Source of the DNA: Escherichia coli
Lineage (GTDB): Bacteria > Pseudomonadota > Gammaproteobacteria > Enterobacterales > Enterobacteriaceae
Strand: one strand, 5' to 3'
Assembly: GCF_003018235.1 (NCBI RefSeq)
Contig: NZ_CP027439.1
DNA: 64,000 nt
The notes beneath the pieces were generated by a model, which made no database searches, had not been told where the DNA came from, and saw only the letters and a program-made list of their open reading frames with translations. Position 1 is the stretch's first letter, and each line of letters opens with the position of its first letter. Position numbers and translations under genes: made by a program. Positions 1-64,000 of this stretch are shown piece by piece.

Positions 1-1
1 C

Positions 2-1996
2 GGCATACTCAGTGCGCTGGGATACTCCATCAATACCCTGACAATGTTCGGGATGGTGCTGGCCATCGGCCTGCTGGTTGATGACGCCATTGTGGTCGTG
101 GAAAACGTTGAACGCGTAATGGCTGAGGAAGGGCTAAAACCCCGCGCTGCAACACGAAAGTCTATGGAGCAGATCCAGGGGGCGTTGGTCGGCATTGCGC
201 TGGTCTTATCGGCAGTGTTTATTCCTATGGCCTTTTTTGGTGGCAGTACGGGGGTTATCTATCGACAGTTCTCCATTACGATTGTCTCGGCGATGGTGCT
301 GTCAGTGCTTGTTGCCCTCACCCTGACGCCTGCGCTTTGCGCCACTATACTGAAGCCGGTAAAGCCCGGTGAGCATGCCAAAAACCGTGGATTTTTTGGC
401 TGGTTTAACCGCCGTTTCGACGCCAGTAGCTCGCATTATTCACGTGCTGTCGGTCGTATGCTGAACGGAACAGGACGCTACTTAATCATATACGGCGTGA
501 TTGTCCTGGGTATGGCCTGGCTGTTTGCACGTCTGCCAACCGCATTCTTGCCTTCAGAAGATCAGGGCGTATTGGCTACGCAGGCCGTCCTACCCGCAGG
601 CGCGACTCAGGAGCGTTCTCAGCTTATTCTGGATCAGATTAATGACTGGTATCTCAATAAGGAGAAGCAAAACGTTGCTAACGTCCTGACGGTCAATGGT
701 TTTGGGTTCGCCGGTCGCGGGCAGAATATTGGTATTGCCTTTATCGGCCTGAAAGACTGGTCTAAGCGTGAAGGTAGTGAAAACAGCGTTGACGCCATCG
801 CGGCACGCGCTAATGAAGCCTTCTCTAAGCTCATCGATGCGCAAATCGCCGCGTTCAACTTGCCGCCAATTATTGCACTGGGTAACGCAACCGGCTTCGA
901 TTTTGAACTGATTGATCAAGCTGGCCTGGGGCATGAAAAACTCATGGAAGCCCGCAATACCCTGCTCCAGATGGCGCAGCAGCACCCTGACGTATTGATG
1001 GCCGTAAGGCCGAACGGCATGGAAGATACGCCTCAATATCGGATCAATATCGACCAGCAAAAAGCATCAGCACTGGGCGTTTCTCTGGAGGATATTAACA
1101 CCACGCTAAGTACCGCCTGGGCAGGAAGTTACGTCAATGACTTTATGGACAGAGGCAGGGTTAAAAAGGTTTATGTGATGAGCGATGCGTCTTGGCGCAT
1201 GATGCCGGACGATCTCAATAACTGGTACGTTCGCGCCGGTAACGGTAAAATGGTTTCCTTCGCAAGTTTTGCTGACGCTCAGTGGATTTATGGCTCGCCG
1301 CGCCTTGAGCGGTTCAATGGTCTGCCGTCCCTGGAAATACTTGGACAACCTGCACCGGGTCGAAGCTCAGGCGAAGCTATGGCTCTTATGGAGCAGTTAG
1401 CATCGCAGTTACCGAAAGGTATCGGTCACGACTGGACCGGGATGTCATATCAGGAACGCCTGAGTGGTCAGCAGGCTCCGGCGCTTTATGCCCTGTCGTT
1501 GATTATCGTTTTCCTGTGTCTGGCAGCGCTGTATGAAAGCTGGTCTATTCCATTTGCTGTGATGCTGGTAGTACCGCTAGGCGTCGTTGGTGCGTTGCTC
1601 GCAACGACCTTGCGTGGTCTCAATAACGACGTCTATTTCGTTGTCGGCCTGCTTACAACCATCGGTTTATCGGCGAAGAACGCGATCCTGATCGTTGAAT
1701 TTGCCAACGACATGATGGTGAAGGAAGGAAAAGGTCTAATTGAAGCAACGCTTGAGGCAGCACATATGCGTCTGCGCCCGATATTAATGACCTCACTGGC
1801 CTTTATACTCGGGGTTCTGCCACTGGCATTAAGCCGTGGAGCTGGGTCTGGCGCACAGAATGCCGTTGGGACTGGTGTCATTGGTGGGATGGTCGCGGCA
1901 ACGCTGCTGGCGATCTACTTTGTGCCAGTGTTCTTTGTCGTTGTACGCCGTCGTTTTACTGGCAAGCGTGTCAATGATGACGAGGATGATGAGTAA
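2..1996 (+). CDS. RND multidrug efflux permease, AcrB family (5'-partial; C-terminal ~650 aa in window)
   Basis: Frame is open from position 2 ([38 protein letters not shown]...), colinear with AcrB-type transporters to the C-terminus; no start codon in window. Confidence 0.9.
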
Positions 1997-2001
1997 TCAA
2001 A

Positions 2002-2031
2002 ATCACCGGAGCCCCTGCTCCGGTGATTTTT

Positions 2032-2033
<2 letters not shown>
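2002..2033 (+). terminator. Rho-independent terminator after RND gene
   Basis: GC hairpin caccggagc/gctccggtg followed by T-run (attttttc) right after stop codon. Confidence 0.6.
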
Positions 2034-2955
<922 letters not shown>

Positions 2956-3067
2956 TTAATCATGAGAAGGGTTCATAGACGCAATCATTTTAGCCTCGTT
3001 ACTCTCAATAATCACAGTTGATACACTTCTTCACAGTTAAATTCTCCAATTGCTCAGCAGGTTTATA

Positions 3068-3838
3068 ATGAAGGTTTTAATTGTCGGTGCGACCGGCAGT
3101 ATTGGTCGTCATGTTGTAGAAATGTCGATAGAAATGGGACATCAATCGAAAGCCCTGGTCCGTTCCCCAAAAAAAAGAAAATTGTTGCCACAGGGAATTG
3201 AGATTGTTTATGGCGACGTCTCTGTCCCGGAAACATTGACCGGCATTGGAGATGATATCGATGCCGTTATTTTCACCCTGGGATCAGATGGATTAGGCCG
3301 CATTGGTGCTCGGGCAGTGGACTATGGCGGGGTGAAAAATATTCTTCAACAACTTAAGCATCGGCGAGTCAGAGTTGCGCTGATGACTGCCATCGGCGTG
3401 ACAGAAAGAGAAGGTTCGTATAACCGCCAGACGGAAGCGCATGACTGGAAACGTCGTGCGGAACGCCTGGTTCGTGCCAGCGGTCACCCCTATACCATCG
3501 TCAGGCCTGGTTGGTTTGATTACAACAAACCGAATGAACAACAAATCGTCATGTTACAGGGAGACAGACGTCATTCAGGCACACCGATCGATGGCGTGAT
3601 TTCCCGTAAACAAATAGCCAGAGTACTGGTTAGCGCATTAACAGACGATGATGCTAAGAATAAAACGCTTGAACTCATTGCCGAAAAAGGGAAAGAGCAA
3701 CAGAATCTCACCCCACTTTTCTCAGCCCTGCAACAGGACCGCGCAGATAAAAACGATGGTATTCATGATTTAAACAACATGCCCATGGACTCAGAGCCTG
3801 AGTGCGTTGTTCGTGATCTTAATGCAATGACGCAATAA
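3068..3838 (+). CDS. NAD(P)H-binding oxidoreductase, NmrA-like/atypical SDR
   Basis: Rossmann motif MKVLIVGATGSIGRHVV at N-terminus; start chosen at internal ATG of ORF 3050..3838. Confidence 0.75.
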   Translation: MKVLIVGATGSIGRHVVEMSIEMGHQSKALVRSPKKRKLLPQGIEIVYGDVSVPETLTGIGDDIDAVIFTLGSDGLGRIGARAVDYGGVKNILQQLKHRRVRVALMTAIGVTEREGSYNRQTEAHDWKRRAERLVRASGHPYTIVRPGWFDYNKPNEQQIVMLQGDRRHSGTPIDGVISRKQIARVLVSALTDDDAKNKTLELIAEKGKEQQNLTPLFSALQQDRADKNDGIHDLNNMPMDSEPECVVRDLNAMTQ

Positions 3839-3848
3839 GATAAATATA

Positions 3849-3878
3849 AAAAAGGCGGTATATTCTACCGCCTTTTTT
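3849..3878. terminator. Bidirectional hairpin terminator between convergent genes
   Basis: aaaaaaggcggta-tatt-ctaccgcctttttt, stem flanked by A-run and T-run. Confidence 0.65.
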
Positions 3879-3880
3879 AA

Positions 3881-4936
3881 TTACGCCTTCAATGAGGCCA
3901 TATCGATCACAAAGCGATATTTTACATCACTCTTTAGCATCCGCTGCCAGGCCGTGTTAATATCCGAAATATTAATCAACTCAATATCAGACGTTATCTG
4001 ATGCTTTGCACAGAAATCGATCATTTCCTGTGTCTCCGCAATCCCACCAATGACCGAGCCAGCCACCGATTTTCGTCCTAAAATCAGCGGCGCGCTGTTC
4101 AGCATCGGATTCAAGTCTCCCAGATACCCCACAAGCACCAGTGTTCCGCTCAGCGCCAGCGTCGGAATATAGGGATTCAGATCATGCACATAAGGAACCG
4201 TATCGATAATCAAATCAAACTGGTTATGTGCTTCCTGCATCTGCTTTTCATCGGTTGAAATAACAATATGCGTGGCCCCCAGACGGCGAGCATCGGCCTC
4301 TTTGTTCGGCGAACGACTGAATAACGTGACTTCCGCACCCAGCGCTTTGGCTAATTTTATCGCCATATGCCCCAGACCACCCAACCCAACGACCACAACT
4401 TTGCTGCCCGGGCCAACATTCCAGTGACGAAGCTGTGACCAGGTGGTGATACCCGCGCACAGCAGCGGTGCTGCACCTTTTAAATCCAGCGTATCAGGTA
4501 CTTTGATAACGAATTTTTCGGTGACCACAATCTTGTCCGAATAGCCGCCATAGGTTGGCATATGGTCATGCCTGTCAATGTCGTTATAGGTTAAGGTATT
4601 GCCCTCTTCACAGTACTGCTCCAGCCCCTGCTCACAGGGCTTACAATGCTGGCAGGAGTCCACCATGCAACCTACACCGGCATAGTCGCCCACGCGGAAT
4701 TCGGTCACCGCCTTGCCAATCTGAGTCACTCGGCCAATGATTTCATGCCCCGGCACCATCGGATATTTTACACCGCCCCAGTCATTAAACGCATTGTGGA
4801 TGTCTGAGTGACAAACGCCGCTGTATAAAATCTCGATAACCACATCGTTATCGCGCGGATCGCGGCGAACAAAATTGTGTGGTACTAAATCCTCTTTCGC
4901 GGCAAAAGCGGCATAACCTTTCACATTTAAGGTCAT
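3881..4936 (-). CDS. Zinc-type NAD(P)-dependent alcohol dehydrogenase (YahK/cinnamyl-ADH-like)
   Basis: GVCHSDIH zinc motif, GHEIIGRV, GLGGLGHMAIK Rossmann motif; start at ATG 4936 (MTLNVKG) preceded by GGAG. Confidence 0.9.
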   Translation of the reverse strand: MTLNVKGYAAFAAKEDLVPHNFVRRDPRDNDVVIEILYSGVCHSDIHNAFNDWGGVKYPMVPGHEIIGRVTQIGKAVTEFRVGDYAGVGCMVDSCQHCKPCEQGLEQYCEEGNTLTYNDIDRHDHMPTYGGYSDKIVVTEKFVIKVPDTLDLKGAAPLLCAGITTWSQLRHWNVGPGSKVVVVGLGGLGHMAIKLAKALGAEVTLFSRSPNKEADARRLGATHIVISTDEKQMQEAHNQFDLIIDTVPYVHDLNPYIPTLALSGTLVLVGYLGDLNPMLNSAPLILGRKSVAGSVIGGIAETQEMIDFCAKHQITSDIELINISDINTAWQRMLKSDVKYRFVIDMASLKA

Positions 4937-5013
4937 CGTTGAATCTCCGAATAAGAAATGAAACGACATGATGGTCACACGGCGGCCATCATGTCCTTGG
5001 AAGAGTAAGAGGG

Positions 5014-5412
5014 TTATTGCGGGCGTAATTCGCCATATTTATAAGATGCCGTTGCGCCGCCATCAATCAGCAGATCGCTGCCGGTAATGTAGGTACCATT
5101 AGGCCCAAACAGAAACTCTGCCAGCGCACCAATCTCATCCGGCGTGCCTCCCCGCCCTGCCGGCGATTTATCAAGCATATTGCGATAAAACGCACCCCGT
5201 TCTGCGCTATTAAGCTCGTCATAGGCTAGGGGCGTAAAGATGATCCCGGCACTGATGCAGTTAATTCGCGCCCCACGTTTGCCCCACTTCACTGCTTCTG
5301 ACATGACACGGAGTGCATTACAACGCTTGGAAATCTGGTAGGCGTATAAGCTGTCTTCAATATCTTTCATCAGTGGCAACTCGAGCAGTTCCTCCGGCGG
5401 TAACGGGAGGGC
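5014..5412 (-). pseudogene. Truncated SDR oxidoreductase (C-terminal ~130 aa only), paralog of the gene at 6366..7193
   Basis: Translation LPLMKDIEDSLYAYQISKRCNALRVMSEAVKWGKRGARINCISAGIIFTPLAYDEL... aligns to the C-terminal half of the intact SDR; N-terminal half absent. Confidence 0.8.
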
Positions 5413-5535
5413 AGAATTTTCAAGATGTAGGCGTTTTATTTTATGGTTAATAATCACCGCCACTCTTATGGTGAGAGCATAAAAAAGCCCCCACGGGCTT
5501 TATTACTAAATTCAATACAAACAACAAATTATGCT

Positions 5536-5573
5536 CTTAACGTACGTTTTCGTTCCATTGGCCCTCAGACCCC
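5536..5573 (-). repeat. Tn3-family 38-bp terminal inverted repeat (solo end)
   Basis: Reverse complement GGGGTCTGAGGGCCAATGGAACGAAAACGTACGTTAAG matches the Tn3-family IR consensus GGGGTCTGA...TGGAACGAAAAC...CGTTAAG. Confidence 0.8.
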
Positions 5574-6270
5574 TCATACGGCTCTCGATGTATTCGTGGC
5601 AATCGGTTGGAATAGCAAAGGGTAACTGGTTATCCCGTAATGATTTGTCAAAATCGCCAGATGGGATCAGATAATCATCGAAATTCCTGTATCGGCGAGA
5701 TCCCTTTACCCAGATGTCACCTGAACGCAAGACTCCCTTCAGCTCATTCAGCACGCAAAATTCGTAATATTTTCGGTCAATGCCGGTGGGAGTGATCACC
5801 ACCTTTCTCCAGCTTTCCGGGATAAACCTGGTTGGCGCGGAAGGTGGTACTTTTCGGAGTTGTTTTCGATACATCTCTCTGACGGTATCAAGCGCGTCAC
5901 TGAGCTGCATTGCGGTAGGTGCAGCCCTGAACTGCAACGCGGACAGCATCCGGGGGGCGTATTTACGCAGCGTACTGTATTTTTCTGTGATTAGATGCAA
6001 CGGGTCGAAGTTGTCCTTACGTGACAGGAGCCGCGTCTCTTCCACACTGTTGATAAATTCCTGCCAGGGAAGGACGTCTTCTATTGCGGCCCAGGGATCT
6101 TCACCGGATTCTCTGGCATTAAGCAATGCCTGCCCGACGGTAACGTATTGCTTCAGCTTACTCTGAATCAGCTTTCCCGTTTGCTGGAGTCGTTCGGCCT
6201 GCGTGCGTTTTGCCCTGCTGAACAGACTGCCCAGAATACGCTCGTGCAGATCAATAACTTCGTCAGTCAG
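5574..6270 (-). pseudogene. Internal fragment of a Tn3-family transposase (TnpA), truncated at both ends
   Basis: ORF 5512..6306 translation (LSALQFRAAP, KYYEFCVLNELKGVLRSGDIWVKGSRRYRNFDDYLIP) resembles the middle part of Tn3-type TnpA; ~230 aa of an expected ~1000. Confidence 0.5.
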
Positions 6271-6336
6271 CGTTCTAATGATACTGACGATTAATATAAA
6301 TAACATAGCCCAGCCAGAAGGCTGGGCTAACAGGAA

Positions 6337-6364
6337 GGCAGACTATTCACGTGTAGATAGTCTG
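6337..6364 (-). terminator. Hairpin downstream of SDR gene
   Basis: gcagactat-N10-atagtctgc, 9-bp stem immediately 3' of the minus-strand stop. Confidence 0.4.
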
Positions 6365-6365
6365 C

Positions 6366-7193
6366 TTATGGCCTGAGTTCCCCGTATTTATAAGAGGCCG
6401 TCACGCCGCCATCAATCAGAATGTCACTCCCGCTGATATACGTCCCGGCTGGCCCGAAAAGGAGTTCGGCTAATGCACCTATTTCATCCGGGGTTCCACC
6501 TCGTCCGGCTGGCGATTTTTCAAGCATATTCCTGTAAAACTCTCCACGCTCCGGACTCGTTAATTCGTCATAGGCCAGAGGGGTGAAAATAATCCCTGCA
6601 CTGATACAGTTAATGCGCGCTCCGCGTTTACCCCATTTCACGGCTTCCGCCATCACGCGCAGTGCGTTACCACGTTTGGATATTTGATAGGCGTAGAGGC
6701 TGTCATCAATTTCTTTAACGAACGGCAAATCCAGTAATGCCTCAGGTGTCAGCGTGGCTAATGCATCGGCCTGTGACTGGGTCAGGGCATCAACATTCAG
6801 ACGATGACTGGATTGTGAACCGATCACCACAGCGGAGCCTCCGGGGGCAATAACCTTACCAAATTCTTCAAATACGACAGCAGTCCCATATAAATCAACC
6901 CGAAGAATATCTTGGGCTTTGGCCTGTGAGGGGGAGAGCCCCGCTGTATGGATGACGCCTTTTATGTCCCCCAGCTCGGTGGCCGTGCGGACCAGGTTCT
7001 GGACTGACTGTCGGGAACTGACATCAACGACAGCGGTACTGATCGTAAAGCCTGCTTTTGACAGAATTTCTTCGGCTGACTGCGCACTTTCAGCCTTAAT
7101 ATCAGCCAGTAAAATATGCTTACCCACACTGACTCTGCGCGCAATCGCCTGCGCAATTGAGCCACTTCCAATGACCACAATGATCTCTTTCAT
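6366..7193 (-). CDS. Short-chain dehydrogenase/reductase (SDR) family oxidoreductase
   Basis: 275 aa; N-terminal glycine-rich motif IIVVIGSGSIAQAIARR and SDR catalytic YxxxK (YAYQISK). Confidence 0.85.
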   Translation of the reverse strand: MKEIIVVIGSGSIAQAIARRVSVGKHILLADIKAESAQSAEEILSKAGFTISTAVVDVSSRQSVQNLVRTATELGDIKGVIHTAGLSPSQAKAQDILRVDLYGTAVVFEEFGKVIAPGGSAVVIGSQSSHRLNVDALTQSQADALATLTPEALLDLPFVKEIDDSLYAYQISKRGNALRVMAEAVKWGKRGARINCISAGIIFTPLAYDELTSPERGEFYRNMLEKSPAGRGGTPDEIGALAELLFGPAGTYISGSDILIDGGVTASYKYGELRP

Positions 7194-7259
7194 GCGATGT
7201 TCCTTATTGTCGGTGGATCAGTGCGGCCTGATTACAGGCCGCAATCTCACTGGTTGATA

Positions 7260-8408
7260 CTACAATGCGAGTTTAAGGATTGTGGTTAACACATCCGGGG
7301 TGTAGGTCTCAGCCAGCCCGAACCAGCGGGTATTCCCTTCCAGGTTTTCCAGGATACGGGGAAAGTCTGCCTCCGTTATTCCCAGTTGTGACAGACGAGT
7401 TGGGGTACCAATTTTATCAAACCATTTTTCAAGCGCCAGGATGCCTTGTTCAGCGGTTTTCAAACCGAACAGATGCTGCGCAAAACGCTCAAACTGAGAA
7501 GGATTCTGGCTGTGGTACCACTTCATCCATGCAGGCATTACAACGGATAACCCTGCACCATGGGGAACATTAAAGAGGGCTGACAGAGAATGCTCAATCA
7601 TGTGATTAGGGTAGCTGAATCCTGACGTTCCGGCATAGATCAGGCCATTAAGTGCCAGCGTTGCTGCCCATGCAAATTCCGCCCGGGCGTTGTAGTCGCC
7701 CGCATCTGCCAGCAACATTTCCGTCGTCTCCATGACCGTTGCGATAACCGATTCAACCAGACGTGACTGGATTTTCGGCTGCACCGCTGCTGTGAAATAA
7801 CCTTCAATGGAATGGGCGATAATGTCCGCTGCCGAATAGACAAGATAGTCCCGGGAGACCGTCTGCATCAGTGCCGGGTTCACAACGGAGACTTTCGGAA
7901 ACGTATGCACGGAATGCAGAGCAAATTTTTCCAGCGTGGCGTCATTGGTGACAACGGCACCACCGTTCATCTCACTGCCGGTCGCGGCAAGAGTCAGAAC
8001 AGAAAACACGGGTAAGGCAGCTTCGATTTGTCCTTTACCGATAAACAAATCCCAGACGTCGTTCTCATAAAGTGCGCCTGCCGCGACAGATTTCGCACTA
8101 TCCAGTACAGAACCGCCGCCCACGCTTAAAATGGCATCAACCTGGTGAGCACGCGCCAGCTGAATACCTTCTCTGACCTTAGAAATCAGCGGGTTGCTGA
8201 CTATCCCGCCAAACTCTACATACTGAATGCCGTGCTTTGTCAGGCTGTCGCTGATAGTGCTGAACAAACCATCTCGCTTGATGCGGTCACTGCCAAACGC
8301 CAGCAGAACTTTACTGACTTTCTGCTCTGCTAGGATCTGGCCGATCAGCTTTTCTTTGTCTGCACCAAATTCAATTCGGGTCGGGTTATAAAAACTGAAA
8401 TTATCCAT
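7260..8408 (-). CDS. Iron-containing alcohol dehydrogenase (YqhD/BdhA-like aldehyde reductase)
   Basis: 382 aa, N-terminus MDNFSFYNPTRIEFG typical of Fe-ADH family. Confidence 0.85.
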   Translation of the reverse strand: MDNFSFYNPTRIEFGADKEKLIGQILAEQKVSKVLLAFGSDRIKRDGLFSTISDSLTKHGIQYVEFGGIVSNPLISKVREGIQLARAHQVDAILSVGGGSVLDSAKSVAAGALYENDVWDLFIGKGQIEAALPVFSVLTLAATGSEMNGGAVVTNDATLEKFALHSVHTFPKVSVVNPALMQTVSRDYLVYSAADIIAHSIEGYFTAAVQPKIQSRLVESVIATVMETTEMLLADAGDYNARAEFAWAATLALNGLIYAGTSGFSYPNHMIEHSLSALFNVPHGAGLSVVMPAWMKWYHSQNPSQFERFAQHLFGLKTAEQGILALEKWFDKIGTPTRLSQLGITEADFPRILENLEGNTRWFGLAETYTPDVLTTILKLAL

Positions 8409-8541
8409 CAGTCACCTCTGTGAAATTAAGTCTGTGAATGCTGTTCTGTGTAACAACACTATAAGCAACTGACTCACAACCAACCAGATGGTAATATGAT
8501 GAATCAGTTACAACTAAATGATGTAAATAAGAGTACTGCTC

Positions 8542-9498
8542 ATGATTAATGAACTGCGTTCAGTGACCACCTTTATCCGGACTGTTGAGCTGGGAAGTCT
8601 GAGTAAAGCTGCTGAAGCCCAGCAAATATCACCTCAGGCGGCGAGTAAGGCCTTAAAGCAACTCGAAAGCTCTCTGGGCGTGAGGCTGTTTCACCGCACA
8701 ACACGGAGTATGTCGCTCACTGAGGAAGGGCAACGGTTTCTCGAAGCAGCCAAACCAGCACTGACCGGGTTACAGCAGGCTTTTGCTTCTGTCCGGCAGA
8801 CGCGGGAGGGGTTTTCCGGGCCATTGCGCATAGTGGCTCCGCGTTCTGTTGTACAGCATATTATTCACCCTGTGCTGATTGAATATTGTCGGCTTTACCC
8901 GGAAGTTCAGCCTGATGTCCAGCTTGATGACGGGGTGGATAACTGGGTTGAGAAGCGCGTGGATGTTGGTTTTCGGATTGCTGTTTCACCGCAGGATGGG
9001 CTGATTGCCAGACGCCTGTTTCCGTTGCAACTGATTATATGCGCATCGCCTGCATATCTTCGCAAATATGGTATGCCGAAATCACTGCATGACCTCAGTA
9101 ATCACCGCTGTAATACATTTCGACATGCCGCAACCGGGCGATTACTTCCCTGGACTGTGAAGGAAGGAGACAACATACAGGAGCACTATGTTAAGCCTGC
9201 CATGTCGACAAATGATGAGATGCTGGAATTACATGCCGTCCTTGCCGGAGAAGTTATTGCTCAGGTTGCAGCACCGACAGCAGCGCAATACATACGATCA
9301 GGTCAGCTTGTGCCACTGTTACTGGAGAATATCGCTGATGTCCACAGCCTGTTTCTCTATTATGGGAGCCGGGTCGCTCAGCCACTTCGTATTCGCCGTT
9401 TTATTGACCTTGCTGTTGAGCGCCTGGCCAGTAGAAAGGGCTTTGTTTTTTCCTCAGAAGAACTGAGACAGGCACATATTGAAGGTATTGCAATGTAA
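8542..9498 (+). CDS. LysR-family transcriptional regulator
   Basis: HTH region plus LysR effector domain; divergent from Fe-ADH; paralog of 12146..13105. Confidence 0.9.
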   Translation: MINELRSVTTFIRTVELGSLSKAAEAQQISPQAASKALKQLESSLGVRLFHRTTRSMSLTEEGQRFLEAAKPALTGLQQAFASVRQTREGFSGPLRIVAPRSVVQHIIHPVLIEYCRLYPEVQPDVQLDDGVDNWVEKRVDVGFRIAVSPQDGLIARRLFPLQLIICASPAYLRKYGMPKSLHDLSNHRCNTFRHAATGRLLPWTVKEGDNIQEHYVKPAMSTNDEMLELHAVLAGEVIAQVAAPTAAQYIRSGQLVPLLLENIADVHSLFLYYGSRVAQPLRIRRFIDLAVERLASRKGFVFSSEELRQAHIEGIAM

Positions 9499-9717
9499 CA
9501 GTACTGTTCTTCCCGGTATCGAAGTTAATACCTTCAATAAATCCATCACACTGGATGACTTTCTCCCAGATGCACTTCCCTCTCTCACACACAACTCGTT
9601 TGTATAATGTTGCGTGGTGCGAGGGACATCTGCTCCCGCAGCGACCGGAAACATCCCTGCCGTCAGGCAGAGAGCGAGGGACGCTGCCAGACCCTGCATT
9701 TTTTTGTCTATTTTCAT
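9454..9717 (-). CDS. Possible small secreted protein (signal-peptide-like N-terminus)
   Basis: MKIDKKMQGLAASLALCLTAGMFPVAAGA looks like a signal peptide; overlaps the 3' end of the LysR gene by 45 bp; no other support. Confidence 0.2.
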   Translation of the reverse strand: MKIDKKMQGLAASLALCLTAGMFPVAAGADVPRTTQHYTNELCVREGSASGRKSSSVMDLLKVLTSIPGRTVLLHCNTFNMCLSQFF

Positions 9718-9823
9718 ACAGATTTCCTGATACAGGAACGCCCGATTCCTGTCTGTGAATACGTCATGCCAACGAACAGAGAAAAACGGCCCCTGTACGG
9801 AGCCGTTAGCATGGTAAAACAGG

Positions 9824-10600
9824 TTATGACAGGTTACCGGCGTAGACCTGTGTCTGGCCGCCGTCGATGGTAAGATTTATACCGTTGATAAAACTGCTGG
9901 CGTCGGATGCCAGGAACACGACGCCGTCCCCGATCTCATCAGCACGACCAACACGTCCGACGGGGATCTCCGCTGCACATTTGGCGGCGAAGGCTTCAAC
10001 CTCCTCCGGGGTCATACCCTGCACGGTTTCATAGCCTTCAGTCGGGATAGCCCCTGGACTGATAACATTCACGCGGATATTGCGTGTCTTGAGCTCAGTG
10101 GTCCAGACTCGCGCCATGCCGATAACTGCCGCTTTGGTCGCGGCGTAAGTCGTGTATTCCGGCAGACCAATAAAGGCGGTCATGGAGGACGTCAGAATGA
10201 TTGAACCGCCAGCATTCATAATGGGCAGCATGGCTTGTACGGTGAATAACTGCCCCTTAAGGTTGATGTTCAGCATGTTGTCGAAAAACTCTTCGCTCAC
10301 GTCCTCTAGTTTCTTGCCTATGTAGTAGCCGGCATTAGAGAAAATGATGTCCAGATGACCTTTTTCCAGCTGAATGACTGAGGCGACATTCACCATGTCT
10401 TCCTTGCGGGAGACATCGGCAACGATGGCACGGGCATTTGGGCCAATCTGTTTAATCGCCTCATCCAGGACGTCCTGGCGGCGGCCCACTATATAGACAA
10501 AAGCACCTTCTTCAGCAAGGCGCTTTGCGCCCCCCAGACCGAGTCCCGTTCCGCCACCCGTGACCAGTGCCACTTTACCTTTTAACGTTTGAACCGACAT
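9824..10600 (-). CDS. SDR family oxidoreductase
   Basis: 258 aa; KVALVTGGGTGLGLG cofactor motif and NAG motif. Confidence 0.9.
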   Translation of the reverse strand: MSVQTLKGKVALVTGGGTGLGLGGAKRLAEEGAFVYIVGRRQDVLDEAIKQIGPNARAIVADVSRKEDMVNVASVIQLEKGHLDIIFSNAGYYIGKKLEDVSEEFFDNMLNINLKGQLFTVQAMLPIMNAGGSIILTSSMTAFIGLPEYTTYAATKAAVIGMARVWTTELKTRNIRVNVISPGAIPTEGYETVQGMTPEEVEAFAAKCAAEIPVGRVGRADEIGDGVVFLASDASSFINGINLTIDGGQTQVYAGNLS

Positions 10601-10630
10601 AAATATTCCTCTGTTTGTAATACAGGTGGC

Positions 10631-10924
10631 TTACGCGATCGTCTGCACGACGCTCATGCAGGAGAGATCGATAATGTCTTTGATTTTCTCTCCGAGGGCC
10701 AGATGATCAGGGGCGCGCATATAGCGCTCCCAGTCCTCCCGGGAATCGAACTCGGCAATCAGCACCACTGCCTGGGTTTCTGACCAGTCGAGTGTCTTTT
10801 CAACGCTGAAGGCTTTGATCCTCGGGACGATGGAGGGCAATTGGCGAAGGATGTCCACTACAGCAGACAGCTCGGCCTCAGTCTTACCTGGATATGTTTT
10901 GCCTATGAAAATATGTTTCAACAT
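10631..10924 (-). CDS. Dabb-family stress-responsive alpha/beta-barrel protein
   Basis: 97 aa; size and sequence pattern typical of Dabb domain proteins co-transcribed with oxidoreductases. Confidence 0.6.
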   Translation of the reverse strand: MLKHIFIGKTYPGKTEAELSAVVDILRQLPSIVPRIKAFSVEKTLDWSETQAVVLIAEFDSREDWERYMRAPDHLALGEKIKDIIDLSCMSVVQTIA

Positions 10925-10935
10925 TCGGGGCTCCT

Positions 10936-11997
10936 TCAGGCATTTTTCAGCGTAGACATGTCAATAGAGAAACGATATTTGACGTCACCCTTTTCCAGGC
11001 GGACATAAGCTTCATTAATCTCCTGGATGCCGATGACTTCCACATCGGATGTGATGTTGTGCTGACCGCAGAAATCGAGCATTTCCTGCGTTTCAGCAAT
11101 CCCGCCAATAAGTGACCCGGACAGGCTACGGCCGCCAAAAATAAGGCTGTAGGCTGAGACATCAATTTTGTCAGCAGAAGCGCCAACCAGCGTCAGATTA
11201 CCTTCCGGATGCAGCATATTGAGGTAAACATTCAGATCATGTGGAGCGGATACGGTATCGAGAATAAAATCAAACGTACCGGCGTGAGCCTGCATCTCTT
11301 CCGGGTTTCGTGACACCACTACTTCATGAGCACCAACACGGAGTGCATCTTCTTTCTTGGATGGAGATGTGGTGAAGAGAACCACATGTGCGCCCAGGGC
11401 GCGGGCAAATTTTACGCCCATATGTCCTAGTCCGCCCAGACCAACGATACCCACTTTCTGACCGGCCTTTACACCCCAGCGACGGATAGGGGAATAGGCA
11501 GTGATGCCCGCACATACCAGCGGAGCAACACCTGCCAGATCGAGATTTTCCGGTACCTGAAGAACAAAATGCTCATCCACCACAATGCTTTCGGCATAAC
11601 CACCGTAGGTCACCGGAGCAGTACCGTAATTATCCGGTGAGTTATACGTCAGCACCTTGGTAGGGGAATACTGTTCACGATTCGCTTTACAGTGAGGGCA
11701 GGTTGGATCGGCATCGACCAAGCAGCCCACAGCGACAATATCGCCAGCCTTGTGTTTTGTCACCGCCGTGCCCACCGAGATAACCCGGCCTACAATTTCA
11801 TGACCCGGAACAATCGGGTAAATGGTTGGCATGGCGCTGCCGAACTCATCACGCACATGGTGAATGTCAGAGTGGCAAACCCCGCAGAACAGAATATCAA
11901 TCCGGACATCGTGCTCATTCGGATCACGACGCGGGATCGATAACGGTGCAAGTGGGGATGTTGCGGACGTGGCCGCATAAGCTTTGGTTACGTACAT
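10936..11997 (-). CDS. Zinc-type NAD(P)-dependent alcohol dehydrogenase
   Basis: GVCHSDIH, GHEIVGRV, GLGGLGHMGVK motifs; paralog of 3881..4936. Confidence 0.9.
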   Translation of the reverse strand: MYVTKAYAATSATSPLAPLSIPRRDPNEHDVRIDILFCGVCHSDIHHVRDEFGSAMPTIYPIVPGHEIVGRVISVGTAVTKHKAGDIVAVGCLVDADPTCPHCKANREQYSPTKVLTYNSPDNYGTAPVTYGGYAESIVVDEHFVLQVPENLDLAGVAPLVCAGITAYSPIRRWGVKAGQKVGIVGLGGLGHMGVKFARALGAHVVLFTTSPSKKEDALRVGAHEVVVSRNPEEMQAHAGTFDFILDTVSAPHDLNVYLNMLHPEGNLTLVGASADKIDVSAYSLIFGGRSLSGSLIGGIAETQEMLDFCGQHNITSDVEVIGIQEINEAYVRLEKGDVKYRFSIDMSTLKNA

Positions 11998-12145
11998 TCT
12001 TTGCTCCCGTTGATCCCGGCCAGAAGTGCCGGGAAGTGCGACTACTATAGGGAGCTAATTATCAATATAATAGATAGTAAATCATTGAAGCTGTTGCAAG
12101 TATTAATTGATAATAATGTGAGTTATCCTGATAGGGAAAGGCATC

Positions 12146-13105
12146 ATGCTGACAAAAGACATTCGCGCGATAGATATACTGGCGAAAGCTGTGGAACTGG
12201 GCAGCCTGCGCCAGGCCGCTCTCGCAAAAGGGGTGACCTCACAGGCCGCCAGCCAGACACTCGCTCAACTTGAAGACTCACTGGGGGTGCGCCTTCTGCA
12301 CCGCACAACTCGCAGCCTCTCTCTGACAGAGGAGGGCAGGCAACTGCTGGAAGCCACACAACCGGCACTGGCGGTACTGGACCGTGCCCTTACGCGTGCA
12401 CGGCAGGCAAAGGACGAGGTTGCCGGTCCGTTGCGTATTGTTGGTCCCCGATCGGCCTTCACACCGGTTTTATGGCCAGTCATTGACGAATACTGCCGGC
12501 GCTACCCGGACGTTCAGCCAGAAGTGCAGCTTGATGACAACGTGGGGGACTGGGTTCTTGATCGAGTGGACGTGGGGTTTCGGTTTGGTTCTCCGCCTGC
12601 AGAGGGGCTTATCGCACGCCCGCTGTTCCGTGCGCAACTGATTATCTGTGCATCACCGGCATACCTCCGCACGCATGGTGTACCCCGTTCGCTGGAGGAA
12701 CTAGCGTACCACCGCTGCAGCGTCTTTCGCCATCCGGGAACGGATGCAATATTTCCCTGGTACGTAAATATAGGGGGAGAAATCCAGACACGAGAGTTTC
12801 CTCCAACCGTGGCAACAAACAGCACAGACATAGAAGTTGAGGCCACGCTGACCGGACAGGTCATCGCACAGCTCTCATCATTGTCCTCAGCTGCGCTGAT
12901 CCGCGCAGGCCGTCTTGTGCCCTTACTAACAGAGCATGTGGCCAGCCACCTTCATCTGTACGCTTACTACGGGAGCCGCAAAGCGCAGCCGCTGCGGGTC
13001 AGAAAATTTATCGAGCTCGCCGTCGAACGGTTAACGGACAACCGGGAGCTGACTCTGACTACAGATGAACTGCAGACGTATTCTGCTGAAAGGCTGAACC
13101 AGTAA
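12146..13105 (+). CDS. LysR-family transcriptional regulator
   Basis: 319 aa, HTH plus effector domain; divergent from the ADH gene. Confidence 0.9.
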   Translation: MLTKDIRAIDILAKAVELGSLRQAALAKGVTSQAASQTLAQLEDSLGVRLLHRTTRSLSLTEEGRQLLEATQPALAVLDRALTRARQAKDEVAGPLRIVGPRSAFTPVLWPVIDEYCRRYPDVQPEVQLDDNVGDWVLDRVDVGFRFGSPPAEGLIARPLFRAQLIICASPAYLRTHGVPRSLEELAYHRCSVFRHPGTDAIFPWYVNIGGEIQTREFPPTVATNSTDIEVEATLTGQVIAQLSSLSSAALIRAGRLVPLLTEHVASHLHLYAYYGSRKAQPLRVRKFIELAVERLTDNRELTLTTDELQTYSAERLNQ

Positions 13106-13725
13106 GTGACATGTACGAAAACGCCCTTTGTGAAAACAAGACGGGATTCAGATTCATAACCCAGTCAGATATGTCTGCTCCTGACACTTAGCTGACTTTT
13201 AACGGGAGAACAGCCTGGCGGGCTTATATATACAGTTATCGCAATAATTTGCGTGATTTCCTGTGCTGGGGACAATAATCCGCTCAGCACAATAATCGTT
13301 CTTAATTAGTGCCCCTCATTCATCAATCCCTCTCATCTTCTCCGCAGATCCGAAAACCTCCAGAGTAGGATCTTGTCTCACCCTACCGGCGCTGCACACC
13401 ACGACAACACAAGATGTAGCGGCTCTGTCAACTGCCTTGGCTACCAGATGTTGTGTTTATCTCTTCGTTCTGTGAGGGGCGCTGCACGCCGGAAAACGGA
13501 GCTTTGCTCAGGGCGTAATCGTGCTACACTTCCGGAAAGTCGTGAATACGTGAAAAATCGGATCACCTGAAAACCGCCATCCGTTAATTTAATCCAGTGG
13601 TTATCAGGCTGCTAATTATCAGACAAAGAAAACATCATGGCAGGGAAAGTCCTGTGTGTGATAGTCAGGTGAGTTAGCGGTGGTGAGGTAATGATTGCGG
13701 TTTGTGATTATTTATTGGAAAAGGA

Positions 13726-14070
13726 TTGCGGAAGGAATACGTGGACGAACAAAAACTTTTTGATGAGCTGAATGAGAATGGCCACCGGTTCGTGTGGTAT
13801 CTCTGCGAACCTGGTCTTGTACATCCGGACGGGATCTCCCCTGATACTCAGTTCATCGTTGATCAGAACGGGAAGGAACTGGCCCGCCGGTTAAATATTC
13901 ATGAACAGTCAGAAGATGGCTGGCGAATCGACACCTGGCACGCCAGAGATTTTGGAGGGCTGCCGGAAAGTGCTCTGAAGGTGGATTTGCATCTGCTGTT
14001 AACCCGGATTCTTATCGGAGAAACGGGTTCGATGTTTTCGTGGCCCTTTTTCCTGTCCGAAGAAGAGTGA
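13726..14070 (+). CDS. Hypothetical protein (TTG start in ORF track)
   Basis: 114-aa ORF directly upstream of and same strand as the IS-disrupted gene; no recognisable motifs. Confidence 0.3.
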   Translation: MRKEYVDEQKLFDELNENGHRFVWYLCEPGLVHPDGISPDTQFIVDQNGKELARRLNIHEQSEDGWRIDTWHARDFGGLPESALKVDLHLLLTRILIGETGSMFSWPFFLSEEE

Positions 14071-14108
14071 TCATAATGATGGGCAGGATTTCTCTTTAAG
14101 GAAAAAAC

Positions 14109-15839
<1,731 letters not shown>

Positions 15840-15842
15840 CAG

Positions 15843-16020
15843 ATATCAGCATTCACGGCTTGGGATGCGTGCCGTTTTACTGGCCAAACGATTGAGGAAG
15901 CTTAATGGTATGCCTTCCTCAAATCTTGATAATGGCAGTTGCTGGTCTGTACAACATGTATTGTGGACTGAGTGGAGGAAACAACGAAAATCCAGAGCCA
16001 GAATGGCATGCCCGGGTACC
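15843..16020 (+). pseudogene. 3' part of the IS-disrupted gene
   Basis: After removing the IS and one CAG copy, the 14109 frame continues to a TAA at about 16018..16020. Confidence 0.5.
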
Positions 16021-16086
16021 TAACTTTTTCAGATGCAGGGATGCGGACAGATCATAAATCTTCATGTAATGTTTCAGGAGTCAGTT

Positions 16087-16521
16087 ATGGAAAATATGAT
16101 GAAAACTATGCGTGAGTATTTCCCCACGCGAACAGTAGTGTTCGAACAGTCTCTGGATATGTTTGGTATCACCCGGGGTAAGGATGGGAAGCTCATATTT
16201 CCCCGTCATTCTGATAACCGTTTCCCGATCGGGCGTATCCGCAAACGTCTGGCAGCTTATGGCTGGCGCGGAGAACGTCTGAATCAGGAAGTAGCGCGTA
16301 TCGTCGCGGGTCCTGGTGTTCTTCCTGAAAGAAATGATTACAGCATATTTTTTCCTTACGGATGGGAACGTAACCAGCTTACCCCTGAGATGCGGAGAAT
16401 GTTTCCCCGGAAGACTGGTCGCCGCGTGCTGCTTATGCTGGATGAGCTCCATTATATTCATGACGCCGGGGAGCGTAAGTCGTTTTCACCAGAAAGTAAT
16501 GAAGCACCCGAGGTATCATGA
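16087..16521 (+). CDS. Hypothetical protein, translationally coupled to the downstream recombinase
   Basis: ATG at 16087 preceded by CAGGAG; stop overlaps recombinase start (ATGA). Confidence 0.6.
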   Translation: MENMMKTMREYFPTRTVVFEQSLDMFGITRGKDGKLIFPRHSDNRFPIGRIRKRLAAYGWRGERLNQEVARIVAGPGVLPERNDYSIFFPYGWERNQLTPEMRRMFPRKTGRRVLLMLDELHYIHDAGERKSFSPESNEAPEVS

Positions 16522-17300
16522 ATTACCCTTCTCTTCCCGGACAGGCCTACGCCCCGGAAAAAGTGCATCTACCTATGGCCATCGATTACCCGGCAGCGCT
16601 GGCCCTGCGTCAGATGGCAATCGTCCAGGACGAACTGCCGAAATACCTGCTGGCCCCGGAAGTGAGCGCCCTGCTGCATTATGTCCCCGATTTGCACCGC
16701 AAGATGCTGCTGGCCACGTTGTGGAATACCGGTGCGCGCATTAACGAAGCGCTGGCCCTGACCCGGAGTGATTTTTCGCTGGTGCCACCCTACCCGTTTG
16801 TGCAACTGGCCACGCTGAAACAGCGGGCGGAAAAAGCGGCCAGAACAGCAGGAAGAACGCCTGCCGGCAGCCAGGCGCATCGCTTGGTACCGCTGTCAGA
16901 TAAACAGTACGTCAGCCAGCTGGAGATGATGGTGGCCACGCTGAAAATTCCCCTCGAACGCAGGAATAAACGTACTGGCAGAACAGAGAAAGCACGCATC
17001 TGGGAAATTACCGACCGCACGGTCCGTACCTGGCTCAGCGAAGCGGTTGAAGCGGCAGCGGCTGACGGGGTGACGTTCTCCGTGCCGGTGACACCGCATA
17101 CATTCCGTCACAGCTATGCCATGCACATGTTGTACAACGGTATTCCGCTGAAAGTGCTGCAGAGCCTGATGGGACACAAGTCAGTCAGTTCGACAGAGGT
17201 GTACACGAAGGTGTTTGCACTGGACGTAGCTGCGCGACATCGGGTGCAGTTCCTGATGCCCAGTGATGATGCTGTGGCTATGCTCAGGGGAAACACCTAA
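16518..17300 (+). CDS. Tyrosine site-specific recombinase (phage-integrase family, plasmid resolvase-like)
   Basis: 260 aa; catalytic residues in GARINEALAL, HTFRHSYAMHML and GHKSVSSTEVYTKV. Confidence 0.85.
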   Translation: MNYPSLPGQAYAPEKVHLPMAIDYPAALALRQMAIVQDELPKYLLAPEVSALLHYVPDLHRKMLLATLWNTGARINEALALTRSDFSLVPPYPFVQLATLKQRAEKAARTAGRTPAGSQAHRLVPLSDKQYVSQLEMMVATLKIPLERRNKRTGRTEKARIWEITDRTVRTWLSEAVEAAAADGVTFSVPVTPHTFRHSYAMHMLYNGIPLKVLQSLMGHKSVSSTEVYTKVFALDVAARHRVQFLMPSDDAVAMLRGNT

Positions 17301-17430
17301 GTGGTAAAACAACTGAAGATTACTCCAGTGTGGTCACTTAGCGATTGAGGCTAAGTTCCAGAGTGGTGGCGTTCAGTTATACCCAAGTGTGACAGGCTGA
17401 CGCGCCCGTCGGGCTTGTCCAACCCTTCGC

Positions 17431-17455
17431 CTGCTCAGATCCAAGATCTGAACAG
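17431..17455. promoter_or_regulatory. Candidate recombinase core site (imperfect palindrome)
   Basis: CTGCTCAGATCCAAGATCTGAACAG: 9-11-bp inverted arms around a short spacer, ~130 bp downstream of the recombinase stop. Confidence 0.3.
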
Positions 17456-17615
17456 ACTCACGGTTTGCGCGGTGGGTCAACAAAATTAAATACGATCACC
17501 AGAAATATTTTCTGGACACTTTTTCCGATAGTGCCGAATTGTCCAGGTTGGAAAGCATTTTTTGTGCGTTGTTGAAGGGCCGCGACGAGTGGAGCAAGGT
17601 GACAAAAATAATGCT

Positions 17616-17639
17616 GGACAGAAAAACCTGAACGTCCAA
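17616..17639 (+). repeat. Conserved inter-cassette site, copy 1
   Basis: GGACAGAAAAACCTGAACGTCCAA; consensus GGACAGAATAACCTGAATGTCCAG. Confidence 0.7.
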
Positions 17640-18129
17640 TATGGGGAAAGGATTACGTGACGGGGCGGGTTTGCTAGCAGTTCTGCGAACGTACCAGCGC
17701 ATCGAGGACTGGTAATGCCAGCAGGCTATTACGTCCGGGCTGGAAAATCGAGAGTTGCGATGATGACGAGGCAAGGGGATCGCAGACATTAACCTCTGCA
17801 ATAGAATATCTATTGCGTGATTTATTATAAATGTTATCCCTTTATTGTTTTCCAATTATCCCCGCAGTTGAAGAAATCAGCACTGAATAAAATTTTCAAA
17901 ATTTTATTCATGATGCTTACAAATAAATTAATGTAGATGAATCATCGGGATAGACTATTCTACATCAACTGCATTCTTAATTTTACGTCAAAATCAAGCG
18001 TTGCACTAAAATAAATCCTTACTAGAATAGCTATCCAGAAGAATCACCATGTATTCTTCAGTCTGACCCTCGGGCGCAGATTCTTGTTGTATTAAAATAT
18101 TGGGAAAATAAATCAGGAGTGAAAATGCA

Positions 18130-18441
18130 GTGACAGAGACACGTTACACAACGTCTGAAAGCAAAAAAGCCCTGAATAATCAGAGCTTTATTACTGGATT
18201 GGAAATGACGGCCATCAAATCCAATTCAAAACACACCAAAGGCATGTCCTCAAGTGATGAAGATAATAGAAAACTATTCAATCTACGTCAACCGAATGCC
18301 TGCGGTAACAATCCCAAAGCCGTTATCGGAGGTACGATTATGTTGCCATTGCTCAACACGTTCATGAATGCCCCTCTTCTGAGTCAGGGGGCTACTATCC
18401 TGTTTCTTGGGCTTCTTATCCTTGCGCTCAAGAACCAGTGA
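18130..18441 (+). CDS. Small protein with C-terminal transmembrane tail (family A)
   Basis: C-terminal hydrophobic stretch IMLPLLNTFMNAPLLSQGATILFLGLLILAL; shares FNLRQ...GG...LL.Q pattern with 19121..19450; start codon uncertain. Confidence 0.5.
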   Translation: MTETRYTTSESKKALNNQSFITGLEMTAIKSNSKHTKGMSSSDEDNRKLFNLRQPNACGNNPKAVIGGTIMLPLLNTFMNAPLLSQGATILFLGLLILALKNQ

Positions 18442-18476
18442 TCGCACTGAGCTGGCTTCGGCCAGCTTCTTTACTT

Positions 18477-18500
18477 GGATAGAATCACCTGAACGTCCAG
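18477..18500 (+). repeat. Conserved inter-cassette site, copy 2
   Basis: GGATAGAATCACCTGAACGTCCAG, 36 bp after stop of 18130..18441. Confidence 0.7.
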
Positions 18501-18595
18501 TCGGGCGCTAATTTATAATAAATGACCGTAGAAGGGCCATTTCTACGGCAAAGTTCTGGAGATGATAAAATAAGGGCCTTAAACAATAAAAGGGC

Positions 18596-19003
18596 TTGCT
18601 TATGACACTGGACCAACTGCTTGAAATCCACGACTGCGCTGGGCTGAGCACCTATGAACAGGAAACAATTATATCTTTCATTAACCAGCGGCGAGGTGAC
18701 TTTGGTGTAAAAGCGTTTCCGGAAATTATGCCTCCAGTATCTTGCGGCTGGATCTCCAGAAGAACAAAACAACGTTCTCAGGAGCAGGCAGACGAAAATA
18801 GCTGGAATTATTATAAACAGAAGATTCAGGAATGGATAACGCTAATCGAATTGCATGAGGCATCACTTACTAGGGGGGAAAAGCTAAAGCGCTTTGTGGG
18901 AAAGCATAAATGGTGGTTAGGAGGCACTTGCGCAGTTATCGCATCAATTACAAGCACTGTGATAGCTAGCTGGATTCTTTCGTTATGGACTTGGGCTAAC
19001 TGA
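18596..19003 (+). CDS. Small protein with C-terminal transmembrane segment
   Basis: 135-aa ORF; C-terminal WWLGGTCAVIASITSTVIASWILSLW. Confidence 0.5.
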   Translation: MLMTLDQLLEIHDCAGLSTYEQETIISFINQRRGDFGVKAFPEIMPPVSCGWISRRTKQRSQEQADENSWNYYKQKIQEWITLIELHEASLTRGEKLKRFVGKHKWWLGGTCAVIASITSTVIASWILSLWTWAN

Positions 19004-19005
19004 CG

Positions 19006-19030
19006 TGACAGAAGCTGCGTTACGTCCAAG
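19006..19030 (+). repeat. Conserved inter-cassette site, degenerate copy
   Basis: GTGACAGAAGCTGCGTTACGTCCAAG directly after stop of 18596..19003. Confidence 0.5.
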
Positions 19031-19120
19031 TTGATAAAAAGTTGTTATCCACAGAGAACAGGGCGGTCATCCGGCGGGTTCAATAATATGATATTATTAC
19101 AGCACCTTAAAAAATAAGGA

Positions 19121-19450
19121 TTGCGGACGGATGATATATTGATAAAGGATACTCATGCGTGTAAAACGCAAAATACCCTGAGTAATCAGGGTATTAAACG
19201 CGGAAAAGTAAAGGTTGAGCGCTTTACATTTTCCATTCACACCAGAGGCGTGACTAAATCTAAAATTGATTCTACGGCAACGTTCAATCTACGTCAAATC
19301 GCCAATGGTTTTCCTGTTATGAAAATTACCGGAGGCTTCATGTTGTTAACCATCATCGACACCTATCTTCATGCTTCATTACTGACACAGATACTGGTAA
19401 TCCCGTTTATCTGTGCGGTGGTGTGGGCGGTAAAGAAAATCCGGGTATAA
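19121..19450 (+). CDS. Small protein with C-terminal transmembrane tail (family A paralog)
   Basis: ATFNLRQIANGFPVMKITGGFMLLTIIDTYLHASLLTQILVIPFICAVVWAV parallels the C-terminus of 18130..18441. Confidence 0.5.
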   Translation: MRTDDILIKDTHACKTQNTLSNQGIKRGKVKVERFTFSIHTRGVTKSKIDSTATFNLRQIANGFPVMKITGGFMLLTIIDTYLHASLLTQILVIPFICAVVWAVKKIRV

Positions 19451-19504
19451 CTTAAACATGGCTGGCTGAGAGGCCAGCCATGTTCAGTGAGTTTTGTTTC
19501 GAAT

Positions 19505-19529
19505 GGACAGAATAACCTGAATGTCCAAG
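19505..19529 (+). repeat. Conserved inter-cassette site, copy 3
   Basis: GGACAGAATAACCTGAATGTCCAAG. Confidence 0.7.
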
Positions 19530-19645
19530 TTTGCAAGGAATTGTGATCGTACTACAACCAGTGTCAACCTTCCTATAATGCAGATAATCTTCTATAATTT
19601 CTTTTAATTCTGTGGCGATGTCATTAAGGAAAAGAGGTATTATTT

Positions 19646-19903
19646 ATGGGAAATAAACACATCAGCGCCAGTGAAGCTAAAAAGATTAGTTCTTCAGTGA
19701 TACCTGATGCAGACAAAACACTTGATATGATATTTGGAGGAATAAAGCTCCAAGCAAGATTGGGCCAGACATCCTTTATTTATCCTGTCCATGAAAACAT
19801 TCTTGAGCAAGTGGTCAAGGTTCTAAGGGAATCTGGTTATAGGATTAACTCATCGAAGGCTAATGAGAATAACAAATTTATTATTGAAATTAGCTGGCAG
19901 TGA
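19646..19903 (+). CDS. Hypothetical small soluble protein
   Basis: 85-aa ORF with GAGG-like RBS (aaaagaggtattatttATG). Confidence 0.5.
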   Translation: MGNKHISASEAKKISSSVIPDADKTLDMIFGGIKLQARLGQTSFIYPVHENILEQVVKVLRESGYRINSSKANENNKFIIEISWQ

Positions 19904-19962
19904 AATAGAATCCGCTTTGTCTTTATTTTACCCTTGAAGCCACCCATTAGTGTGGCTTTTTT

Positions 19963-19986
19963 TGACAAGATTACCTGAATGTCCAG
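19963..19986 (+). repeat. Conserved inter-cassette site, copy 4
   Basis: GACAAGATTACCTGAATGTCCAGG. Confidence 0.7.
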
Positions 19987-19998
19987 GTAACGCGGGGA

Positions 19999-20445
19999 TT
20001 AATGAGAAGAATAGGTAGTTGGTATATTTAGCTTGAGTCCAATCTCCTTTATGAGATTGTAGGTATTTTCCTTACTGTTGCCAGCAAGTATTGAGGTGAT
20101 CTCATTAAGGTTTTGTGCTGCACCAAGAACTTCACCCTTTGATGGTACAAACTTCATACCTAAATAGCTTCTTTTTAGGCTACCAGGCAAGGCTGCATAC
20201 TTTGCCATTAACTGAGAAGCAGCATCTTTCAAATCGTGGATGGTTTCATGATTAGCTCTGAAATTTGTGATCGTCGCTTGCTCACGTAATAAAAGCGCTG
20301 TAATCCTCCCTAATTGTTCTCTGAATGATATATAAGGCTCAATGAATCTTTTTGCGATGAGTTGACCAACAACAAAAACGGTTACGCCGGTCAGAACAGT
20401 TACGGCAGCAGACGAACTCATAATTGTACCTAGTGACTGAATCAT
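19999..20445 (-). CDS. Hypothetical protein with N-terminal transmembrane helix
   Basis: 148 aa; N-terminal AAVTVLTGVTVFVVGQLIA; divergent from 20563..21042. Confidence 0.5.
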   Translation of the reverse strand: MIQSLGTIMSSSAAVTVLTGVTVFVVGQLIAKRFIEPYISFREQLGRITALLLREQATITNFRANHETIHDLKDAASQLMAKYAALPGSLKRSYLGMKFVPSKGEVLGAAQNLNEITSILAGNSKENTYNLIKEIGLKLNIPTTYSSH

Positions 20446-20483
20446 GGGGGTTATCCTATCTGGAGGGCAACAGCCTGTCTACT

Positions 20484-20507
20484 GTACAGAAAATGCTGTA
20501 TGTCCAG
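20484..20507 (+). repeat. Conserved inter-cassette site, divergent copy 5
   Basis: GTACAGAAAATGCTGTATGTCCAG between the divergent ORFs. Confidence 0.5.
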
Positions 20508-20562
20508 TCTGTGCTGGAATTATAATGGCAACCATGATCATCACAGGAAGAACGAGTAACAG

Positions 20563-21042
20563 ATGGCAACTGCGTGGGTGGATGTGGCTGATAATGCCGT
20601 AAAAATAGGTTTGGGGTCGTTGTTGACTATTTTAGGGGGGTGGCTGACTCTTAAGCTAACACAAAAGCACGAATTAAAAAAAGAAGCGGCAGTACAGGGA
20701 TTAAAAGATAAAGAAATAAAAACCAAACGATATGTGGAGTTTCTGACCTTGTCTCAATCTCTCATGCAAAAATATTTATATGAGCAGTGTGAAGCAAATA
20801 ACGATGATTATCTTGCCTATCTTCGCATACATAATGAGATAACGATCACGTCAGGTTTAGCCATAAGGAAAGCAGCATTTAAACTCCAGTTTGATGTTTC
20901 TACTTTCATTTTCTACAACAAAATACACGACACAGAACTCATTAATGCACTGAGGGATAAGGCTAGAAATTCTGTTTCCATGTTTCAGGCCATTGTGAAT
21001 GAGGAAATCTGCAACGGAAAGTTTGGCACAGCAAGCCAGTAG
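20563..21042 (+). CDS. Hypothetical protein with N-terminal transmembrane helix
   Basis: 159 aa; N-terminal IGLGSLLTILGGWLTLKL. Confidence 0.5.
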   Translation: MATAWVDVADNAVKIGLGSLLTILGGWLTLKLTQKHELKKEAAVQGLKDKEIKTKRYVEFLTLSQSLMQKYLYEQCEANNDDYLAYLRIHNEITITSGLAIRKAAFKLQFDVSTFIFYNKIHDTELINALRDKARNSVSMFQAIVNEEICNGKFGTASQ

Positions 21043-21046
21043 CGCT

Positions 21047-21071
21047 GGGCAGAATAACCTGAATGTTTAAC
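21047..21071 (+). repeat. Conserved inter-cassette site, copy 6
   Basis: GGGCAGAATAACCTGAATGTTTAAC, 4 bp after stop. Confidence 0.6.
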
Positions 21072-21299
21072 TGCCGGAGGAATTAACCGAGGGGCGTGAA
21101 AAGGCCGCTTACGCGGCCTCAGTTTTCTCTTGAACTCCTGAAGTCTATGTAGTCGATAAACTCAAGAATATAGTAGGCAATCACGCCTGTACCTACATAG
21201 ATAGCTCCGAATATCAGTGACTCACTCATTGAAGTGTACTCCTGAATAACACTCTATTGCACATAGCCGCAAGCCAGATCCCTCGCATCCAGTATAACC

Positions 21300-21490
21300 G
21301 GACTTACTCCACTGCAGTTTCAGAAACAACTACGTCTACAGGAAGCCAGACGATTGATGTTACGAGGTTCAGATGCCAGTATTGCCGGGTACAACGTTGG
21401 ATATGAAAGCACAAGTCAGTTCTCCCGGGAATATAGACGTTACTTCGGCTATCCCCCCAAAAAGGACATTGCACGATTACGCGAAACATA
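21300..21490 (+). pseudogene. AraC-family regulator, C-terminal HTH fragment only
   Basis: Translation ...[30 protein letters not shown] matches the second HTH of AraC/XylS proteins; no upstream body. Confidence 0.6.
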
Positions 21491-21529
21491 AACATCTTTG
21501 ACATTCGCGACGTCCGACCAGCCGAACAG

Positions 21530-21554
21530 GATAGAACACCCTGAACATCTCGGC
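21530..21554 (+). repeat. Conserved inter-cassette site, copy 7
   Basis: GGATAGAACACCCTGAACATCTCGG. Confidence 0.5.
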
Positions 21555-21653
21555 TGACTGTGCTTTCATTTTTAGTCGGTTAAGCAGACGCTTTTCTGTA
21601 ATTTCTTTCAGTTCAATGTAGCTGATACTTAACTTTTTGAAATAACTAATATT

Positions 21654-21941
21654 TCACCTCATTCGTTCGCTGGCAAGATTATAAACATCACTACGTTCAC
21701 GTTTCCCTACAGCAACAACAGCGATAACTAATTGATCATCAATCACCTGATAAACCAGGCGGAAGCCAGACGCACGAAGTTTAATTTTGTAGCAATCCTT
21801 TATCCCACGCAGTTTTGCTGATGGGATATGTGGATTTTCACTGCACTTCTTTAGCTTTTTAGCAAACTGCTGCTGAATTGCCTTATCCAGTTTTTGCCAT
21901 TCTTTCAGTGCATCTTCCCTGAATCTGACTGTGTAAGTCAT
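21654..21941 (-). CDS. RelE/StbE-family type II toxin
   Basis: 95 aa; ...CYKIKLRASGFRLVYQVIDDQLVIAVVAVGKRERSDVY resembles plasmid StbE/RelE. Confidence 0.85.
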   Translation of the reverse strand: MTYTVRFREDALKEWQKLDKAIQQQFAKKLKKCSENPHIPSAKLRGIKDCYKIKLRASGFRLVYQVIDDQLVIAVVAVGKRERSDVYNLASERMR

Positions 21942-22189
21942 AGGTAGCTATCCAGATCTACATCGTGCAGCTTCTGGTTGCTGCGTTCGGCGACCAGATT
22001 AACCAGTTCCTGATCGTCTAGGGCATCGAGCATCTTTTCATACAGTTCTGCGGGGACACAGTAAAAGGCGGGCTGGTTACGGTTCAGAATCGCGACTGGG
22101 TAACCATCACCGGCACTGACTGTCGCCATCGGGTTTTTTTTCAGTTCGCTGACACTGGCGCTAGTGTCACTCAGAATAATGTGGGGCAT
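21938..22189 (-). CDS. Phd/YefM/StbD-family antitoxin
   Basis: 83 aa, overlaps toxin start by 4 bp; classic antitoxin-toxin order. Confidence 0.8.
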   Translation of the reverse strand: MPHIILSDTSASVSELKKNPMATVSAGDGYPVAILNRNQPAFYCVPAELYEKMLDALDDQELVNLVAERSNQKLHDVDLDSYL

Positions 22190-22271
22190 AGGGCACCTTT
22201 AGAGACTATTTAACAGGTCTTTATAGTGTTCTAAAAAAGACCTCTTAACAAGTCTTTTTGTCATTTTACTC

Positions 22272-22316
22272 AATGTGCCGTAAAGCCCCGCCCTTCAGGG
22301 CGAGGAGGATGTCAAA
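22272..22316 (+). repeat. 45-bp direct repeat with hairpin, copy 1 (second copy at 26028..26072)
   Basis: AATGTGCCGTAAAGCCCCGCCCTTCAGGGCGAGGAGGATGTCAAA. Confidence 0.7.
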
Positions 22317-22412
22317 TAATAGGACCCCGAAAGGATTAGTAATGTGGCGTCTTTGCTACACAGGTGCTTTTGTAATATGTTGTATAGCGTACTCACTACA
22401 CAGGAGATGTGT

Positions 22413-22952
22413 ATGGCATTGTCACAGATCAGCGTTCGTATTGATGATGAACTCAAACAACGCACGGATGAAAAAATGAAACTGCTGAGAACCAACCCCA
22501 CGCAGGCCATTACGTTGCTCTATCAGTATATTGCTGAAAATGGGAAACTTCCCTTTACTGTCAGCACCCAACTCTTCACTTCAGAGGATTACACCCAAAA
22601 ATTAATCACCACAGTCAGATCTATTTATGAATACTGGCGCGCGCTTTCTGAGACATCAGCAACAACCAGAACGAAAAGTGGAATGGCCTATTCAATGGCA
22701 ATGGCAGCACATGTTTCGAAGCTGCACAGCGATCTGATACACAACTGCGGCACCTTGAGTGGTGAAGAAGTTGCCTCATTAATGATTGTTATGGAGGACA
22801 TTCTTTCTACGCCGCCATCTTTTTATCGCGGAGAAGCGCCCGATCAGGTGTTTCAGGATAAATTAAACGCTGCTGACCAAACTATTCTGATGATTGAAAA
22901 ATGTCATGGTATGAATGTTCAACGCGGGGAAAATTTTTACGCTCTCAGATGA
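22413..22952 (+). CDS. DinJ/RelB-like ribbon-helix-helix N-terminus with ~130-aa C-terminal extension
   Basis: N-terminal MALSQISVRIDDELKQRTDEKMKLLRTNPTQAITLLYQYIAENGKLPF resembles DinJ antitoxins; C-terminal domain unrecognised. Confidence 0.5.
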   Translation: MALSQISVRIDDELKQRTDEKMKLLRTNPTQAITLLYQYIAENGKLPFTVSTQLFTSEDYTQKLITTVRSIYEYWRALSETSATTRTKSGMAYSMAMAAHVSKLHSDLIHNCGTLSGEEVASLMIVMEDILSTPPSFYRGEAPDQVFQDKLNAADQTILMIEKCHGMNVQRGENFYALR

Positions 22953-22999
22953 ATGCACTGAATATGCAACAGCCCGTAAGGGTTTTTTTTGTGTACGCA

Positions 23000-23022
23000 G
23001 GACAGTTAATCCTAGTGTCCAG
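23000..23022 (+). repeat. Conserved inter-cassette site, copy 8
   Basis: GGACAGTTAATCCTAGTGTCCAG. Confidence 0.5.
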
Positions 23023-23085
23023 TGTGGAGCGGAAGTTACGTAACATTTGACGTAAGTATTTTTGGGATACTTATGAACTGAAATA

Positions 23086-23105
23086 AGATTTCGCATGCGA
23101 AATCT
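23086..23105. promoter_or_regulatory. parS-like palindrome 1
   Basis: AGATTTCGCATGCGAAATCT perfect palindrome. Confidence 0.6.
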
Positions 23106-23306
23106 ATTGCGTATCATTATTGATACTCTATGATTTCTCTGTATACTGTTCATATTGTCATGAACGTATGGCAACAAACGCAGTAGTAGATAGCTGCTTC
23201 TGCATCTTGGCGCAACGCCTGACTCACAGGAGTGTGTATGAAATACCGCAATGAATTCATATCATTACAGCAATACTTTTTCAATCCGCGCCGCCCCCTC
23301 TCAAAC

Positions 23307-23322
23307 ATTTCGCATGCGAAAT
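23307..23322. promoter_or_regulatory. parS-like palindrome 2 (parA operator position)
   Basis: ATTTCGCATGCGAAAT 15 bp upstream of the parA start. Confidence 0.6.
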
Positions 23323-23337
23323 CTTAAGGACTGTTAC

Positions 23338-24204
23338 ATGACACTGAAAATTGGACCTATCGGAAAATTAATCGTTATATGTAGCCAGAAGGGCGGAATC
23401 GTAAAATCGCAGTCATCCAGCGAAATAGCATATGATCTTCGAGAATCAGGTTTTCGTGTGCTTGAAATTGATATGGACTGGACTACTGGTCTGACAGAGA
23501 GAGCTTTCCCCGATAGCTTACCCTATGAGATAGAGCGCGAACCTTTAAGTAACAGTTTTACACCCGGCGAAGCGAATACATATCAGCTTTTCTTCCCGGA
23601 CACTGAAGTTCGACCGATTGAGCTTCCTGGCGGGCGTTTTTTTATTGGCGCTACCAGTGAGCTTAATGAAATTAACTACCGCAACAGCGACTGTATGTTC
23701 GACTTCAGAGACCGTATTGAAGAACTGAAGAAACAGTTTGATTTTATTATTGCTGATTCAGCGCCATCATATTCAAACGTTATGATCGCCGCACATATGT
23801 CAGCTGACTATCTTCTGATCCCTACTCTGTTGGAGAAGCAGGCCCGAAATGCAGTTGGTAAACAGCTTACTTACATGCAAAAAATAAAACGGAACTATAA
23901 TCCATCGTTGCAGTTTATGGGCACTTATGTGACCCAAACACCGGTAAAAAATTATAAAAAGCCGCTTAAAGAAGGGTATTTGGGACCTATTGATACACTG
24001 AATCTGAATCTACTCATTGAGATCCTTCAGGGAAAAGGATATTCCGAAGAGTACATTCTTGCCTATATATCATTTGTACCTGCTGCTGCCAAAGAAGCGA
24101 TAGAACTTGGCCTCTCATTTGATGAATATGATCCTAAGTGTCTTCCTGCAATTCAGTATAAAGAGCTTACCCAGAAAATTATTCAGATCGCAGGAGATAA
24201 ATAA
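23338..24204 (+). CDS. parA: ParA-family partition ATPase
   Basis: Deviant Walker A (ICSQKGGIVKSQ); overlaps parB start (TAATG). Confidence 0.8.
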   Translation: MTLKIGPIGKLIVICSQKGGIVKSQSSSEIAYDLRESGFRVLEIDMDWTTGLTERAFPDSLPYEIEREPLSNSFTPGEANTYQLFFPDTEVRPIELPGGRFFIGATSELNEINYRNSDCMFDFRDRIEELKKQFDFIIADSAPSYSNVMIAAHMSADYLLIPTLLEKQARNAVGKQLTYMQKIKRNYNPSLQFMGTYVTQTPVKNYKKPLKEGYLGPIDTLNLNLLIEILQGKGYSEEYILAYISFVPAAAKEAIELGLSFDEYDPKCLPAIQYKELTQKIIQIAGDK

Positions 24205-25235
24205 TGGCCAAGAAACCGTTTATGAAACGACTCAAGGCGCAGCAGGAAATGAAAAAAAACTCTGCTGTTGTCTCTGATATTGAACAAGTCATTGCAAATA
24301 AACAGCCAGATGAGAAGAGCCATGACGTATCTGCGCACCAGATTTTGACAGATATTTCCCGCCCGGTTCTTGAACCTGATGGACAGATAATCCGCGTCGA
24401 TATAAACCTGGTTTATGCTGAGGAACAAGTACGACCTGAAGAAGATTTCGATGAAGAGGTTATCGATGGTATGGCAGATACTTTCGAAACCATAGGGATG
24501 CTTACCCCGCCTCGTTGTTATCCCCGCGACAGACGTGGATACCAGATATGGTTAGGAGAAACACGAGTTCGTACTGCACGTAAACGTGGTGATACCCATA
24601 TTGATATTTATGTCGGTAAACCACCACGAGAAAGAAAAGAACGAATCATTGGTCAGCTCATTGAAAACCTTCAGCAATCGGGTTTAAAACCATTAGCGAC
24701 TGCAAGATCGTTCTATGAACTTAAGCATCACTTCAATATGACGGGTGAACAGATCGCAAAAACGATGGGTAAACCAACCTCATTTGTCAGTAAACATCTT
24801 CGTCTCATTGATGCTCCAGAGAATGTTACCGCCCTTCTCCGGGATAAAGTGACATCCGATATTGATTTGGCTTACACACTAATACAGGTAAATGAAAGGG
24901 CTCCTGAAGAAGCCGAGAAGCTTATTGCAGCTGCGCGGGAATCTGGTATTTCACGCGCGCAAGTTAAAGCTGTTCTTGATGAGGTTAAGAACAAAAGCAA
25001 CCGTGAGATTTCGCATGCGAAATCTAAAGCTCAGAATAAAAGGCCATCCAAGTCTCTTAATAACAATTCAGATGTAAAAAGCTGGCAGGTAGTTGTCGAG
25101 ATTGACGGTCAGCAGGGAGTAATAATGACCGACCGTGCGCCAGAGGAAGATGGCTATGTGTGGGTTAAATTAGATATTGGTGAAATATCCGTCGAGGCTT
25201 CAGAGGTTCGTGTCAAGGGAATGCGGTCTTTGTGA
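24204..25235 (+). CDS. parB: ParB-family partition protein
   Basis: 343 aa downstream of parA; ParB/Spo0J-like HTH region (GEQIAKTMGKPTSFVSKHLRL). Confidence 0.75.
   Translation: MAKKPFMKRLKAQQEMKKNSAVVSDIEQVIANKQPDEKSHDVSAHQILTDISRPVLEPDGQIIRVDINLVYAEEQVRPEEDFDEEVIDGMADTFETIGMLTPPRCYPRDRRGYQIWLGETRVRTARKRGDTHIDIYVGKPPRERKERIIGQLIENLQQSGLKPLATARSFYELKHHFNMTGEQIAKTMGKPTSFVSKHLRLIDAPENVTALLRDKVTSDIDLAYTLIQVNERAPEEAEKLIAAARESGISRAQVKAVLDEVKNKSNREISHAKSKAQNKRPSKSLNNNSDVKSWQVVVEIDGQQGVIMTDRAPEEDGYVWVKLDIGEISVEASEVRVKGMRSL
25006..25025. promoter_or_regulatory. parS-like palindrome 3 (inside parB)
   Basis: AGATTTCGCATGCGAAATCT. Confidence 0.55.
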
Positions 25236-25672
25236 TGAAATCAACCCCATTCACTGAAATGGCCACTGCATTCCGTGGCCAAATTGTCCGTCTCTGGGCG
25301 CTTCGATATCCCGGAACTCAATCCGAAGCAGCTGCTGCATTAACAGAAGCTGCTATCAATCTTGGATACGTTACAAGAAGTAGACCTGTGCCTGGAGCAG
25401 CCTTATTATCATGGTTATCGAATCCCGCTGAAACGCCTCTGTGGGCGGCTCAGACCGCATTAACGATGATGCTCAAGATTGGCTGGAAGCCAGAGAGTAA
25501 TCAAGAATGGTGTGGGATGTCGGCACTGATATTCAGAGCTAATCGTAAACTTTCACTTGAACTGTTAGTTGCATCCTTGCCTGATAGTATAGACAGGCAA
25601 ACTGCTACAGGATGGTTTGTGGCTGCAATAGAAGAAGATGCCCACTACCGTTATAACAGGAAATTCAGATGA
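25232..25672 (+). CDS. Hypothetical protein
   Basis: 146-aa ORF overlapping parB stop. Confidence 0.5.
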   Translation: MMKSTPFTEMATAFRGQIVRLWALRYPGTQSEAAAALTEAAINLGYVTRSRPVPGAALLSWLSNPAETPLWAAQTALTMMLKIGWKPESNQEWCGMSALIFRANRKLSLELLVASLPDSIDRQTATGWFVAAIEEDAHYRYNRKFR

Positions 25673-25992
25673 CCTTTCAGGAGCTTGATGCTTGTATTGC
25701 TGGCTCTGGTAGGCGTTCTATCGCTTCAGCGTTAATCGCTTTTATTCTCGATGCGTTTGATGATGGACAGGACGGAGTTGATCTTGATTCTTTCCAGAGC
25801 CAGATGCGCTTCGTTCGCAACAATGTAACAACCGTAGCCAACTATCTGCAGCGACAGGGGGTTCTCCATATACTGTATTACCGTGATGGTGCCGCAGAAC
25901 GTCAGTATGAGACCGTTAATAATTATGGACGATGGGCAAAACAGCACTATCGTCCTTCTCAGGCACTTATTCAGTTGCACCGCCGTAATTAA
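25669..25992 (+). CDS. Hypothetical protein
   Basis: 107-aa ORF, overlapping start/stop with the upstream ORF. Confidence 0.5.
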   Translation: MTFQELDACIAGSGRRSIASALIAFILDAFDDGQDGVDLDSFQSQMRFVRNNVTTVANYLQRQGVLHILYYRDGAAERQYETVNNYGRWAKQHYRPSQALIQLHRRN

Positions 25993-25994
25993 AG

Positions 25995-26020
25995 CAAAGA
26001 TTTCGCATGCGAAATCTTTG
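25995..26020. promoter_or_regulatory. parS-like palindrome 4 (26-bp perfect palindrome)
   Basis: CAAAGATTTCGCATGCGAAATCTTTG. Confidence 0.6.
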
Positions 26021-26027
26021 CTTACCT

Positions 26028-26072
26028 AATGTGCCATAAAGCCCCGTCCTTCTGGACGGGGAGGATGTCAAA
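26028..26072 (+). repeat. 45-bp direct repeat with hairpin, copy 2
   Basis: AATGTGCCATAAAGCCCCGTCCTTCTGGACGGGGAGGATGTCAAA; stem shows compensatory changes relative to copy 1. Confidence 0.7.
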
Positions 26073-26074
26073 GG

Positions 26075-27349
26075 TCATCGTATCATTGCCACCGGGAGGT
26101 CAGTCCAGCGTGTCGTATATGCTGGTGACAACATTTCGCGCTTCATTTGCCACTCAGGAGCTATGCCTCGCCCCGCAAACCACACTTTCCCAAGTCCAGA
26201 ATGGTTAATACCGTCCACGACTTTCATCAATTGATTACTGTTGCTTCGGGGCAGAGTATCATCAAACAGATTCAACTGTGAAACTCCGGTCGGCGTAAAA
26301 TCGTTCAGCATGCAGCCTGCCCTTACATAGCGGTGGCCATTCACCCAGATCCTGTCCAGGGCTTTGACGGCAGCGGCAATGATGTCCGGTGTATCCTGCG
26401 TGGGGATGAGCAGCTTTTCACTGGCCAGATTACCGTAGTAGGGCTCATTTACGGCAAACGGCGATGTTTTCACAAATACGACAATATGCCTGCAGAACTG
26501 CCGTTCGCCGCGCAGCTTTTCCGCAGCACGCTCAGCGTACTGACAGACTGCCTGACGCAGGGCTTCATACGTTGTGATACGCTCCCCAAAAGACCTGCTG
26601 CAGACAATCTGCTGTTTCGGCGGGGGAGCTTCTTCAAGCGAAATACAGCTTTCTCCGTTGAGTTCCCGGACCGTTCTCTCCAGTACAACGTTGAAATTCT
26701 TCCGGATAAATACGGGGTTCGCGCGCGCCAGCTGCAGTGCAGTGGTGATGCCCATTGTGCTTAGTTTCCTGGATATCCTGCTGCCAACTCCCCAGATTTC
26801 TTCCACCGGCTGCAGTGAAAGCAGTTTCTCCGTTCGTTTCGGATTGTGTGATGTCAGGGCAAGCACACCACCGAATTGTGGCCATTCCTTGGACGCCCAT
26901 TGCGCGCTTTTAGCCAGCGTTTTGGTTGGCCCCATCCCGACACCTATTGTCAGCCCCGTTCCTGAGCGCACGTGTTCGCGTAGCTGCCGCCCAAAGTCCT
27001 CATAGTCGATGCAGTTGTCTATACCACGGATATCGAGAAACATCTCATCGATGCTGTACTGTTCCACACGTGGCGCCAGCTCTTCTAGGTGAGTCATCAC
27101 CCTGTTAGACATGGACGCGTACAGCTCGTAATTGCTTGAGAACACGATGATCTGCTCAGAGAATTCCGCCTTCTTCAGTTGAAACCACGGCACTCCCATT
27201 TTGATACCCAGCAACTTCGCTTCTTTTGAACGGGCGATAACGCAACCATCATTGTTACTGAGTACCACAACCGGCTTGTTTCGCAAATCAGGTCGAAATA
27301 CTTTCTCGCAGCTGGCATAAAATGAATTCACATCAGCGAGCGCAAACAT
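26075..27349 (-). CDS. umuC: Y-family translesion DNA polymerase V catalytic subunit (UmuC/MucB-type)
   Basis: 424 aa; N-terminal [41 protein letters not shown]. Confidence 0.9.
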
Positions 27350-27771
27350 CAGCGTACCTCACGCGTCTTGTGTATGAATGCCGTCACTACCCCGAAAATC
27401 TGCAGATCTTCCGGATAGAGGGTGGGGTAGGCTGGATTCATCGGCAGCAGGGCAATACGGGGCTTAAGCTGCAGGCGTTTGACAGTAAACTCGCCGTCAA
27501 TTTCAGCAATAACGATGTCCCCCTGCAGTGGTTTTTCAGCTTTATCGACCACCATCAGATCACCGGAGTGCAACCCCATATTCTGCATCGAATCACCTAT
27601 GGCCCGGACAAAGAAAGTTGCAGCCGGACGTCGGATACAGTAGGCATTCAGATCCAGTTCGTCTTCGGTGTAGTCTGCGGCCGGTGACGGAAAACCTGCT
27701 GGGCAACGTTCGGTGAAAAGTGGTGCGGTAGATAGTTCTGGTTCAGGTGCCGCTGGAACAAAAAGGATCAT
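27349..27771 (-). CDS. umuD: UmuD/MucA-type protein (LexA-like self-cleaving peptidase)
   Basis: GFPSPAADY and GDSM...K motifs; start MILFVPAAP; stop overlaps umuC start. Confidence 0.85.
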
Positions 27772-27793
27772 GGTATACTTCTTTAAATACCTG

Positions 27794-27809
27794 TTTATAT
27801 ATACAGTAT
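27794..27809. promoter_or_regulatory. LexA (SOS) box upstream of umuDC
   Basis: CTGTTTATATATACAG = CTGT-N8-ACAG, ~25 bp upstream of umuD start. Confidence 0.8.
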
Positions 27810-27892
27810 AATTTAAGATATTTTCCATTCCGCAAGCTGAATTTTACGCTGCCATGCCAGGTGATTGTTCTGGCGAACAAAACAGATGCGTG

Positions 27893-27901
27893 TTATCCAC
27901 A
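27893..27901. promoter_or_regulatory. DnaA box
   Basis: TTATCCACA exact consensus, upstream of the iteron cluster. Confidence 0.6.
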
Positions 27902-27974
27902 GAACCGGTGCATAACCCTGTGAGTTGATATCCGCTCTGCTCTGAAGGACAGGGTTTTTCGGCGGATTAGGTAA

Positions 27975-28220
27975 AGTCTACTGTATGCGACATTTTGATT
28001 TAGTTTTTTCCACTGGCTAGATCCAATAAATATATCCATATAGACCCTTAGAGATCCTAGAAGATCCCCGATCGCTGCAGGCCGCTCCGTTACTGGTCTC
28101 ATAGATGATTAATGTCTACTGTGTGCTACATAATGTCTATTGTATGCGACATAATATCTATTGAGTGCTACAAAAGGTCTACTATGTGCTACCATAAGGT
28201 CTACTGTGAGCTACTAAGAT
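27975..28220. repeat. RepFIB-type upstream iteron cluster
   Basis: Repeated ~21-bp units TCTACTGTGTGCTACATAA / TCTATTGTATGCGACATAA / TCTATTGAGTGCTACAAAA / TCTACTATGTGCTACCATAA / TCTACTGTGAGCTACTAAG plus nearby GATC sites. Confidence 0.8.
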
Positions 28221-28251
28221 ATTTTTTGTTCACACTAAACAGGGAAATAAA

Positions 28252-29139
28252 ATGTCTAATAAAATCAATGAACAATTCCTGAATATCAAGGAAATTAACA
28301 AGCGAACGGGAGAAGAGCTCACGCTTATATCCACAAGTGAGTCCAGTGTTCAGGTAGTTCCGTTGATGCGCCTTGGTGTTTTTGTCCCGACTCTTAAAGG
28401 GACCGATAAAGCTAAAATTACCCGCAATACCGTTGATGCTTCGAAAGATTTTAATACGCTTTCGCTCTACAGCTCTGAGGGATTCGAGAAGGTCATTATT
28501 AGTGGTCCCCGACTTGATATGGACACTGATTTTAAAGTTTGGGTTGGCATAATTTCCGTTCTGACAGACAGTGATCATCCGATCACCAAAGAAGGAAAAA
28601 TCGTGATACCTTTCAGCGAATTTGCGCATCGCTGCGGATTCCCACGGGGGAGGATGAAACAGGAACTTCGCACTCGCCTGAAAGACTCGATAAAGAAGAT
28701 TATGTCCACAATTGTCGAATTTTCGAAAGACTCCGGGAAACCAACAGAGAAGACGCAGATGGTGCAACTCATGGGGGAGTCCACAATAGACATTGGTAAT
28801 GATCTTGTTCTGCTTACACCCAGTATGTCTTTAAAAGATCTTTACGCCAGTGAGTATAAAGTCCTGCTCAAGCTAAAAGCGCTAAAAAGCCTGGCTCGTA
28901 AGGAGTCTGCTCAGGCTCTGTATCTCTATTTGGAAGGTCTGCCCACAAATCCTGCTCCAGTTAGTATTAAGCGTTTTCGCGAACGTCTCAACCTTACATC
29001 CAGAACTGCACTGCAGAATGCCACCATTAAGAAAGCTCTAAAGCAGCTGGAAGAAATTGGTTATCTGGAATATCAGGAAATGAGGAGTGGCAGGGACATC
29101 GCGTTTAATATCATCAAACGTAATCCGAAGCTTCAGTAA
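28252..29139 (+). CDS. repA: Replication initiator RepA of a RepFIB-type (iteron) replicon
   Basis: 295 aa; PVALMRLGVFVP-like N-terminus, ITGPRLDMDTDFKVW and NPKL C-terminus match RepFIB RepA. Confidence 0.85.
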   Translation: MSNKINEQFLNIKEINKRTGEELTLISTSESSVQVVPLMRLGVFVPTLKGTDKAKITRNTVDASKDFNTLSLYSSEGFEKVIISGPRLDMDTDFKVWVGIISVLTDSDHPITKEGKIVIPFSEFAHRCGFPRGRMKQELRTRLKDSIKKIMSTIVEFSKDSGKPTEKTQMVQLMGESTIDIGNDLVLLTPSMSLKDLYASEYKVLLKLKALKSLARKESAQALYLYLEGLPTNPAPVSIKRFRERLNLTSRTALQNATIKKALKQLEEIGYLEYQEMRSGRDIAFNIIKRNPKLQ

Positions 29140-29245
29140 GCTACTGTATGCTACATATTGTCCCATTATCTTGAGCGATAACTCCCAAAGTATTCATCTC
29201 GCTGTTATGAGACATTTGTTAATAGCATACAGTAGACATTTCAGT
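29140..29245. repeat. Downstream iterons of the replicon
   Basis: GCTACTGTATGCTACATATTG and inverted ATAGCATACAGTAGACATTTC after repA. Confidence 0.6.
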
Positions 29246-29560
29246 TATGTGGCCTCAGCGTCGTGTGCGGGCTGTGCCGTGCCTCCAACTTAGCCGGGTT
29301 GGCGTTGATGCAAGGGTACGCTTCGCCGCTGCGGTCACCCGGTCCCTCCTTCCCGTCTGCCGTGATTTTCCGGTCGTTCACCCGCTCAGATTTCGCGGTA
29401 TCACCCTCCAACTCCCGTCAGCCGAGTGCGTCAGGCTGCGGCTTCCCTTGCGCCCCTGCATCCCCGCCTTATCGCCCGGCTTTTATGGAGGCACGGCACC
29501 GCCCGGTGTCGCGGAATATGTGAACAACGGAGGAAATCCCATGCAGTATGCGAAACTCCC

Positions 29561-29986
29561 ATGCAGTATGCGAAACCTGTCACTCTGAACGTTGAAGAGT
29601 GCGACCGTCTGTCTTTTCTGCCTTACCTGTTTGGCCTGGATTTTCTGTATGCCGAAGCGTCTGTATACGCGCTGGCGAAACAAATGATGCCGGAATATCA
29701 GGGAGGTTTCTGGCACTTCATCCGCCTGCCGGACGGTGGCGGTTACATGATGCCGGATGGCGACCGTTTCCACATGGTGAACGGTGCAAACTGGTTTGAC
29801 CGTACCGTGAGTGCTGATGCCGCAGGCATCATTCTGATTTCCCTTGTGATTAACCGCCAGTTGTGGCTGTACCACGACAGCGGGGATGCAGGACTGACCC
29901 AGCTTTACCGGATGCGCGATGCGCAGTTGTGGCGTCACATCGAATTTCACCCTGAATGCAACGCGATTTACGCGGCACTGGACTGA
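29561..29986 (+). CDS. klcA: KlcA/ArdB-family anti-restriction protein
   Basis: 141 aa; LSFLPYLFG...[19 protein letters not shown]...[13 protein letters not shown] pattern. Confidence 0.75.
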
Positions 29987-30032
29987 TTAACGGACGGGGC
30001 GGCAATGCCGCCCCTGTAAAGGAGACGAGAAC

Positions 30033-30455
30033 ATGTACTGTACTGTTAAAGAAATTATCCGCGAAGTGCTGGATACAGACGTGCCGGACAGTGAATGCGT
30101 TTTTGCCGTGGTGCTGACACGTGGGGATGTGCGTCACATAGCCCAGGACTGGAGTCTGACAGACGATGAGCTGGAAGCCGTCATGCAGCGGCTGGACGAT
30201 GCCTTTGAGCATGGTGCGGATGTCAGCATTGTTCACGACGTTGTTCGTGAACTGATGGAGGAAAAGCGCGCCAGCCGTCAGGTGACAGTCCCGGCGGTGA
30301 TGCTGGAAAAAGTGATGGCGCTGGCAGGCAGTGAAATGAAGCGCCTGTATGCCGTCGGGAGTGAGAACGGGGGCGACGGTGACGCATTCGTCAGGGAGGA
30401 ACGCGAAGCAATAAACGTTGTGTTACAGGCGCTGGACGGGGAGCACATGTCATGA
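30033..30455 (+). CDS. Hypothetical leading-region protein
   Basis: 140-aa ORF between klcA and the Frpo-like repeat. Confidence 0.5.
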   Translation: MYCTVKEIIREVLDTDVPDSECVFAVVLTRGDVRHIAQDWSLTDDELEAVMQRLDDAFEHGADVSIVHDVVRELMEEKRASRQVTVPAVMLEKVMALAGSEMKRLYAVGSENGGDGDAFVREEREAINVVLQALDGEHMS

Positions 30456-30643
30456 ATATCAGCACGGAAACCCGCGAAATTCTGCGCAATTACAAAGCCG
30501 TGATTAATGCGTGGCGTCGTGAAATGGGACAGAAACCGCTCACCACCGCACAGATTGTTGATGAAATCTGCGATTTTGTGGCGAATCAGCAGGCGGTTTT
30601 CCTCGGTGGTCACTACATCCTTCAGGGCAGCAGAAACAGGTGA
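30452..30643 (+). CDS. Hypothetical small protein
   Basis: 63-aa ORF overlapping the upstream stop. Confidence 0.35.
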   Translation: MNISTETREILRNYKAVINAWRREMGQKPLTTAQIVDEICDFVANQQAVFLGGHYILQGSRNR

Positions 30644-30867
30644 TACAGGGGCAGGCGGTGGAGGCCGCCTGTCAGCCCGCGCGAAAACCCCTGGCAGGCT
30701 GACGCCTGCCGGAAGGGAAGCGGGCCACGCTGACGCGTCGCCCGTTACCCTTCCTGTTTGTGATGTGCCCGGAATGTTTTTTTCTGATGTTATTTTTCTG
30801 TGGTTACCGTGCTTGTTATTGTTCTTCTTCTTTTTCCTCTTCCTCTTCTTTCCGTTCCTCTCCTGTT

Positions 30868-31395
30868 TATGGCTTTTCCGGGCGTCCCCCTGACGGGGCG
30901 GGCTGTCGTGAACGGAGCCAGCGAAGCTGTCTCCGCCCTGGCGGGCTTCCATCCCTGACGCGAAACCCTGGCTTGCAGCGACCGTTCCGGTCGCGCCGCC
31001 TCTGTCGCGCCGTGGCCTGCGCTCCTGGCATCCCGGCAAAAGGCCGCCGGGATGTAAGGGGCAACGCCGTTTCGCGCACGCGCTCTCCGTCGTTGCGGCG
31101 GGCCCCTGCTCATTGCCTGCCGGGTGCCACACACCCGTATGAGTCCCTGTCGCCGGGGGCTGAGACAGCCACAACCTGCCGCACTGACTGTCCAGGGTAA
31201 ATGAACAGCCCACAAAATTTTTTACCCAAAAACCGGTAAAAAATTTTGCGTTCTGCCCAGGACAGGTGCGTCAGGCCGTGGCAGTGATGCCCCTTGCGGC
31301 GAAGGTTCTCAAACGGGTGAAGTTCATACCACAGGGAATACAGCAGCAGGTTCCCGCGAAACGTCAAAACCGCGGCTCCCGAAACTCAACGGGTG
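30868..31395 (+). repeat. Frpo/ssi-like leading-region repeat, copy 1
   Basis: ~500-bp GC-rich element shared with 34163..34700 and 39676..40128; contains hairpin AAAATTTTTTACC-N8-GGTAAAAAATTTT. Confidence 0.75.
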
Positions 31396-31907
31396 ATGTT
31401 CTTTAAAAATCAGGATTTATTTCAGCCTCCGGCAATACGCATTTATTTGTTCTGTCAGTCATCCGGCTGACAGGTAATGAGAACGCAGGAACAGAAGGAG
31501 GAAAACACCGGAAAGCGTCAGATGCAGATATGAAAAAAGCAGGTCAGGGACCTGCTTAATCCATGCCGCAGAGACTGCACGAACAGTTTTTGCGGCTCCA
31601 GTCAATCGTCATAAGAGGCTAAATTATGACAATAAGTATTGTTTCACCTTCCGCAGCGGCTGTAAAGCCCCGCCGTCATCCCCGTTTCAGACGCGAAGAC
31701 ATCCCCGCGCCGGAAATTGACCCCGTGCTGAAAGCCTTCGGGCGACACATAGCCCGGAGTTTTCACCGGGGGCGTGGTGCACACATCCCCGCCATGAAAA
31801 ACACGGCCTTCGGGCAGGTGCTCCGCACACTCGAACTGAAACGCGCTTTTAACTGATGAGGTGAGCCGCCCCGCGAGGGGCGGCAACAGACGGAAGGAGA
31901 ACATTTT

Positions 31908-33269
31908 ATGACATTAGCAGCAATCACCATGACCGCCCCGGAAGCCGCCAGCCCTGTGCAGATGTACCGCGCGACCTACTCACCGGATGACAACAAACTG
32001 CGCCTGTATGCCGCGTCACGTCTTGACCCGGAGACGTATAAGAAAGTCCATGATGCCGGTTTCCGCTGGGCACCAAAACAGGCGCTGTTTGTCGCGCCAG
32101 CTTGGACACCGGGCCGGGAAGATGTGCTCCTCTCACTTGCCGGAGAGATTGAGGATGAAGACAGCACACTCGCTGAACGTCAGGAAGCACGGGCGGAGCG
32201 GTTTACTGGATACAGCGGAAAGCGGGCCAGTGAATCCGCACAGGCACTTGATGAAGTGGAAAGACTGGCCGCGATGATCCCGCCCGGTCAGCCCATTCTT
32301 GTGGGGCATCACAGCGAACGCCGCGCCCGTCGTGATGCGCAGCGTATTGAAAACGGCATGAAACGTGCTGTGATGCTCTTTGAACGTGCAGAATACTGGG
32401 AAGAGCGGGCGCGCTCGGCACTGCTTCACGCGAAGTATAAAGAACGTCCGGACGTTCGCTGGCGTCGTATCAAAAAAATCGAAGCTGATTTGCGCAAGTC
32501 TGAAAAGACCATCGCGCAGTCGCAGAAATATCTGACGATGTGGCGGGCTGAATCGCTGGATCTGAATATGGCAAAACTCATCAGCAGTCATGACCATATC
32601 AGCGCCTGTTTCCCGCTGGATACGTATCCGCGCCCGGCAGAAAAAAGCCAGTATGAAGGAAGTCGCTCGTTATGGTCGGCCCTGGATGATGACATCATCA
32701 CCACGGAGCAGGCCCGTGAAATTGCGATCCGCTGTCATGAACGGCAGATTCAGCGTCAGCAACGCTGGGTTAACCACTATCAGAACCGCCTGATCTATGA
32801 GCGTGCCATGCTGGACGAAAGCGGCGGCGTGGTTACCCGGACACAGGATTTTGAGCCGGGCGGACAGGTTTTCAGCCGGGGTGAGTGGCTGACCATCATC
32901 CGCGTGAACAAAAGCAACGGGGCGGTGAGTTCAGTCACAACGCCAAATTACAGTTTTCTCGGGTACAGCGGCACGATGAAAGTGACGCCCGATCGCATCA
33001 CGGACTACAAAGCACCATCGGCAGAAGAGGCTGCCGTCGCCAGCCAGGCCGCGAAGCGTCCGCCGGTAGTCAACTATCCGGGGGAAGGTTTCCGGGAAAT
33101 GACAAAGGCACAGTGGGCCGCCCTGCCCCGGGACTGTAAGGCCGTGCGCAGTGTGGCAGAAGCAGAAGACCACGGGGCATACCGCTACCGCCGCACAATG
33201 GACAATAATTTCCGTCTGGTGAATGTGTATATCACCGACATGAAAATTACGGAAATCCCACAGAAATAA
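31908..33269 (+). CDS. Hypothetical leading-region protein
   Basis: 453-aa ORF with GGAAGGAG RBS, first gene after Frpo-like copy 1. Confidence 0.7.
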   Translation: MTLAAITMTAPEAASPVQMYRATYSPDDNKLRLYAASRLDPETYKKVHDAGFRWAPKQALFVAPAWTPGREDVLLSLAGEIEDEDSTLAERQEARAERFTGYSGKRASESAQALDEVERLAAMIPPGQPILVGHHSERRARRDAQRIENGMKRAVMLFERAEYWEERARSALLHAKYKERPDVRWRRIKKIEADLRKSEKTIAQSQKYLTMWRAESLDLNMAKLISSHDHISACFPLDTYPRPAEKSQYEGSRSLWSALDDDIITTEQAREIAIRCHERQIQRQQRWVNHYQNRLIYERAMLDESGGVVTRTQDFEPGGQVFSRGEWLTIIRVNKSNGAVSSVTTPNYSFLGYSGTMKVTPDRITDYKAPSAEEAAVASQAAKRPPVVNYPGEGFREMTKAQWAALPRDCKAVRSVAEAEDHGAYRYRRTMDNNFRLVNVYITDMKITEIPQK

Positions 33270-33315
33270 GGTATATCCCCCCGGGAAATCCCCGGGGGAT
33301 GACGGAGATAATGAC

Positions 33316-33879
33316 ATGCACAGTCAGTTAAAAGAACGTATCCGGCTGATGCGCGCAAGGCTGGATAACGCCGCGCCGGTTGCTGAAATCCGGGCTGAAT
33401 CTCAGCTTTTTGTGACTCCTGCCCCGGTCTGTGATCGCCTGGTGACGCTGGCGGAGATCAGCAACCGTGATCACATTCTGGAACCCTCTGCCGGCACCGG
33501 GGCCATACTGCGGGCGATTCGGGATACCGCGCCGGGGGCCATGTGTGATGCGGTGGAAATCAACAGCGGGCTGGTCCGGTATCTGCGGGAAAATTTTAAC
33601 GGTGTCAGGGTTCAGTGTGGCGACTTCATGGAATGGCAGCCGGTGCAGTATTACAGCCGGGTTATCATGAATCCGCCGTTCAGCCACGGGCAGGATATCC
33701 GGCATATCCTGCGGGCCTTTTCCCTGTTGCGTCCGGGTGGCGTGCTGGTTGCCGTCTGTCTGAACGGGCCGCGCCAGCAGGAGAAGCTGTTACCGTTTTC
33801 TGACGTCCGCGAGGAGCTGCCACGCGGCACGTTTGCTTATACCGATGTTCCGACGATGATTATTCGTCTGCGTGCCTGA
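33316..33879 (+). CDS. Orphan SAM-dependent DNA methyltransferase (N6-adenine type)
   Basis: SAM-binding EPSAGTGAIL and catalytic NPPF motif; no adjacent restriction enzyme. Confidence 0.75.
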   Translation: MHSQLKERIRLMRARLDNAAPVAEIRAESQLFVTPAPVCDRLVTLAEISNRDHILEPSAGTGAILRAIRDTAPGAMCDAVEINSGLVRYLRENFNGVRVQCGDFMEWQPVQYYSRVIMNPPFSHGQDIRHILRAFSLLRPGGVLVAVCLNGPRQQEKLLPFSDVREELPRGTFAYTDVPTMIIRLRA

Positions 33880-34060
33880 TGACTCCGGGCAGGCGGGAGG
33901 ACAAATGCCCGTCTGCCCGCGCCGGGAAAAGACCGCGCGCCGGTGGCGCTGAAAGGGGCCGCGCTCACGCGCCGCCCCTTACATTACGCGGACATTCTGC
34001 TGTGGGCTTCTGTCTTTTCAGACCTGTCATTTGTCTGTTACTGATGATGTTGTTGTTCCT

Positions 34061-34108
34061 GCTACTGCTACTGCTACTGCTACTGCTACTGCTACTGCTA
34101 CTGCTACT
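34061..34108. repeat. Hexanucleotide tandem repeat (GCTACT)x8
   Basis: Eight perfect tandem copies read directly, followed by a CT-rich tract. Confidence 0.9.
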
Positions 34109-34162
34109 GTTCTTCTTTTTTCTGCTGTTCTGATTACTGCCTGTTTTGTTGTTCTCCTGCTT

Positions 34163-34700
34163 ATGCCTTTTCCGGGCGTCCCCCTGGCGGGGCGGGCTGT
34201 CGTGAACGGAGCCAGCGAAGCTGTCTCCGCCCTGGCGGGCTTCCATCCCTGACGCGAAACCCCGGGCTTGCAGCGACCGTTCCGGTCGCGCCGCCTCTGT
34301 CGCGCCGTGGCCTGCGCTCCCGGCATCCCGGCAAAAGGCCGCCGGGATGTAAGGGGCAACGCCGTTTCGCAAACCGCGCTTCACGTCGTTGCGGCGGGTC
34401 CCTGTCCGTTGTTGTGTCCGGTGCCATTCACCTGTTTAAGCCCCTGTCGCCGGGGGCTGATACAGCCACAACCGTCTCCGCCAGTCCAGGGGTGAAATGT
34501 ACATCCCGCAAAACTTTTTGCCCAAAAGCAGGCAAAAACTTTTGCGGTCTGCCCCCGGACAGTCGTTTCCGGCCGTGGCAGTGATGCCCCTTGCGGCGAA
34601 GGTTCTCAAAAAGGTGATGGTGAATACCGGAGGGAACAAAAGGCAGGTCCCCGCAAAACGTCAAAACCGCGGCTCCCGAAACTCAAAAGATGATGGGGGC
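34163..34700 (+). repeat. Frpo/ssi-like leading-region repeat, copy 2
   Basis: Near-identical blocks to copy 1 (GCGTCCCCCTG...GGCAACGCCGTTTCGC) and copy 3. Confidence 0.75.
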
Positions 34701-34728
34701 TGAAAACATCAACAGAAGGAGGCACATC

Positions 34729-35558
<830 letters not shown>

Positions 35559-35621
35559 GAGAGGTGCCGGACGGGAACGCGTCCGGCAGACATACAACCA
35601 TCCCGGTCAAAGGAGAAATAT

Positions 35622-37580
35622 ATGTCAGTTACAGAGTCTAAGACAAAAACGGAGCGTAAATCCAGCCGTAAACCTGCAAAAACGCAGGAAACAGTCCTGT
35701 CTGCCCTGCTGGCGCAGACGGAGGAAGTGAGCGTGCCGCTGGCCTCACTGATTAAATCACCGCTGAATGTGCGCACGGTGCCGTATTCTGCGGAGTCCGT
35801 CAGCGAACTGGCGGACTCCATTAAAGGCGTCGGCCTGTTACAGAATCTGGTTGTTCATGCCCTGCCAGGTGACCGTTACGGTGTCGCCGCAGGTGGTCGC
35901 CGACTGGCTGCACTCAACATGCTGGCAGAGCGTGGCATCATTCCGGCTGACTGGCCTGTCCGTGTGAAGGTCATTCCGCAGGAGCTGGCGACGGCGGCAT
36001 CAATGACTGAAAACGGTCATCGTCGGGATATGCACCCTGCTGAACAGATTGCCGGATTCCGCGCAATGGCGCAGGAAGGCAAAACACCTGCACAAATCGG
36101 TGATTTGCTGGGCTATTCACCCCGCCATGTCCAGCGAATGCTGAAACTGGCAGATCTTGCGCCTGTCATCCTCGATGCGCTGGCAGAAGACCGCATCACC
36201 ACCGAACACTGTCAGGCGCTGGCACTGGAGAACGACACCGCGCGTCAGGTGCAGGTGTTTGAAGCCGCCTGCCAGTCAGGATGGGGTGGAAAACCGGAAG
36301 TGCAGACCATTCGTCGTCTGGTGACCGAAAGTGAAGTGGCGGTGGCGGGGAACAGTAAATTCCGCTTCGTGGGGGCTGATGCCTTCTCGCCAGATGAACT
36401 GCGCACCGATTTGTTCAGCGACGACGAGGGTGGCTATGTGGACTGTGTTGCGCTCGATGTCGCCCTGCTGGAAAAACTCCAGGCTGTCGCAGAGTTCCTT
36501 CGGGAAGCCGAAGGCTGGGAATGGTGCGCCGGACGTATGGAGCCTGTTGGTGAGTGCCGTGAGGATGCCGGAACATACCGCTGTCTGCCGGAGCCGGAAG
36601 CGGTGCTGACGGAGGCGGAAGAAGAACGCCTGAACGAACTGATGGCACGTTACGACGCGCCGGAAAACCAGAGTGAGGAATCCGACCTGCTGGAAGCCGA
36701 AATGAAGCTGATGCGCTGCATGGCGAAGGTCAGGGCGTGGACGCCGGAGATGCGTGCCGGAAGTGGCGTGGTGGTGTCCTGGCGTTATGGCAACGTGTGT
36801 GTCCAGCGTGGTGTGCAGTTGCGCAGTGAGGATGATGTGGCTGATAACGATTACCGCACGGAACAGGTGCAGGAGAAAGCCTCAGTGGAGGAAATCAGTC
36901 TGCCGCTGCTGACGAAAATGTCCTCAGAGCGCACGCTGGCAGTCCAGGCGGCACTGATGCAGCAATCAGACAAATCCCTGGCACTTCTGGCATGGACACT
37001 CTGTCTGAATGTATTTGGCAGTGGAGCGTACAGCAATCCCGCCAGAATCCGCCTGGAATGTGAGCATTATTCGCTGACCAGCGATGCGCCGTCAGGGAAG
37101 GAAGGTGCCGCATTCATGGCGATGATGGCAGAAAAAGCCCGTCTTGCCGCCCTGCTGCCGGATGGATGGGCACGGGATATGACGACGTTCCTGTCACTCA
37201 GTCAGGAGGTGCTGTTATCACTGCTCAGTTTCTGCACCGCGTGCAGTATCCACGGTGTCCAGACCCGTGAGTATGGTCACACGTCACGCAGTCCGCTGGA
37301 TTCGCTGGAAAGCGCCATCGGCTTTCACATGCGCGACTGGTGGCAGCCGACAAAAGCAAACTTCTTCGGACACCTGAAAAAGCCGCAGATTATCGCAGCC
37401 CTGAATGAGGCAGGACTGTCCGGTGCTGCACGGGACGCGGAGAAGATGAAGAAAGGCGATGCGGCTGAACATGCAGAGTTCCACATGAAAGACAACCGCT
37501 GGGTGCCTGGCTGGATGTGTGCACCACGCCCACAGACGGATGCCACTGAACGCACCGATAACCTGGCTGATGCCGCCTGA
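35622..37580 (+). CDS. ParB-like nuclease domain protein (F-type leading region)
   Basis: 652 aa; N-terminal ParB/Srx motif (SLIKSPLNVRTVPYS...GLLQNLVV...GGRRLAALNML). Confidence 0.8.
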   Translation: MSVTESKTKTERKSSRKPAKTQETVLSALLAQTEEVSVPLASLIKSPLNVRTVPYSAESVSELADSIKGVGLLQNLVVHALPGDRYGVAAGGRRLAALNMLAERGIIPADWPVRVKVIPQELATAASMTENGHRRDMHPAEQIAGFRAMAQEGKTPAQIGDLLGYSPRHVQRMLKLADLAPVILDALAEDRITTEHCQALALENDTARQVQVFEAACQSGWGGKPEVQTIRRLVTESEVAVAGNSKFRFVGADAFSPDELRTDLFSDDEGGYVDCVALDVALLEKLQAVAEFLREAEGWEWCAGRMEPVGECREDAGTYRCLPEPEAVLTEAEEERLNELMARYDAPENQSEESDLLEAEMKLMRCMAKVRAWTPEMRAGSGVVVSWRYGNVCVQRGVQLRSEDDVADNDYRTEQVQEKASVEEISLPLLTKMSSERTLAVQAALMQQSDKSLALLAWTLCLNVFGSGAYSNPARIRLECEHYSLTSDAPSGKEGAAFMAMMAEKARLAALLPDGWARDMTTFLSLSQEVLLSLLSFCTACSIHGVQTREYGHTSRSPLDSLESAIGFHMRDWWQPTKANFFGHLKKPQIIAALNEAGLSGAARDAEKMKKGDAAEHAEFHMKDNRWVPGWMCAPRPQTDATERTDNLADAA

Positions 37581-37634
37581 TGAACAACCACACCGCCCCG
37601 CCGGAGACGGGGCGGCAGCAAGGGAGATACCGTG

Positions 37635-38069
37635 ATGAAAACTGAACTGACCCTGAATGTATTACAGACCATGAACGCACAGGAATATGAAGATATCCGG
37701 GCTGCCGGAAGTGATGAACGCCGTGAGCTGACTCACGCCGTGATGCGGGAGCTGGATGCGCCGGATAACTGGACGATGAACGGCGAGTACGGCAGCGAGT
37801 TTGGCGGCTTTTTCCCCGTCCAGGTCCGTTTCACGCCTGCCCACGAACGTTTTCACCTGGCGTTATGTTCACCGGGCGATGTCTCTCAGGTCTGGGTGCT
37901 GGTTCTGGTGAATGCCGGTGGTGAGCCGTTTGCGGTGGTTCAGGTACAGCGGCGGTTTGCACCGGAAGCCGTCAGCCATTCACTGGCACTGGCGGCGTCA
38001 CTGGATACGCAGGGGTACAGCGTTAACGACATCATCCATATCCTGATGGCGGAAGGAGGTCAGGTATGA
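37635..38069 (+). CDS. psiB: Plasmid SOS inhibition protein B
   Basis: [40 protein letters not shown]... matches F PsiB. Confidence 0.95.
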
Positions 38070-38785
38070 GCGTACGTTCACAGGCACTGGTTCCCCTCAG
38101 CACAGAGCAACAGGCCGCATGGCGGGCGGTGGCGGAGACAGAAAAACGCCGCCATCAGGGTAACACGCTGGCGGAATATCCGTATGCGGGGGCGTTTTTC
38201 CGCTGTCTGAACGGAAGCCGCAGGATATCGCTGTCTGACCTGCGATTTTTCATGCCGTCCCTGACCGCAGAAGAACTGCACGGCAACCGTCTTCAGTGGC
38301 TGTATGCAGTCGATGTGCTGATTGAAACACAGGGCGAGGTCTGCCTCCTTCCCCTTCCCGGTGATGCAGCAGAGCGGTTGTTTCCGTCGGTGCGGTTTCG
38401 TGTCAGGGAGCGCAGTCGCCATAAATCCGCGCTGGTCATGCAGAAGTACAGCCGCCAGCAGGCACGGGAGGCAGAGCAGAAAGCCCGTGCGTACCAGGCG
38501 CTGGTCGCTCAGGCTGAAATCGAACTGGCATTCCATTCGCCGGAAACAGTCGGAAGCTGGCATGCACGCTGGAGTGACCGGGTGGCAGAGCATGACCTGG
38601 AAACCCTGTTCTGGCAGTGGGGCGAGCGTTTTCCGTCACTGGCCGGAATGGAACGCTGGCAGTGGCAGGATATGCCGTTCTGGCAGGTTATTGCGGAAGC
38701 CAGTCTTGCAGCAAGAGAGGCCGGTCACGCTGTCCGTGAGATGGAGCGGTGGATGGTGCCGAACAAACTCCGGGAGGCTGCGTGA
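38066..38785 (+). CDS. psiA: Plasmid SOS inhibition protein A
   Basis: 239 aa immediately after psiB with ATGA overlap; matches F PsiA. Confidence 0.9.
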
Positions 38786-39006
38786 TGCGGCAACAATCAC
38801 ACAGATTACCCGTAAACAGCCTGAATGAGCGGGTTATTTTCAGGAAAAGTGAGTGTGGTCAGCGTGCAGGGATATGGGCTATGATGTGCCCGGCGCTTGA
38901 GGCTTTCTGCCTCATGACGTGAAGGTGGTTTGTTGCCGTGTTGTGTGGCAGAAAGAAGATAGCCCCGTAGTAAGTTAATTTTCATTAACCACCACGAGGC
39001 ATCCCT

Positions 39007-39219
39007 ATGTCTAGTCCACATCAGGATAGCCTCTTACCGCGCTTTGCGCAAGGAGAAGAAGGCCATGAAACTACCACGAAGTTCCCTTGTCTGGTGTGTG
39101 TTGATCGTGTGTCTCACACTGTTGATATTCACTTATCTGACACGAAAATCGCTGTGCGAGATTCGTTACAGAGACGGACACAGGGAGGTGGCGGCTTTCA
39201 TGGCTTACGAATCCGGTAA
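39007..39219 (+). CDS. mok: Mok, overlapping leader reading frame of the hok/flm locus
   Basis: 70-aa frame overlapping hok in another frame, as in hok/sok-type loci. Confidence 0.6.
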
Positions 39220-39223
39220 GTAG
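39065..39223 (+). CDS. hok: Hok/FlmA-family type I toxin
   Basis: Manual translation [52 protein letters not shown] (52 aa); Sok antisense RNA expected on the opposite strand just upstream. Confidence 0.9.
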
Positions 39224-39675
39224 CAACCTGGAGGCGGGCGCAGGCCCGCCTTTTCAGGACTGATGCTGGTCTGACTACTGAAGCGCCTTTATAAAGGGGC
39301 TGCTGGTTCGCTGGTAGCCCCTTTCTCCTTGCTGATGTTGTACGGGCATGAACAACCTGACTTCAGGAAGATCGTTTCCCTTCAGGAACGGGGATGAACG
39401 CGCGCCTGCGGCGCCCGTTCTTTTCCCCCGCCTTCTCTGGTTATGGCCTGTCAGAAATCACATCACCTTCCCTGTGATTATTCTCTTTTTCTTCCTGCTC
39501 TGATTCTGACTACTGCAGTGTTGTCCTGTCTGCTAGGCGCACCTTCGGCTCCCGGCTGCCTGGCGGCATCCGGTCGTCAGGCCCGACTCCGACAGGCAGC
39601 TGCTGGCGCACCTGCCAGTCTCCGCCGAACCCGCTGGCGCGGTTTCGGGCTGTCGCTACGGTCCGATGCGTGAAA

Positions 39676-40128
39676 ACCACAGGCTTGCAGCGACCGTTCC
39701 GGTCGCGCCGCCTCTGTCGCGCCGTAGCCTGCGCTCCCGGCATCCCGGCAAAAGGCCGCCGGGATGTAAGGGGCAACGCCGTTTCGCAAACCGCGCTTCA
39801 CGTCGTTGCGGCGGGTCCCTGCCCGTTGTTGTGTCCGGTGCCATTCACCTGTTTAAGCCCCTGTCGCCGGGGGCTGATACAGCCACAACCTGCCGCACTG
39901 ACTGTCCAGGGTAAATGAACAGCCCACAAAATTTTTTACCCAAAACCCGGTAAAAAATTTTGCGTTCTGCCCAGGACAGGTGCGTCAGGCCGTGGCAGTG
40001 ATGCCCCTTGCGGCGAAGGTTCTCAAACAGGTGATGGTTAATACCGGAGGGAACAAAAGGCAGGTCCCCGCAAAACGTCAAAACCGCGGCTCCCGAAACT
40101 CAACAGATGATGGGGGCTGAAAACCAGA
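39676..40128 (+). repeat. Frpo/ssi-like leading-region repeat, copy 3
   Basis: Shares the 3' block with copy 1 and the central block with copy 2. Confidence 0.75.
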
Positions 40129-40137
40129 GAAAGCAGG

Positions 40138-40425
40138 ATGAGTACCCGAAATATCCACGTTAACACCGCGTCGTACACGCTTCTTGTTGCCGGGAAGAAA
40201 AAAAACACCGGGGAAGAGTGGGACGTCCTGGAATTCAGCAGCCTGACTGAGCTGAAAAAATATCGCAAAAGCCACCCGGAAAAGATGGCCTTCAGCTATA
40301 GCTACGCGCTCAGCCAGGGTGTGGATACGCAGTTCCGCCATATCAACATTGCGGAAGCTGATCACTTCAAACAGTTCCTGCGTCAGATTAAGCGTGCCGG
40401 CCTCGATATCCGGGCGATCTGCTGA
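40138..40425 (+). CDS. Hypothetical leading-region protein
   Basis: 95-aa ORF immediately after Frpo-like copy 3. Confidence 0.6.
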   Translation: MSTRNIHVNTASYTLLVAGKKKNTGEEWDVLEFSSLTELKKYRKSHPEKMAFSYSYALSQGVDTQFRHINIAEADHFKQFLRQIKRAGLDIRAIC

Positions 40426-40542
40426 CCGGATGTGATGAATATCCCTCCTGATTGTTGCAATGTTGTTAATGGAGAACGGGGGGATGATATTAAGCGGAAA
40501 AATTTTTTATTAAATTTATTCTTTCATAAAGGAGTAGCTGTT

Positions 40543-41364
40543 ATGCGATTAGCTTCCCGTTTTGGTCGGTATAATTCCATCCGCCGTGAACGTCCTTTAA
40601 CGGATGATGAATTAATGCAGTTCGTGCCTTCGGTATTTTCCGGTGATAAACATGAGTCCCGGAGTGAACGTTATACGTATATTCCAACAATCAATATCAT
40701 CAATAAGTTACGTGATGAAGGTTTCCAGCCATTCTTTGCCTGTCAGAGTCGGGTTCGTGATTTGGGGCGTCGGGAATACAGTAAATATATGTTACGTCTT
40801 CGTAGGGAAGGGCATATTAACGGGCAGGAAGTTCCTGAAATTATCCTGCTTAATTCACATGATGGTTCATCCAGTTATCAGATGATCCCGGGAATTTTTC
40901 GTTTTGTCTGCACAAATGGCCTGGTGTGCGGAAATAATTTTGGCGAAATCCGCGTTCCACATAAAGGTGATATTGTCGGGCAGGTTATCGAGGGAGCGTA
41001 TGAAGTGCTCGGTGTCTTTGATAAGGTCACTGATAATATGGAGGCAATGAAAGAAATTCATCTTAACAGTGACGAGCAACATTTATTTGGCAGAGCTGCC
41101 CTGATGGTCAGGTATGAAGATGAAAATAAAACGCCGGTGACGCCTGAACAGATAATTACTCCCCGTCGTCGGGAGGATAAACAGAACGATCTCTGGACAA
41201 CCTGGCAGCGGGTTCAGGAGAATATGATAAAAGGTGGATTATCGGGGCGAAGTGCCTCCGGGAAAAATACCAGGACAAGAGCCATTACAGGTATTGATGG
41301 TGATATAAGAATCAACAAAGCATTATGGATGATTGCCGAACAGTTCAGGGAGTGGAAGTCATGA
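40543..41364 (+). CDS. DUF932-like plasmid protein
   Basis: 273 aa from MRLASRFGRYNS with AAAGGAG RBS; resembles DUF932 family. Confidence 0.6.
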   Translation: MRLASRFGRYNSIRRERPLTDDELMQFVPSVFSGDKHESRSERYTYIPTINIINKLRDEGFQPFFACQSRVRDLGRREYSKYMLRLRREGHINGQEVPEIILLNSHDGSSSYQMIPGIFRFVCTNGLVCGNNFGEIRVPHKGDIVGQVIEGAYEVLGVFDKVTDNMEAMKEIHLNSDEQHLFGRAALMVRYEDENKTPVTPEQIITPRRREDKQNDLWTTWQRVQENMIKGGLSGRSASGKNTRTRAITGIDGDIRINKALWMIAEQFREWKS

Positions 41365-41415
41365 TAATATAAGTAAAGCCCCGAAAAATTTTTCGGGGCT
41401 TTACTTATATTATCA
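41362..41415. terminator. 54-bp perfect palindrome, bidirectional terminator between convergent genes
   Basis: TGATAATATAAGTAAAGCCCCGAAAAATTTTTCGGGGCTTTACTTATATTATCA. Confidence 0.7.
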
Positions 41416-41660
41416 TCCTGCGGCATTGCTATGTCGTCTGATATGCCTCAATTTCATCAACTGGCTTTTCGGTAGTATGTAAATATTGTGCCCGCGAAAA
41501 ATGGTCTGGCAGGAGGCTGCGCAGTTACCGGATATATATAAGATGGGTTCCCGCTTTGCGGGGCTTCGGCCAGTCAGTATTGTCACTCATATGATATTTT
41601 TGTGTGTGGCCTTCCATGCCGCTTTTGCGGCATAACCGATATCTGACAATGTCTGTAAGA

Positions 41661-42170
41661 TTAATTGTTCTGCACGCTGTTAATTTCCGGAAGTGATTTC
41701 TTCGTGGTCGGAACCTGGATGCCTTTACTGCTCTTTATCCCGGTATAAATCCGGTAAACCTCTGATGCGTAGGCAAGACGTCTCTGGTTCTGGCGTTCGG
41801 TCTTCCTGAATCCAGCATTGTATGCACCAACGGCCTCCCAGGAGACGCCCCATTTTTTAAAGGCTATTGCCAGATAATAAGCACCGGTATAAATGTTCAT
41901 GCAGGGATCTGTTGTCAGATGTTCCGGCTTAATTCCATAGCGGGCCAGTTCGTTAAAATGCTGGGAATCTACCTGCATCAGTCCGCTGCCATATCCCGTT
42001 ACCGGATTAATACCGATGGCATTAACCCGGTAACGGGATTCTTTCCATGATATTGCTCTCAGTAAATCAGGATCTATTTTGTAATCCCGGCCTGCAAGAT
42101 CAAAGCAATCAGTGGCATGGCAGATCTCATTTATAAACATCAGGCAGATGGCTAACATCCATTTTTTCAT
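41661..42170 (-). CDS. Lytic transglycosylase (F orf169 / gene X type)
   Basis: 169 aa from [12 protein letters not shown] (signal peptide) with Slt-domain motifs; location next to oriT as in F. Confidence 0.85.
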
Positions 42171-42199
42171 TTTTCCACCTCTGGTGACTTTATCCGTAA

Positions 42200-42540
42200 A
42201 TAATTTAACCCACTCCACAAAAAGGCTCAACAGGTTGGTGGTTCTCACCACCAAAAGCACCACACCCCACGCAAAAACAAGTTTTTGCTGATTTTTCTTT
42301 ATAAATAGAGAGTTATGAAAAATTAGTTTCTCTTACTCTCTTTATGATATTTAAAAAAGCGGTGGTACTGACTATTTTTATAAAAAACATTATTTTATAT
42401 TAGGGGCGCTGCTAGCGGCGCGGTGTGTTTTTTTATAGGATAACGCCAGGGGCGCTGCTAGCGGTGCGTCCCTGTTTGCATTATGAATTTTAGTGTTTCG
42501 AAATTAACTTTATTTTATGTTCAAAAAAGGTAATCTCTAA
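42200..42540 (-). other. oriT: Origin of transfer (oriT), F-type
   Basis: Minus strand carries the F nic-region sequence (GGTGTGGTGCTTTTGGTGGTGAGAACCACC...); direct repeats GGGGCGCTGCTAGCGG upstream of traM. Confidence 0.8.
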
Positions 42541-42923
42541 TGGCTAAGGTGAACCTGTATATCAGCAATGATGCTTATGAAAAAATAAATGCGATTATTG
42601 AGAAGCGTCGACAGGAAGGGGCAAGGGAAAAAGATATCAGTTTTTCAGCAACAGCTTCAATGCTTCTTGAACTGGGGCTTCGTGTACATGAGGCTCAGAT
42701 GGAGCGTAAAGAGTCTGCATTTAATCAGACTGAGTTTAATAAATTGCTTCTTGAATGCGTTGTAAAAACACAATCATCAGTAGCGAAAATTTTGGGTATT
42801 GAGTCTCTCAGTCCTCATGTCTCCGGAAATCCAAAGTTTGAATATGCCAATATGGTTGAAGATATCAGGGAGAAGGTATCATCTGAGATGGAGCGATTTT
42901 TTCCAAAAAATGATGATGAATAA
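42540..42923 (+). CDS. traM: Relaxosome protein TraM
   Basis: 127 aa, near-identical to F TraM (MAKVNLYISNDAYEKINAIIEKRRQEGAREKD...). Confidence 0.95.
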   Translation: MAKVNLYISNDAYEKINAIIEKRRQEGAREKDISFSATASMLLELGLRVHEAQMERKESAFNQTEFNKLLLECVVKTQSSVAKILGIESLSPHVSGNPKFEYANMVEDIREKVSSEMERFFPKNDDE

Positions 42924-43034
42924 AAGAAATTTGACTTCGTTCAAATATCAGAGTTTTTATGATTTAAAAGGGTGACAGTACGAAAGATAATTAGTATATT
43001 AATTACGTGGTTAATGCCACGTTAAAATTTGAAT

Positions 43035-43113
43035 TTGAAAATCGCCGATGCAGGGAGTTCACGTCTCCCTGCATCGACTGTCCATAGAATCCTTTGTGAG
43101 GAGGTTCCTATGT
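43035..43113 (-). ncRNA. finP: FinP antisense RNA (approximate coordinates)
   Basis: Stable hairpin GATGCAGGGAG-N8-CTCCCTGCATC in the traJ leader; position matches F finP; ends not determinable. Confidence 0.4.
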
Positions 43114-43799
43114 ATCCGATGGATCGTATTCAACAAAAACATGCTCGTCAAATAGATCTGCTGGAAAATCTGACGGCAGTTATTCAGGATTATCCAAATC
43201 CAGCCTGTATCAGGGACGAAACTGGAAAATTTATTTTTTGCAATACGCTGTTTCATGAGTCATTTCTTACACAAGATCAAAGTGCTGAAAAATGGCTTCT
43301 GTCGCAGAGAGATTTTTGTGAATTGATCTCTGTCACAGAGATGGAAGCATACAGGAATGAGCATACGCATCTTAATCTTGTAGAGGATGTTTTTATTCAG
43401 AACAGATTCTGGACAATATCTATTCAGTCATTTCTTAATGGACACAGAAATATCATTCTGTGGCAATTTTATGATGCTGCTCATGTTCGTCATAAAGACA
43501 GTTATAATCAAAAAACGATTGTCAGTGATGATATCAGAAATATAATCAGAAGAATGAGTGATGATTCTTCTGTATCATCATATGTAAATGATGTCTTTTA
43601 CTTATATAGCACCGGAATCAGTCATAATGCTATAGCAAGAATATTAAACATATCCATCTCCACATCAAAGAAACACGCGTCTCTGATATGCGACTACTTC
43701 TCTGTTTCTAATAAAGATGAGTTAATCATCTTACTCTACAATAAAAAGTTTATTCATTATTTGTACGAGAAGGCTATGTGTATCATAAATACGCGTTAA
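43110..43799 (+). CDS. traJ: Transfer operon activator TraJ
   Basis: Start MYPMDRIQQKHARQIDLLENL with GAGG RBS; position between traM and traY. Confidence 0.85.
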   Translation: MYPMDRIQQKHARQIDLLENLTAVIQDYPNPACIRDETGKFIFCNTLFHESFLTQDQSAEKWLLSQRDFCELISVTEMEAYRNEHTHLNLVEDVFIQNRFWTISIQSFLNGHRNIILWQFYDAAHVRHKDSYNQKTIVSDDIRNIIRRMSDDSSVSSYVNDVFYLYSTGISHNAIARILNISISTSKKHASLICDYFSVSNKDELIILLYNKKFIHYLYEKAMCIINTR

Positions 43800-43897
43800 T
43801 AAAGTGTTAATAAAATATAGACTTTCCGTCTATTTACCTTTTCTGATTATTCTGCAAACATAAGTAGTAACCAGAAGATAAACAGCGGGAGGTGTTA

Positions 43898-44293
43898 TTG
43901 AAAAGATTTGGTACACGTTCTGCAACAGGTAAGATGGTAAAACTAAAATTACCTGTAGATGTGGAAAGTCTATTAATTGAGGCAAGTAACAGAAGCGGAA
44001 GAAGTCGATCGTTTGAGGCAGTAATAAGACTTAAAGATCATCTTCACCGCTATCCAAAGTTTAACAGGGCAGGGAATATCTATGGTAAGTCGCTGGTTAA
44101 GTATCTGACAATGCGTCTGGATGATGAAACTAACCAGCTACTTATTGCAGCCAAAAATCGTAGTGGATGGTGTAAAACAGATGAGGCTGCAGACAGAGTT
44201 ATTGATCATTTGATCAAGTTTCCTGATTTTTATAACTCGGAGATATTCAGGGAGGCAGATAAAGAGGAAGATATAACATTTAATACACTCTAG
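43898..44293 (+). CDS. traY: Relaxosome accessory protein TraY (TTG start)
   Basis: (M)KRFGTRSATGKMVKLKLPVDVESLLIEASNRSGRSRSFEAV... with GGGAGG RBS before TTG. Confidence 0.85.
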   Translation: MKRFGTRSATGKMVKLKLPVDVESLLIEASNRSGRSRSFEAVIRLKDHLHRYPKFNRAGNIYGKSLVKYLTMRLDDETNQLLIAAKNRSGWCKTDEAADRVIDHLIKFPDFYNSEIFREADKEEDITFNTL

Positions 44294-44325
44294 TTTTATT
44301 CATTTATCCGAAATTGAGGTAACTT

Positions 44326-44685
44326 ATGAATGCTGTTTTAAGTGTTCAGGGTGCTTCTGCGCCCGTCAAAAAGAAGTCGTTTTTTTCTAAATTCACTCGT
44401 CTGAATATGCTTCGCCTGGCTCGCGCTGTGATCCCGGCTGCTGTTCTGATGATGTTCTTCCCGCAACTGGCAATGGCAGCACAGGGCCAGGACCTGATGG
44501 CAAGCGGTAACACCACGGTTAAGGCGACCTTCGGTAAGGACTCCAGTGTTGTTAAATGGGTCGTTCTGGCTGAAGTTCTGGTCGGTGCGGTCATGTACAT
44601 GATGACCAAAAACGTCAAGTTCCTGGCCGGTTTTGCCATCATCTCTGTATTTATTGCTGTGGGTATGGCCGTCGTTGGCCTCTGA
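44326..44685 (+). CDS. traA: F-pilin precursor TraA
   Basis: 119 aa with long leader; mature part [50 protein letters not shown]. Confidence 0.95.
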
Positions 44686-44699
44686 CAGGAAATAAAACG

Positions 44700-45011
44700 A
44701 TGTCGGGAGACGAGAATAAACTTAAGAAATATCGTTTCCCGGAAACACTGACCAACCAGAGCCGCTGGTTTGGCCTGCCACTGGATGAACTGATCCCCGC
44801 AGCAATCTGTATTGGCTGGGGTATCACAACATCGAAATATCTGTTCGGTATTGGTGCAGCGGTTCTGGTTTATTTCGGGATTAAAAAACTGAAAAAAGGG
44901 CGGGGCAGTTCCTGGTTACGTGACCTGATTTACTGGTATATGCCAACAGCCCTGCTGCGCGGTATTTTTCATAATGTTCCCGATTCGTGTTTCCGGCAGT
45001 GGATTAAATAG
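44700..45011 (+). CDS. traL: Pilus assembly protein TraL
   Basis: F tra operon order and size (103 aa). Confidence 0.85.
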
Positions 45012-45032
45012 AACTGATACCAGGATTGTTAT

Positions 45033-45599
45033 ATGGAACACGGTGCCCGTTTAAGTACCAGTCGTGTAATGGCCATCGCCTTTATATTTATGTCAGTGCT
45101 TATTGTTCTCAGCCTCTCTGTTAACGTCATTCAGGGGGTGAATAACTACCGTCTTCAGAATGAGCAACGCACTGCCGTGACGCCAATGGCATTTAATGCC
45201 CCCTTTGCCGTGTCACAGAACAGTGCCGACGCCTCTTATTTACAGCAGATGGCGCTGTCATTTATTGCCCTCCGTCTGAATGTTTCATCAGAAACCGTCG
45301 ATGCCTCACATCAGGCGCTTCTGCAATATATCCGCCCGGGTGCACAGAACCAGATGAAAGTTATTCTGGCTGAAGAAGCGAAGCGTATTAAAAACGATAA
45401 CGTGAACTCAGCCTTTTTCCAGACCAGTGTTCGTGTCTGGCCTCAGTATGGCCGTGTGGAAATTCGTGGTGTGCTTAAAACCTGGATTGGTGATTCAAAA
45501 CCTTTCACTGATATCAAACATTACATCCTTATTCTGAAGCGGGAAAACGGGGTGACCTGGCTGGATAATTTCGGGGAAACAGACGATGAGAAAAAATAA
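45033..45599 (+). CDS. traE: Pilus assembly protein TraE
   Basis: 188 aa with N-terminal TM; F order. Confidence 0.85.
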
Positions 45600-46314
45600 T
45601 ACAGCAATAATATTCGGCGGCCTGTTTTTTTCCTGCAGCGTGATGGCCGGAGCCGGTACGCTGGCACCCACCGTGGTGCCAATGGTGAACGGTGGTCAGG
45701 CCAGTATTGCCATCAGCAATACCAGCCCGAATCTGTTTACCGTTCCCGGTGACCGGATTATCGCCGTGAACAGTCTGGATGGTGCCCTGACCAGTAATGA
45801 GCAGACCGCCTCCGGCGGTGTGGTGGTTGCCACCGTCAACAAAAAGCCCTTTACGTTCATTCTGGAAACAGAACGTGGTCTGAATCTTTCCATTCAGGCC
45901 GTTCCCCGTGAAGGCGCGGGGCGTACCATTCAGCTGGTCAGTGACCTGCGCGGAACCGGAGAAGAAGCCGGTACGTGGGAAACGTCCACGCCTTACGAAT
46001 CCCTGCTTGTGACCATCAGCCAGGCCGTCCGTGGCGGAAAATTACCCGCAGGCTGGTATCAGGTCCCGGTGACAAAGGAAACCCTGCAGGCCCCGGCGGG
46101 GCTGTCTTCAGTGGCAGATGCCGTATGGACGGGGAATCACCTGAAGATGGTCCGCTTTGCCGTGGAAAATAAAACGCTGTCTGCCCTGAATATCCGGGAA
46201 AGTGACTTCTGGCAGCCGGGAACCCGTGCCGTGATGTTCAGCCAGCCTGCCAGCCAGTTACTGGCAGGTGCGCGCATGGATGTGTATGTCATCCGTGACG
46301 GGGAGGGCAACTGA
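45586..46314 (+). CDS. traK: Secretin-like protein TraK
   Basis: 242 aa with signal peptide; F order. Confidence 0.85.
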
Positions 46315-47741
46315 TGGCCAGTATCAATACCATTGTGAAACGCAAGCAGTACCTGTGGCTGGGGATTGTGGTTGTCGGTACAGCCTCCGCGATTGGTGGG
46401 GCACTGTATCTGTCTGATGTGGACATGTCCGGTAACGGTGAAACCGTGGCTGAACAGGAGCCTGTGCCGGATATGACCGGTGTGGTGGATACGACCTTTG
46501 ATGACAAGGTGCGTCAGCATGCCACCACAGAGATGCAGGTGACGGCAGCGCAGATGCAGAAGCAGTATGAGGAAATCCGTCGTGAGCTGGATGTTCTGAA
46601 CAAACAGCGCGGTGATGACCAGCGTCGTATTGAAAAGCTGGGACAGGACAATGCCGCCCTGGCAGAGCAGGTAAAAGCCCTGGGTGCTAATCCCGTCACG
46701 GCGACCGGTGAGCCTGTACCGCAGATGCCTGCCTCACCGCCCGGCCCGGAAGGCGAACCACAGCCAGGAAACACACCCGTATCTTTCCCGCCGCAGGGCA
46801 GCGTTGCTGTTCCACCGCCGACGGCGTTTTATCCCGGGAATGGTGTCACGCCACCACCACAGGTGACGTACCAGTCTGTGCCGGTGCCTAACCGGATACA
46901 GCGTAAGGTGTTTACCCGTAATGAGGGAAAACAGGGACCCTCGCTGCCGTACATTCCGTCAGGAAGTTTTGCGAAAGCCATGCTGATTGAAGGGGCGGAT
47001 GCCAATGCCTCTGTCACTGGTAATGAATCCACGGTGCCGATGCAGCTGCGTATCACCGGCCTGGTGGAAATGCCGAACAGCAAAACGTATGACGCAAAGG
47101 GATGTTTTGTGGGTCTGGAAGCCTGGGGGGATGTCTCCAGTGAGCGTGCCATTGTACGTACCCGCAATATCAGCTGCCTGAAGGACGGCAAAACCATTGA
47201 TATGCCGATTAAGGGGCATGTCAGCTTCCGGGGTAAAAACGGTATTAAGGGCGAAGTGGTGATGCGTAACGGCAAAATCCTCGGCTGGGCATGGGGCGCG
47301 GGATTTGTTGACGGTATCGGTCAGGGAATGGAGCGTGCTTCCCAGCCGGCTGTCGGGCTGGGTGCCACTGCTGCTTACGGGGCCGGCGATGTCCTTAAAA
47401 TGGGTATCGGTGGCGGCGCATCGAAAGCCGCACAGACGCTCAGTGACTACTACATCAAACGTGCCGAACAGTATCACCCGGTGATACCGATTGGTGCGGG
47501 CAACGAAGTGACCGTGGTGTTCCAGGACGGCTTCCAGCTGAAAACCGTGGAAGAGATGGCGCTGGAGCGCACGCAGAACAGAGCGGAAGAAGATAATCCG
47601 GAAAGTCCGGTTCCTGTTCCGCCATCAGCTGAAAGTCATCTTAACGGCTTTAATACTGACCAGATGCTGAAGCAGCTGGGCAACCTGAATCCGCAGCAGT
47701 TTATGTCCGGCAGCCAGGGAGGAGGCAACGATGGCAAATAA
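46314..47741 (+). CDS. traB: T4SS core protein TraB (VirB10-like)
   Basis: 475 aa, N-terminal TM, coiled-coil and proline-rich region. Confidence 0.9.
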   Translation: MASINTIVKRKQYLWLGIVVVGTASAIGGALYLSDVDMSGNGETVAEQEPVPDMTGVVDTTFDDKVRQHATTEMQVTAAQMQKQYEEIRRELDVLNKQRGDDQRRIEKLGQDNAALAEQVKALGANPVTATGEPVPQMPASPPGPEGEPQPGNTPVSFPPQGSVAVPPPTAFYPGNGVTPPPQVTYQSVPVPNRIQRKVFTRNEGKQGPSLPYIPSGSFAKAMLIEGADANASVTGNESTVPMQLRITGLVEMPNSKTYDAKGCFVGLEAWGDVSSERAIVRTRNISCLKDGKTIDMPIKGHVSFRGKNGIKGEVVMRNGKILGWAWGAGFVDGIGQGMERASQPAVGLGATAAYGAGDVLKMGIGGGASKAAQTLSDYYIKRAEQYHPVIPIGAGNEVTVVFQDGFQLKTVEEMALERTQNRAEEDNPESPVPVPPSAESHLNGFNTDQMLKQLGNLNPQQFMSGSQGGGNDGK

Positions 47742-48318
47742 TATGTCGTCCCGTCAGGCGTGCCATGCCGCCCGGTATGTTGTCGCCCGGGTTCTGCGAG
47801 GACTGTTCTGGTGTCTGAAATACGCCGTCATTCTGCCACTGGCCACAATGGCCCTGATGGCTCTGTTTGTTTTATGGAAGGACAACACCACGCCGGGAAA
47901 ATTGCTGGTTCAGGAGATCGAGTTTGTAAGGGGCAGAACGCCAGCGGGGTTATATCCGGTCCGATACTGCTCGAACAGTTTTGGTTCCGATTTAGCGATG
48001 CCTCCGTCTGTAACGTGCGGTTTTCGCCGGGGGGATGCTGCAGAATATGCCAGGGAGACTGACCGGTCACTGATGCAACTGTTCACCGCATTATGGGCAA
48101 CGCTGGCACTGATGTATGTCTCGCTGGCGGTGATCTCCGGAAAATGTCCGATGCGACCCGGAAAAATGAAATGTGTCCGGGTGGTAACCGCAGATGAACA
48201 TCTGAAGGAAGTTCTTACGGAAGATGCTTCCCTGCCGGAAAAAATCAGGAAATGGCCTGTTTATCTTCCTGATGACAGAACAAACAGAAACAACGGAGAT
48301 AAAAATGAACATGCGTAA
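47731..48318 (+). CDS. traP: Conjugal transfer protein TraP
   Basis: 195-aa membrane protein in F position. Confidence 0.75.
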   Translation: MANNMSSRQACHAARYVVARVLRGLFWCLKYAVILPLATMALMALFVLWKDNTTPGKLLVQEIEFVRGRTPAGLYPVRYCSNSFGSDLAMPPSVTCGFRRGDAAEYARETDRSLMQLFTALWATLALMYVSLAVISGKCPMRPGKMKCVRVVTADEHLKEVLTEDASLPEKIRKWPVYLPDDRTNRNNGDKNEHA

Positions 48319-48625
48319 TATTAATGTTATTACAGCCCTCTCTGTGCCGGGTAAAACCGTGTCAGATGATTTTATTCATGCTGTTCTCAGTAACTGCGCC
48401 ACAAGAATCGTACTTCCTGCACCGGAGAAATTCGGTTCTGAGTCATTGCCGCACAATTTTAATATGGCTGCTGTCGGTGTGATGAAGAAGGGTATGTCGA
48501 TGAGCTTATTTTCTTCTCCGGGGCATATTGTGGTTGCCGGACAATCCGGTGACGGAAAATCTGTTCCGGTGAAAGAACTAATCGACAGAATTATTCAGAA
48601 ATATAAGGAACCCTTCGATGAATAA
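48305..48625 (+). CDS. trbD: Conjugal transfer protein TrbD (by position)
   Basis: 106-aa ORF between traP and trbG. Confidence 0.55.
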   Translation: MNMRNINVITALSVPGKTVSDDFIHAVLSNCATRIVLPAPEKFGSESLPHNFNMAAVGVMKKGMSMSLFSSPGHIVVAGQSGDGKSVPVKELIDRIIQKYKEPFDE

Positions 48626-48869
48626 GCTGGTTTCTGATGGCAGCGTCAAAAAAATAAATTATCCGGTGCTGTATGAGTCCGTAATAACACCTCCGTTATG
48701 TGAAGTCAGTGCACCAGAACCTGATGCGGGTGGGAAACGCATTGTGGCATATGTTTATAAATCATCACGGAATACGGTTTTTGAAAATCCTGACATTGTA
48801 AAAACCTGTACGGTCAGGGATTTGAAGAATGATTTTGTGAACTGCGATGAGAAAGGTGAGGGACAATGA
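48618..48869 (+). CDS. trbG: Conjugal transfer protein TrbG
   Basis: 83-aa ORF in F position. Confidence 0.65.
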   Translation: MNKLVSDGSVKKINYPVLYESVITPPLCEVSAPEPDAGGKRIVAYVYKSSRNTVFENPDIVKTCTVRDLKNDFVNCDEKGEGQ

Positions 48870-49381
48870 AACAGATTTCTTTATTTATTCCTCTGCTGGG
48901 GACCTTATTACTTTCCGGCTGTGCCGGAACCAGTACGGAATTTGAGTGTAACGCCACCACATCCGATACCTGTATGACGATGGAGCAGGCCAATGAGAAG
49001 GCCAAAAAACTGGAGCAGTCCTCAGAAGCAAAGCCGGTTGCGGCATCACTGCCGCGCCTGGCTGAAGGGAACTTCCGGACAATGCCGGTGCAGACCGTCA
49101 CCGCGACCACTCCGTCCGGCAGCGGGCCTGTAGTGACTGCACTTCCGGAGCAGAAACTGCTGGCACCACGCCCGCTGTTTACCGCTGCCCGGGAAGTGAA
49201 AACGGTTGTTCCGGTCAGCTCAGTTGCGCCGGTAACGCCTCCCCGTCCGTTAAGAACGGGTGAGCAGACGGCAGCATTATGGATAGCACCATATATTGAT
49301 AATCAGGATGTTTATCATCAGCCATCCAGTGTGTTTTTTGTTATTAAACCATCTGCGTGGGGAAAACCACGTATTAATTAA
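48866..49381 (+). CDS. traV: Outer-membrane lipoprotein TraV
   Basis: Lipobox LLLSGCAG; 171 aa; F order. Confidence 0.9.
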   Translation: MKQISLFIPLLGTLLLSGCAGTSTEFECNATTSDTCMTMEQANEKAKKLEQSSEAKPVAASLPRLAEGNFRTMPVQTVTATTPSGSGPVVTALPEQKLLAPRPLFTAAREVKTVVPVSSVAPVTPPRPLRTGEQTAALWIAPYIDNQDVYHQPSSVFFVIKPSAWGKPRIN

Positions 49382-49515
49382 CTGGCCCTGAAGTTGTATA
49401 TCAGCCGGCAATGCCGGCGGGCTTTCTGTATTCAAAATCTGCCTGTAAAACGAGTGCCCTGTGCGTGAAAAGGGATGGGCGGTAGCGTGTCAGAACATGT
49501 CGGGAGGAATATTCC

Positions 49516-49737
49516 GTGAGTGATGAAGCCGATGAAGCATATTCAGTGACAGAACAGATGACCATGACAGGAATAAACCGGATACGCCAGAAAATAAATG
49601 CTCATGGTATTCCTGTTTATCTCTGTGAAGCATGCGGTAATCCTATTCCGGAAGCCCGGCGGAAAATATTTCCCGGTGTGACGTTATGTGTTGAATGTCA
49701 GGCGGATCAGGAAAGGCAGAGGAAACACTATGCATAA
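49516..49737 (+). CDS. traR: TraR (DksA/TraR C4 zinc-finger family)
   Basis: 73 aa with CEACGNPIPEARRKIFPGVTLCVEC zinc finger. Confidence 0.9.
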   Translation: MSDEADEAYSVTEQMTMTGINRIRQKINAHGIPVYLCEACGNPIPEARRKIFPGVTLCVECQADQERQRKHYA

Positions 49738-50203
49738 ATCAGAAACTGAAAAAATAGATTCTATCCTGGATGAACATCAACAGATATATCGCAGACATAA
49801 CCGAATAGATAACATCCTGGCGTTTTTTGCGTGTATTGCATGGATTCCCTGTATTATTGCTGCGTTCGGCGTTGATGGTATATATCTGAAAATCCTGTTT
49901 GCGGTCCTTGCCTGCTGTGGTGCGGTATGCTTTTTTATTTTCTTCTTCACCCTCCTGCCGGAATCACTCATGGTCCTCAGCCGTCAGAGCCTGCTTCAGC
50001 TTATGCGTCTGACTGAAGACGTACCGGATGCGAGACAGGAACTGCTTAACCGTCTGCTGTCCGGTAAAAAACTGACTGGTCGGAATGAAAAGGATATCCG
50101 GCGTCTCTGGCAGGATAAAGTGGATGCAATGCAGGAGTCTGCCACCCGTCAGCGTGAACAGGATACCATTCGGAAGTTTGCTGAAGAGAGTAAATCTGAA
50201 TGA
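49730..50203 (+). CDS. Hypothetical membrane protein inserted between traR and traC
   Basis: 157 aa from MHKSETEKID; two predicted TM helices; no counterpart in canonical F order. Confidence 0.55.
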   Translation: MHKSETEKIDSILDEHQQIYRRHNRIDNILAFFACIAWIPCIIAAFGVDGIYLKILFAVLACCGAVCFFIFFFTLLPESLMVLSRQSLLQLMRLTEDVPDARQELLNRLLSGKKLTGRNEKDIRRLWQDKVDAMQESATRQREQDTIRKFAEESKSE

Positions 50204-50527
50204 AAATCTGCTGTGTTTTATAACCTCATAAGTTAACTGAAGGAATATTCAGTGATTAATATTTAACTGGAGGTAATAAAGAATGCATACCTTTATCTTT
50301 CTTGTGCTGATGAAAAATGTTGGCGGTGGTGGTATCTGGAATATTACACCCATGCCAAATACGGATGTATGTGCACAGATCCTTCGGAGAATAGAAGCGC
50401 GTGGAGGCAGGGCTTAGGAAATTCAGGGGAGTGTATTGAAGTTAAAACAAATGAACCTTTGAACAACGTGATGGAAACACTGAATGGTGATGGGCAATGA
50501 GTGCTTACTGCTTCGAAGGAAAATGAA

Positions 50528-50890
50528 ATGAAGTCGATATATTTAAAATCTGTTCTGGCTTTTATATTTGTTGGCGTTATGGCTATGTTGATATGTGGTC
50601 TTTTTTACAATGATTACCTTGAGCAACAACCTGCAACACCAGAACAACTGACAGAGATTACACAGGATATCCCCTGTGCAGCAGAAGCATTTAAGGAAGC
50701 TATTAAGTCTGACACATCTGATTATCAGCCTGAACCTTTAAGTCTTGGTAAGGCAAAAGAGCTTGCATCAGCGTGTAGAGAAAGAAACGAAATGGCAGAG
50801 GTGAAACGGGTAAGAGAAAATGAGCGCAATAAGATTCGCGAAAAACAAATTCAGGCATTAAATGATGCTCATTCAGTAAAGGAACGTTAA
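50528..50890 (+). CDS. Hypothetical protein with N-terminal TM/signal segment
   Basis: 120 aa from MKSIYLKSVLAFIFVGVMAMLICG; no counterpart in canonical F order. Confidence 0.5.
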   Translation: MKSIYLKSVLAFIFVGVMAMLICGLFYNDYLEQQPATPEQLTEITQDIPCAAEAFKEAIKSDTSDYQPEPLSLGKAKELASACRERNEMAEVKRVRENERNKIREKQIQALNDAHSVKER

Positions 50891-51015
50891 TCCTGGTTTC
50901 CTGTTAAAAGCCTCCATCTCTTATTTGTGCTGTGGTTTCAGGAATGGCACTGCGTGATATATCCACGGCCACAGACTGATATTTTCCTTTTTTAAACGCA
51001 CTAAGGAATACTCAT

Positions 51016-53646
51016 ATGAGTAATAACCCACTTGAGGCCGTCACTCAGGCGGTTAACTCCCTCGTCACAGCACTGAAACTGCCTGACGAATCAGCAAAGG
51101 CCAATGAAGTGCTGGGCGAAATGAGCTTCCCGCAGTTCAGCCGTCTGCTGCCGTACCGTGATTACAACCAGGAATCCGGTCTGTTCATGAATGACACCAC
51201 GATGGGCTTTATGCTGGAAGCCATTCCCATCAATGGGGCGAATGAGTCCATTGTGGAGGCCCTCGATCATATGCTGCGCACCAAACTGCCGCGCGGTATT
51301 CCGTTGTGTATCCATCTGATGTCCAGTCAGCTGGTTGGTGACAGGATTGAATACGGGCTGCGTGAGTTCTCCTGGTCTGGCGAACAGGCCGAACGGTTTA
51401 ACGCCATTACCCGTGCCTATTATATGAAAGCGGCAGCGACACAGTTTCCGCTGCCGGAGGGGATGAATCTGCCCCTGACCCTGCGCCATTACCGGGTGTT
51501 TATCTCGTACTGTTCTCCCTCGAAGAAAAAAAGCCGGGCTGACATTCTGGAAATGGAAAATCTGGTGAAAATCATCCGTGCCTCTTTTCACGGCGCAAAA
51601 ATCACCACACAGACAGTGGATGCACAGGCTTTCATCGAGATTGTCGGGGAGATGATTAACCATAATCCGGACTCTCTGTACCCGAAAAGACGTCAGCTGG
51701 ACCCGTATTCTGATCTGAATTATCAGTGTGTGGAGGACAGTTTTGATCTGAAGGTCCGGGCGGATTACCTGACGCTGGGGCTGCGTGAGAACGGCAGGAA
51801 CAGCACAGCCCGTATCCTGAATTTCCATCTGGCCCGTAACCCGGAAATCGCCTTCCTGTGGAACATGGCCGATAACTACAGCAATCTGCTGAACCCGGAA
51901 ATGTCCATTTCCTGCCCGTTCATCCTGACGCTGACACTGGTGGTGGAAGATCAGGTGAAAACCCACAGTGAAGCCAACCTGAAGTACATGGACCTGGAGA
52001 AAAAGTCGAAGACCTCCTATGCCAAATGGTTTCCGTCCGTGGAGAAAGAGGCGAAGGAGTGGGGGGAACTGCGCCAGCGGCTGGGCTCCGGTCAGTCTTC
52101 TGTCGTGTCCTACTTCCTTAACATCACAGCATTCTGCAAGGATAACAATGAAACGGCTCTGGAAGTGGAGCAGGACATTCTGAACAGCTTTCGTAAAAAC
52201 GGTTTTGAGCTGATTTCACCGCGCTTTAACCACATGCGCAATTTCCTGACCTGCCTGCCCTTTATGGCCGGGAAAGGGCTGTTTAAACAGCTGAAAGAGG
52301 CCGGTGTGGTTCAGCGCGCAGAGAGCTTTAATGTGGCCAACCTGATGCCGTTAGTGGCGGATAACCCCCTGACACCGGCAGGCCTGCTGGCACCCACCTA
52401 CCGTAACCAGCTGGCGTTTATCGATATCTTCTTTAAGGGGATGAATAACACCAACTACAACATGGCGGTCTGTGGCACCTCCGGGGCCGGTAAAACCGGG
52501 CTGATACAGCCACTTATCCGCAGCGTGCTGGACTCCGGGGGCTTTGCCGTGGTGTTCGACATGGGGGATGGCTACAAGTCTTTGTGTGAGAACATGGGGG
52601 GCGTATATCTGGACGGTGAAACCCTGCGCTTTAACCCGTTTGCGAACATCACTGATATTGACCAGTCAGCGGAGCGTGTCCGTGACCAGTTGTCGGTGAT
52701 GGCCAGCCCCAACGGTAACCTGGATGAAGTGCATGAAGGTCTGTTGCTGCAGGCGGTCAGAGCCTCCTGGCTGGCTAAAAAGAAGCAGGCGCGCATTGAT
52801 GATGTGGTGGATTTCCTGAAAAACGCCCGTGATAACGACCAGTATGTCGAGTCACCGACCATCCGCAGCCGTCTGGACGAAATGATTGTGCTGCTTGACC
52901 AGTACACTGCCAACGGCACTTACGGCCGGTATTTTAACTCTGATGAACCGTCCCTACGGGATGATGCCAGAATGGTGGTGCTGGAGCTGGGCGGACTGGA
53001 AGACCGTCCGTCACTGCTGGTTGCGGTGATGTTCAGCCTTATCATTTACATCGAGAACCGGATGTACCGCACGCCGCGTAACCTCAAGAAACTGAACGTC
53101 ATTGATGAAGGCTGGCGTCTGCTGGACTTCAAAAATCGTAAAGTTGGTGAGTTTATTCAAAAAGGTTACCGCACCTGTCGCCGTCATACCGGTGCCTATA
53201 TCACCATCACACAGAACATCGTCGACTTTGACTCTGACAAGGCATCCAGCGCAGCCCGTGCGGCATGGGGTAACTCCTCCTACAAAATTATCCTCAAACA
53301 GAGTGCGAAGGAGTTCGCGAAATATAACCAGTTATTCCCGGATCAGTTCCAGCCACTGCAGCGCGACATGATTGGTAAGTTTGGTGCGGCCAAAGACCAG
53401 TGGTTCAGTTCCTTCCTGCTGCAGGTGGAAAACCATTCCTCCTGGCACCGTCTGTTTGTGGACCCGTTAAGCCGTGCCATGTACAGCTCTGACGGCCCGG
53501 ATTTTGAGTTTGTGCAGCAGAAACGCAGAGAGGGTATGAGTATTCATGAGGCGGTGTGGCAGCTGGCGTGGAAGAAATCGGGGCCGGAGATGGCTTCGCT
53601 GGAGGCCTGGCTGGAAGAACATGAGAAATACAGGAGTGTTGCATGA
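51016..53646 (+). CDS. traC: T4SS ATPase TraC (VirB4-like)
   Basis: 876 aa; Walker A GTSGAGKTG. Confidence 0.95.
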   Translation: MSNNPLEAVTQAVNSLVTALKLPDESAKANEVLGEMSFPQFSRLLPYRDYNQESGLFMNDTTMGFMLEAIPINGANESIVEALDHMLRTKLPRGIPLCIHLMSSQLVGDRIEYGLREFSWSGEQAERFNAITRAYYMKAAATQFPLPEGMNLPLTLRHYRVFISYCSPSKKKSRADILEMENLVKIIRASFHGAKITTQTVDAQAFIEIVGEMINHNPDSLYPKRRQLDPYSDLNYQCVEDSFDLKVRADYLTLGLRENGRNSTARILNFHLARNPEIAFLWNMADNYSNLLNPEMSISCPFILTLTLVVEDQVKTHSEANLKYMDLEKKSKTSYAKWFPSVEKEAKEWGELRQRLGSGQSSVVSYFLNITAFCKDNNETALEVEQDILNSFRKNGFELISPRFNHMRNFLTCLPFMAGKGLFKQLKEAGVVQRAESFNVANLMPLVADNPLTPAGLLAPTYRNQLAFIDIFFKGMNNTNYNMAVCGTSGAGKTGLIQPLIRSVLDSGGFAVVFDMGDGYKSLCENMGGVYLDGETLRFNPFANITDIDQSAERVRDQLSVMASPNGNLDEVHEGLLLQAVRASWLAKKKQARIDDVVDFLKNARDNDQYVESPTIRSRLDEMIVLLDQYTANGTYGRYFNSDEPSLRDDARMVVLELGGLEDRPSLLVAVMFSLIIYIENRMYRTPRNLKKLNVIDEGWRLLDFKNRKVGEFIQKGYRTCRRHTGAYITITQNIVDFDSDKASSAARAAWGNSSYKIILKQSAKEFAKYNQLFPDQFQPLQRDMIGKFGAAKDQWFSSFLLQVENHSSWHRLFVDPLSRAMYSSDGPDFEFVQQKRREGMSIHEAVWQLAWKKSGPEMASLEAWLEEHEKYRSVA

Positions 53647-54029
53647 CCACAACGCAAAAAACGACTGACGTTACAGCCCGTCGACGCAGCCACTGGTGGT
53701 GGACGGTGCCGGGATGCCTGGCAATGGTGTTACTGAACGCAGCCGTCAGTTACGGCATTGTCAGACTGAACGCACCAGTGACTGTCGCCTTCAACATGAA
53801 ACAGACCGTGGATGCGTTTTTTGACAGCGCCAGTCAGAAACAACTGTCAGAAGCACAGTCAAAAGCCCTTTCAGCGCGTTTTAATACGGCACTGGAAGCC
53901 AGCCTGCTGACGTGGCAGCAGAAACACCACGCGGTCATTCTGGTTTCGCCTGCCGTGGTACAGGGGGCACCGGATATCACCCGGGAAATCCAGCAGGATA
54001 TTGCCCGGCGGATGAGGGCGGAGCCATGA
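53643..54029 (+). CDS. trbI: Conjugal transfer protein TrbI
   Basis: 128 aa with N-terminal TM; F order. Confidence 0.85.
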   Translation: MTTTQKTTDVTARRRSHWWWTVPGCLAMVLLNAAVSYGIVRLNAPVTVAFNMKQTVDAFFDSASQKQLSEAQSKALSARFNTALEASLLTWQQKHHAVILVSPAVVQGAPDITREIQQDIARRMRAEP

Positions 54030-54658
54030 GATGCCGGGGGCTGATTGCCCTGCTGATATGGGGGCAGAGTGTGGCCGCAGCCGATCTTGGCACCTGGGGC
54101 GATCTGTGGCCGGTGCAGGAGCCGGACATGCTGACGGTGATCATGCAGCGCCTGACGGCACTGGAGCAGTCCGGTGAGATGGGCCGGAAAATGGATGCCT
54201 TTAAGGAGCGGGTGATCCGCAACAGCCTGCGGCCCCCTGCCGTTCCCGGAATCGGACGCACGGAAAAATACAGCAGCCGGTTGTTTGACCCGTCCGTCAG
54301 ACTGGCTGCGGATATCCGGGATAACGAAGGGCGGGTGTTTGCCCGTCAGGGAGAAGTGATGAATCCGCTGCAGTATGTCCCTTTTAACCAGACGCTGTAT
54401 TTCATCAATGGCGATGATCCGGCGCAGGTGACCTGGATGAAACGCCAGACGCCGCCCACACTGGAGAGCAAAATTATCCTCGTGCAGGGCAGTATCCCGG
54501 AGATGCAGAAGTCTCTGGACAGCCGTGTTTACTTTGACCAGAACGGTGTGCTCTGCCAGCGCCTCGGCATTGATCAGGTCCCGGCACGGGTGAGCGCCGT
54601 TCCCGGCGATCGCTTCCTGAAGGTGGAATTTATTCCGGCAGAGGAGGGCAGAAAATGA
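54026..54658 (+). CDS. traW: Pilus assembly protein TraW
   Basis: Start MRCRGLIALLIWGQSVAA (signal peptide); F order. Confidence 0.85.
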   Translation: MRCRGLIALLIWGQSVAAADLGTWGDLWPVQEPDMLTVIMQRLTALEQSGEMGRKMDAFKERVIRNSLRPPAVPGIGRTEKYSSRLFDPSVRLAADIRDNEGRVFARQGEVMNPLQYVPFNQTLYFINGDDPAQVTWMKRQTPPTLESKIILVQGSIPEMQKSLDSRVYFDQNGVLCQRLGIDQVPARVSAVPGDRFLKVEFIPAEEGRK

Positions 54659-55647
54659 AGCGAAGCCTGTGGCTGCTGATGTTATTCCTTCTCGCCGGTC
54701 ATGTCCCTGCAGCGTCTGCGGATTCTGCCTGTGAGGGGCGTTTTGTAAACCCGATCACGGATATCTGCTGGAGCTGTATTTTCCCGCTCTCGCTGGGCAG
54801 TATCAAAGTCAGTCAGGGTAAGGTCCCCGACACAGCGAACCCGTCGATGCCCATTCAGATTTGTCCGGCACCGCCGCCGCTGTTCAGGCGTATCGGGCTG
54901 GCCATTGGTTACTGGGAGCCGATGGCGCTGACGGACGTCACCCGATCACCGGGATGCATGGTTAACCTGGGCTTCAGCCTGCCGGCTTTTGGTAAAACGG
55001 CACAGGGAACGGCGAAAAAGGATGAGAAGCAGGTGAACGGGGCGTTCTATCACGTTCACTGGTACAAATACCCGCTGACGTACTGGCTTAACATCATCAC
55101 ATCGCTGGGCTGTCTGGAAGGTGGTGACCTGGATATCGCTTATCTTTCTGAAATCGACCCCACCTGGACGGACAGCAGCCTGACCACCATTCTCAATCCG
55201 GAAGCTGTCATCTTTGCCAATCCGATAGCACAGGGGGCCTGTGCAGCAGATGCCATTGCCAGCGCCTTTAATATGCCTCTCGATGTTCTGTTCTGGTGTG
55301 CCGGTTCGCAGGGCAGTATGTACCCGTTCAATGGCTGGGTGAGTAATGAGTCCAGTCCGTTGCAGTCCTCCCTGCTGGTCAGTGAACGCATGGCGTTCAA
55401 GCTGCACCGTCAGGGCATGATTATGGAAACCATCGGGAAAAATAACGCCGTCTGTAATGAATATCCGTCCCCAATCCTGCCCAAAGAACGCTGGCGTTAC
55501 CAGATGGTGAATATGTACCCGGACAGCGGACAGTGCCACCCGTTCGGGCGCAGTGTGACCCGCTGGGAAACCGGGAAAAATCCGCCCAATACAAAGAAAA
55601 ACTTCGGCTACCTGATGTGGCGTAAACGTAACTGTGTCTTCCTGTGA
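54655..55647 (+). CDS. traU: Conjugal transfer protein TraU
   Basis: 330 aa with signal peptide; F order. Confidence 0.9.
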   Translation: MKRSLWLLMLFLLAGHVPAASADSACEGRFVNPITDICWSCIFPLSLGSIKVSQGKVPDTANPSMPIQICPAPPPLFRRIGLAIGYWEPMALTDVTRSPGCMVNLGFSLPAFGKTAQGTAKKDEKQVNGAFYHVHWYKYPLTYWLNIITSLGCLEGGDLDIAYLSEIDPTWTDSSLTTILNPEAVIFANPIAQGACAADAIASAFNMPLDVLFWCAGSQGSMYPFNGWVSNESSPLQSSLLVSERMAFKLHRQGMIMETIGKNNAVCNEYPSPILPKERWRYQMVNMYPDSGQCHPFGRSVTRWETGKNPPNTKKNFGYLMWRKRNCVFL

Positions 55648-55652
55648 GGTGA

Positions 55653-56294
55653 ATGATGAAGCTGAGTATGAAATCTCTGGCAGCACTGCTGATGATGCTG
55701 AACGGGGCGGTTATGGCGTCAGAAAACGTGAACACTCCTGAAAACCGCCAGTTCCTGAAGCAGCAGGAAAATTTAAGCAGACAACTGCGTGAAAAACCTG
55801 ACCATCAGCTGAAAGCCTGGGCGGAGAAGCAGGTGCTGGAAAACCCCCTTCAGCGTTCAGATAACCATTTCCTGGATGAGCTGGTTCGTAAACAGCAGGC
55901 TTCGCAGGACGGGAAACCCCGGCAGGGTGCTCTGTATTTTGTGTCGTTTTCCATTCCCGAAGAGGGGCTGAAACGAATGCTGGGCGAAACCCGGCACTAC
56001 GGTATACCCGCCACACTGCGGGGCATGGTGAACAATGACCTGAAGACCACCGCTGAAGCCGTGCTGTCCCTGGTGAAAGACGGCGCGACTGATGGTGTTC
56101 AGATCGACCCGACGCTGTTTTCACAGTATGGCATTCGCAGTGTACCGGCACTGGTGGTGTTCTGCAGTCAGGGATACGACATCATCCGGGGAAACCTGCG
56201 GGTCGGCCAGGCGCTGGAGAAAGTGGCCGCCACGGGTGACTGCTGGCAGGTGGCTCATGATTTACTGGCAGGGAAAGGAGATTCCGGGAAATGA
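55653..56294 (+). CDS. trbC: Pilus assembly protein TrbC
   Basis: 213 aa with signal peptide; F order. Confidence 0.85.
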   Translation: MMKLSMKSLAALLMMLNGAVMASENVNTPENRQFLKQQENLSRQLREKPDHQLKAWAEKQVLENPLQRSDNHFLDELVRKQQASQDGKPRQGALYFVSFSIPEEGLKRMLGETRHYGIPATLRGMVNNDLKTTAEAVLSLVKDGATDGVQIDPTLFSQYGIRSVPALVVFCSQGYDIIRGNLRVGQALEKVAATGDCWQVAHDLLAGKGDSGK

Positions 56295-58099
56295 AACGTA
56301 TTTTACCTCTGATACTGGCTCTGGTTGCCGGCATGGCACAGGCTGACAGCAACAGTGATTACCGGGCCGGCTCTGATTTTGCTCACCAGATCAAAGGACA
56401 GGGAAGCAGCAGTATTCAGGGCTTTAAGCCACAGGAGAGTATCCCCGGCTATAACGCGAATCCGGACGAGACAAAATACTACGGTGGCGTGACTGCCGGC
56501 GGGGATGGCGGCCTGAAAAATGACGGCACCACGGAATGGGCGACCGGTGAAACCGGAAAAACCATCACAGAGTCATTCATGAACAAGCCGAAAGACATTC
56601 TTTCACCGGATGCACCGTTTATCCAGACCGGCAGGGATGTGGTGAACCGGGCTGACAGCATTGTGGGAAACACCGGGCAGCAGTGCAGTGCGCAGGAGAT
56701 TAGCCGGAGTGAATACACGAATTACACCTGTGAGCGGGATTTACAGGTGGAGCAGTACTGCACACGAACTGCCCGTATGGAGCTGCAGGGGAGTACCACA
56801 TGGGAAACCCGGACGCTGGAGTATGAAATGAGTCAGCTACCTGCACGTGAAGTGAATGGTCAGTATGTTGTCTCCATTACCTCTCCCGTTACCGGTGAAA
56901 TTGTCGATGCGCATTACAGCTGGAGTCGTACTTACCTGCAGAAGAGTGTACCTATGACAATTACAGTACTGGGAACCCCACTGAGCTGGAATGCCAAATA
57001 CTCAGCAGATGCCTCATTTACACCAGTACAGAAAACACTGACTGCCGGTGTTGCTTTTACGTCATCTCACCCCGTCCGGGTCGGGAATACAAAATTCAAA
57101 CGTCATACGGCAATGAAGCTGCGTCTGGTTGTCAGGGTAAAAAAAGCCTCGTACACCCCGTATGTTGTCTGGTCTGAAAGCTGCCCGTTCAGCAAGGAGC
57201 TGGGGAAACTGACAAAAACAGAATGTACGGAGGCTGGCGGGAACAGGACGCTGGTGAAAGACGGTCAGTCATACAGCATGTACCAGAGCTGCTGGGCATA
57301 CCGGGACACGTATGTCACGCAGTCAGCAGACAAGGGAACCTGTCAGACCTACACCGACAATCCTGCCTGTACCCTGGTGTCGCACCAGTGCGCCTTTTAC
57401 TCCGAAGAAGATGCCTGTCTGCATGAATATGCCACGTACTCCTGCGAGTCAAAAACATCCGGGAAAGTGATGGTCTGTGGGGGAGACGTCTTCTGTCTCG
57501 ATGGCGAATGCGATAAGGCTCAGAGCGGGCAGAGTAATGATTTTGCCGAAGCCGTTTCTCAGCTGGCGGCACTGGCCGCTGCAGGTAAGGATGTCGCGGC
57601 GCTGAACGGGGTGGATGTCCGTGCTTTCACCGGACAGGCGAAATTTTGTAAGAAGGCTGCAGCCGGATACAGCAACTGCTGTAAGGACAGCGGCTGGGGA
57701 CAGGATATTGGGCTGGCCAAATGCAGCAGTGATGAAAAAGCCCTGTCTAAAGCAAAATCAAACAAACTGACCGTCAGCGTCGGGGAATTCTGTTCGAAGA
57801 AAGTGCTGGGTGTCTGTCTGGAGAAAAAACGCAGCTACTGTCAGTTTGATTCGAAACTGGCGCAGATAGTCCAGCAGCAGGGGCGCAACGGGCAGCTACG
57901 TATCAGTTTTGGTAGTGCGAAGCATCCTGACTGTCGGGGAATTACGGTTGATGAACTGCAGAAAATTCAGTTCGACAGACTGGATTTCACTAACTTCTAC
58001 GAAGACCTGATGAATAACCAGAAAATCCCTGACAGTGGCGTTCTGACGCAGAAAGTGAAAGAGCAGATTGCTGAACAGCTGAAACAGGCAGGACAGTAA
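56291..58099 (+). CDS. traN: Mating-pair stabilisation protein TraN
   Basis: 602 aa, signal peptide, cysteine-rich C-terminal half. Confidence 0.9.
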   Translation: MKRILPLILALVAGMAQADSNSDYRAGSDFAHQIKGQGSSSIQGFKPQESIPGYNANPDETKYYGGVTAGGDGGLKNDGTTEWATGETGKTITESFMNKPKDILSPDAPFIQTGRDVVNRADSIVGNTGQQCSAQEISRSEYTNYTCERDLQVEQYCTRTARMELQGSTTWETRTLEYEMSQLPAREVNGQYVVSITSPVTGEIVDAHYSWSRTYLQKSVPMTITVLGTPLSWNAKYSADASFTPVQKTLTAGVAFTSSHPVRVGNTKFKRHTAMKLRLVVRVKKASYTPYVVWSESCPFSKELGKLTKTECTEAGGNRTLVKDGQSYSMYQSCWAYRDTYVTQSADKGTCQTYTDNPACTLVSHQCAFYSEEDACLHEYATYSCESKTSGKVMVCGGDVFCLDGECDKAQSGQSNDFAEAVSQLAALAAAGKDVAALNGVDVRAFTGQAKFCKKAAAGYSNCCKDSGWGQDIGLAKCSSDEKALSKAKSNKLTVSVGEFCSKKVLGVCLEKKRSYCQFDSKLAQIVQQQGRNGQLRISFGSAKHPDCRGITVDELQKIQFDRLDFTNFYEDLMNNQKIPDSGVLTQKVKEQIAEQLKQAGQ

Positions 58100-58122
58100 G
58101 GTAGGGAAAATAACCGGGGGAA

Positions 58123-58383
58123 ATGATGAAAGTCATATTCACGTCGAACCGTTTTATTGATTTTCTTATCCGGCTTTTGATTACAGCGATTGTCATTTCC
58201 CCGGTAATTATCTGGTCGTGGGATACGGTAAAAGAAACCACTGCAGGTGAGATACTTGCTGCTGCTTTCGTTATTTTTTACTCCGGTGTGCTCCTGTTTA
58301 TTCTGTATTTTTGTTTTTCTGCCCTGACTGACCTGCAGAAACCTGATGAAAGAAAAAGTGATGAAAGGAATGAAGATGAATAA
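58123..58383 (+). CDS. trbE: Conjugal transfer protein TrbE
   Basis: 86-aa membrane protein between traN and traF. Confidence 0.75.
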   Translation: MMKVIFTSNRFIDFLIRLLITAIVISPVIIWSWDTVKETTAGEILAAAFVIFYSGVLLFILYFCFSALTDLQKPDERKSDERNEDE

Positions 58384-59119
58384 AGCATTACTGCCACTGT
58401 TACTCTGCTGCTTTATTTTTCCGGCGTCAGGAAAAGATGCAGGCTGGCAGTGGTATAACGAGAAAATAAATCCGAAGGAAAAAGAAAATAAACCAGTACC
58501 TGCAGCCCCCCGTCAGGAGCCGGACATTATGCAGAAACTGGCCGCACTGCAGACGGCAACAAAGCGGGCGCTGTACGAAGCCATTCTGTATCCCGGTGTG
58601 GATAATTTTGTGAAATATTTCCGTCTGCAGAATTACTGGACTCAGCAGGCCGGGCTTTTCACCATGAGCGCCAGAAAGGCCATGCTGGCACATCCTGAAC
58701 TGGACTATAACCTGCAGTACAGCCATTACAACGGTACGGTACGGAACCAGCTGGCAGCAGACCAGGCGCAGCAGCGACAGGCCATTGCGAAACTGGCTGA
58801 ACACTACGGCATCATGTTTTTTTACCGGGGGCTGGACCCTATTGACGGGCAGCTGGCGCAGGTCATTAATGGCTTCAGGGATACCTATGGTCTGAGTGTT
58901 ATTCCCGTATCCGTGGATGGCGTGATTAATCCGCTGTTGCCGGATTCCCGGACTGACCAGGGGCAGGCGCAGCGCCTCGGCGTGAAATATTTCCCGGCCA
59001 TGATGCTGGTTGACCCGAAACAGGGCAGTGTTCGCCCGTTATCATACGGCTTTATTTCGCAGGATGATCTGGCAAAACAGTTCCTGAACGTTTCTGAAGA
59101 TTTTAAACCAAATTTTTAA
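58376..59119 (+). CDS. traF: Pilus assembly protein TraF (thioredoxin-like)
   Basis: Start MNKALLPLLLCCFIFPASG; F order. Confidence 0.9.
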   Translation: MNKALLPLLLCCFIFPASGKDAGWQWYNEKINPKEKENKPVPAAPRQEPDIMQKLAALQTATKRALYEAILYPGVDNFVKYFRLQNYWTQQAGLFTMSARKAMLAHPELDYNLQYSHYNGTVRNQLAADQAQQRQAIAKLAEHYGIMFFYRGLDPIDGQLAQVINGFRDTYGLSVIPVSVDGVINPLLPDSRTDQGQAQRLGVKYFPAMMLVDPKQGSVRPLSYGFISQDDLAKQFLNVSEDFKPNF

Positions 59120-59134
59120 TCGCGGATTTGATTT

Positions 59135-59482
59135 ATGAGTGAAGATTATTTGAAAATGTTTACAGGTGTTTTTCTGTTAATATTTGTCATTATTGCCGGT
59201 TATTTCTTTTCTGAGCGTAATGACAGGAAAATGTTTCTCCTGAGCTCACTGGTTTTCCTTGTTATTAATATCGCGTGTTTATATGTGCTTACCGCCAGTC
59301 TCTGGTTTCTGTGTGGTGCAATTATGAATCAGGGCGCAGCAATGGTTGTTCCAATGGTTATTGGCTCATTACCGGACGTTACGAGCTTCGACAGGTTCAG
59401 AAGAATATTTGTCTGTATTATGTTGTCATCAGTATGGTCCGGAATGATGTGGTTTTTTATAAGGGGGCTTATGACAGGCTAA
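59135..59482 (+). CDS. trbA: Conjugal transfer protein TrbA
   Basis: 115-aa polytopic membrane protein in F position. Confidence 0.75.
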   Translation: MSEDYLKMFTGVFLLIFVIIAGYFFSERNDRKMFLLSSLVFLVINIACLYVLTASLWFLCGAIMNQGAAMVVPMVIGSLPDVTSFDRFRRIFVCIMLSSVWSGMMWFFIRGLMTG

Positions 59483-59600
59483 GTCATATAAAACGGTAAT
59501 AAAAACCATACAAAATAATGAGGTTGAACTGATTAATATCACACAAACGCGAATATTACAGACATAAATACTCTCATGTAAATAATAACCGGAGTTTAAC

Positions 59601-59885
59601 ATGATAAGTAAACGCAGATTCTCTTTACCCCGGCTTGATATTACGGGAATGTGGGTATTTTCCCTGGGTGTCTGGTTTCATATCGTCGCCCGTCTTGTTT
59701 ACAGCAAACCCTGGATGGCTTTTTTTCTGGCGGAGCTGATTGCGGCCATCCTTGTGCTGTTCGGCGCATACCAGGTGCTGGATGCATGGATTGCCCGTGT
59801 CAGCCGGGAAGAGCGTGAGGCACTGGAAGCCAGGCAACAGGCCATGATGGAAGGGCAGCAGGAGGGCAGACATGTCTCTCATTAA
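59601..59885 (+). CDS. traQ: Pilin chaperone TraQ
   Basis: 94-aa membrane protein; F order. Confidence 0.8.
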   Translation: MISKRRFSLPRLDITGMWVFSLGVWFHIVARLVYSKPWMAFFLAELIAAILVLFGAYQVLDAWIARVSREEREALEARQQAMMEGQQEGRHVSH

Positions 59886-60417
59886 ATCACTGTTGTTCAC
59901 CCTGTTGCTGGCATCCGCTGCCGTGCAGGCCTCCACCCGGGATGAAATTGAACGACTCTGGAATCTGCAGGGCATGGCCGCGCAGCCTGCACAACCGGCA
60001 GCAGGCACGTCAGCCAGGACAGAAAAGCCAGCCCCCCGCTGGTTCCGCCTCAGCAACGGCAGGCAGGTTAACCTGGCCGACTGGAAGGTGGTGCTGTTTA
60101 TGCAGGGGCATTGCCCTTACTGTCACCAGTTTGACCCGGTACTGAAACAGCTGGCACAGCAGTACGGCTTTTCCGTTTTTCCCTACACCCTGGATGGTCA
60201 GGGGGATACCGCCTTTCCGGAGGCATTGCCGGTGCCACCGGACGTGATGCAGACCTTCTTCCCGAATATCCCGGTGGCCACACCGACTACCTTCCTGGTC
60301 AACGTCAACACGCTTGAGGCATTACCGCTTTTACAGGGGGCAACGGATGTTGCCGGTTTTATGGCGCGGATGGATACCGTTCTGCAGATGTACGGAGGGA
60401 AAAAAGGTGCGAAATAA
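59872..60417 (+). CDS. trbB: Thiol:disulfide interchange protein TrbB
   Basis: Signal peptide plus CPYC thioredoxin motif. Confidence 0.9.
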   Translation: MSLIKSLLFTLLLASAAVQASTRDEIERLWNLQGMAAQPAQPAAGTSARTEKPAPRWFRLSNGRQVNLADWKVVLFMQGHCPYCHQFDPVLKQLAQQYGFSVFPYTLDGQGDTAFPEALPVPPDVMQTFFPNIPVATPTTFLVNVNTLEALPLLQGATDVAGFMARMDTVLQMYGGKKGAK

Positions 60418-60709
60418 GCAGGTGGTGTTACTCATTGCCGGAATATCCGGCATCGCGACGGGAATAATCGTCAGCCTGAATATCCCCTTTATCCATCAGG
60501 GGCTTTTTTATCCCGCCAGCCCTGTAGAAATTGTCGTTTCGCTGTGCCTTACCTTTTCTGTTTCTGTTGTGTTTTTTGTGGGGGCAATTGTGGGATGGAT
60601 TTCGGTGTCTGAAATATATTACAGCCGCAGGACTGGACGGAAATATCGGGATATTCCTGCTGAAATGTCGTATGCGCCGGGAGAACACATTAAGGGAGGG
60701 CAAGAATGA
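60407..60709 (+). CDS. trbJ: Conjugal transfer protein TrbJ (GTG start)
   Basis: GTG at 60407 after GGAGGG RBS; ~100-aa membrane protein; F order. Confidence 0.6.
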   Translation: MRNKQVVLLIAGISGIATGIIVSLNIPFIHQGLFYPASPVEIVVSLCLTFSVSVVFFVGAIVGWISVSEIYYSRRTGRKYRDIPAEMSYAPGEHIKGGQE

Positions 60710-62082
60710 TGCCACGCATTAAACCTCTTCTGGTTCTTTGTGCTGCTTTACTGACGGTCACACCCGCAGCGTCAGCGGATGTGAACAGCGACATGAATCA
60801 GTTCTTTAACAAGCTGGGCTTCGCCTCCAATACCACACAGCCGGGCGTCTGGCAGGGGCAGGCCGCCGGTTATGCTTACGGTGGCTCCCTGTATGCCCGT
60901 ACTCAGGTCAAAAATGTTCAGCTGATTTCCATGACGCTGCCGGATATCAATGCCGGATGTGGCGGCATCGACGCCTATCTCGGCTCGTTCAGTTTTATTA
61001 ATGGCGAGCAGCTGCAGCGTTTTGTTAAGCAGATTATGAGCAATGCTGCCGGTTACTTTTTTGACCTTGCCCTGCAGACAACGGTGCCGGAAATCAAAAC
61101 CGCAAAAGACTTCCTGCAGAAAATGGCAAGCGACATTAACAGTATGAACCTCAGTTCCTGCCAGGCGGCACAGGGGATTATCGGCGGGCTCTTCCCCCGG
61201 ACGCAGGTGTCCCAGCAGAAAGTCTGTCAGGACATTGCCGGTGAGAGCAATATTTTTGCTGACTGGGCGGCTTCCCGGCAGGGATGTACCGTTGGCGGTA
61301 AATCTGACAGCGTCAGGGATAAAGCCAGCGACAAGGATAAGGAGCGGGTGACCAAAAACATTAACATCATGTGGAATGCGCTTTCCAAAAACAGAATGTT
61401 TGACGGCAACAAAGAGCTGAAAGAGTTTGTGATGACGCTGACCGGCTCACTGGTGTTTGGTCCCAACGGCGAAATCACACCGCTGTCAGCCAGAACCACT
61501 GACCGCTCAATTATCCGGGCCATGATGGAAGGCGGCACAGCAAAAATTTATCACTGCAACGATTCTGATAAATGCCTGAAAGTGGTGGCAGACACACCGG
61601 TGACCATCAGCCGGGATAATGCACTGAAGTCTCAGATTACTAAACTTCTGGCCAGCATTCAGAACAAGGCGGTCAGTGACACGCCTCTGGATGACAAGGA
61701 AAAAGGCTTTATTTCCAGTACCACCATCCCCGTCTTCAAATACCTGGTTGACCCGCAGATGCTCGGTGTTTCCAACAGTATGATTTACCAGCTGACGGAC
61801 TATATCGGTTACGACATCCTGCTGCAGTACATTCAGGAGCTGATACAGCAGGCCCGGGCGATGGTGGCCACAGGAAATTATGACGAAGCAGTTATCGAAC
61901 ATATTAACGACAACATGAATGATGCCACCCGGCAGATTGCGGCGTTTCAGTCACAGGTGCAGGTACAGCAGGATGCGCTGCTGGTTGTCGATCGTCAGAT
62001 GAGCTACATGCGTCAGCAGCTTTCCGCCCGCATGCTCAGTCGTTACCAGAACAACTATCACTTCGGAGGGAGCACGCTGTGA
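60706..62082 (+). CDS. traH: Pilus assembly protein TraH
   Basis: 458 aa with signal peptide; F order. Confidence 0.9.
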   Translation: MMPRIKPLLVLCAALLTVTPAASADVNSDMNQFFNKLGFASNTTQPGVWQGQAAGYAYGGSLYARTQVKNVQLISMTLPDINAGCGGIDAYLGSFSFINGEQLQRFVKQIMSNAAGYFFDLALQTTVPEIKTAKDFLQKMASDINSMNLSSCQAAQGIIGGLFPRTQVSQQKVCQDIAGESNIFADWAASRQGCTVGGKSDSVRDKASDKDKERVTKNINIMWNALSKNRMFDGNKELKEFVMTLTGSLVFGPNGEITPLSARTTDRSIIRAMMEGGTAKIYHCNDSDKCLKVVADTPVTISRDNALKSQITKLLASIQNKAVSDTPLDDKEKGFISSTTIPVFKYLVDPQMLGVSNSMIYQLTDYIGYDILLQYIQELIQQARAMVATGNYDEAVIEHINDNMNDATRQIAAFQSQVQVQQDALLVVDRQMSYMRQQLSARMLSRYQNNYHFGGSTL

Positions 62083-64000
62083 ATGAAGTTTATGTGATTG
62101 CCGGTGGTGAGTGGTTGCGGAATAACCTGAACGCCATTGCCGCTTTTATGGGAACCAGGACGTGGGATTCCATTGAAAAAATTGCGCTCACATTGTCTGT
62201 TCTCGCGGTGGCCGTGATGTGGGTACAGCGGCACAACGTGATGGATTTGCTGGGCTGGGTGGCCGTGTTTGTGCTTATCAGCCTGCTGGTTAATGTCCGC
62301 ACATCGGTGCAGATTATTGATAACAGTGACCTGGTCAAAGTTCACCGGGTGGATAATGTGCCGGTCGGACTGGCGATGCCACTTTCACTGACGACCCGTA
62401 TCGGGCATGCAATGGTGGCCAGTTACGAGATGATCTTCACGCAACCGGACAGTGTCACCTACAGCAAAACGGGGATGCTGTTTGGCGCAGAACTGGTATC
62501 AAAAAGCACCGACTTTTTGTCCCGGAATCCGGAAATCGCCAATCTTTTCCAGGATTATGTGCAGAACTGCGTGATGGGGGATATTTACCTGAACCACAAA
62601 TATACGCTGGAGGAGCTGATGGCCTCCGCTGATCCCTACACGCTGATTTTTTCCCGCCCCAGCCCGCTGCGGGGCGTTTATGACAGCAATAATAATTTCG
62701 TAACCTGTAAGGACGCTTCGGTTTCGCTGAAAGACAAGCTGAATCTGGACACACAGAGTGGCGGAAAAACCTGGCATTATTATGCCCAGCAGCTATTTGG
62801 CGGACGCCCTGATCCTAACCTGCTGTTCAGTACGCTGATTGGCGACAGTTACAGTTACTTCTATGGCTCAAGTAAATCAGCCAGCCAGATCATCCGCCAG
62901 AATGTCACCATCAATGCGCTGAAGGAGGGGATCACCAGTTATGCCGCACGTAATGGTGATTCGGCCAGCCTGGTGAATCTGGCCACCACATCATCGATGG
63001 AGAAGCAACGTCTGGCACATGTCTCCATCGGTCATGTGGCGATGCGGACACTGCCCATGACGCAGACCATCCTGACGGGGATCGCCATCGGTATTTTCCC
63101 GCTCCTGGTACTGGCGGCTGTCTTCAACAAACTGACGCTGTCCGTCCTGAAAGGCTATGTGTTTGCCCTGATGTGGTTGCAGTCATGGCCAATGTTGTAC
63201 GCCATTCTGAACAGCGCCATGACATTTTATGCAAAGCAGAATGGTGCACCGGTGGTGCTCTCGGAAATTTCACAGATACAGCTGAAATACTCCGATCTGG
63301 CTTCCACTGCCGGGTATCTTTCCATGATGATCCCGCCATTATCCTGGATGATGGTCAGGGGGCTCGGGGCAGGATTTTCCAGTGTGTACAGCCATTTCGC
63401 TTCCTCTGCTATCAGCCCGACCGCCAGTGCAGCAGGCAGTGTGGTTGACGGTAATTACTCCTACGGCAACATGCAGACGGAGAACGTTAACGGCTTCAGC
63501 TGGAGCACCAACAGCACCACGTCGTTTGGTCAGATGATGTACCAGACCGGCAGTGGCGCAACCGCCACACAGACCCGTGACGGTAATATGGTGATGGATG
63601 CAAGCGGAGCGATGTCCCGGTTACCGGTCGGCATCAATGCAACGCGTCAGATTGCGGCGGCACAACAGGAAATGGCCCGGGAAGCATCGAACAGAGCAGA
63701 AAGTGCCCTGCATGGGTTCAGCAGCAGTATTGCCAGTGCCTGGAACACGCTCAGTCAGTTTGGTTCTAACCGGGGGAGCAGTGATTCTGTCACCGGTGGT
63801 GCTGACAGCACGATGAGTGCTCAGGACTCCATGATGGCCAGCCGTATGCGCAGTGCAGTGGAAAGCTATGCGAAGGCGCATAATATCAGTAATGAGCAGG
63901 CGACTCAGGAACTGGCATCAACAAGTACCAGGCTATCTGGTGGAATGTATGCTGATGCTCATGCTGAATGGGGGGTTAAACCTAAAATTCTTGGTGTTGG
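62079..64000 (+). CDS. traG: Mating-pair stabilisation protein TraG, N-terminal part (3'-partial)
   Basis: GTG start overlapping traH stop; translation (M)NEVYVIAGGEWLRNNLNAIAAFMGTRTWDS... open to window end. Confidence 0.9.
   Translation, partial: MNEVYVIAGGEWLRNNLNAIAAFMGTRTWDSIEKIALTLSVLAVAVMWVQRHNVMDLLGWVAVFVLISLLVNVRTSVQIIDNSDLVKVHRVDNVPVGLAMPLSLTTRIGHAMVASYEMIFTQPDSVTYSKTGMLFGAELVSKSTDFLSRNPEIANLFQDYVQNCVMGDIYLNHKYTLEELMASADPYTLIFSRPSPLRGVYDSNNNFVTCKDASVSLKDKLNLDTQSGGKTWHYYAQQLFGGRPDPNLLFSTLIGDSYSYFYGSSKSASQIIRQNVTINALKEGITSYAARNGDSASLVNLATTSSMEKQRLAHVSIGHVAMRTLPMTQTILTGIAIGIFPLLVLAAVFNKLTLSVLKGYVFALMWLQSWPMLYAILNSAMTFYAKQNGAPVVLSEISQIQLKYSDLASTAGYLSMMIPPLSWMMVRGLGAGFSSVYSHFASSAISPTASAAGSVVDGNYSYGNMQTENVNGFSWSTNSTTSFGQMMYQTGSGATATQTRDGNMVMDASGAMSRLPVGINATRQIAAAQQEMAREASNRAESALHGFSSSIASAWNTLSQFGSNRGSSDSVTGGADSTMSAQDSMMASRMRSAVESYAKAHNISNEQATQELASTSTRLSGGMYADAHAEWGVKPKILGV

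Follow-up and report, generated by a model that had tools for sequence, protein, structure and literature searches.

The release point of an intrinsic terminator usually lies 7–9 nt into the tail that follows its hairpin. At tI/sib of phage lambda, read-through lengthens the terminator hairpin into an RNase III site, which triggers 3′-to-5′ decay of the upstream message. In typical terminator hairpins, the stem totals have medians of 20–28 nt (PMC12207403). Hairpins of another kind act in IncF plasmids, the main antibiotic-resistance vehicles in E. coli, whose leading region is actively studied as the programme that establishes the plasmid in a new host. In F, the single-strand promoter Frpo1 on the incoming single strand drives ygeA and ygeB, and the genes of this early operon matter for transfer, while ygfA is oppositely oriented and is not expressed until the DNA has become double-stranded (PMC9849209; the F gene names ygeB, for the DUF932 gene, and ygfA, for the SLT gene, are used here as in that work). 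The F literature names two Frpo-type repeats, either as Frpo1 and Frpo2 or as ssp1a and ssp1b. Here, we describe a long perfect palindrome that lies where the Frpo1 early operon ends and separates that operon from ygfA and oriT.

A 56-bp palindrome between ygeB and ygfA

The window, that is, the whole 64-kb stretch of E. coli DNA that was analysed, matches IncF plasmids, and NZ_CP013026.1 is 100% identical to it over the palindrome region. The palindrome occupies positions 41361–41416 and consists of two arms of 28 + 28 nt (41361–41388 and 41389–41416) with a complementarity of 100% and a spacer of zero; whichever strand is read, it folds, as RNA or as single-stranded DNA, into a hairpin whose stem has 26 bp and whose loop has 4 nt. 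A sequence-only reading of the same DNA had reported a perfect palindrome of 54 bp at 41362–41415, where the sequence is indeed as quoted, but the true length is 56 bp. The palindrome tops all inverted repeats of the window, in which the next perfect ones have arms of 16 nt and 14 nt. For a 28-nt perfect arm pair the chance expectation is roughly 64000 × 4^-28, about 1e-12; the palindrome is beyond what chance can produce. Its RNA fold reaches −47.4 kcal/mol (z = −8.7), with equally good folds in 0 of 200 shuffles, and its single-stranded DNA fold reaches −29.5 kcal/mol (z = −10.9). A second perfect palindrome, of 32 bp, lies directly 3′ of a TAA at 25992–26023 (AAGCAAAGATTTCGCA followed by TGCGAAATCTTTGCTT), and a GC-rich hairpin comes after it near 26040–26062.

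The genes on the two sides are convergent, as the earlier reading had said. On the + strand, ygeB (orf273, yubP; 40543–41364) encodes a DUF932 protein of 273 aa and is the last gene of the Frpo1 early operon. The palindrome overlaps its stop codon (TGA, 41362–41364), which sits inside the stem. The operon is led by ygeA (orf95; 40138–40425, + strand), and an Frpo1-type single-strand promoter repeat is found directly 5′ of ygeA (39674–40127, + strand). On the − strand, ygfA (orf169, gene X; 41661–42170), a homologue of R1 gene 19, encodes an SLT lytic transglycosylase and ends at 41661, so that its stop codon is 245 nt from the palindrome. The noncoding spacer of 245 nt in between (41417–41660) is presumed to be the 3′ untranslated region of ygfA. 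The genes ssb, a ParB-like gene, psiB, psiA and hok/sok lie further upstream of the palindrome; beyond ygfA come oriT and then traM, traJ and traY.

The exact F-type oriT nick sequence, GTGGGGTGTGGTGCTTT, was found on the − strand at 42270–42254, with the nick between GTGGGGTGT and GGTGCTTT (42254–42270, − strand). With the nick sequence on this strand, the − strand is the transferred strand. The nick is about 873 nt from the palindrome centre and the whole SLT gene intervenes, so that "next to oriT", as the position had been described, holds only loosely. The palindrome does not mark the boundary between the leading region and oriT either, as had been suggested; it lies within the leading region, where the Frpo1 operon ends.

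Frpo-type repeats occur three times in the window (30814–31413, 34108–34710 and 39674–40127) and are 66–98% identical in blocks; their hairpin tips are near-identical inverted repeats at 31206–31255, 34506–34547 and 39920–39969. The coding region of ygfA contains an inverted repeat at 41993–42039, with 22-nt arms that are 91% complementary and a 3-nt spacer. The mRNA of R1 gene 19 is reportedly under RNase III control, and this repeat could be the site concerned. Within the otherwise variable 245-nt spacer, the most conserved block is 41478–41517 (diversity about 0.02). Two small ORFs of the spacer, one of 57 aa on the − strand that ends at the mirrored TGA and one of 49 aa on the + strand, were rejected as genes: variable sites are distributed 16/14/13 over the codon positions, replacements are many, and stops or frameshifts are present in some haplotypes. 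The spacer was also considered as a decayed copy of the DUF5983 gene known from Klebsiella plasmids, and tblastn and blastn gave no similarity.

Conservation and covariation of the stem

At an identity of 90% or higher, at least 4,130 PLSDB plasmids carry the palindrome region. Classical F carries the palindrome with the centre A6T3, and none of the records that we inspected, that of classical F included, annotates it. Metagenome contigs were scanned with flank anchors, so that the variants were not selected on the palindrome itself; the search anchor fixed six bases of the left arm and left the right arm unconstrained. The 111 metagenomic IncF copies, together with the plasmid records and the window, comprise 26 distinct palindrome variants. 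An uninterrupted perfect stem of 26–28 bp is found in 96 of the 111 metagenomic copies, and the rest have one mismatch or a shifted loop. When the 26-pair stem was laid over 23 distinct variants, 98.5% of the cells were paired.

Eight stem pairs have changed on both sides, namely 41363:41414, 41367:41410, 41368:41409, 41373:41404, 41374:41403, 41377:41400, 41378:41399 and 41379:41398. This number was matched by 0 of 500 shuffles, while slid controls gave 0–1, and six of the eight pairs belong to the AT-rich outer arms. The G-U pairs that single-sided variants form are split about evenly between the two strands. The central A/T run behaves like a loop and varies in length from 9 to 11 nt (A5T5, A6T4, A4T5, A6T3, A4T6 and others). 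BLAST tables that listed two places per record were set aside as uninformative about palindromy, because a palindromic query matches itself on both strands and such matches show similarity only.

The outer arms are also the least variable stretch in 660 bp, as computed over 95 haplotypes of that length. Their diversity is 0.010 and 0.019 (the latter for 41400–41414), as compared to 0.048 at the 3′ end of ygeB and 0.047–0.091 in the noncoding spacer (0.07–0.09 where it adjoins the right arm). These results bear out the earlier suggestion that the palindrome is more than a minimal terminator, as IncF plasmids conserve the stem over its full length and its pairs covary. The sequence-only reading had also proposed that conservation of the central GC stem alone would reduce the palindrome to an ordinary terminator. 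This is not what other plasmids show: the whole palindrome is kept. In core anatomy and in position, the site is nevertheless like an ordinary bidirectional intrinsic terminator, and distant relatives have short terminators. A single copy, in plasmid pEFC36a (JX486126.1, 401–579), has a degraded GC core (GCCC, three gap positions, AAAAATTTACGGGTCGTTAC) between intact outer arms, which reflects either a genuine loss of that core or a sequencing error in an older record. Two MAGs labelled Lachnospiraceae and Collinsella carry the IncF segment at 98–99% protein identity, almost certainly through binning contamination by an Enterobacteriaceae plasmid.

We compared 44 loci encoding DUF932 homologues, taking one genome per species, and found the long palindrome in the four IncF copies among them. 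The F-like plasmids of Enterobacter, Siccibacter and Superficieibacter carry, 5 nt past the DUF932 stop, an ordinary terminator, AAGCCGCUC-NNNN-GAGCGGCUUUUU, that faces the convergent SLT gene; this 9-bp terminator is found in five of the loci. In IncFIIK plasmids of Klebsiella, a short hairpin follows the DUF932 gene, and next come an additional gene, DUF5983, and an ordinary bidirectional terminator that faces the SLT gene. Overall, more distant F-like plasmids have terminators of 6–9 bp after the DUF932 gene. These ordinary short terminators in distant relatives indicate that the basic job of the site is termination, and the double-length stem is confined to the IncF lineage of E. coli and Salmonella.

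In pSLT-like plasmids of Salmonella, the region is found at about 77% identity, with about 336 records in that identity band. In the copy that we aligned (NZ_CP040569.1, 27500–31500), two in-frame stops and two frameshifts have made ygeB a pseudogene. The ygeA-Frpo1 segment is without a counterpart and appears to be missing, while ygfA and the palindrome are intact. The flanks of this copy are 75% and 58% identical to the window and its palindrome is 89% identical; the six differences in the palindrome are made up of two compensated pairs, an indel in the loop and a single base at the outer end. The palindrome was thus kept while ygeB decayed, which indicates that the structure is maintained independently of ygeB coding. 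On this sequence comparison, the pattern would fit a role for ygfA, for insulation, or at the DNA level.

A probable terminator and its outer arms

The core of the palindrome is a GC hairpin, GCCCCGAAA(AAUU)UUUCGGGGC (41378–41399), with a 9-bp stem, a 4-nt loop and a folding energy of −14.8 kcal/mol. On both strands it is followed by the same tail, UUUACUUAUAUUAUC, which has 5 U in its first 8 positions and 10 in 15. For ygeB transcripts, the U-rich tail TTTACTTATATTATC is encoded by 41400–41414 on the + strand and doubles as the outer right arm of the stem; for ygfA transcripts, the identical tail is encoded on the − strand by 41363–41377, the A-tract of the + strand and the outer left arm, which also holds the tandem stops TGA TAA of ygeB. 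What serves as the U-tail in one direction is the A-tract in the other, so that the two tails pair and lengthen the stem to 26–28 bp, about twice the usual terminator stem. The site therefore combines the features that define a bidirectional intrinsic terminator (a GC-rich stem with a short loop, a U-tract on both strands and a convergent position), and a terminator is found at the equivalent position in related replicons. A terminator scan of the interval between ygeB and ygfA revealed no other terminator-like site. The palindrome itself was left unflagged by a simple terminator scan of the window because that scan scores the tail after the full-length stem.

We consider the palindrome to be, most probably, a bidirectional Rho-independent terminator that also serves as an insulator between two convergent units of the IncF leading region, and we infer that transcription ends there in both directions. 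The first unit would be the early operon ygeA-ygeB, read off the transferred strand via Frpo1, and the second would be ygfA, read off the complementary strand only once the plasmid is double-stranded. The nascent RNA of either strand would fold the core hairpin and then expose the U-rich tail, and the polymerase would be released about 7–9 nt into it. Transcripts of ygeB would thus be stopped before running antisense through ygfA into oriT, and transcripts of ygfA would be kept out of the leading operon.

Two distances count against the terminator reading. On the ygfA side, 245 nt past the stop codon is far for a dedicated terminator. On the ygeB side, just 13 nt separate the stop codon from the core hairpin downstream. 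Ribosomes are reported to repress terminators that lie within about 27 nt of a stop codon (PMC4824070), so termination in the ygeB direction may be leaky.

Terminator function alone also leaves the preservation of three outer pairs unexplained. The compensated pairs 41363:41414, 41367:41410 and 41368:41409 are at or beyond the expected end of the terminated RNA. Since that RNA should already have ended there, pairing at these positions can make a difference only to read-through RNA, to DNA or through a mutational process. Three additions to the terminator reading, which are not mutually exclusive, may account for the preserved pairs; they concern RNase III, the transferred strand and template switching. 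It is possible, though not likely, that the outer 8–10 bp of each arm, which are unpaired in the terminated RNA, are selected via a second state, either as a symmetric RNase III fail-safe in read-through RNA, set between the early operon and the late gene ygfA, or as a hairpin of the incoming strand that halts transcription or complementary-strand synthesis.

The first of these states would be a fail-safe retroregulator on top of the terminator, similar to lambda tI/sib, which we put forward tentatively by analogy. The full 26–28 bp duplex of the read-through RNA would be a candidate RNase III substrate, terminated RNAs would be protected by their shorter stem of 17–19 bp, and antisense read-through would be cut and degraded. 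The predicted folds have the geometry of the sib type, as an RNA ending at 41407–41409 forms a stem of 17–19 bp and the read-through RNA one of 26 bp. The three compensated pairs belong to a section of the stem whose formation requires read-through RNA or DNA, and the leakiness expected in the ygeB direction, with the stop codon 13 nt from the core, is consistent with this proposal as well. However, related plasmids manage with 9-bp terminators, and the even split of G-U variants between the strands reveals no preference for one RNA strand. Our literature search found no report of RNase III acting at the palindrome or of RNase III control of gene 19.

The extra length may also be functionless. 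Quasipalindrome correction, in which a change in one arm is copied onto the other, is an established mutational mechanism in E. coli. By this account, the A- and U-tracts would be complementary by chance and would be kept perfect by intrastrand template switching, which would yield exactly the paired changes that we observed; single-sided intermediates are present at low frequency, and the 9-bp stems of relatives show that a long stem is dispensable for the basic job. The account is nevertheless unlikely in view of the diversity of the outer arms, which is 4–5 times below that of the flanking noncoding DNA and also below that of the ygeB coding sequence (0.010–0.019 versus 0.047–0.091). Such a low diversity is left unexplained, because correction alone should not lower the substitution rate. 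The identity of 89% in the palindrome of the pSLT lineage, against 58–75% in its flanks, points in the same direction.

We regard it as quite unlikely that the palindrome acts as a DNA hairpin in the transferred − strand, where it would stop Frpo1 transcription on the single-stranded template or pause complementary-strand synthesis before the relaxase-bound end. Trailing the 5′ end by about 0.87 kb, it would enter the recipient ahead of any other strong hairpin. The nick sequence on the − strand, the single-stranded DNA fold (−29.5 kcal/mol, z = −10.9), the covariation of the outermost pairs and the persistence of the palindrome in pSLT-like plasmids with a dead ygeB are consistent with such a role, and there is a precedent in the ssp2 stem-loop of F, which stalls complementary-strand synthesis (bioRxiv 10.64898/2026.01.09.698686). 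However, the hairpin falls far short of the functional single-strand hairpins in stability, as these were mined below −75 kcal/mol (PMC12672017), and conversion at ygeB is early rather than delayed (bioRxiv 10.64898/2026.01.09.698686). In addition, relatives have only short hairpins at the equivalent position, and pSLT-like plasmids carry the palindrome without an apparent Frpo1-ygeA segment, contrary to a role in Frpo1 transcription.

The sequence-only reading had proposed a protein-binding site or a cruciform. Such a role, whether as the target of a dimeric DNA-binding protein or as a cruciform that a protein recognises, is highly improbable despite the perfect dyad symmetry and an AT-rich centre (AAAAATTTTT) that, in our view, would favour cruciform extrusion: a centre of 9, 10 or 11 nt alters the spacing and phase of the half-sites, half-site bases change in pairs that keep the pairing and not the sequence, neither the half-site sequence nor the spacing is fixed across IncF plasmids as in operator or partition-type sites, no matching motif occurs elsewhere in the window, and no candidate binding protein was identified. 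Promoter-like matches are at background (8 found, 6.8 expected); the sole match in the arms (− strand, right arm, 9/12) fires straight into the hairpin and was rejected. In a search of Rfam 15, no family reached its gathering score, and generic hairpins (His leader terminator, miRNA precursors) scored 25–31 bits versus cut-offs of 49–91.

Comparison with described systems

We found no description of the palindrome or of an orf273/orf169 terminator in our literature search, which did not extend to the F leading-region sequence papers of 1989–1999, where it may have been noticed earlier. If the palindrome is only a terminator, its value lies in annotation and in providing a clean natural symmetric terminator with strong covariation. 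If the extended stem does have a role of its own, whether in the transferred strand or in read-through RNA, early conjugative gene expression would gain a new control point.

The palindrome resembles the Frpo and ssi promoters and the ssp2 roadblock in that it forms a hairpin on the transferred strand, belongs to the same leading region and is conserved in IncF plasmids. It is far smaller than these, however, with −29.5 kcal/mol as compared to the mining threshold of −75 kcal/mol; its stem of 26–28 bp is too short for a −35 and a −10 box, and it is located at the end of an operon and not at its start. It thus lacks the properties of a single-strand DNA promoter or ssi of the Frpo or ssp type. 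The likeness to lambda tI/sib lies in a geometry that allows a longer duplex on read-through only. In contrast to tI/sib, the palindrome is perfectly symmetric, serves two facing genes and has no sequence similarity to the lambda site.

The closest match is with the bidirectional intrinsic terminators of E. coli and its plasmids, which share the GC-rich hairpin, the 4-nt loop, the U-tract on both strands and the location between convergent genes. The palindrome differs from ordinary terminators of this class in its perfect stem of 26–28 bp (at least 52 stem nucleotides; other symmetric hairpins in the window have 14-nt arms), in the compensatory pairing that it keeps past the expected termination point, and in the upstream stop codon that lies within the stem. 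The palindrome most likely belongs to a well-known class, that of bidirectional intrinsic terminators, and its stem is unusually long and has demonstrably been maintained.

What the first reader, a model, noticed from the sequence alone, without database searches (positions are those of the whole stretch)
49730..50890. Two membrane-protein ORFs inserted between traR and traC
In the canonical F order traR is followed directly by traC. Here a 157-aa protein with two predicted TM helices and a 120-aa protein with an N-terminal TM or signal segment sit in a ~1.3-kb insert, with ~300 bp of non-coding DNA between them. They could be exclusion, host-range or anti-defence factors. Separately, trbJ abuts traH with no trbF between them.
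Basis: partly seen in the sequence, partly recalled or inferred. Interest (0 to 1): 0.4.

Follow-up and report, generated by a model that had tools for sequence, protein, structure and literature searches.

The report
Known R100-type yfiA–yfiC tra-operon genes
The two small membrane-protein genes between traR and traC are the long-annotated, functionally uncharacterised yfiA and yfiC genes of R100-type F-like plasmids, with a broken yfiB between them. About a third of traR-carrying plasmids have this block, and plasmid F lacks it because of a deletion, so the finding is ordinary.

Summary
traR (49516-49737) is followed by a 157-aa two-TM ORF (49730-50203), a 324-bp gap, a 120-aa N-terminal-TM ORF (50528-50890), then traC (51016).

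The interpretation as an insert does not hold.
- These are yfiA and yfiC of plasmid R100.
- The gap is a frameshifted copy of R100's 72-aa yfiB.
- In PLSDB, 1298 plasmids carry this block, 2243 carry the F-type short spacer, and 3777 carry traR.
- The F spacer keeps a 34-codon relic of a yfiA-type gene, so F is the deletion derivative.

Coding status:
- yfiB is strongly constrained (ω about 0.15).
- yfiA and yfiC are weakly constrained (ω 0.3-0.85).
- The yfiA TM hairpin shows no detectable constraint (ω about 1.3).

No Pfam, NCBIfam, PADLOC, PHROG, PDB-sequence or Foldseek match gives a function.

YfiA relatives also sit next to fopA in IncI plasmids and upstream of VirB1-VirB4 in P-type T4SS plasmids. 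YfiB and YfiC relatives occur in more than 3400 F-like plasmids, including Klebsiella ones.

The most likely role is dispensable donor-envelope accessory proteins co-expressed with the T4SS. Nothing supports exclusion or anti-defence.

The trbF claim is true: a 346-bp deletion fuses trbJ to the trbF 3' end.

Already known; low interest.

The parts
49516..49737 (+). traR (73 aa, DksA/TraR zinc-finger RNAP-binding protein), the upstream neighbour; its stop overlaps the yfiA start
   Evidence: NCBIfam PRK13715 TraR, E=3e-52; Pfam zf-dskA_traR
Predicted N-in/C-in two-TM hairpin inner-membrane protein with a conserved N-terminal helix and a three-helix cytoplasmic C-terminal domain carrying the motif RLLSGKxLTGRDE
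   Evidence: ORF. A 96%-identical homologue is annotated yfiA in pMTY1886. It matches the R100 157-aa ORF. Family alignment A4. AF2 pLDDT 79. dN/dS 0.3-0.4 in the C-terminal domain and 1.2-1.4 in the TM hairpin.
50283..50500 (+). yfiB pseudogene. Homologue of the R100 72-aa ORF, broken by loss of one G in the run at 50410-50412, which creates a premature TAG at 50415-50417
   Evidence: Alignments with R100, pMTY1886, pCFSAN012622, LR882059 and p2050-1. Adding one G restores 72 codons. Intact yfiB has dN/dS about 0.15 and occurs in 3602 plasmids.
Bitopic inner-membrane protein, N-in/C-out by charge distribution, with an approximately 85-aa helical periplasmic domain and two near-invariant Cys (C50 invariant, C83 in at least 90% of aligned sequences)
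   Evidence: ORF. A 98%-identical cluster is named 'YfiC protein' by UniRef. Alignments A5 and A6 with Klebsiella homologues. AF2 pLDDT 84.
50891..51015 (+). Spacer holding the traC ribosome-binding site. Identical in R100 and near-identical in pMTY1886 (one mismatch just upstream of the traC ATG). Its 3' end is shared with the F spacer
   Evidence: Alignments. pEntH10407 matches only window 50923-50990 (H70).
51016..53646 (+). traC (876 aa, VirB4-type ATPase), the downstream neighbour
   Evidence: ORF; annotated traC in all matching plasmids
60347..60709 (+). trbJ fused in frame to the last ~20 codons of trbF after a 346-bp deletion (junction at about 60642); trbF is otherwise absent; the ORF overlaps the traH start at 60706
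   Evidence: NCBIfam TrbJ, E=1e-71. Alignment with F and R100. The same junction is found as a single piece in NC_006671 and others.

Best explanation
The interval is the R100-type version of the traR-traC region of F-like plasmids: yfiA, a frameshifted yfiB, and yfiC. These are old members of the tra operon. The short F spacer is a deletion derivative that still carries the 5' relic of a yfiA/yfhA-type gene.

The genes have no promoter or terminator of their own, so they are presumably transcribed with the pilus-assembly genes from the tra operon promoter PY. yfiA is translationally coupled to traR through the ATGCATAA overlap. yfiC has its own Shine-Dalgarno sequence.

Predicted anatomy:
- YfiA inserts into the inner membrane as an N-in/C-in hairpin. 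Its conserved N-terminal helix and three-helix C-terminal module face the cytoplasm.
- YfiC is an N-in/C-out anchor with a helical periplasmic domain, probably disulfide-bonded.
- YfiB, when intact, is a small two-Cys protein.

Most likely role: non-essential accessory proteins acting in the donor envelope. They would fine-tune assembly or activity of the T4SS and pilus, or buffer the envelope stress it causes, as the other small dispensable Tra/Trb membrane proteins are thought to do. YfiA probably contacts a generic or host component, because its relatives occur with three T4SS types. YfiB and YfiC are probably F-type specific.

Shown: identity, conservation, coding constraint, predicted topology, and the direction of the indel. 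Inferred: co-transcription, donor-side envelope function, dispensability, and any partner.
For: Identity:
- The region aligns with R100 and pMTY1886, where the ORF1 homologue is annotated yfiA.
- UniRef names the ORF2 cluster YfiC.
- pEntH10407 authors call the ORF after traR 'YfhA', homologous to R100 and absent from F (PMC2762410).

Frequency: block in 1298 plasmids, F-type spacer in 2243, traR in 3777.

F as the deleted form: the relic MHKSVAEHSDLIPDEHEWIFRKQ... matches p417H-90 YfhA.

Same position in diverged lineages:
- pSLT has a 155-aa homologue at 47% identity.
- Distant members P0232 and P0270 also follow traR.
- Klebsiella plasmids carry YfiB and YfiC homologues between traV and traC.

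Coding constraint: ω values.

Operon-internal: no promoter-like site, no terminator-like site on the coding (+) strand (one weak minus-strand match, fewer than expected from shuffles), and no Rfam hit above gathering score.

Topology and fold.

Dispensability:
- F-type plasmids lack the block. F's high transfer proficiency is established knowledge.
- yfiB is frameshifted here and carries a nonsense mutation in LR882059.
- No yfiC is annotated in p2050-1.

Stress context: TraR activates the sigma-E envelope stress regulon (Grace et al. 2015, as summarised in PMC8744291).
Against: - No experiment or homology assigns any function. All library and fold searches were negative.
- YfiA relatives occur away from T4SS genes: next to fopA and rep in IncI plasmids, and in other plasmid regions. 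YfiA therefore need not act on the T4SS at all.
- The strong constraint on yfiB (ω about 0.15 across more than 3600 plasmids) argues that at least that gene matters in nature, even though it is broken here.
- Dispensability is inferred from natural deletion variants, not from isogenic mutants.
- The frameshift could be a homopolymer sequencing error.
Confidence: 0.6

Rival explanations
1. One reading: a recently inserted accessory cassette encoding exclusion, host-range or anti-defence factors.
For: - The genes are absent from F. The interval varies between plasmids: an extra 222-aa ORF in pMyNCGM570, an unrelated 87-aa ORF in pSLT, and six ORFs in Klebsiella plasmids.
- The YfiA TM hairpin falls into divergent allele classes with ω about 1.2-1.4. 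This resembles specificity determinants such as TraS.
Against: - The F spacer holds a relic of the gene, so F is the deletion.
- There are no transposase genes, no repeats at the borders and no composition break. The flanks are continuous with R100.
- No PADLOC hit.
- Known plasmid anti-defence genes sit in the leading region and enter the recipient first, whereas this site is mid-operon (established knowledge).
- F-like exclusion genes traS and traT lie downstream of traG.
- ω about 1.3 on 52 non-synonymous versus 14 synonymous differences cannot be distinguished from relaxed constraint on a membrane anchor.
Confidence: 0.08
2. YfiA is a membrane-anchored partner of the adjacent regulator (TraR here). 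It would tether or modulate that regulator and so couple transcriptional reprogramming to the state of the envelope or T4SS.
For: - yfiA is translationally coupled to traR in every F-like example seen.
- Family members follow other RNAP- or RNA-binding regulators elsewhere: FopA/YafB (a FinO-domain protein) in IncI/B/O/K plasmids, and a NusG-like gene in P-type T4SS plasmids.
- Both conserved parts of YfiA face the cytoplasm.
Against: - The three regulators have unrelated folds, so one conserved domain is unlikely to bind them all.
- The adjacency is not universal (L017, L018 and L021).
- 2243 plasmids keep traR without yfiA.
Confidence: 0.1
3. The ORFs are decaying or non-functional remnants (junk ORFs) that are simply tolerated inside the operon.
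For: - High ω for yfiA (0.5-0.7 overall) and for yfiC within E. coli plasmids (0.5-0.85).
- Frequent truncations, fusions and deletions among database members.
- The whole block has been lost in F-type plasmids.
Against: - Full-length ORFs with conserved motifs persist across lineages whose synonymous sites are saturated. yfiC versus Klebsiella gives dS 1.5-2.0 and ω about 0.3. yfiA versus pSLT gives dS about 0.85 and ω about 0.5.
- Conserved start codons and Shine-Dalgarno sequences.
- Confident AF2 models.
- The YfiA family is retained in three plasmid backbones.
Confidence: 0.15

Closest known systems
R100 (NR1) tra-operon ORFs yfhA, yfiA, yfiB, yfiC between traR and traC
   Same: Same position, order and sequence. 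Across the shared traR-traC interval, the window, pMTY1886 and R100 are largely identical in the three-way alignment; most of the alignment's non-identical columns are R100's extra yfhA copy. Against the R100 copies, window yfiA has dN 0.034 and yfiC has dN 0.096. Same overlap with the traR stop and same spacer before traC.
   Different: The window has a single yfiA-type gene. R100 also carries the truncated upstream paralogue yfhA (137 aa, 61% identical), made by a tandem duplication that repeats the traR 3' end. yfiB is frameshifted in the window. Window YfiC has 5 extra residues in the periplasmic domain.
Small dispensable Tra/Trb membrane proteins of the F tra operon (TraP, TrbD, TrbG, TrbI, TrbE, TrbA, TrbJ, TrbF)
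   Same: Short inner-membrane or periplasmic proteins encoded inside the tra operon. They are variably present among F-like plasmids and are not needed for transfer in the laboratory (PMC5102898; established knowledge from F genetics).
   Different: No sequence similarity to any of them. No mutant phenotype has been reported for the yfi genes in the searched literature.
YafA of IncI1/IncB/O/K plasmids (R64, ColIb-P9, pESBL)
   Same: Homologue of YfiA at about 40% identity over 83-99% of its length. Same N-terminal motif, TM hairpin and RLLSGKxMTGRDE motif. Its function is also unknown (PMC7491321).
   Different: Encoded next to fopA (yafB) near the replicon rather than in a transfer operon. 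The plasmid uses an I-type T4SS. YafA has a longer C-terminal tail.
TraS/TraT entry and surface exclusion proteins of F-like plasmids
   Same: TraS is a small, highly variable inner-membrane protein. The YfiA TM hairpin is also highly variable.
   Different: Different locus (after traG) and no homology. YfiA's conserved parts are cytoplasmic. No exclusion test was done.

Membership tests
YfiA/YfhA/YafA family (uncharacterised plasmid membrane proteins) | Sequence homology over the full length to R100 YfiA/YfhA | tested here: met
   Against the R100 157-aa ORF, dN=0.034. 61% identity to R100 YfhA, E=8e-51. The profile search returns this family only, 113 representatives among 1.84 billion.
YfiA/YfhA/YafA family (uncharacterised plasmid membrane proteins) | Architecture: conserved N-terminal helix (M-x-x-S-x-x-E...I...H), two-TM hairpin, C-terminal LSRxxL...RLLSGKxLTGRDE module | tested here: met
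   Alignment A4 invariant columns; hydropathy; AF2 helices 5-47, 51-75, 85-97, 99-111, 117-156
YfiA/YfhA/YafA family (uncharacterised plasmid membrane proteins) | In F-like plasmids: start codon overlapping the traR stop | tested here: met
   ATGCATAA at 49730-49737; the same in R100, pMTY1886, pSLT, L014 and L016
YfiC family | N-terminal TM anchor followed by the motifs QPATPEQL, PCAxEAF, AS-x-C and REKQ-x-x-ALN, with two conserved Cys | tested here: met
   Alignments A5 and A6; a 98%-identical cluster is named YfiC by UniRef
YfiB family | Intact 71-72-aa reading frame with two Cys (C30, C51) | tested here: not met
   One-base deletion at 50410-12 truncates the frame at codon 44.
Essential F-type T4SS/pilus assembly components | Present in all transfer-proficient F-like plasmids, including F | tested here: not met
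   Absent from F and from 2243 plasmids with the F-type spacer
Anti-defence / defence proteins | Homology to known defence or anti-defence families, or a leading-region location | tested here: not met
   No significant PADLOC hit (best E=0.006 at 13.9 bits, over a TM segment). The locus is mid-operon, between traR and traC.
Entry exclusion (TraS-like) | Expression in recipients lowers transfer from cognate donors | not testable with these tools
   This needs a mating assay. There is no sequence similarity to annotated exclusion proteins in the Pfam, NCBIfam or PHROG scans.
   Only the last ~20 codons remain, fused to trbJ

The most novel reading that the evidence does not exclude
YfiA/YafA is a membrane factor of conjugative plasmids that works independently of T4SS type. 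It is found with F-, I- and P-type systems and usually sits directly behind an RNAP- or RNA-binding regulator (TraR, FopA, or a NusG-like ActX-type protein). It would link that regulator, or host envelope-stress signalling, to the membrane. Its fast-evolving TM hairpin would act as a specificity element.
Probability: 0.1. Interest if true: 0.45.

Novelty: already known. Interest (0 to 1): 0.15.

Why it matters
It matters little as a discovery. The arrangement has been in the R100 sequence for decades and is present in more than a thousand sequenced resistance and virulence plasmids.

It is still useful in three ways.
- It corrects the idea that F shows the 'canonical' order. F is a deletion variant with a recognisable relic.
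- It flags yfiB as a strongly constrained, unstudied gene (ω about 0.15, about 3600 plasmids).
- It shows that the YfiA family crosses three T4SS types.

These are cheap targets for deletion and mating or stress assays in clinically important IncF plasmids.

Tried and rejected
- **Family libraries.** Pfam, NCBIfam, PADLOC and PHROG scans of YfiA and YfiC gave only sub-threshold noise; YfiB was scanned against PADLOC and PHROGs only, with no hits.
- **Solved structures by sequence.** PDB profile searches with alignments A4 and A5 found nothing below E=0.1.
- **Fold searches.** Foldseek of both AF2 models against the PDB found nothing below E=1, only generic helical bundles. The afdb50 library was unavailable.
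- **Remote homology.** An exhaustive profile search with the YfiA alignment found 113 representatives, all of the same narrow family. It gave no bridge to a characterised family.
- **Regulatory and RNA elements.** Promoter, terminator and Rfam scans of 48800-51300 found nothing, so an embedded regulatory RNA or internal promoter was rejected.
- **Literature.** Searches for 'between traR and traC', yfhA, yfiB, yfiC and yafA found no functional study. Anthony et al. 1999 (PMC94017), the R100-1 versus F comparison, is not held.
- **IncX-like contexts.** tblastn of the distant member P0263 against PLSDB gave no match, so the Inc type of the P-type T4SS contexts could not be named.
- **Chance ORFs.** Rejected on conservation and dN/dS.
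- **Mobile-element insertion.** Rejected because the flanks are continuous with R100 and F retains a relic.

Full report
**Observation**

The window carries an F-like tra operon. traV ends at 49381 and traR occupies 49516-49737 (NCBIfam TraR, E=3e-52). traC starts at 51016. Between traR and traC:
- ORF1 runs from ATG 49730 to the stop at 50203 (157 aa).
- ORF2 runs from ATG 50528 to the stop at 50890 (120 aa).

The ORF1 ATG overlaps the traR stop (ATGCATAA) and is preceded by AGAGGAAA. ORF2 is preceded by AAGGA.

Hydropathy and AlphaFold2 give ORF1 a two-helix TM hairpin at residues ~28-75. This is flanked by a charged N-terminal helix and a three-helix C-terminal module (pLDDT 79). ORF2 has one N-terminal TM helix (residues 3-33) followed by a helical domain (pLDDT 84).

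**What the block is**

Megablast of the interval finds it in 1298 PLSDB plasmids, nearly all typed as conjugative IncF.
- In pMTY1886 the ORF1 homologue is annotated yfiA.
- UniRef names the ORF2 cluster 'YfiC protein'.
- R100 carries four ORFs at this site, of 137, 157, 72 and 115 aa.
- The pEntH10407 paper calls the first of these YfhA and notes that F has no counterpart (PMC2762410).

A three-way alignment of the window, pMTY1886 and R100 shows three things:
- (a) The window ORF1 corresponds to the R100 157-aa gene.
- (b) The R100 137-aa gene is an upstream paralogue (61% identical). It was created by a tandem duplication that repeats the traR 3' end, so it ends with the TraR C-terminus ...QRKHYA.
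- (c) The 324-bp 'non-coding' gap aligns with the R100 72-aa yfiB.

In the window, a GGGG run has become GGG at 50410-12, producing a TAG at 50415. Adding one G restores a 72-codon frame.

The frameshift is private to the window. The nearest relative, pCFSAN012622, is intact. LR882059 carries a nonsense codon in yfiB instead. The frameshift is either a recent inactivation or a homopolymer sequencing error.

**Direction of the difference from F**

The traR probe matches 3777 plasmids. Of these, 2243 carry the F-type 159-bp traR-traC spacer.

That spacer is not featureless. It begins with the same ATGCATAA overlap and reads MHKSVAEHSDLIPDEHEWIFRKQKSLYMRREMAR*. The first 17 of 17 residues, and 22 of the first 24, are identical to the yfhA-type gene of p417H-90. 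A 1-nt deletion follows, and then the sequence joins directly to the traC ribosome-binding site. F is therefore a deletion derivative, and the window shows the older state.

Other lineages agree:
- pSLT has a 155-aa homologue in the same overlapping position (47% identity, E=7e-41).
- The distant members P0232 and P0270 also follow traR.
- Klebsiella F-like plasmids carry YfiB (about 70% identical) and YfiC (about 39% identical) homologues among six small ORFs between traV and traC.

By tblastn, YfiA relatives occur in 2603 plasmids, YfiC relatives in 3472 and YfiB relatives in 3602.

**Are they real genes?**

Pairwise Nei-Gojobori estimates:

| Gene or region | ω |
|---|---|
| traV, traR | about 0.1-0.2 |
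| yfiB | about 0.15, with dS above 1 between E. coli and Klebsiella lineages |
| yfiC | 0.5-0.85 among close E. coli alleles; about 0.3 against Klebsiella |
| yfiA, whole gene | 0.5-0.7 |
| yfiA, N-terminus | about 0.35 |
| yfiA, cytoplasmic C-domain | 0.3-0.4 |
| yfiA, TM hairpin (yfiA-type vs yfhA-type alleles) | 1.2-1.4 |

The hairpin value rests on 52 non-synonymous and 14 synonymous differences. It is not distinguishable from relaxed constraint.

So all three are genuine coding genes. yfiA and yfiC are weakly constrained. yfiB, the gene that is broken here, is the most constrained.

**Function**

Every homology route was negative:
- Pfam, NCBIfam, PADLOC and PHROGs.
- PDB by sequence profile.
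- Foldseek against the PDB for both models.

An exhaustive profile search of 1.84 billion representatives found only 113 YfiA-family members.

The region has no sigma-70-like promoter. Its only terminator-like match is a weak minus-strand one, fewer than the shuffles give. No Rfam match reaches gathering score. This fits internal operon genes.

Genomic context adds one point of interest. YfiA relatives are not confined to F-type systems.
- YafA of IncI1/B/O/K plasmids (about 40% identical) lies directly after yafB (fopA), the FinO-domain RNA-binding protein (PMC7491321).
- More distant members lie between a NusG-like gene and SLT/VirB1-VirB3-VirB4 in plasmids with a Rep3-family replicase.
- Others sit in unrelated plasmid or ICE-like regions.

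YfiB and YfiC relatives were seen only in F-like operons.

**Interpretation**

The best reading is as follows. These are accessory envelope proteins, presumably co-expressed with the T4SS from the tra operon promoter.
- YfiA is coupled to TraR translation and exposes conserved helical modules to the cytoplasm.
- YfiC exposes a two-Cys helical domain to the periplasm.
- They modulate, but are not needed for, T4SS and pilus function or the envelope stress that TraR is known to anticipate (Grace et al. 2015, via PMC8744291).

Dispensability is inferred from the transfer-proficient F-type deletion and from independent gene inactivations. Identity and evolutionary direction are well supported. The mechanism is inference.

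The rivals are less likely:
- **Inserted exclusion or anti-defence cassette.** There is no mobile-element signature, F keeps a relic, PADLOC gives no hit, and the location is mid-operon.
- **Membrane partner of the adjacent regulator.** The adjacency to TraR, FopA and NusG-like genes is suggestive, but these regulators have unrelated folds and the adjacency is not universal.
- **Junk ORFs.** Conservation across lineages with saturated synonymous sites argues against it.

**Side claim**

trbF is indeed missing. Alignment with F and R100 shows a 346-bp deletion at about 60642. It fuses trbJ (NCBIfam E=1e-71) in frame to the last ~20 codons of trbF, giving ...RKYRDIPAEMSYAPGEHIKGGQE*. The same junction occurs as a single uninterrupted match in other plasmids, for example NC_006671.

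**Verdict**

This is an already known arrangement, the R100-type yfiA-yfiB-yfiC block, correctly spotted but wrongly read as an insertion. Interest is low.

Noticed in passing
window 50283-50500 (G-run at 50410-50412): yfiB is the most constrained gene of the interval (ω about 0.15; about 70% identical between R100 and Klebsiella plasmids; found in 3602 plasmids). It is frameshifted only in this window. The near relative LR882059 carries an independent nonsense codon, and pCFSAN012622 is intact. The frameshift may be a homopolymer sequencing error.
   Followed up: yes
window 60347-60709 (junction at about 60642): A 346-bp deletion makes an in-frame trbJ-'trbF fusion that ends 4 bp inside traH. 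The identical junction is present in other plasmids (e.g. NC_006671), so it is a circulating allele and not private damage.
   Followed up: partly
L003 (R100) 7699-8112; L022 (p417H-90) 1801-2214: The R100 and p417H-90 yfhA genes end with ...QRKHYA*, the C-terminus of TraR. The paralogue was created by a tandem duplication that repeats the traR 3' end and yfiA start. Some database proteins (e.g. P0056) look like recombinants between the yfhA-type and yfiA-type hairpins.
   Followed up: partly
L007 5001-5510; L008 4962-5495; L015 2811-3272; L019 5001-5492: The YfiA family also occurs as YafA directly downstream of fopA (yafB) in IncI1/B/O/K plasmids. It also lies between a NusG-like gene and VirB1/B3/B4 in Rep3-type plasmids with a P-type T4SS. 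In each case it follows a regulator that binds RNAP or RNA.
   Followed up: partly
protein P0175 (E. coli plasmids): P0175 is a chimera of the TraV lipoprotein signal peptide and N-terminus (MKQISLFIPLLGTLLLSGCAGTSTEFECNATTSD) joined to the YfiC periplasmic domain. This implies a deletion from traV into yfiC in some plasmids.
   Followed up: no
window 48618-48869, 54655-56294, 59482-59601: The tra operon is a mosaic of F-like and R100-like states. trbG is present, as in F and unlike R100. traU is followed directly by trbC, as in F, whereas R100 has a 101-aa ORF there. The trbA-traQ spacer is 118 bp with no artA, as in R100. The best PLSDB match to the 24-kb tra segment is only about 97% identical.
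   Followed up: partly
window 49404-49418: A perfect GC-rich palindrome, GCCGGCAATGCCGGC, followed by GGGCTTTCTGTATTC lies in the traV-traR intergenic region. It looks like a weak terminator or RNA-processing hairpin. The terminator scan did not call it.
   Followed up: no
L011 3075-3743; L013 2573-2938; L009 1339-3694: The interval is a hot spot for small ORFs. pMyNCGM570 has an extra 222-aa ORF between yfiC and traC. In p2050-1 no yfiC is annotated in the interval. Klebsiella pKpQIL-like plasmids have no traR annotated in the interval and carry six small, mostly multi-TM ORFs between traV and traC.
   Followed up: partly
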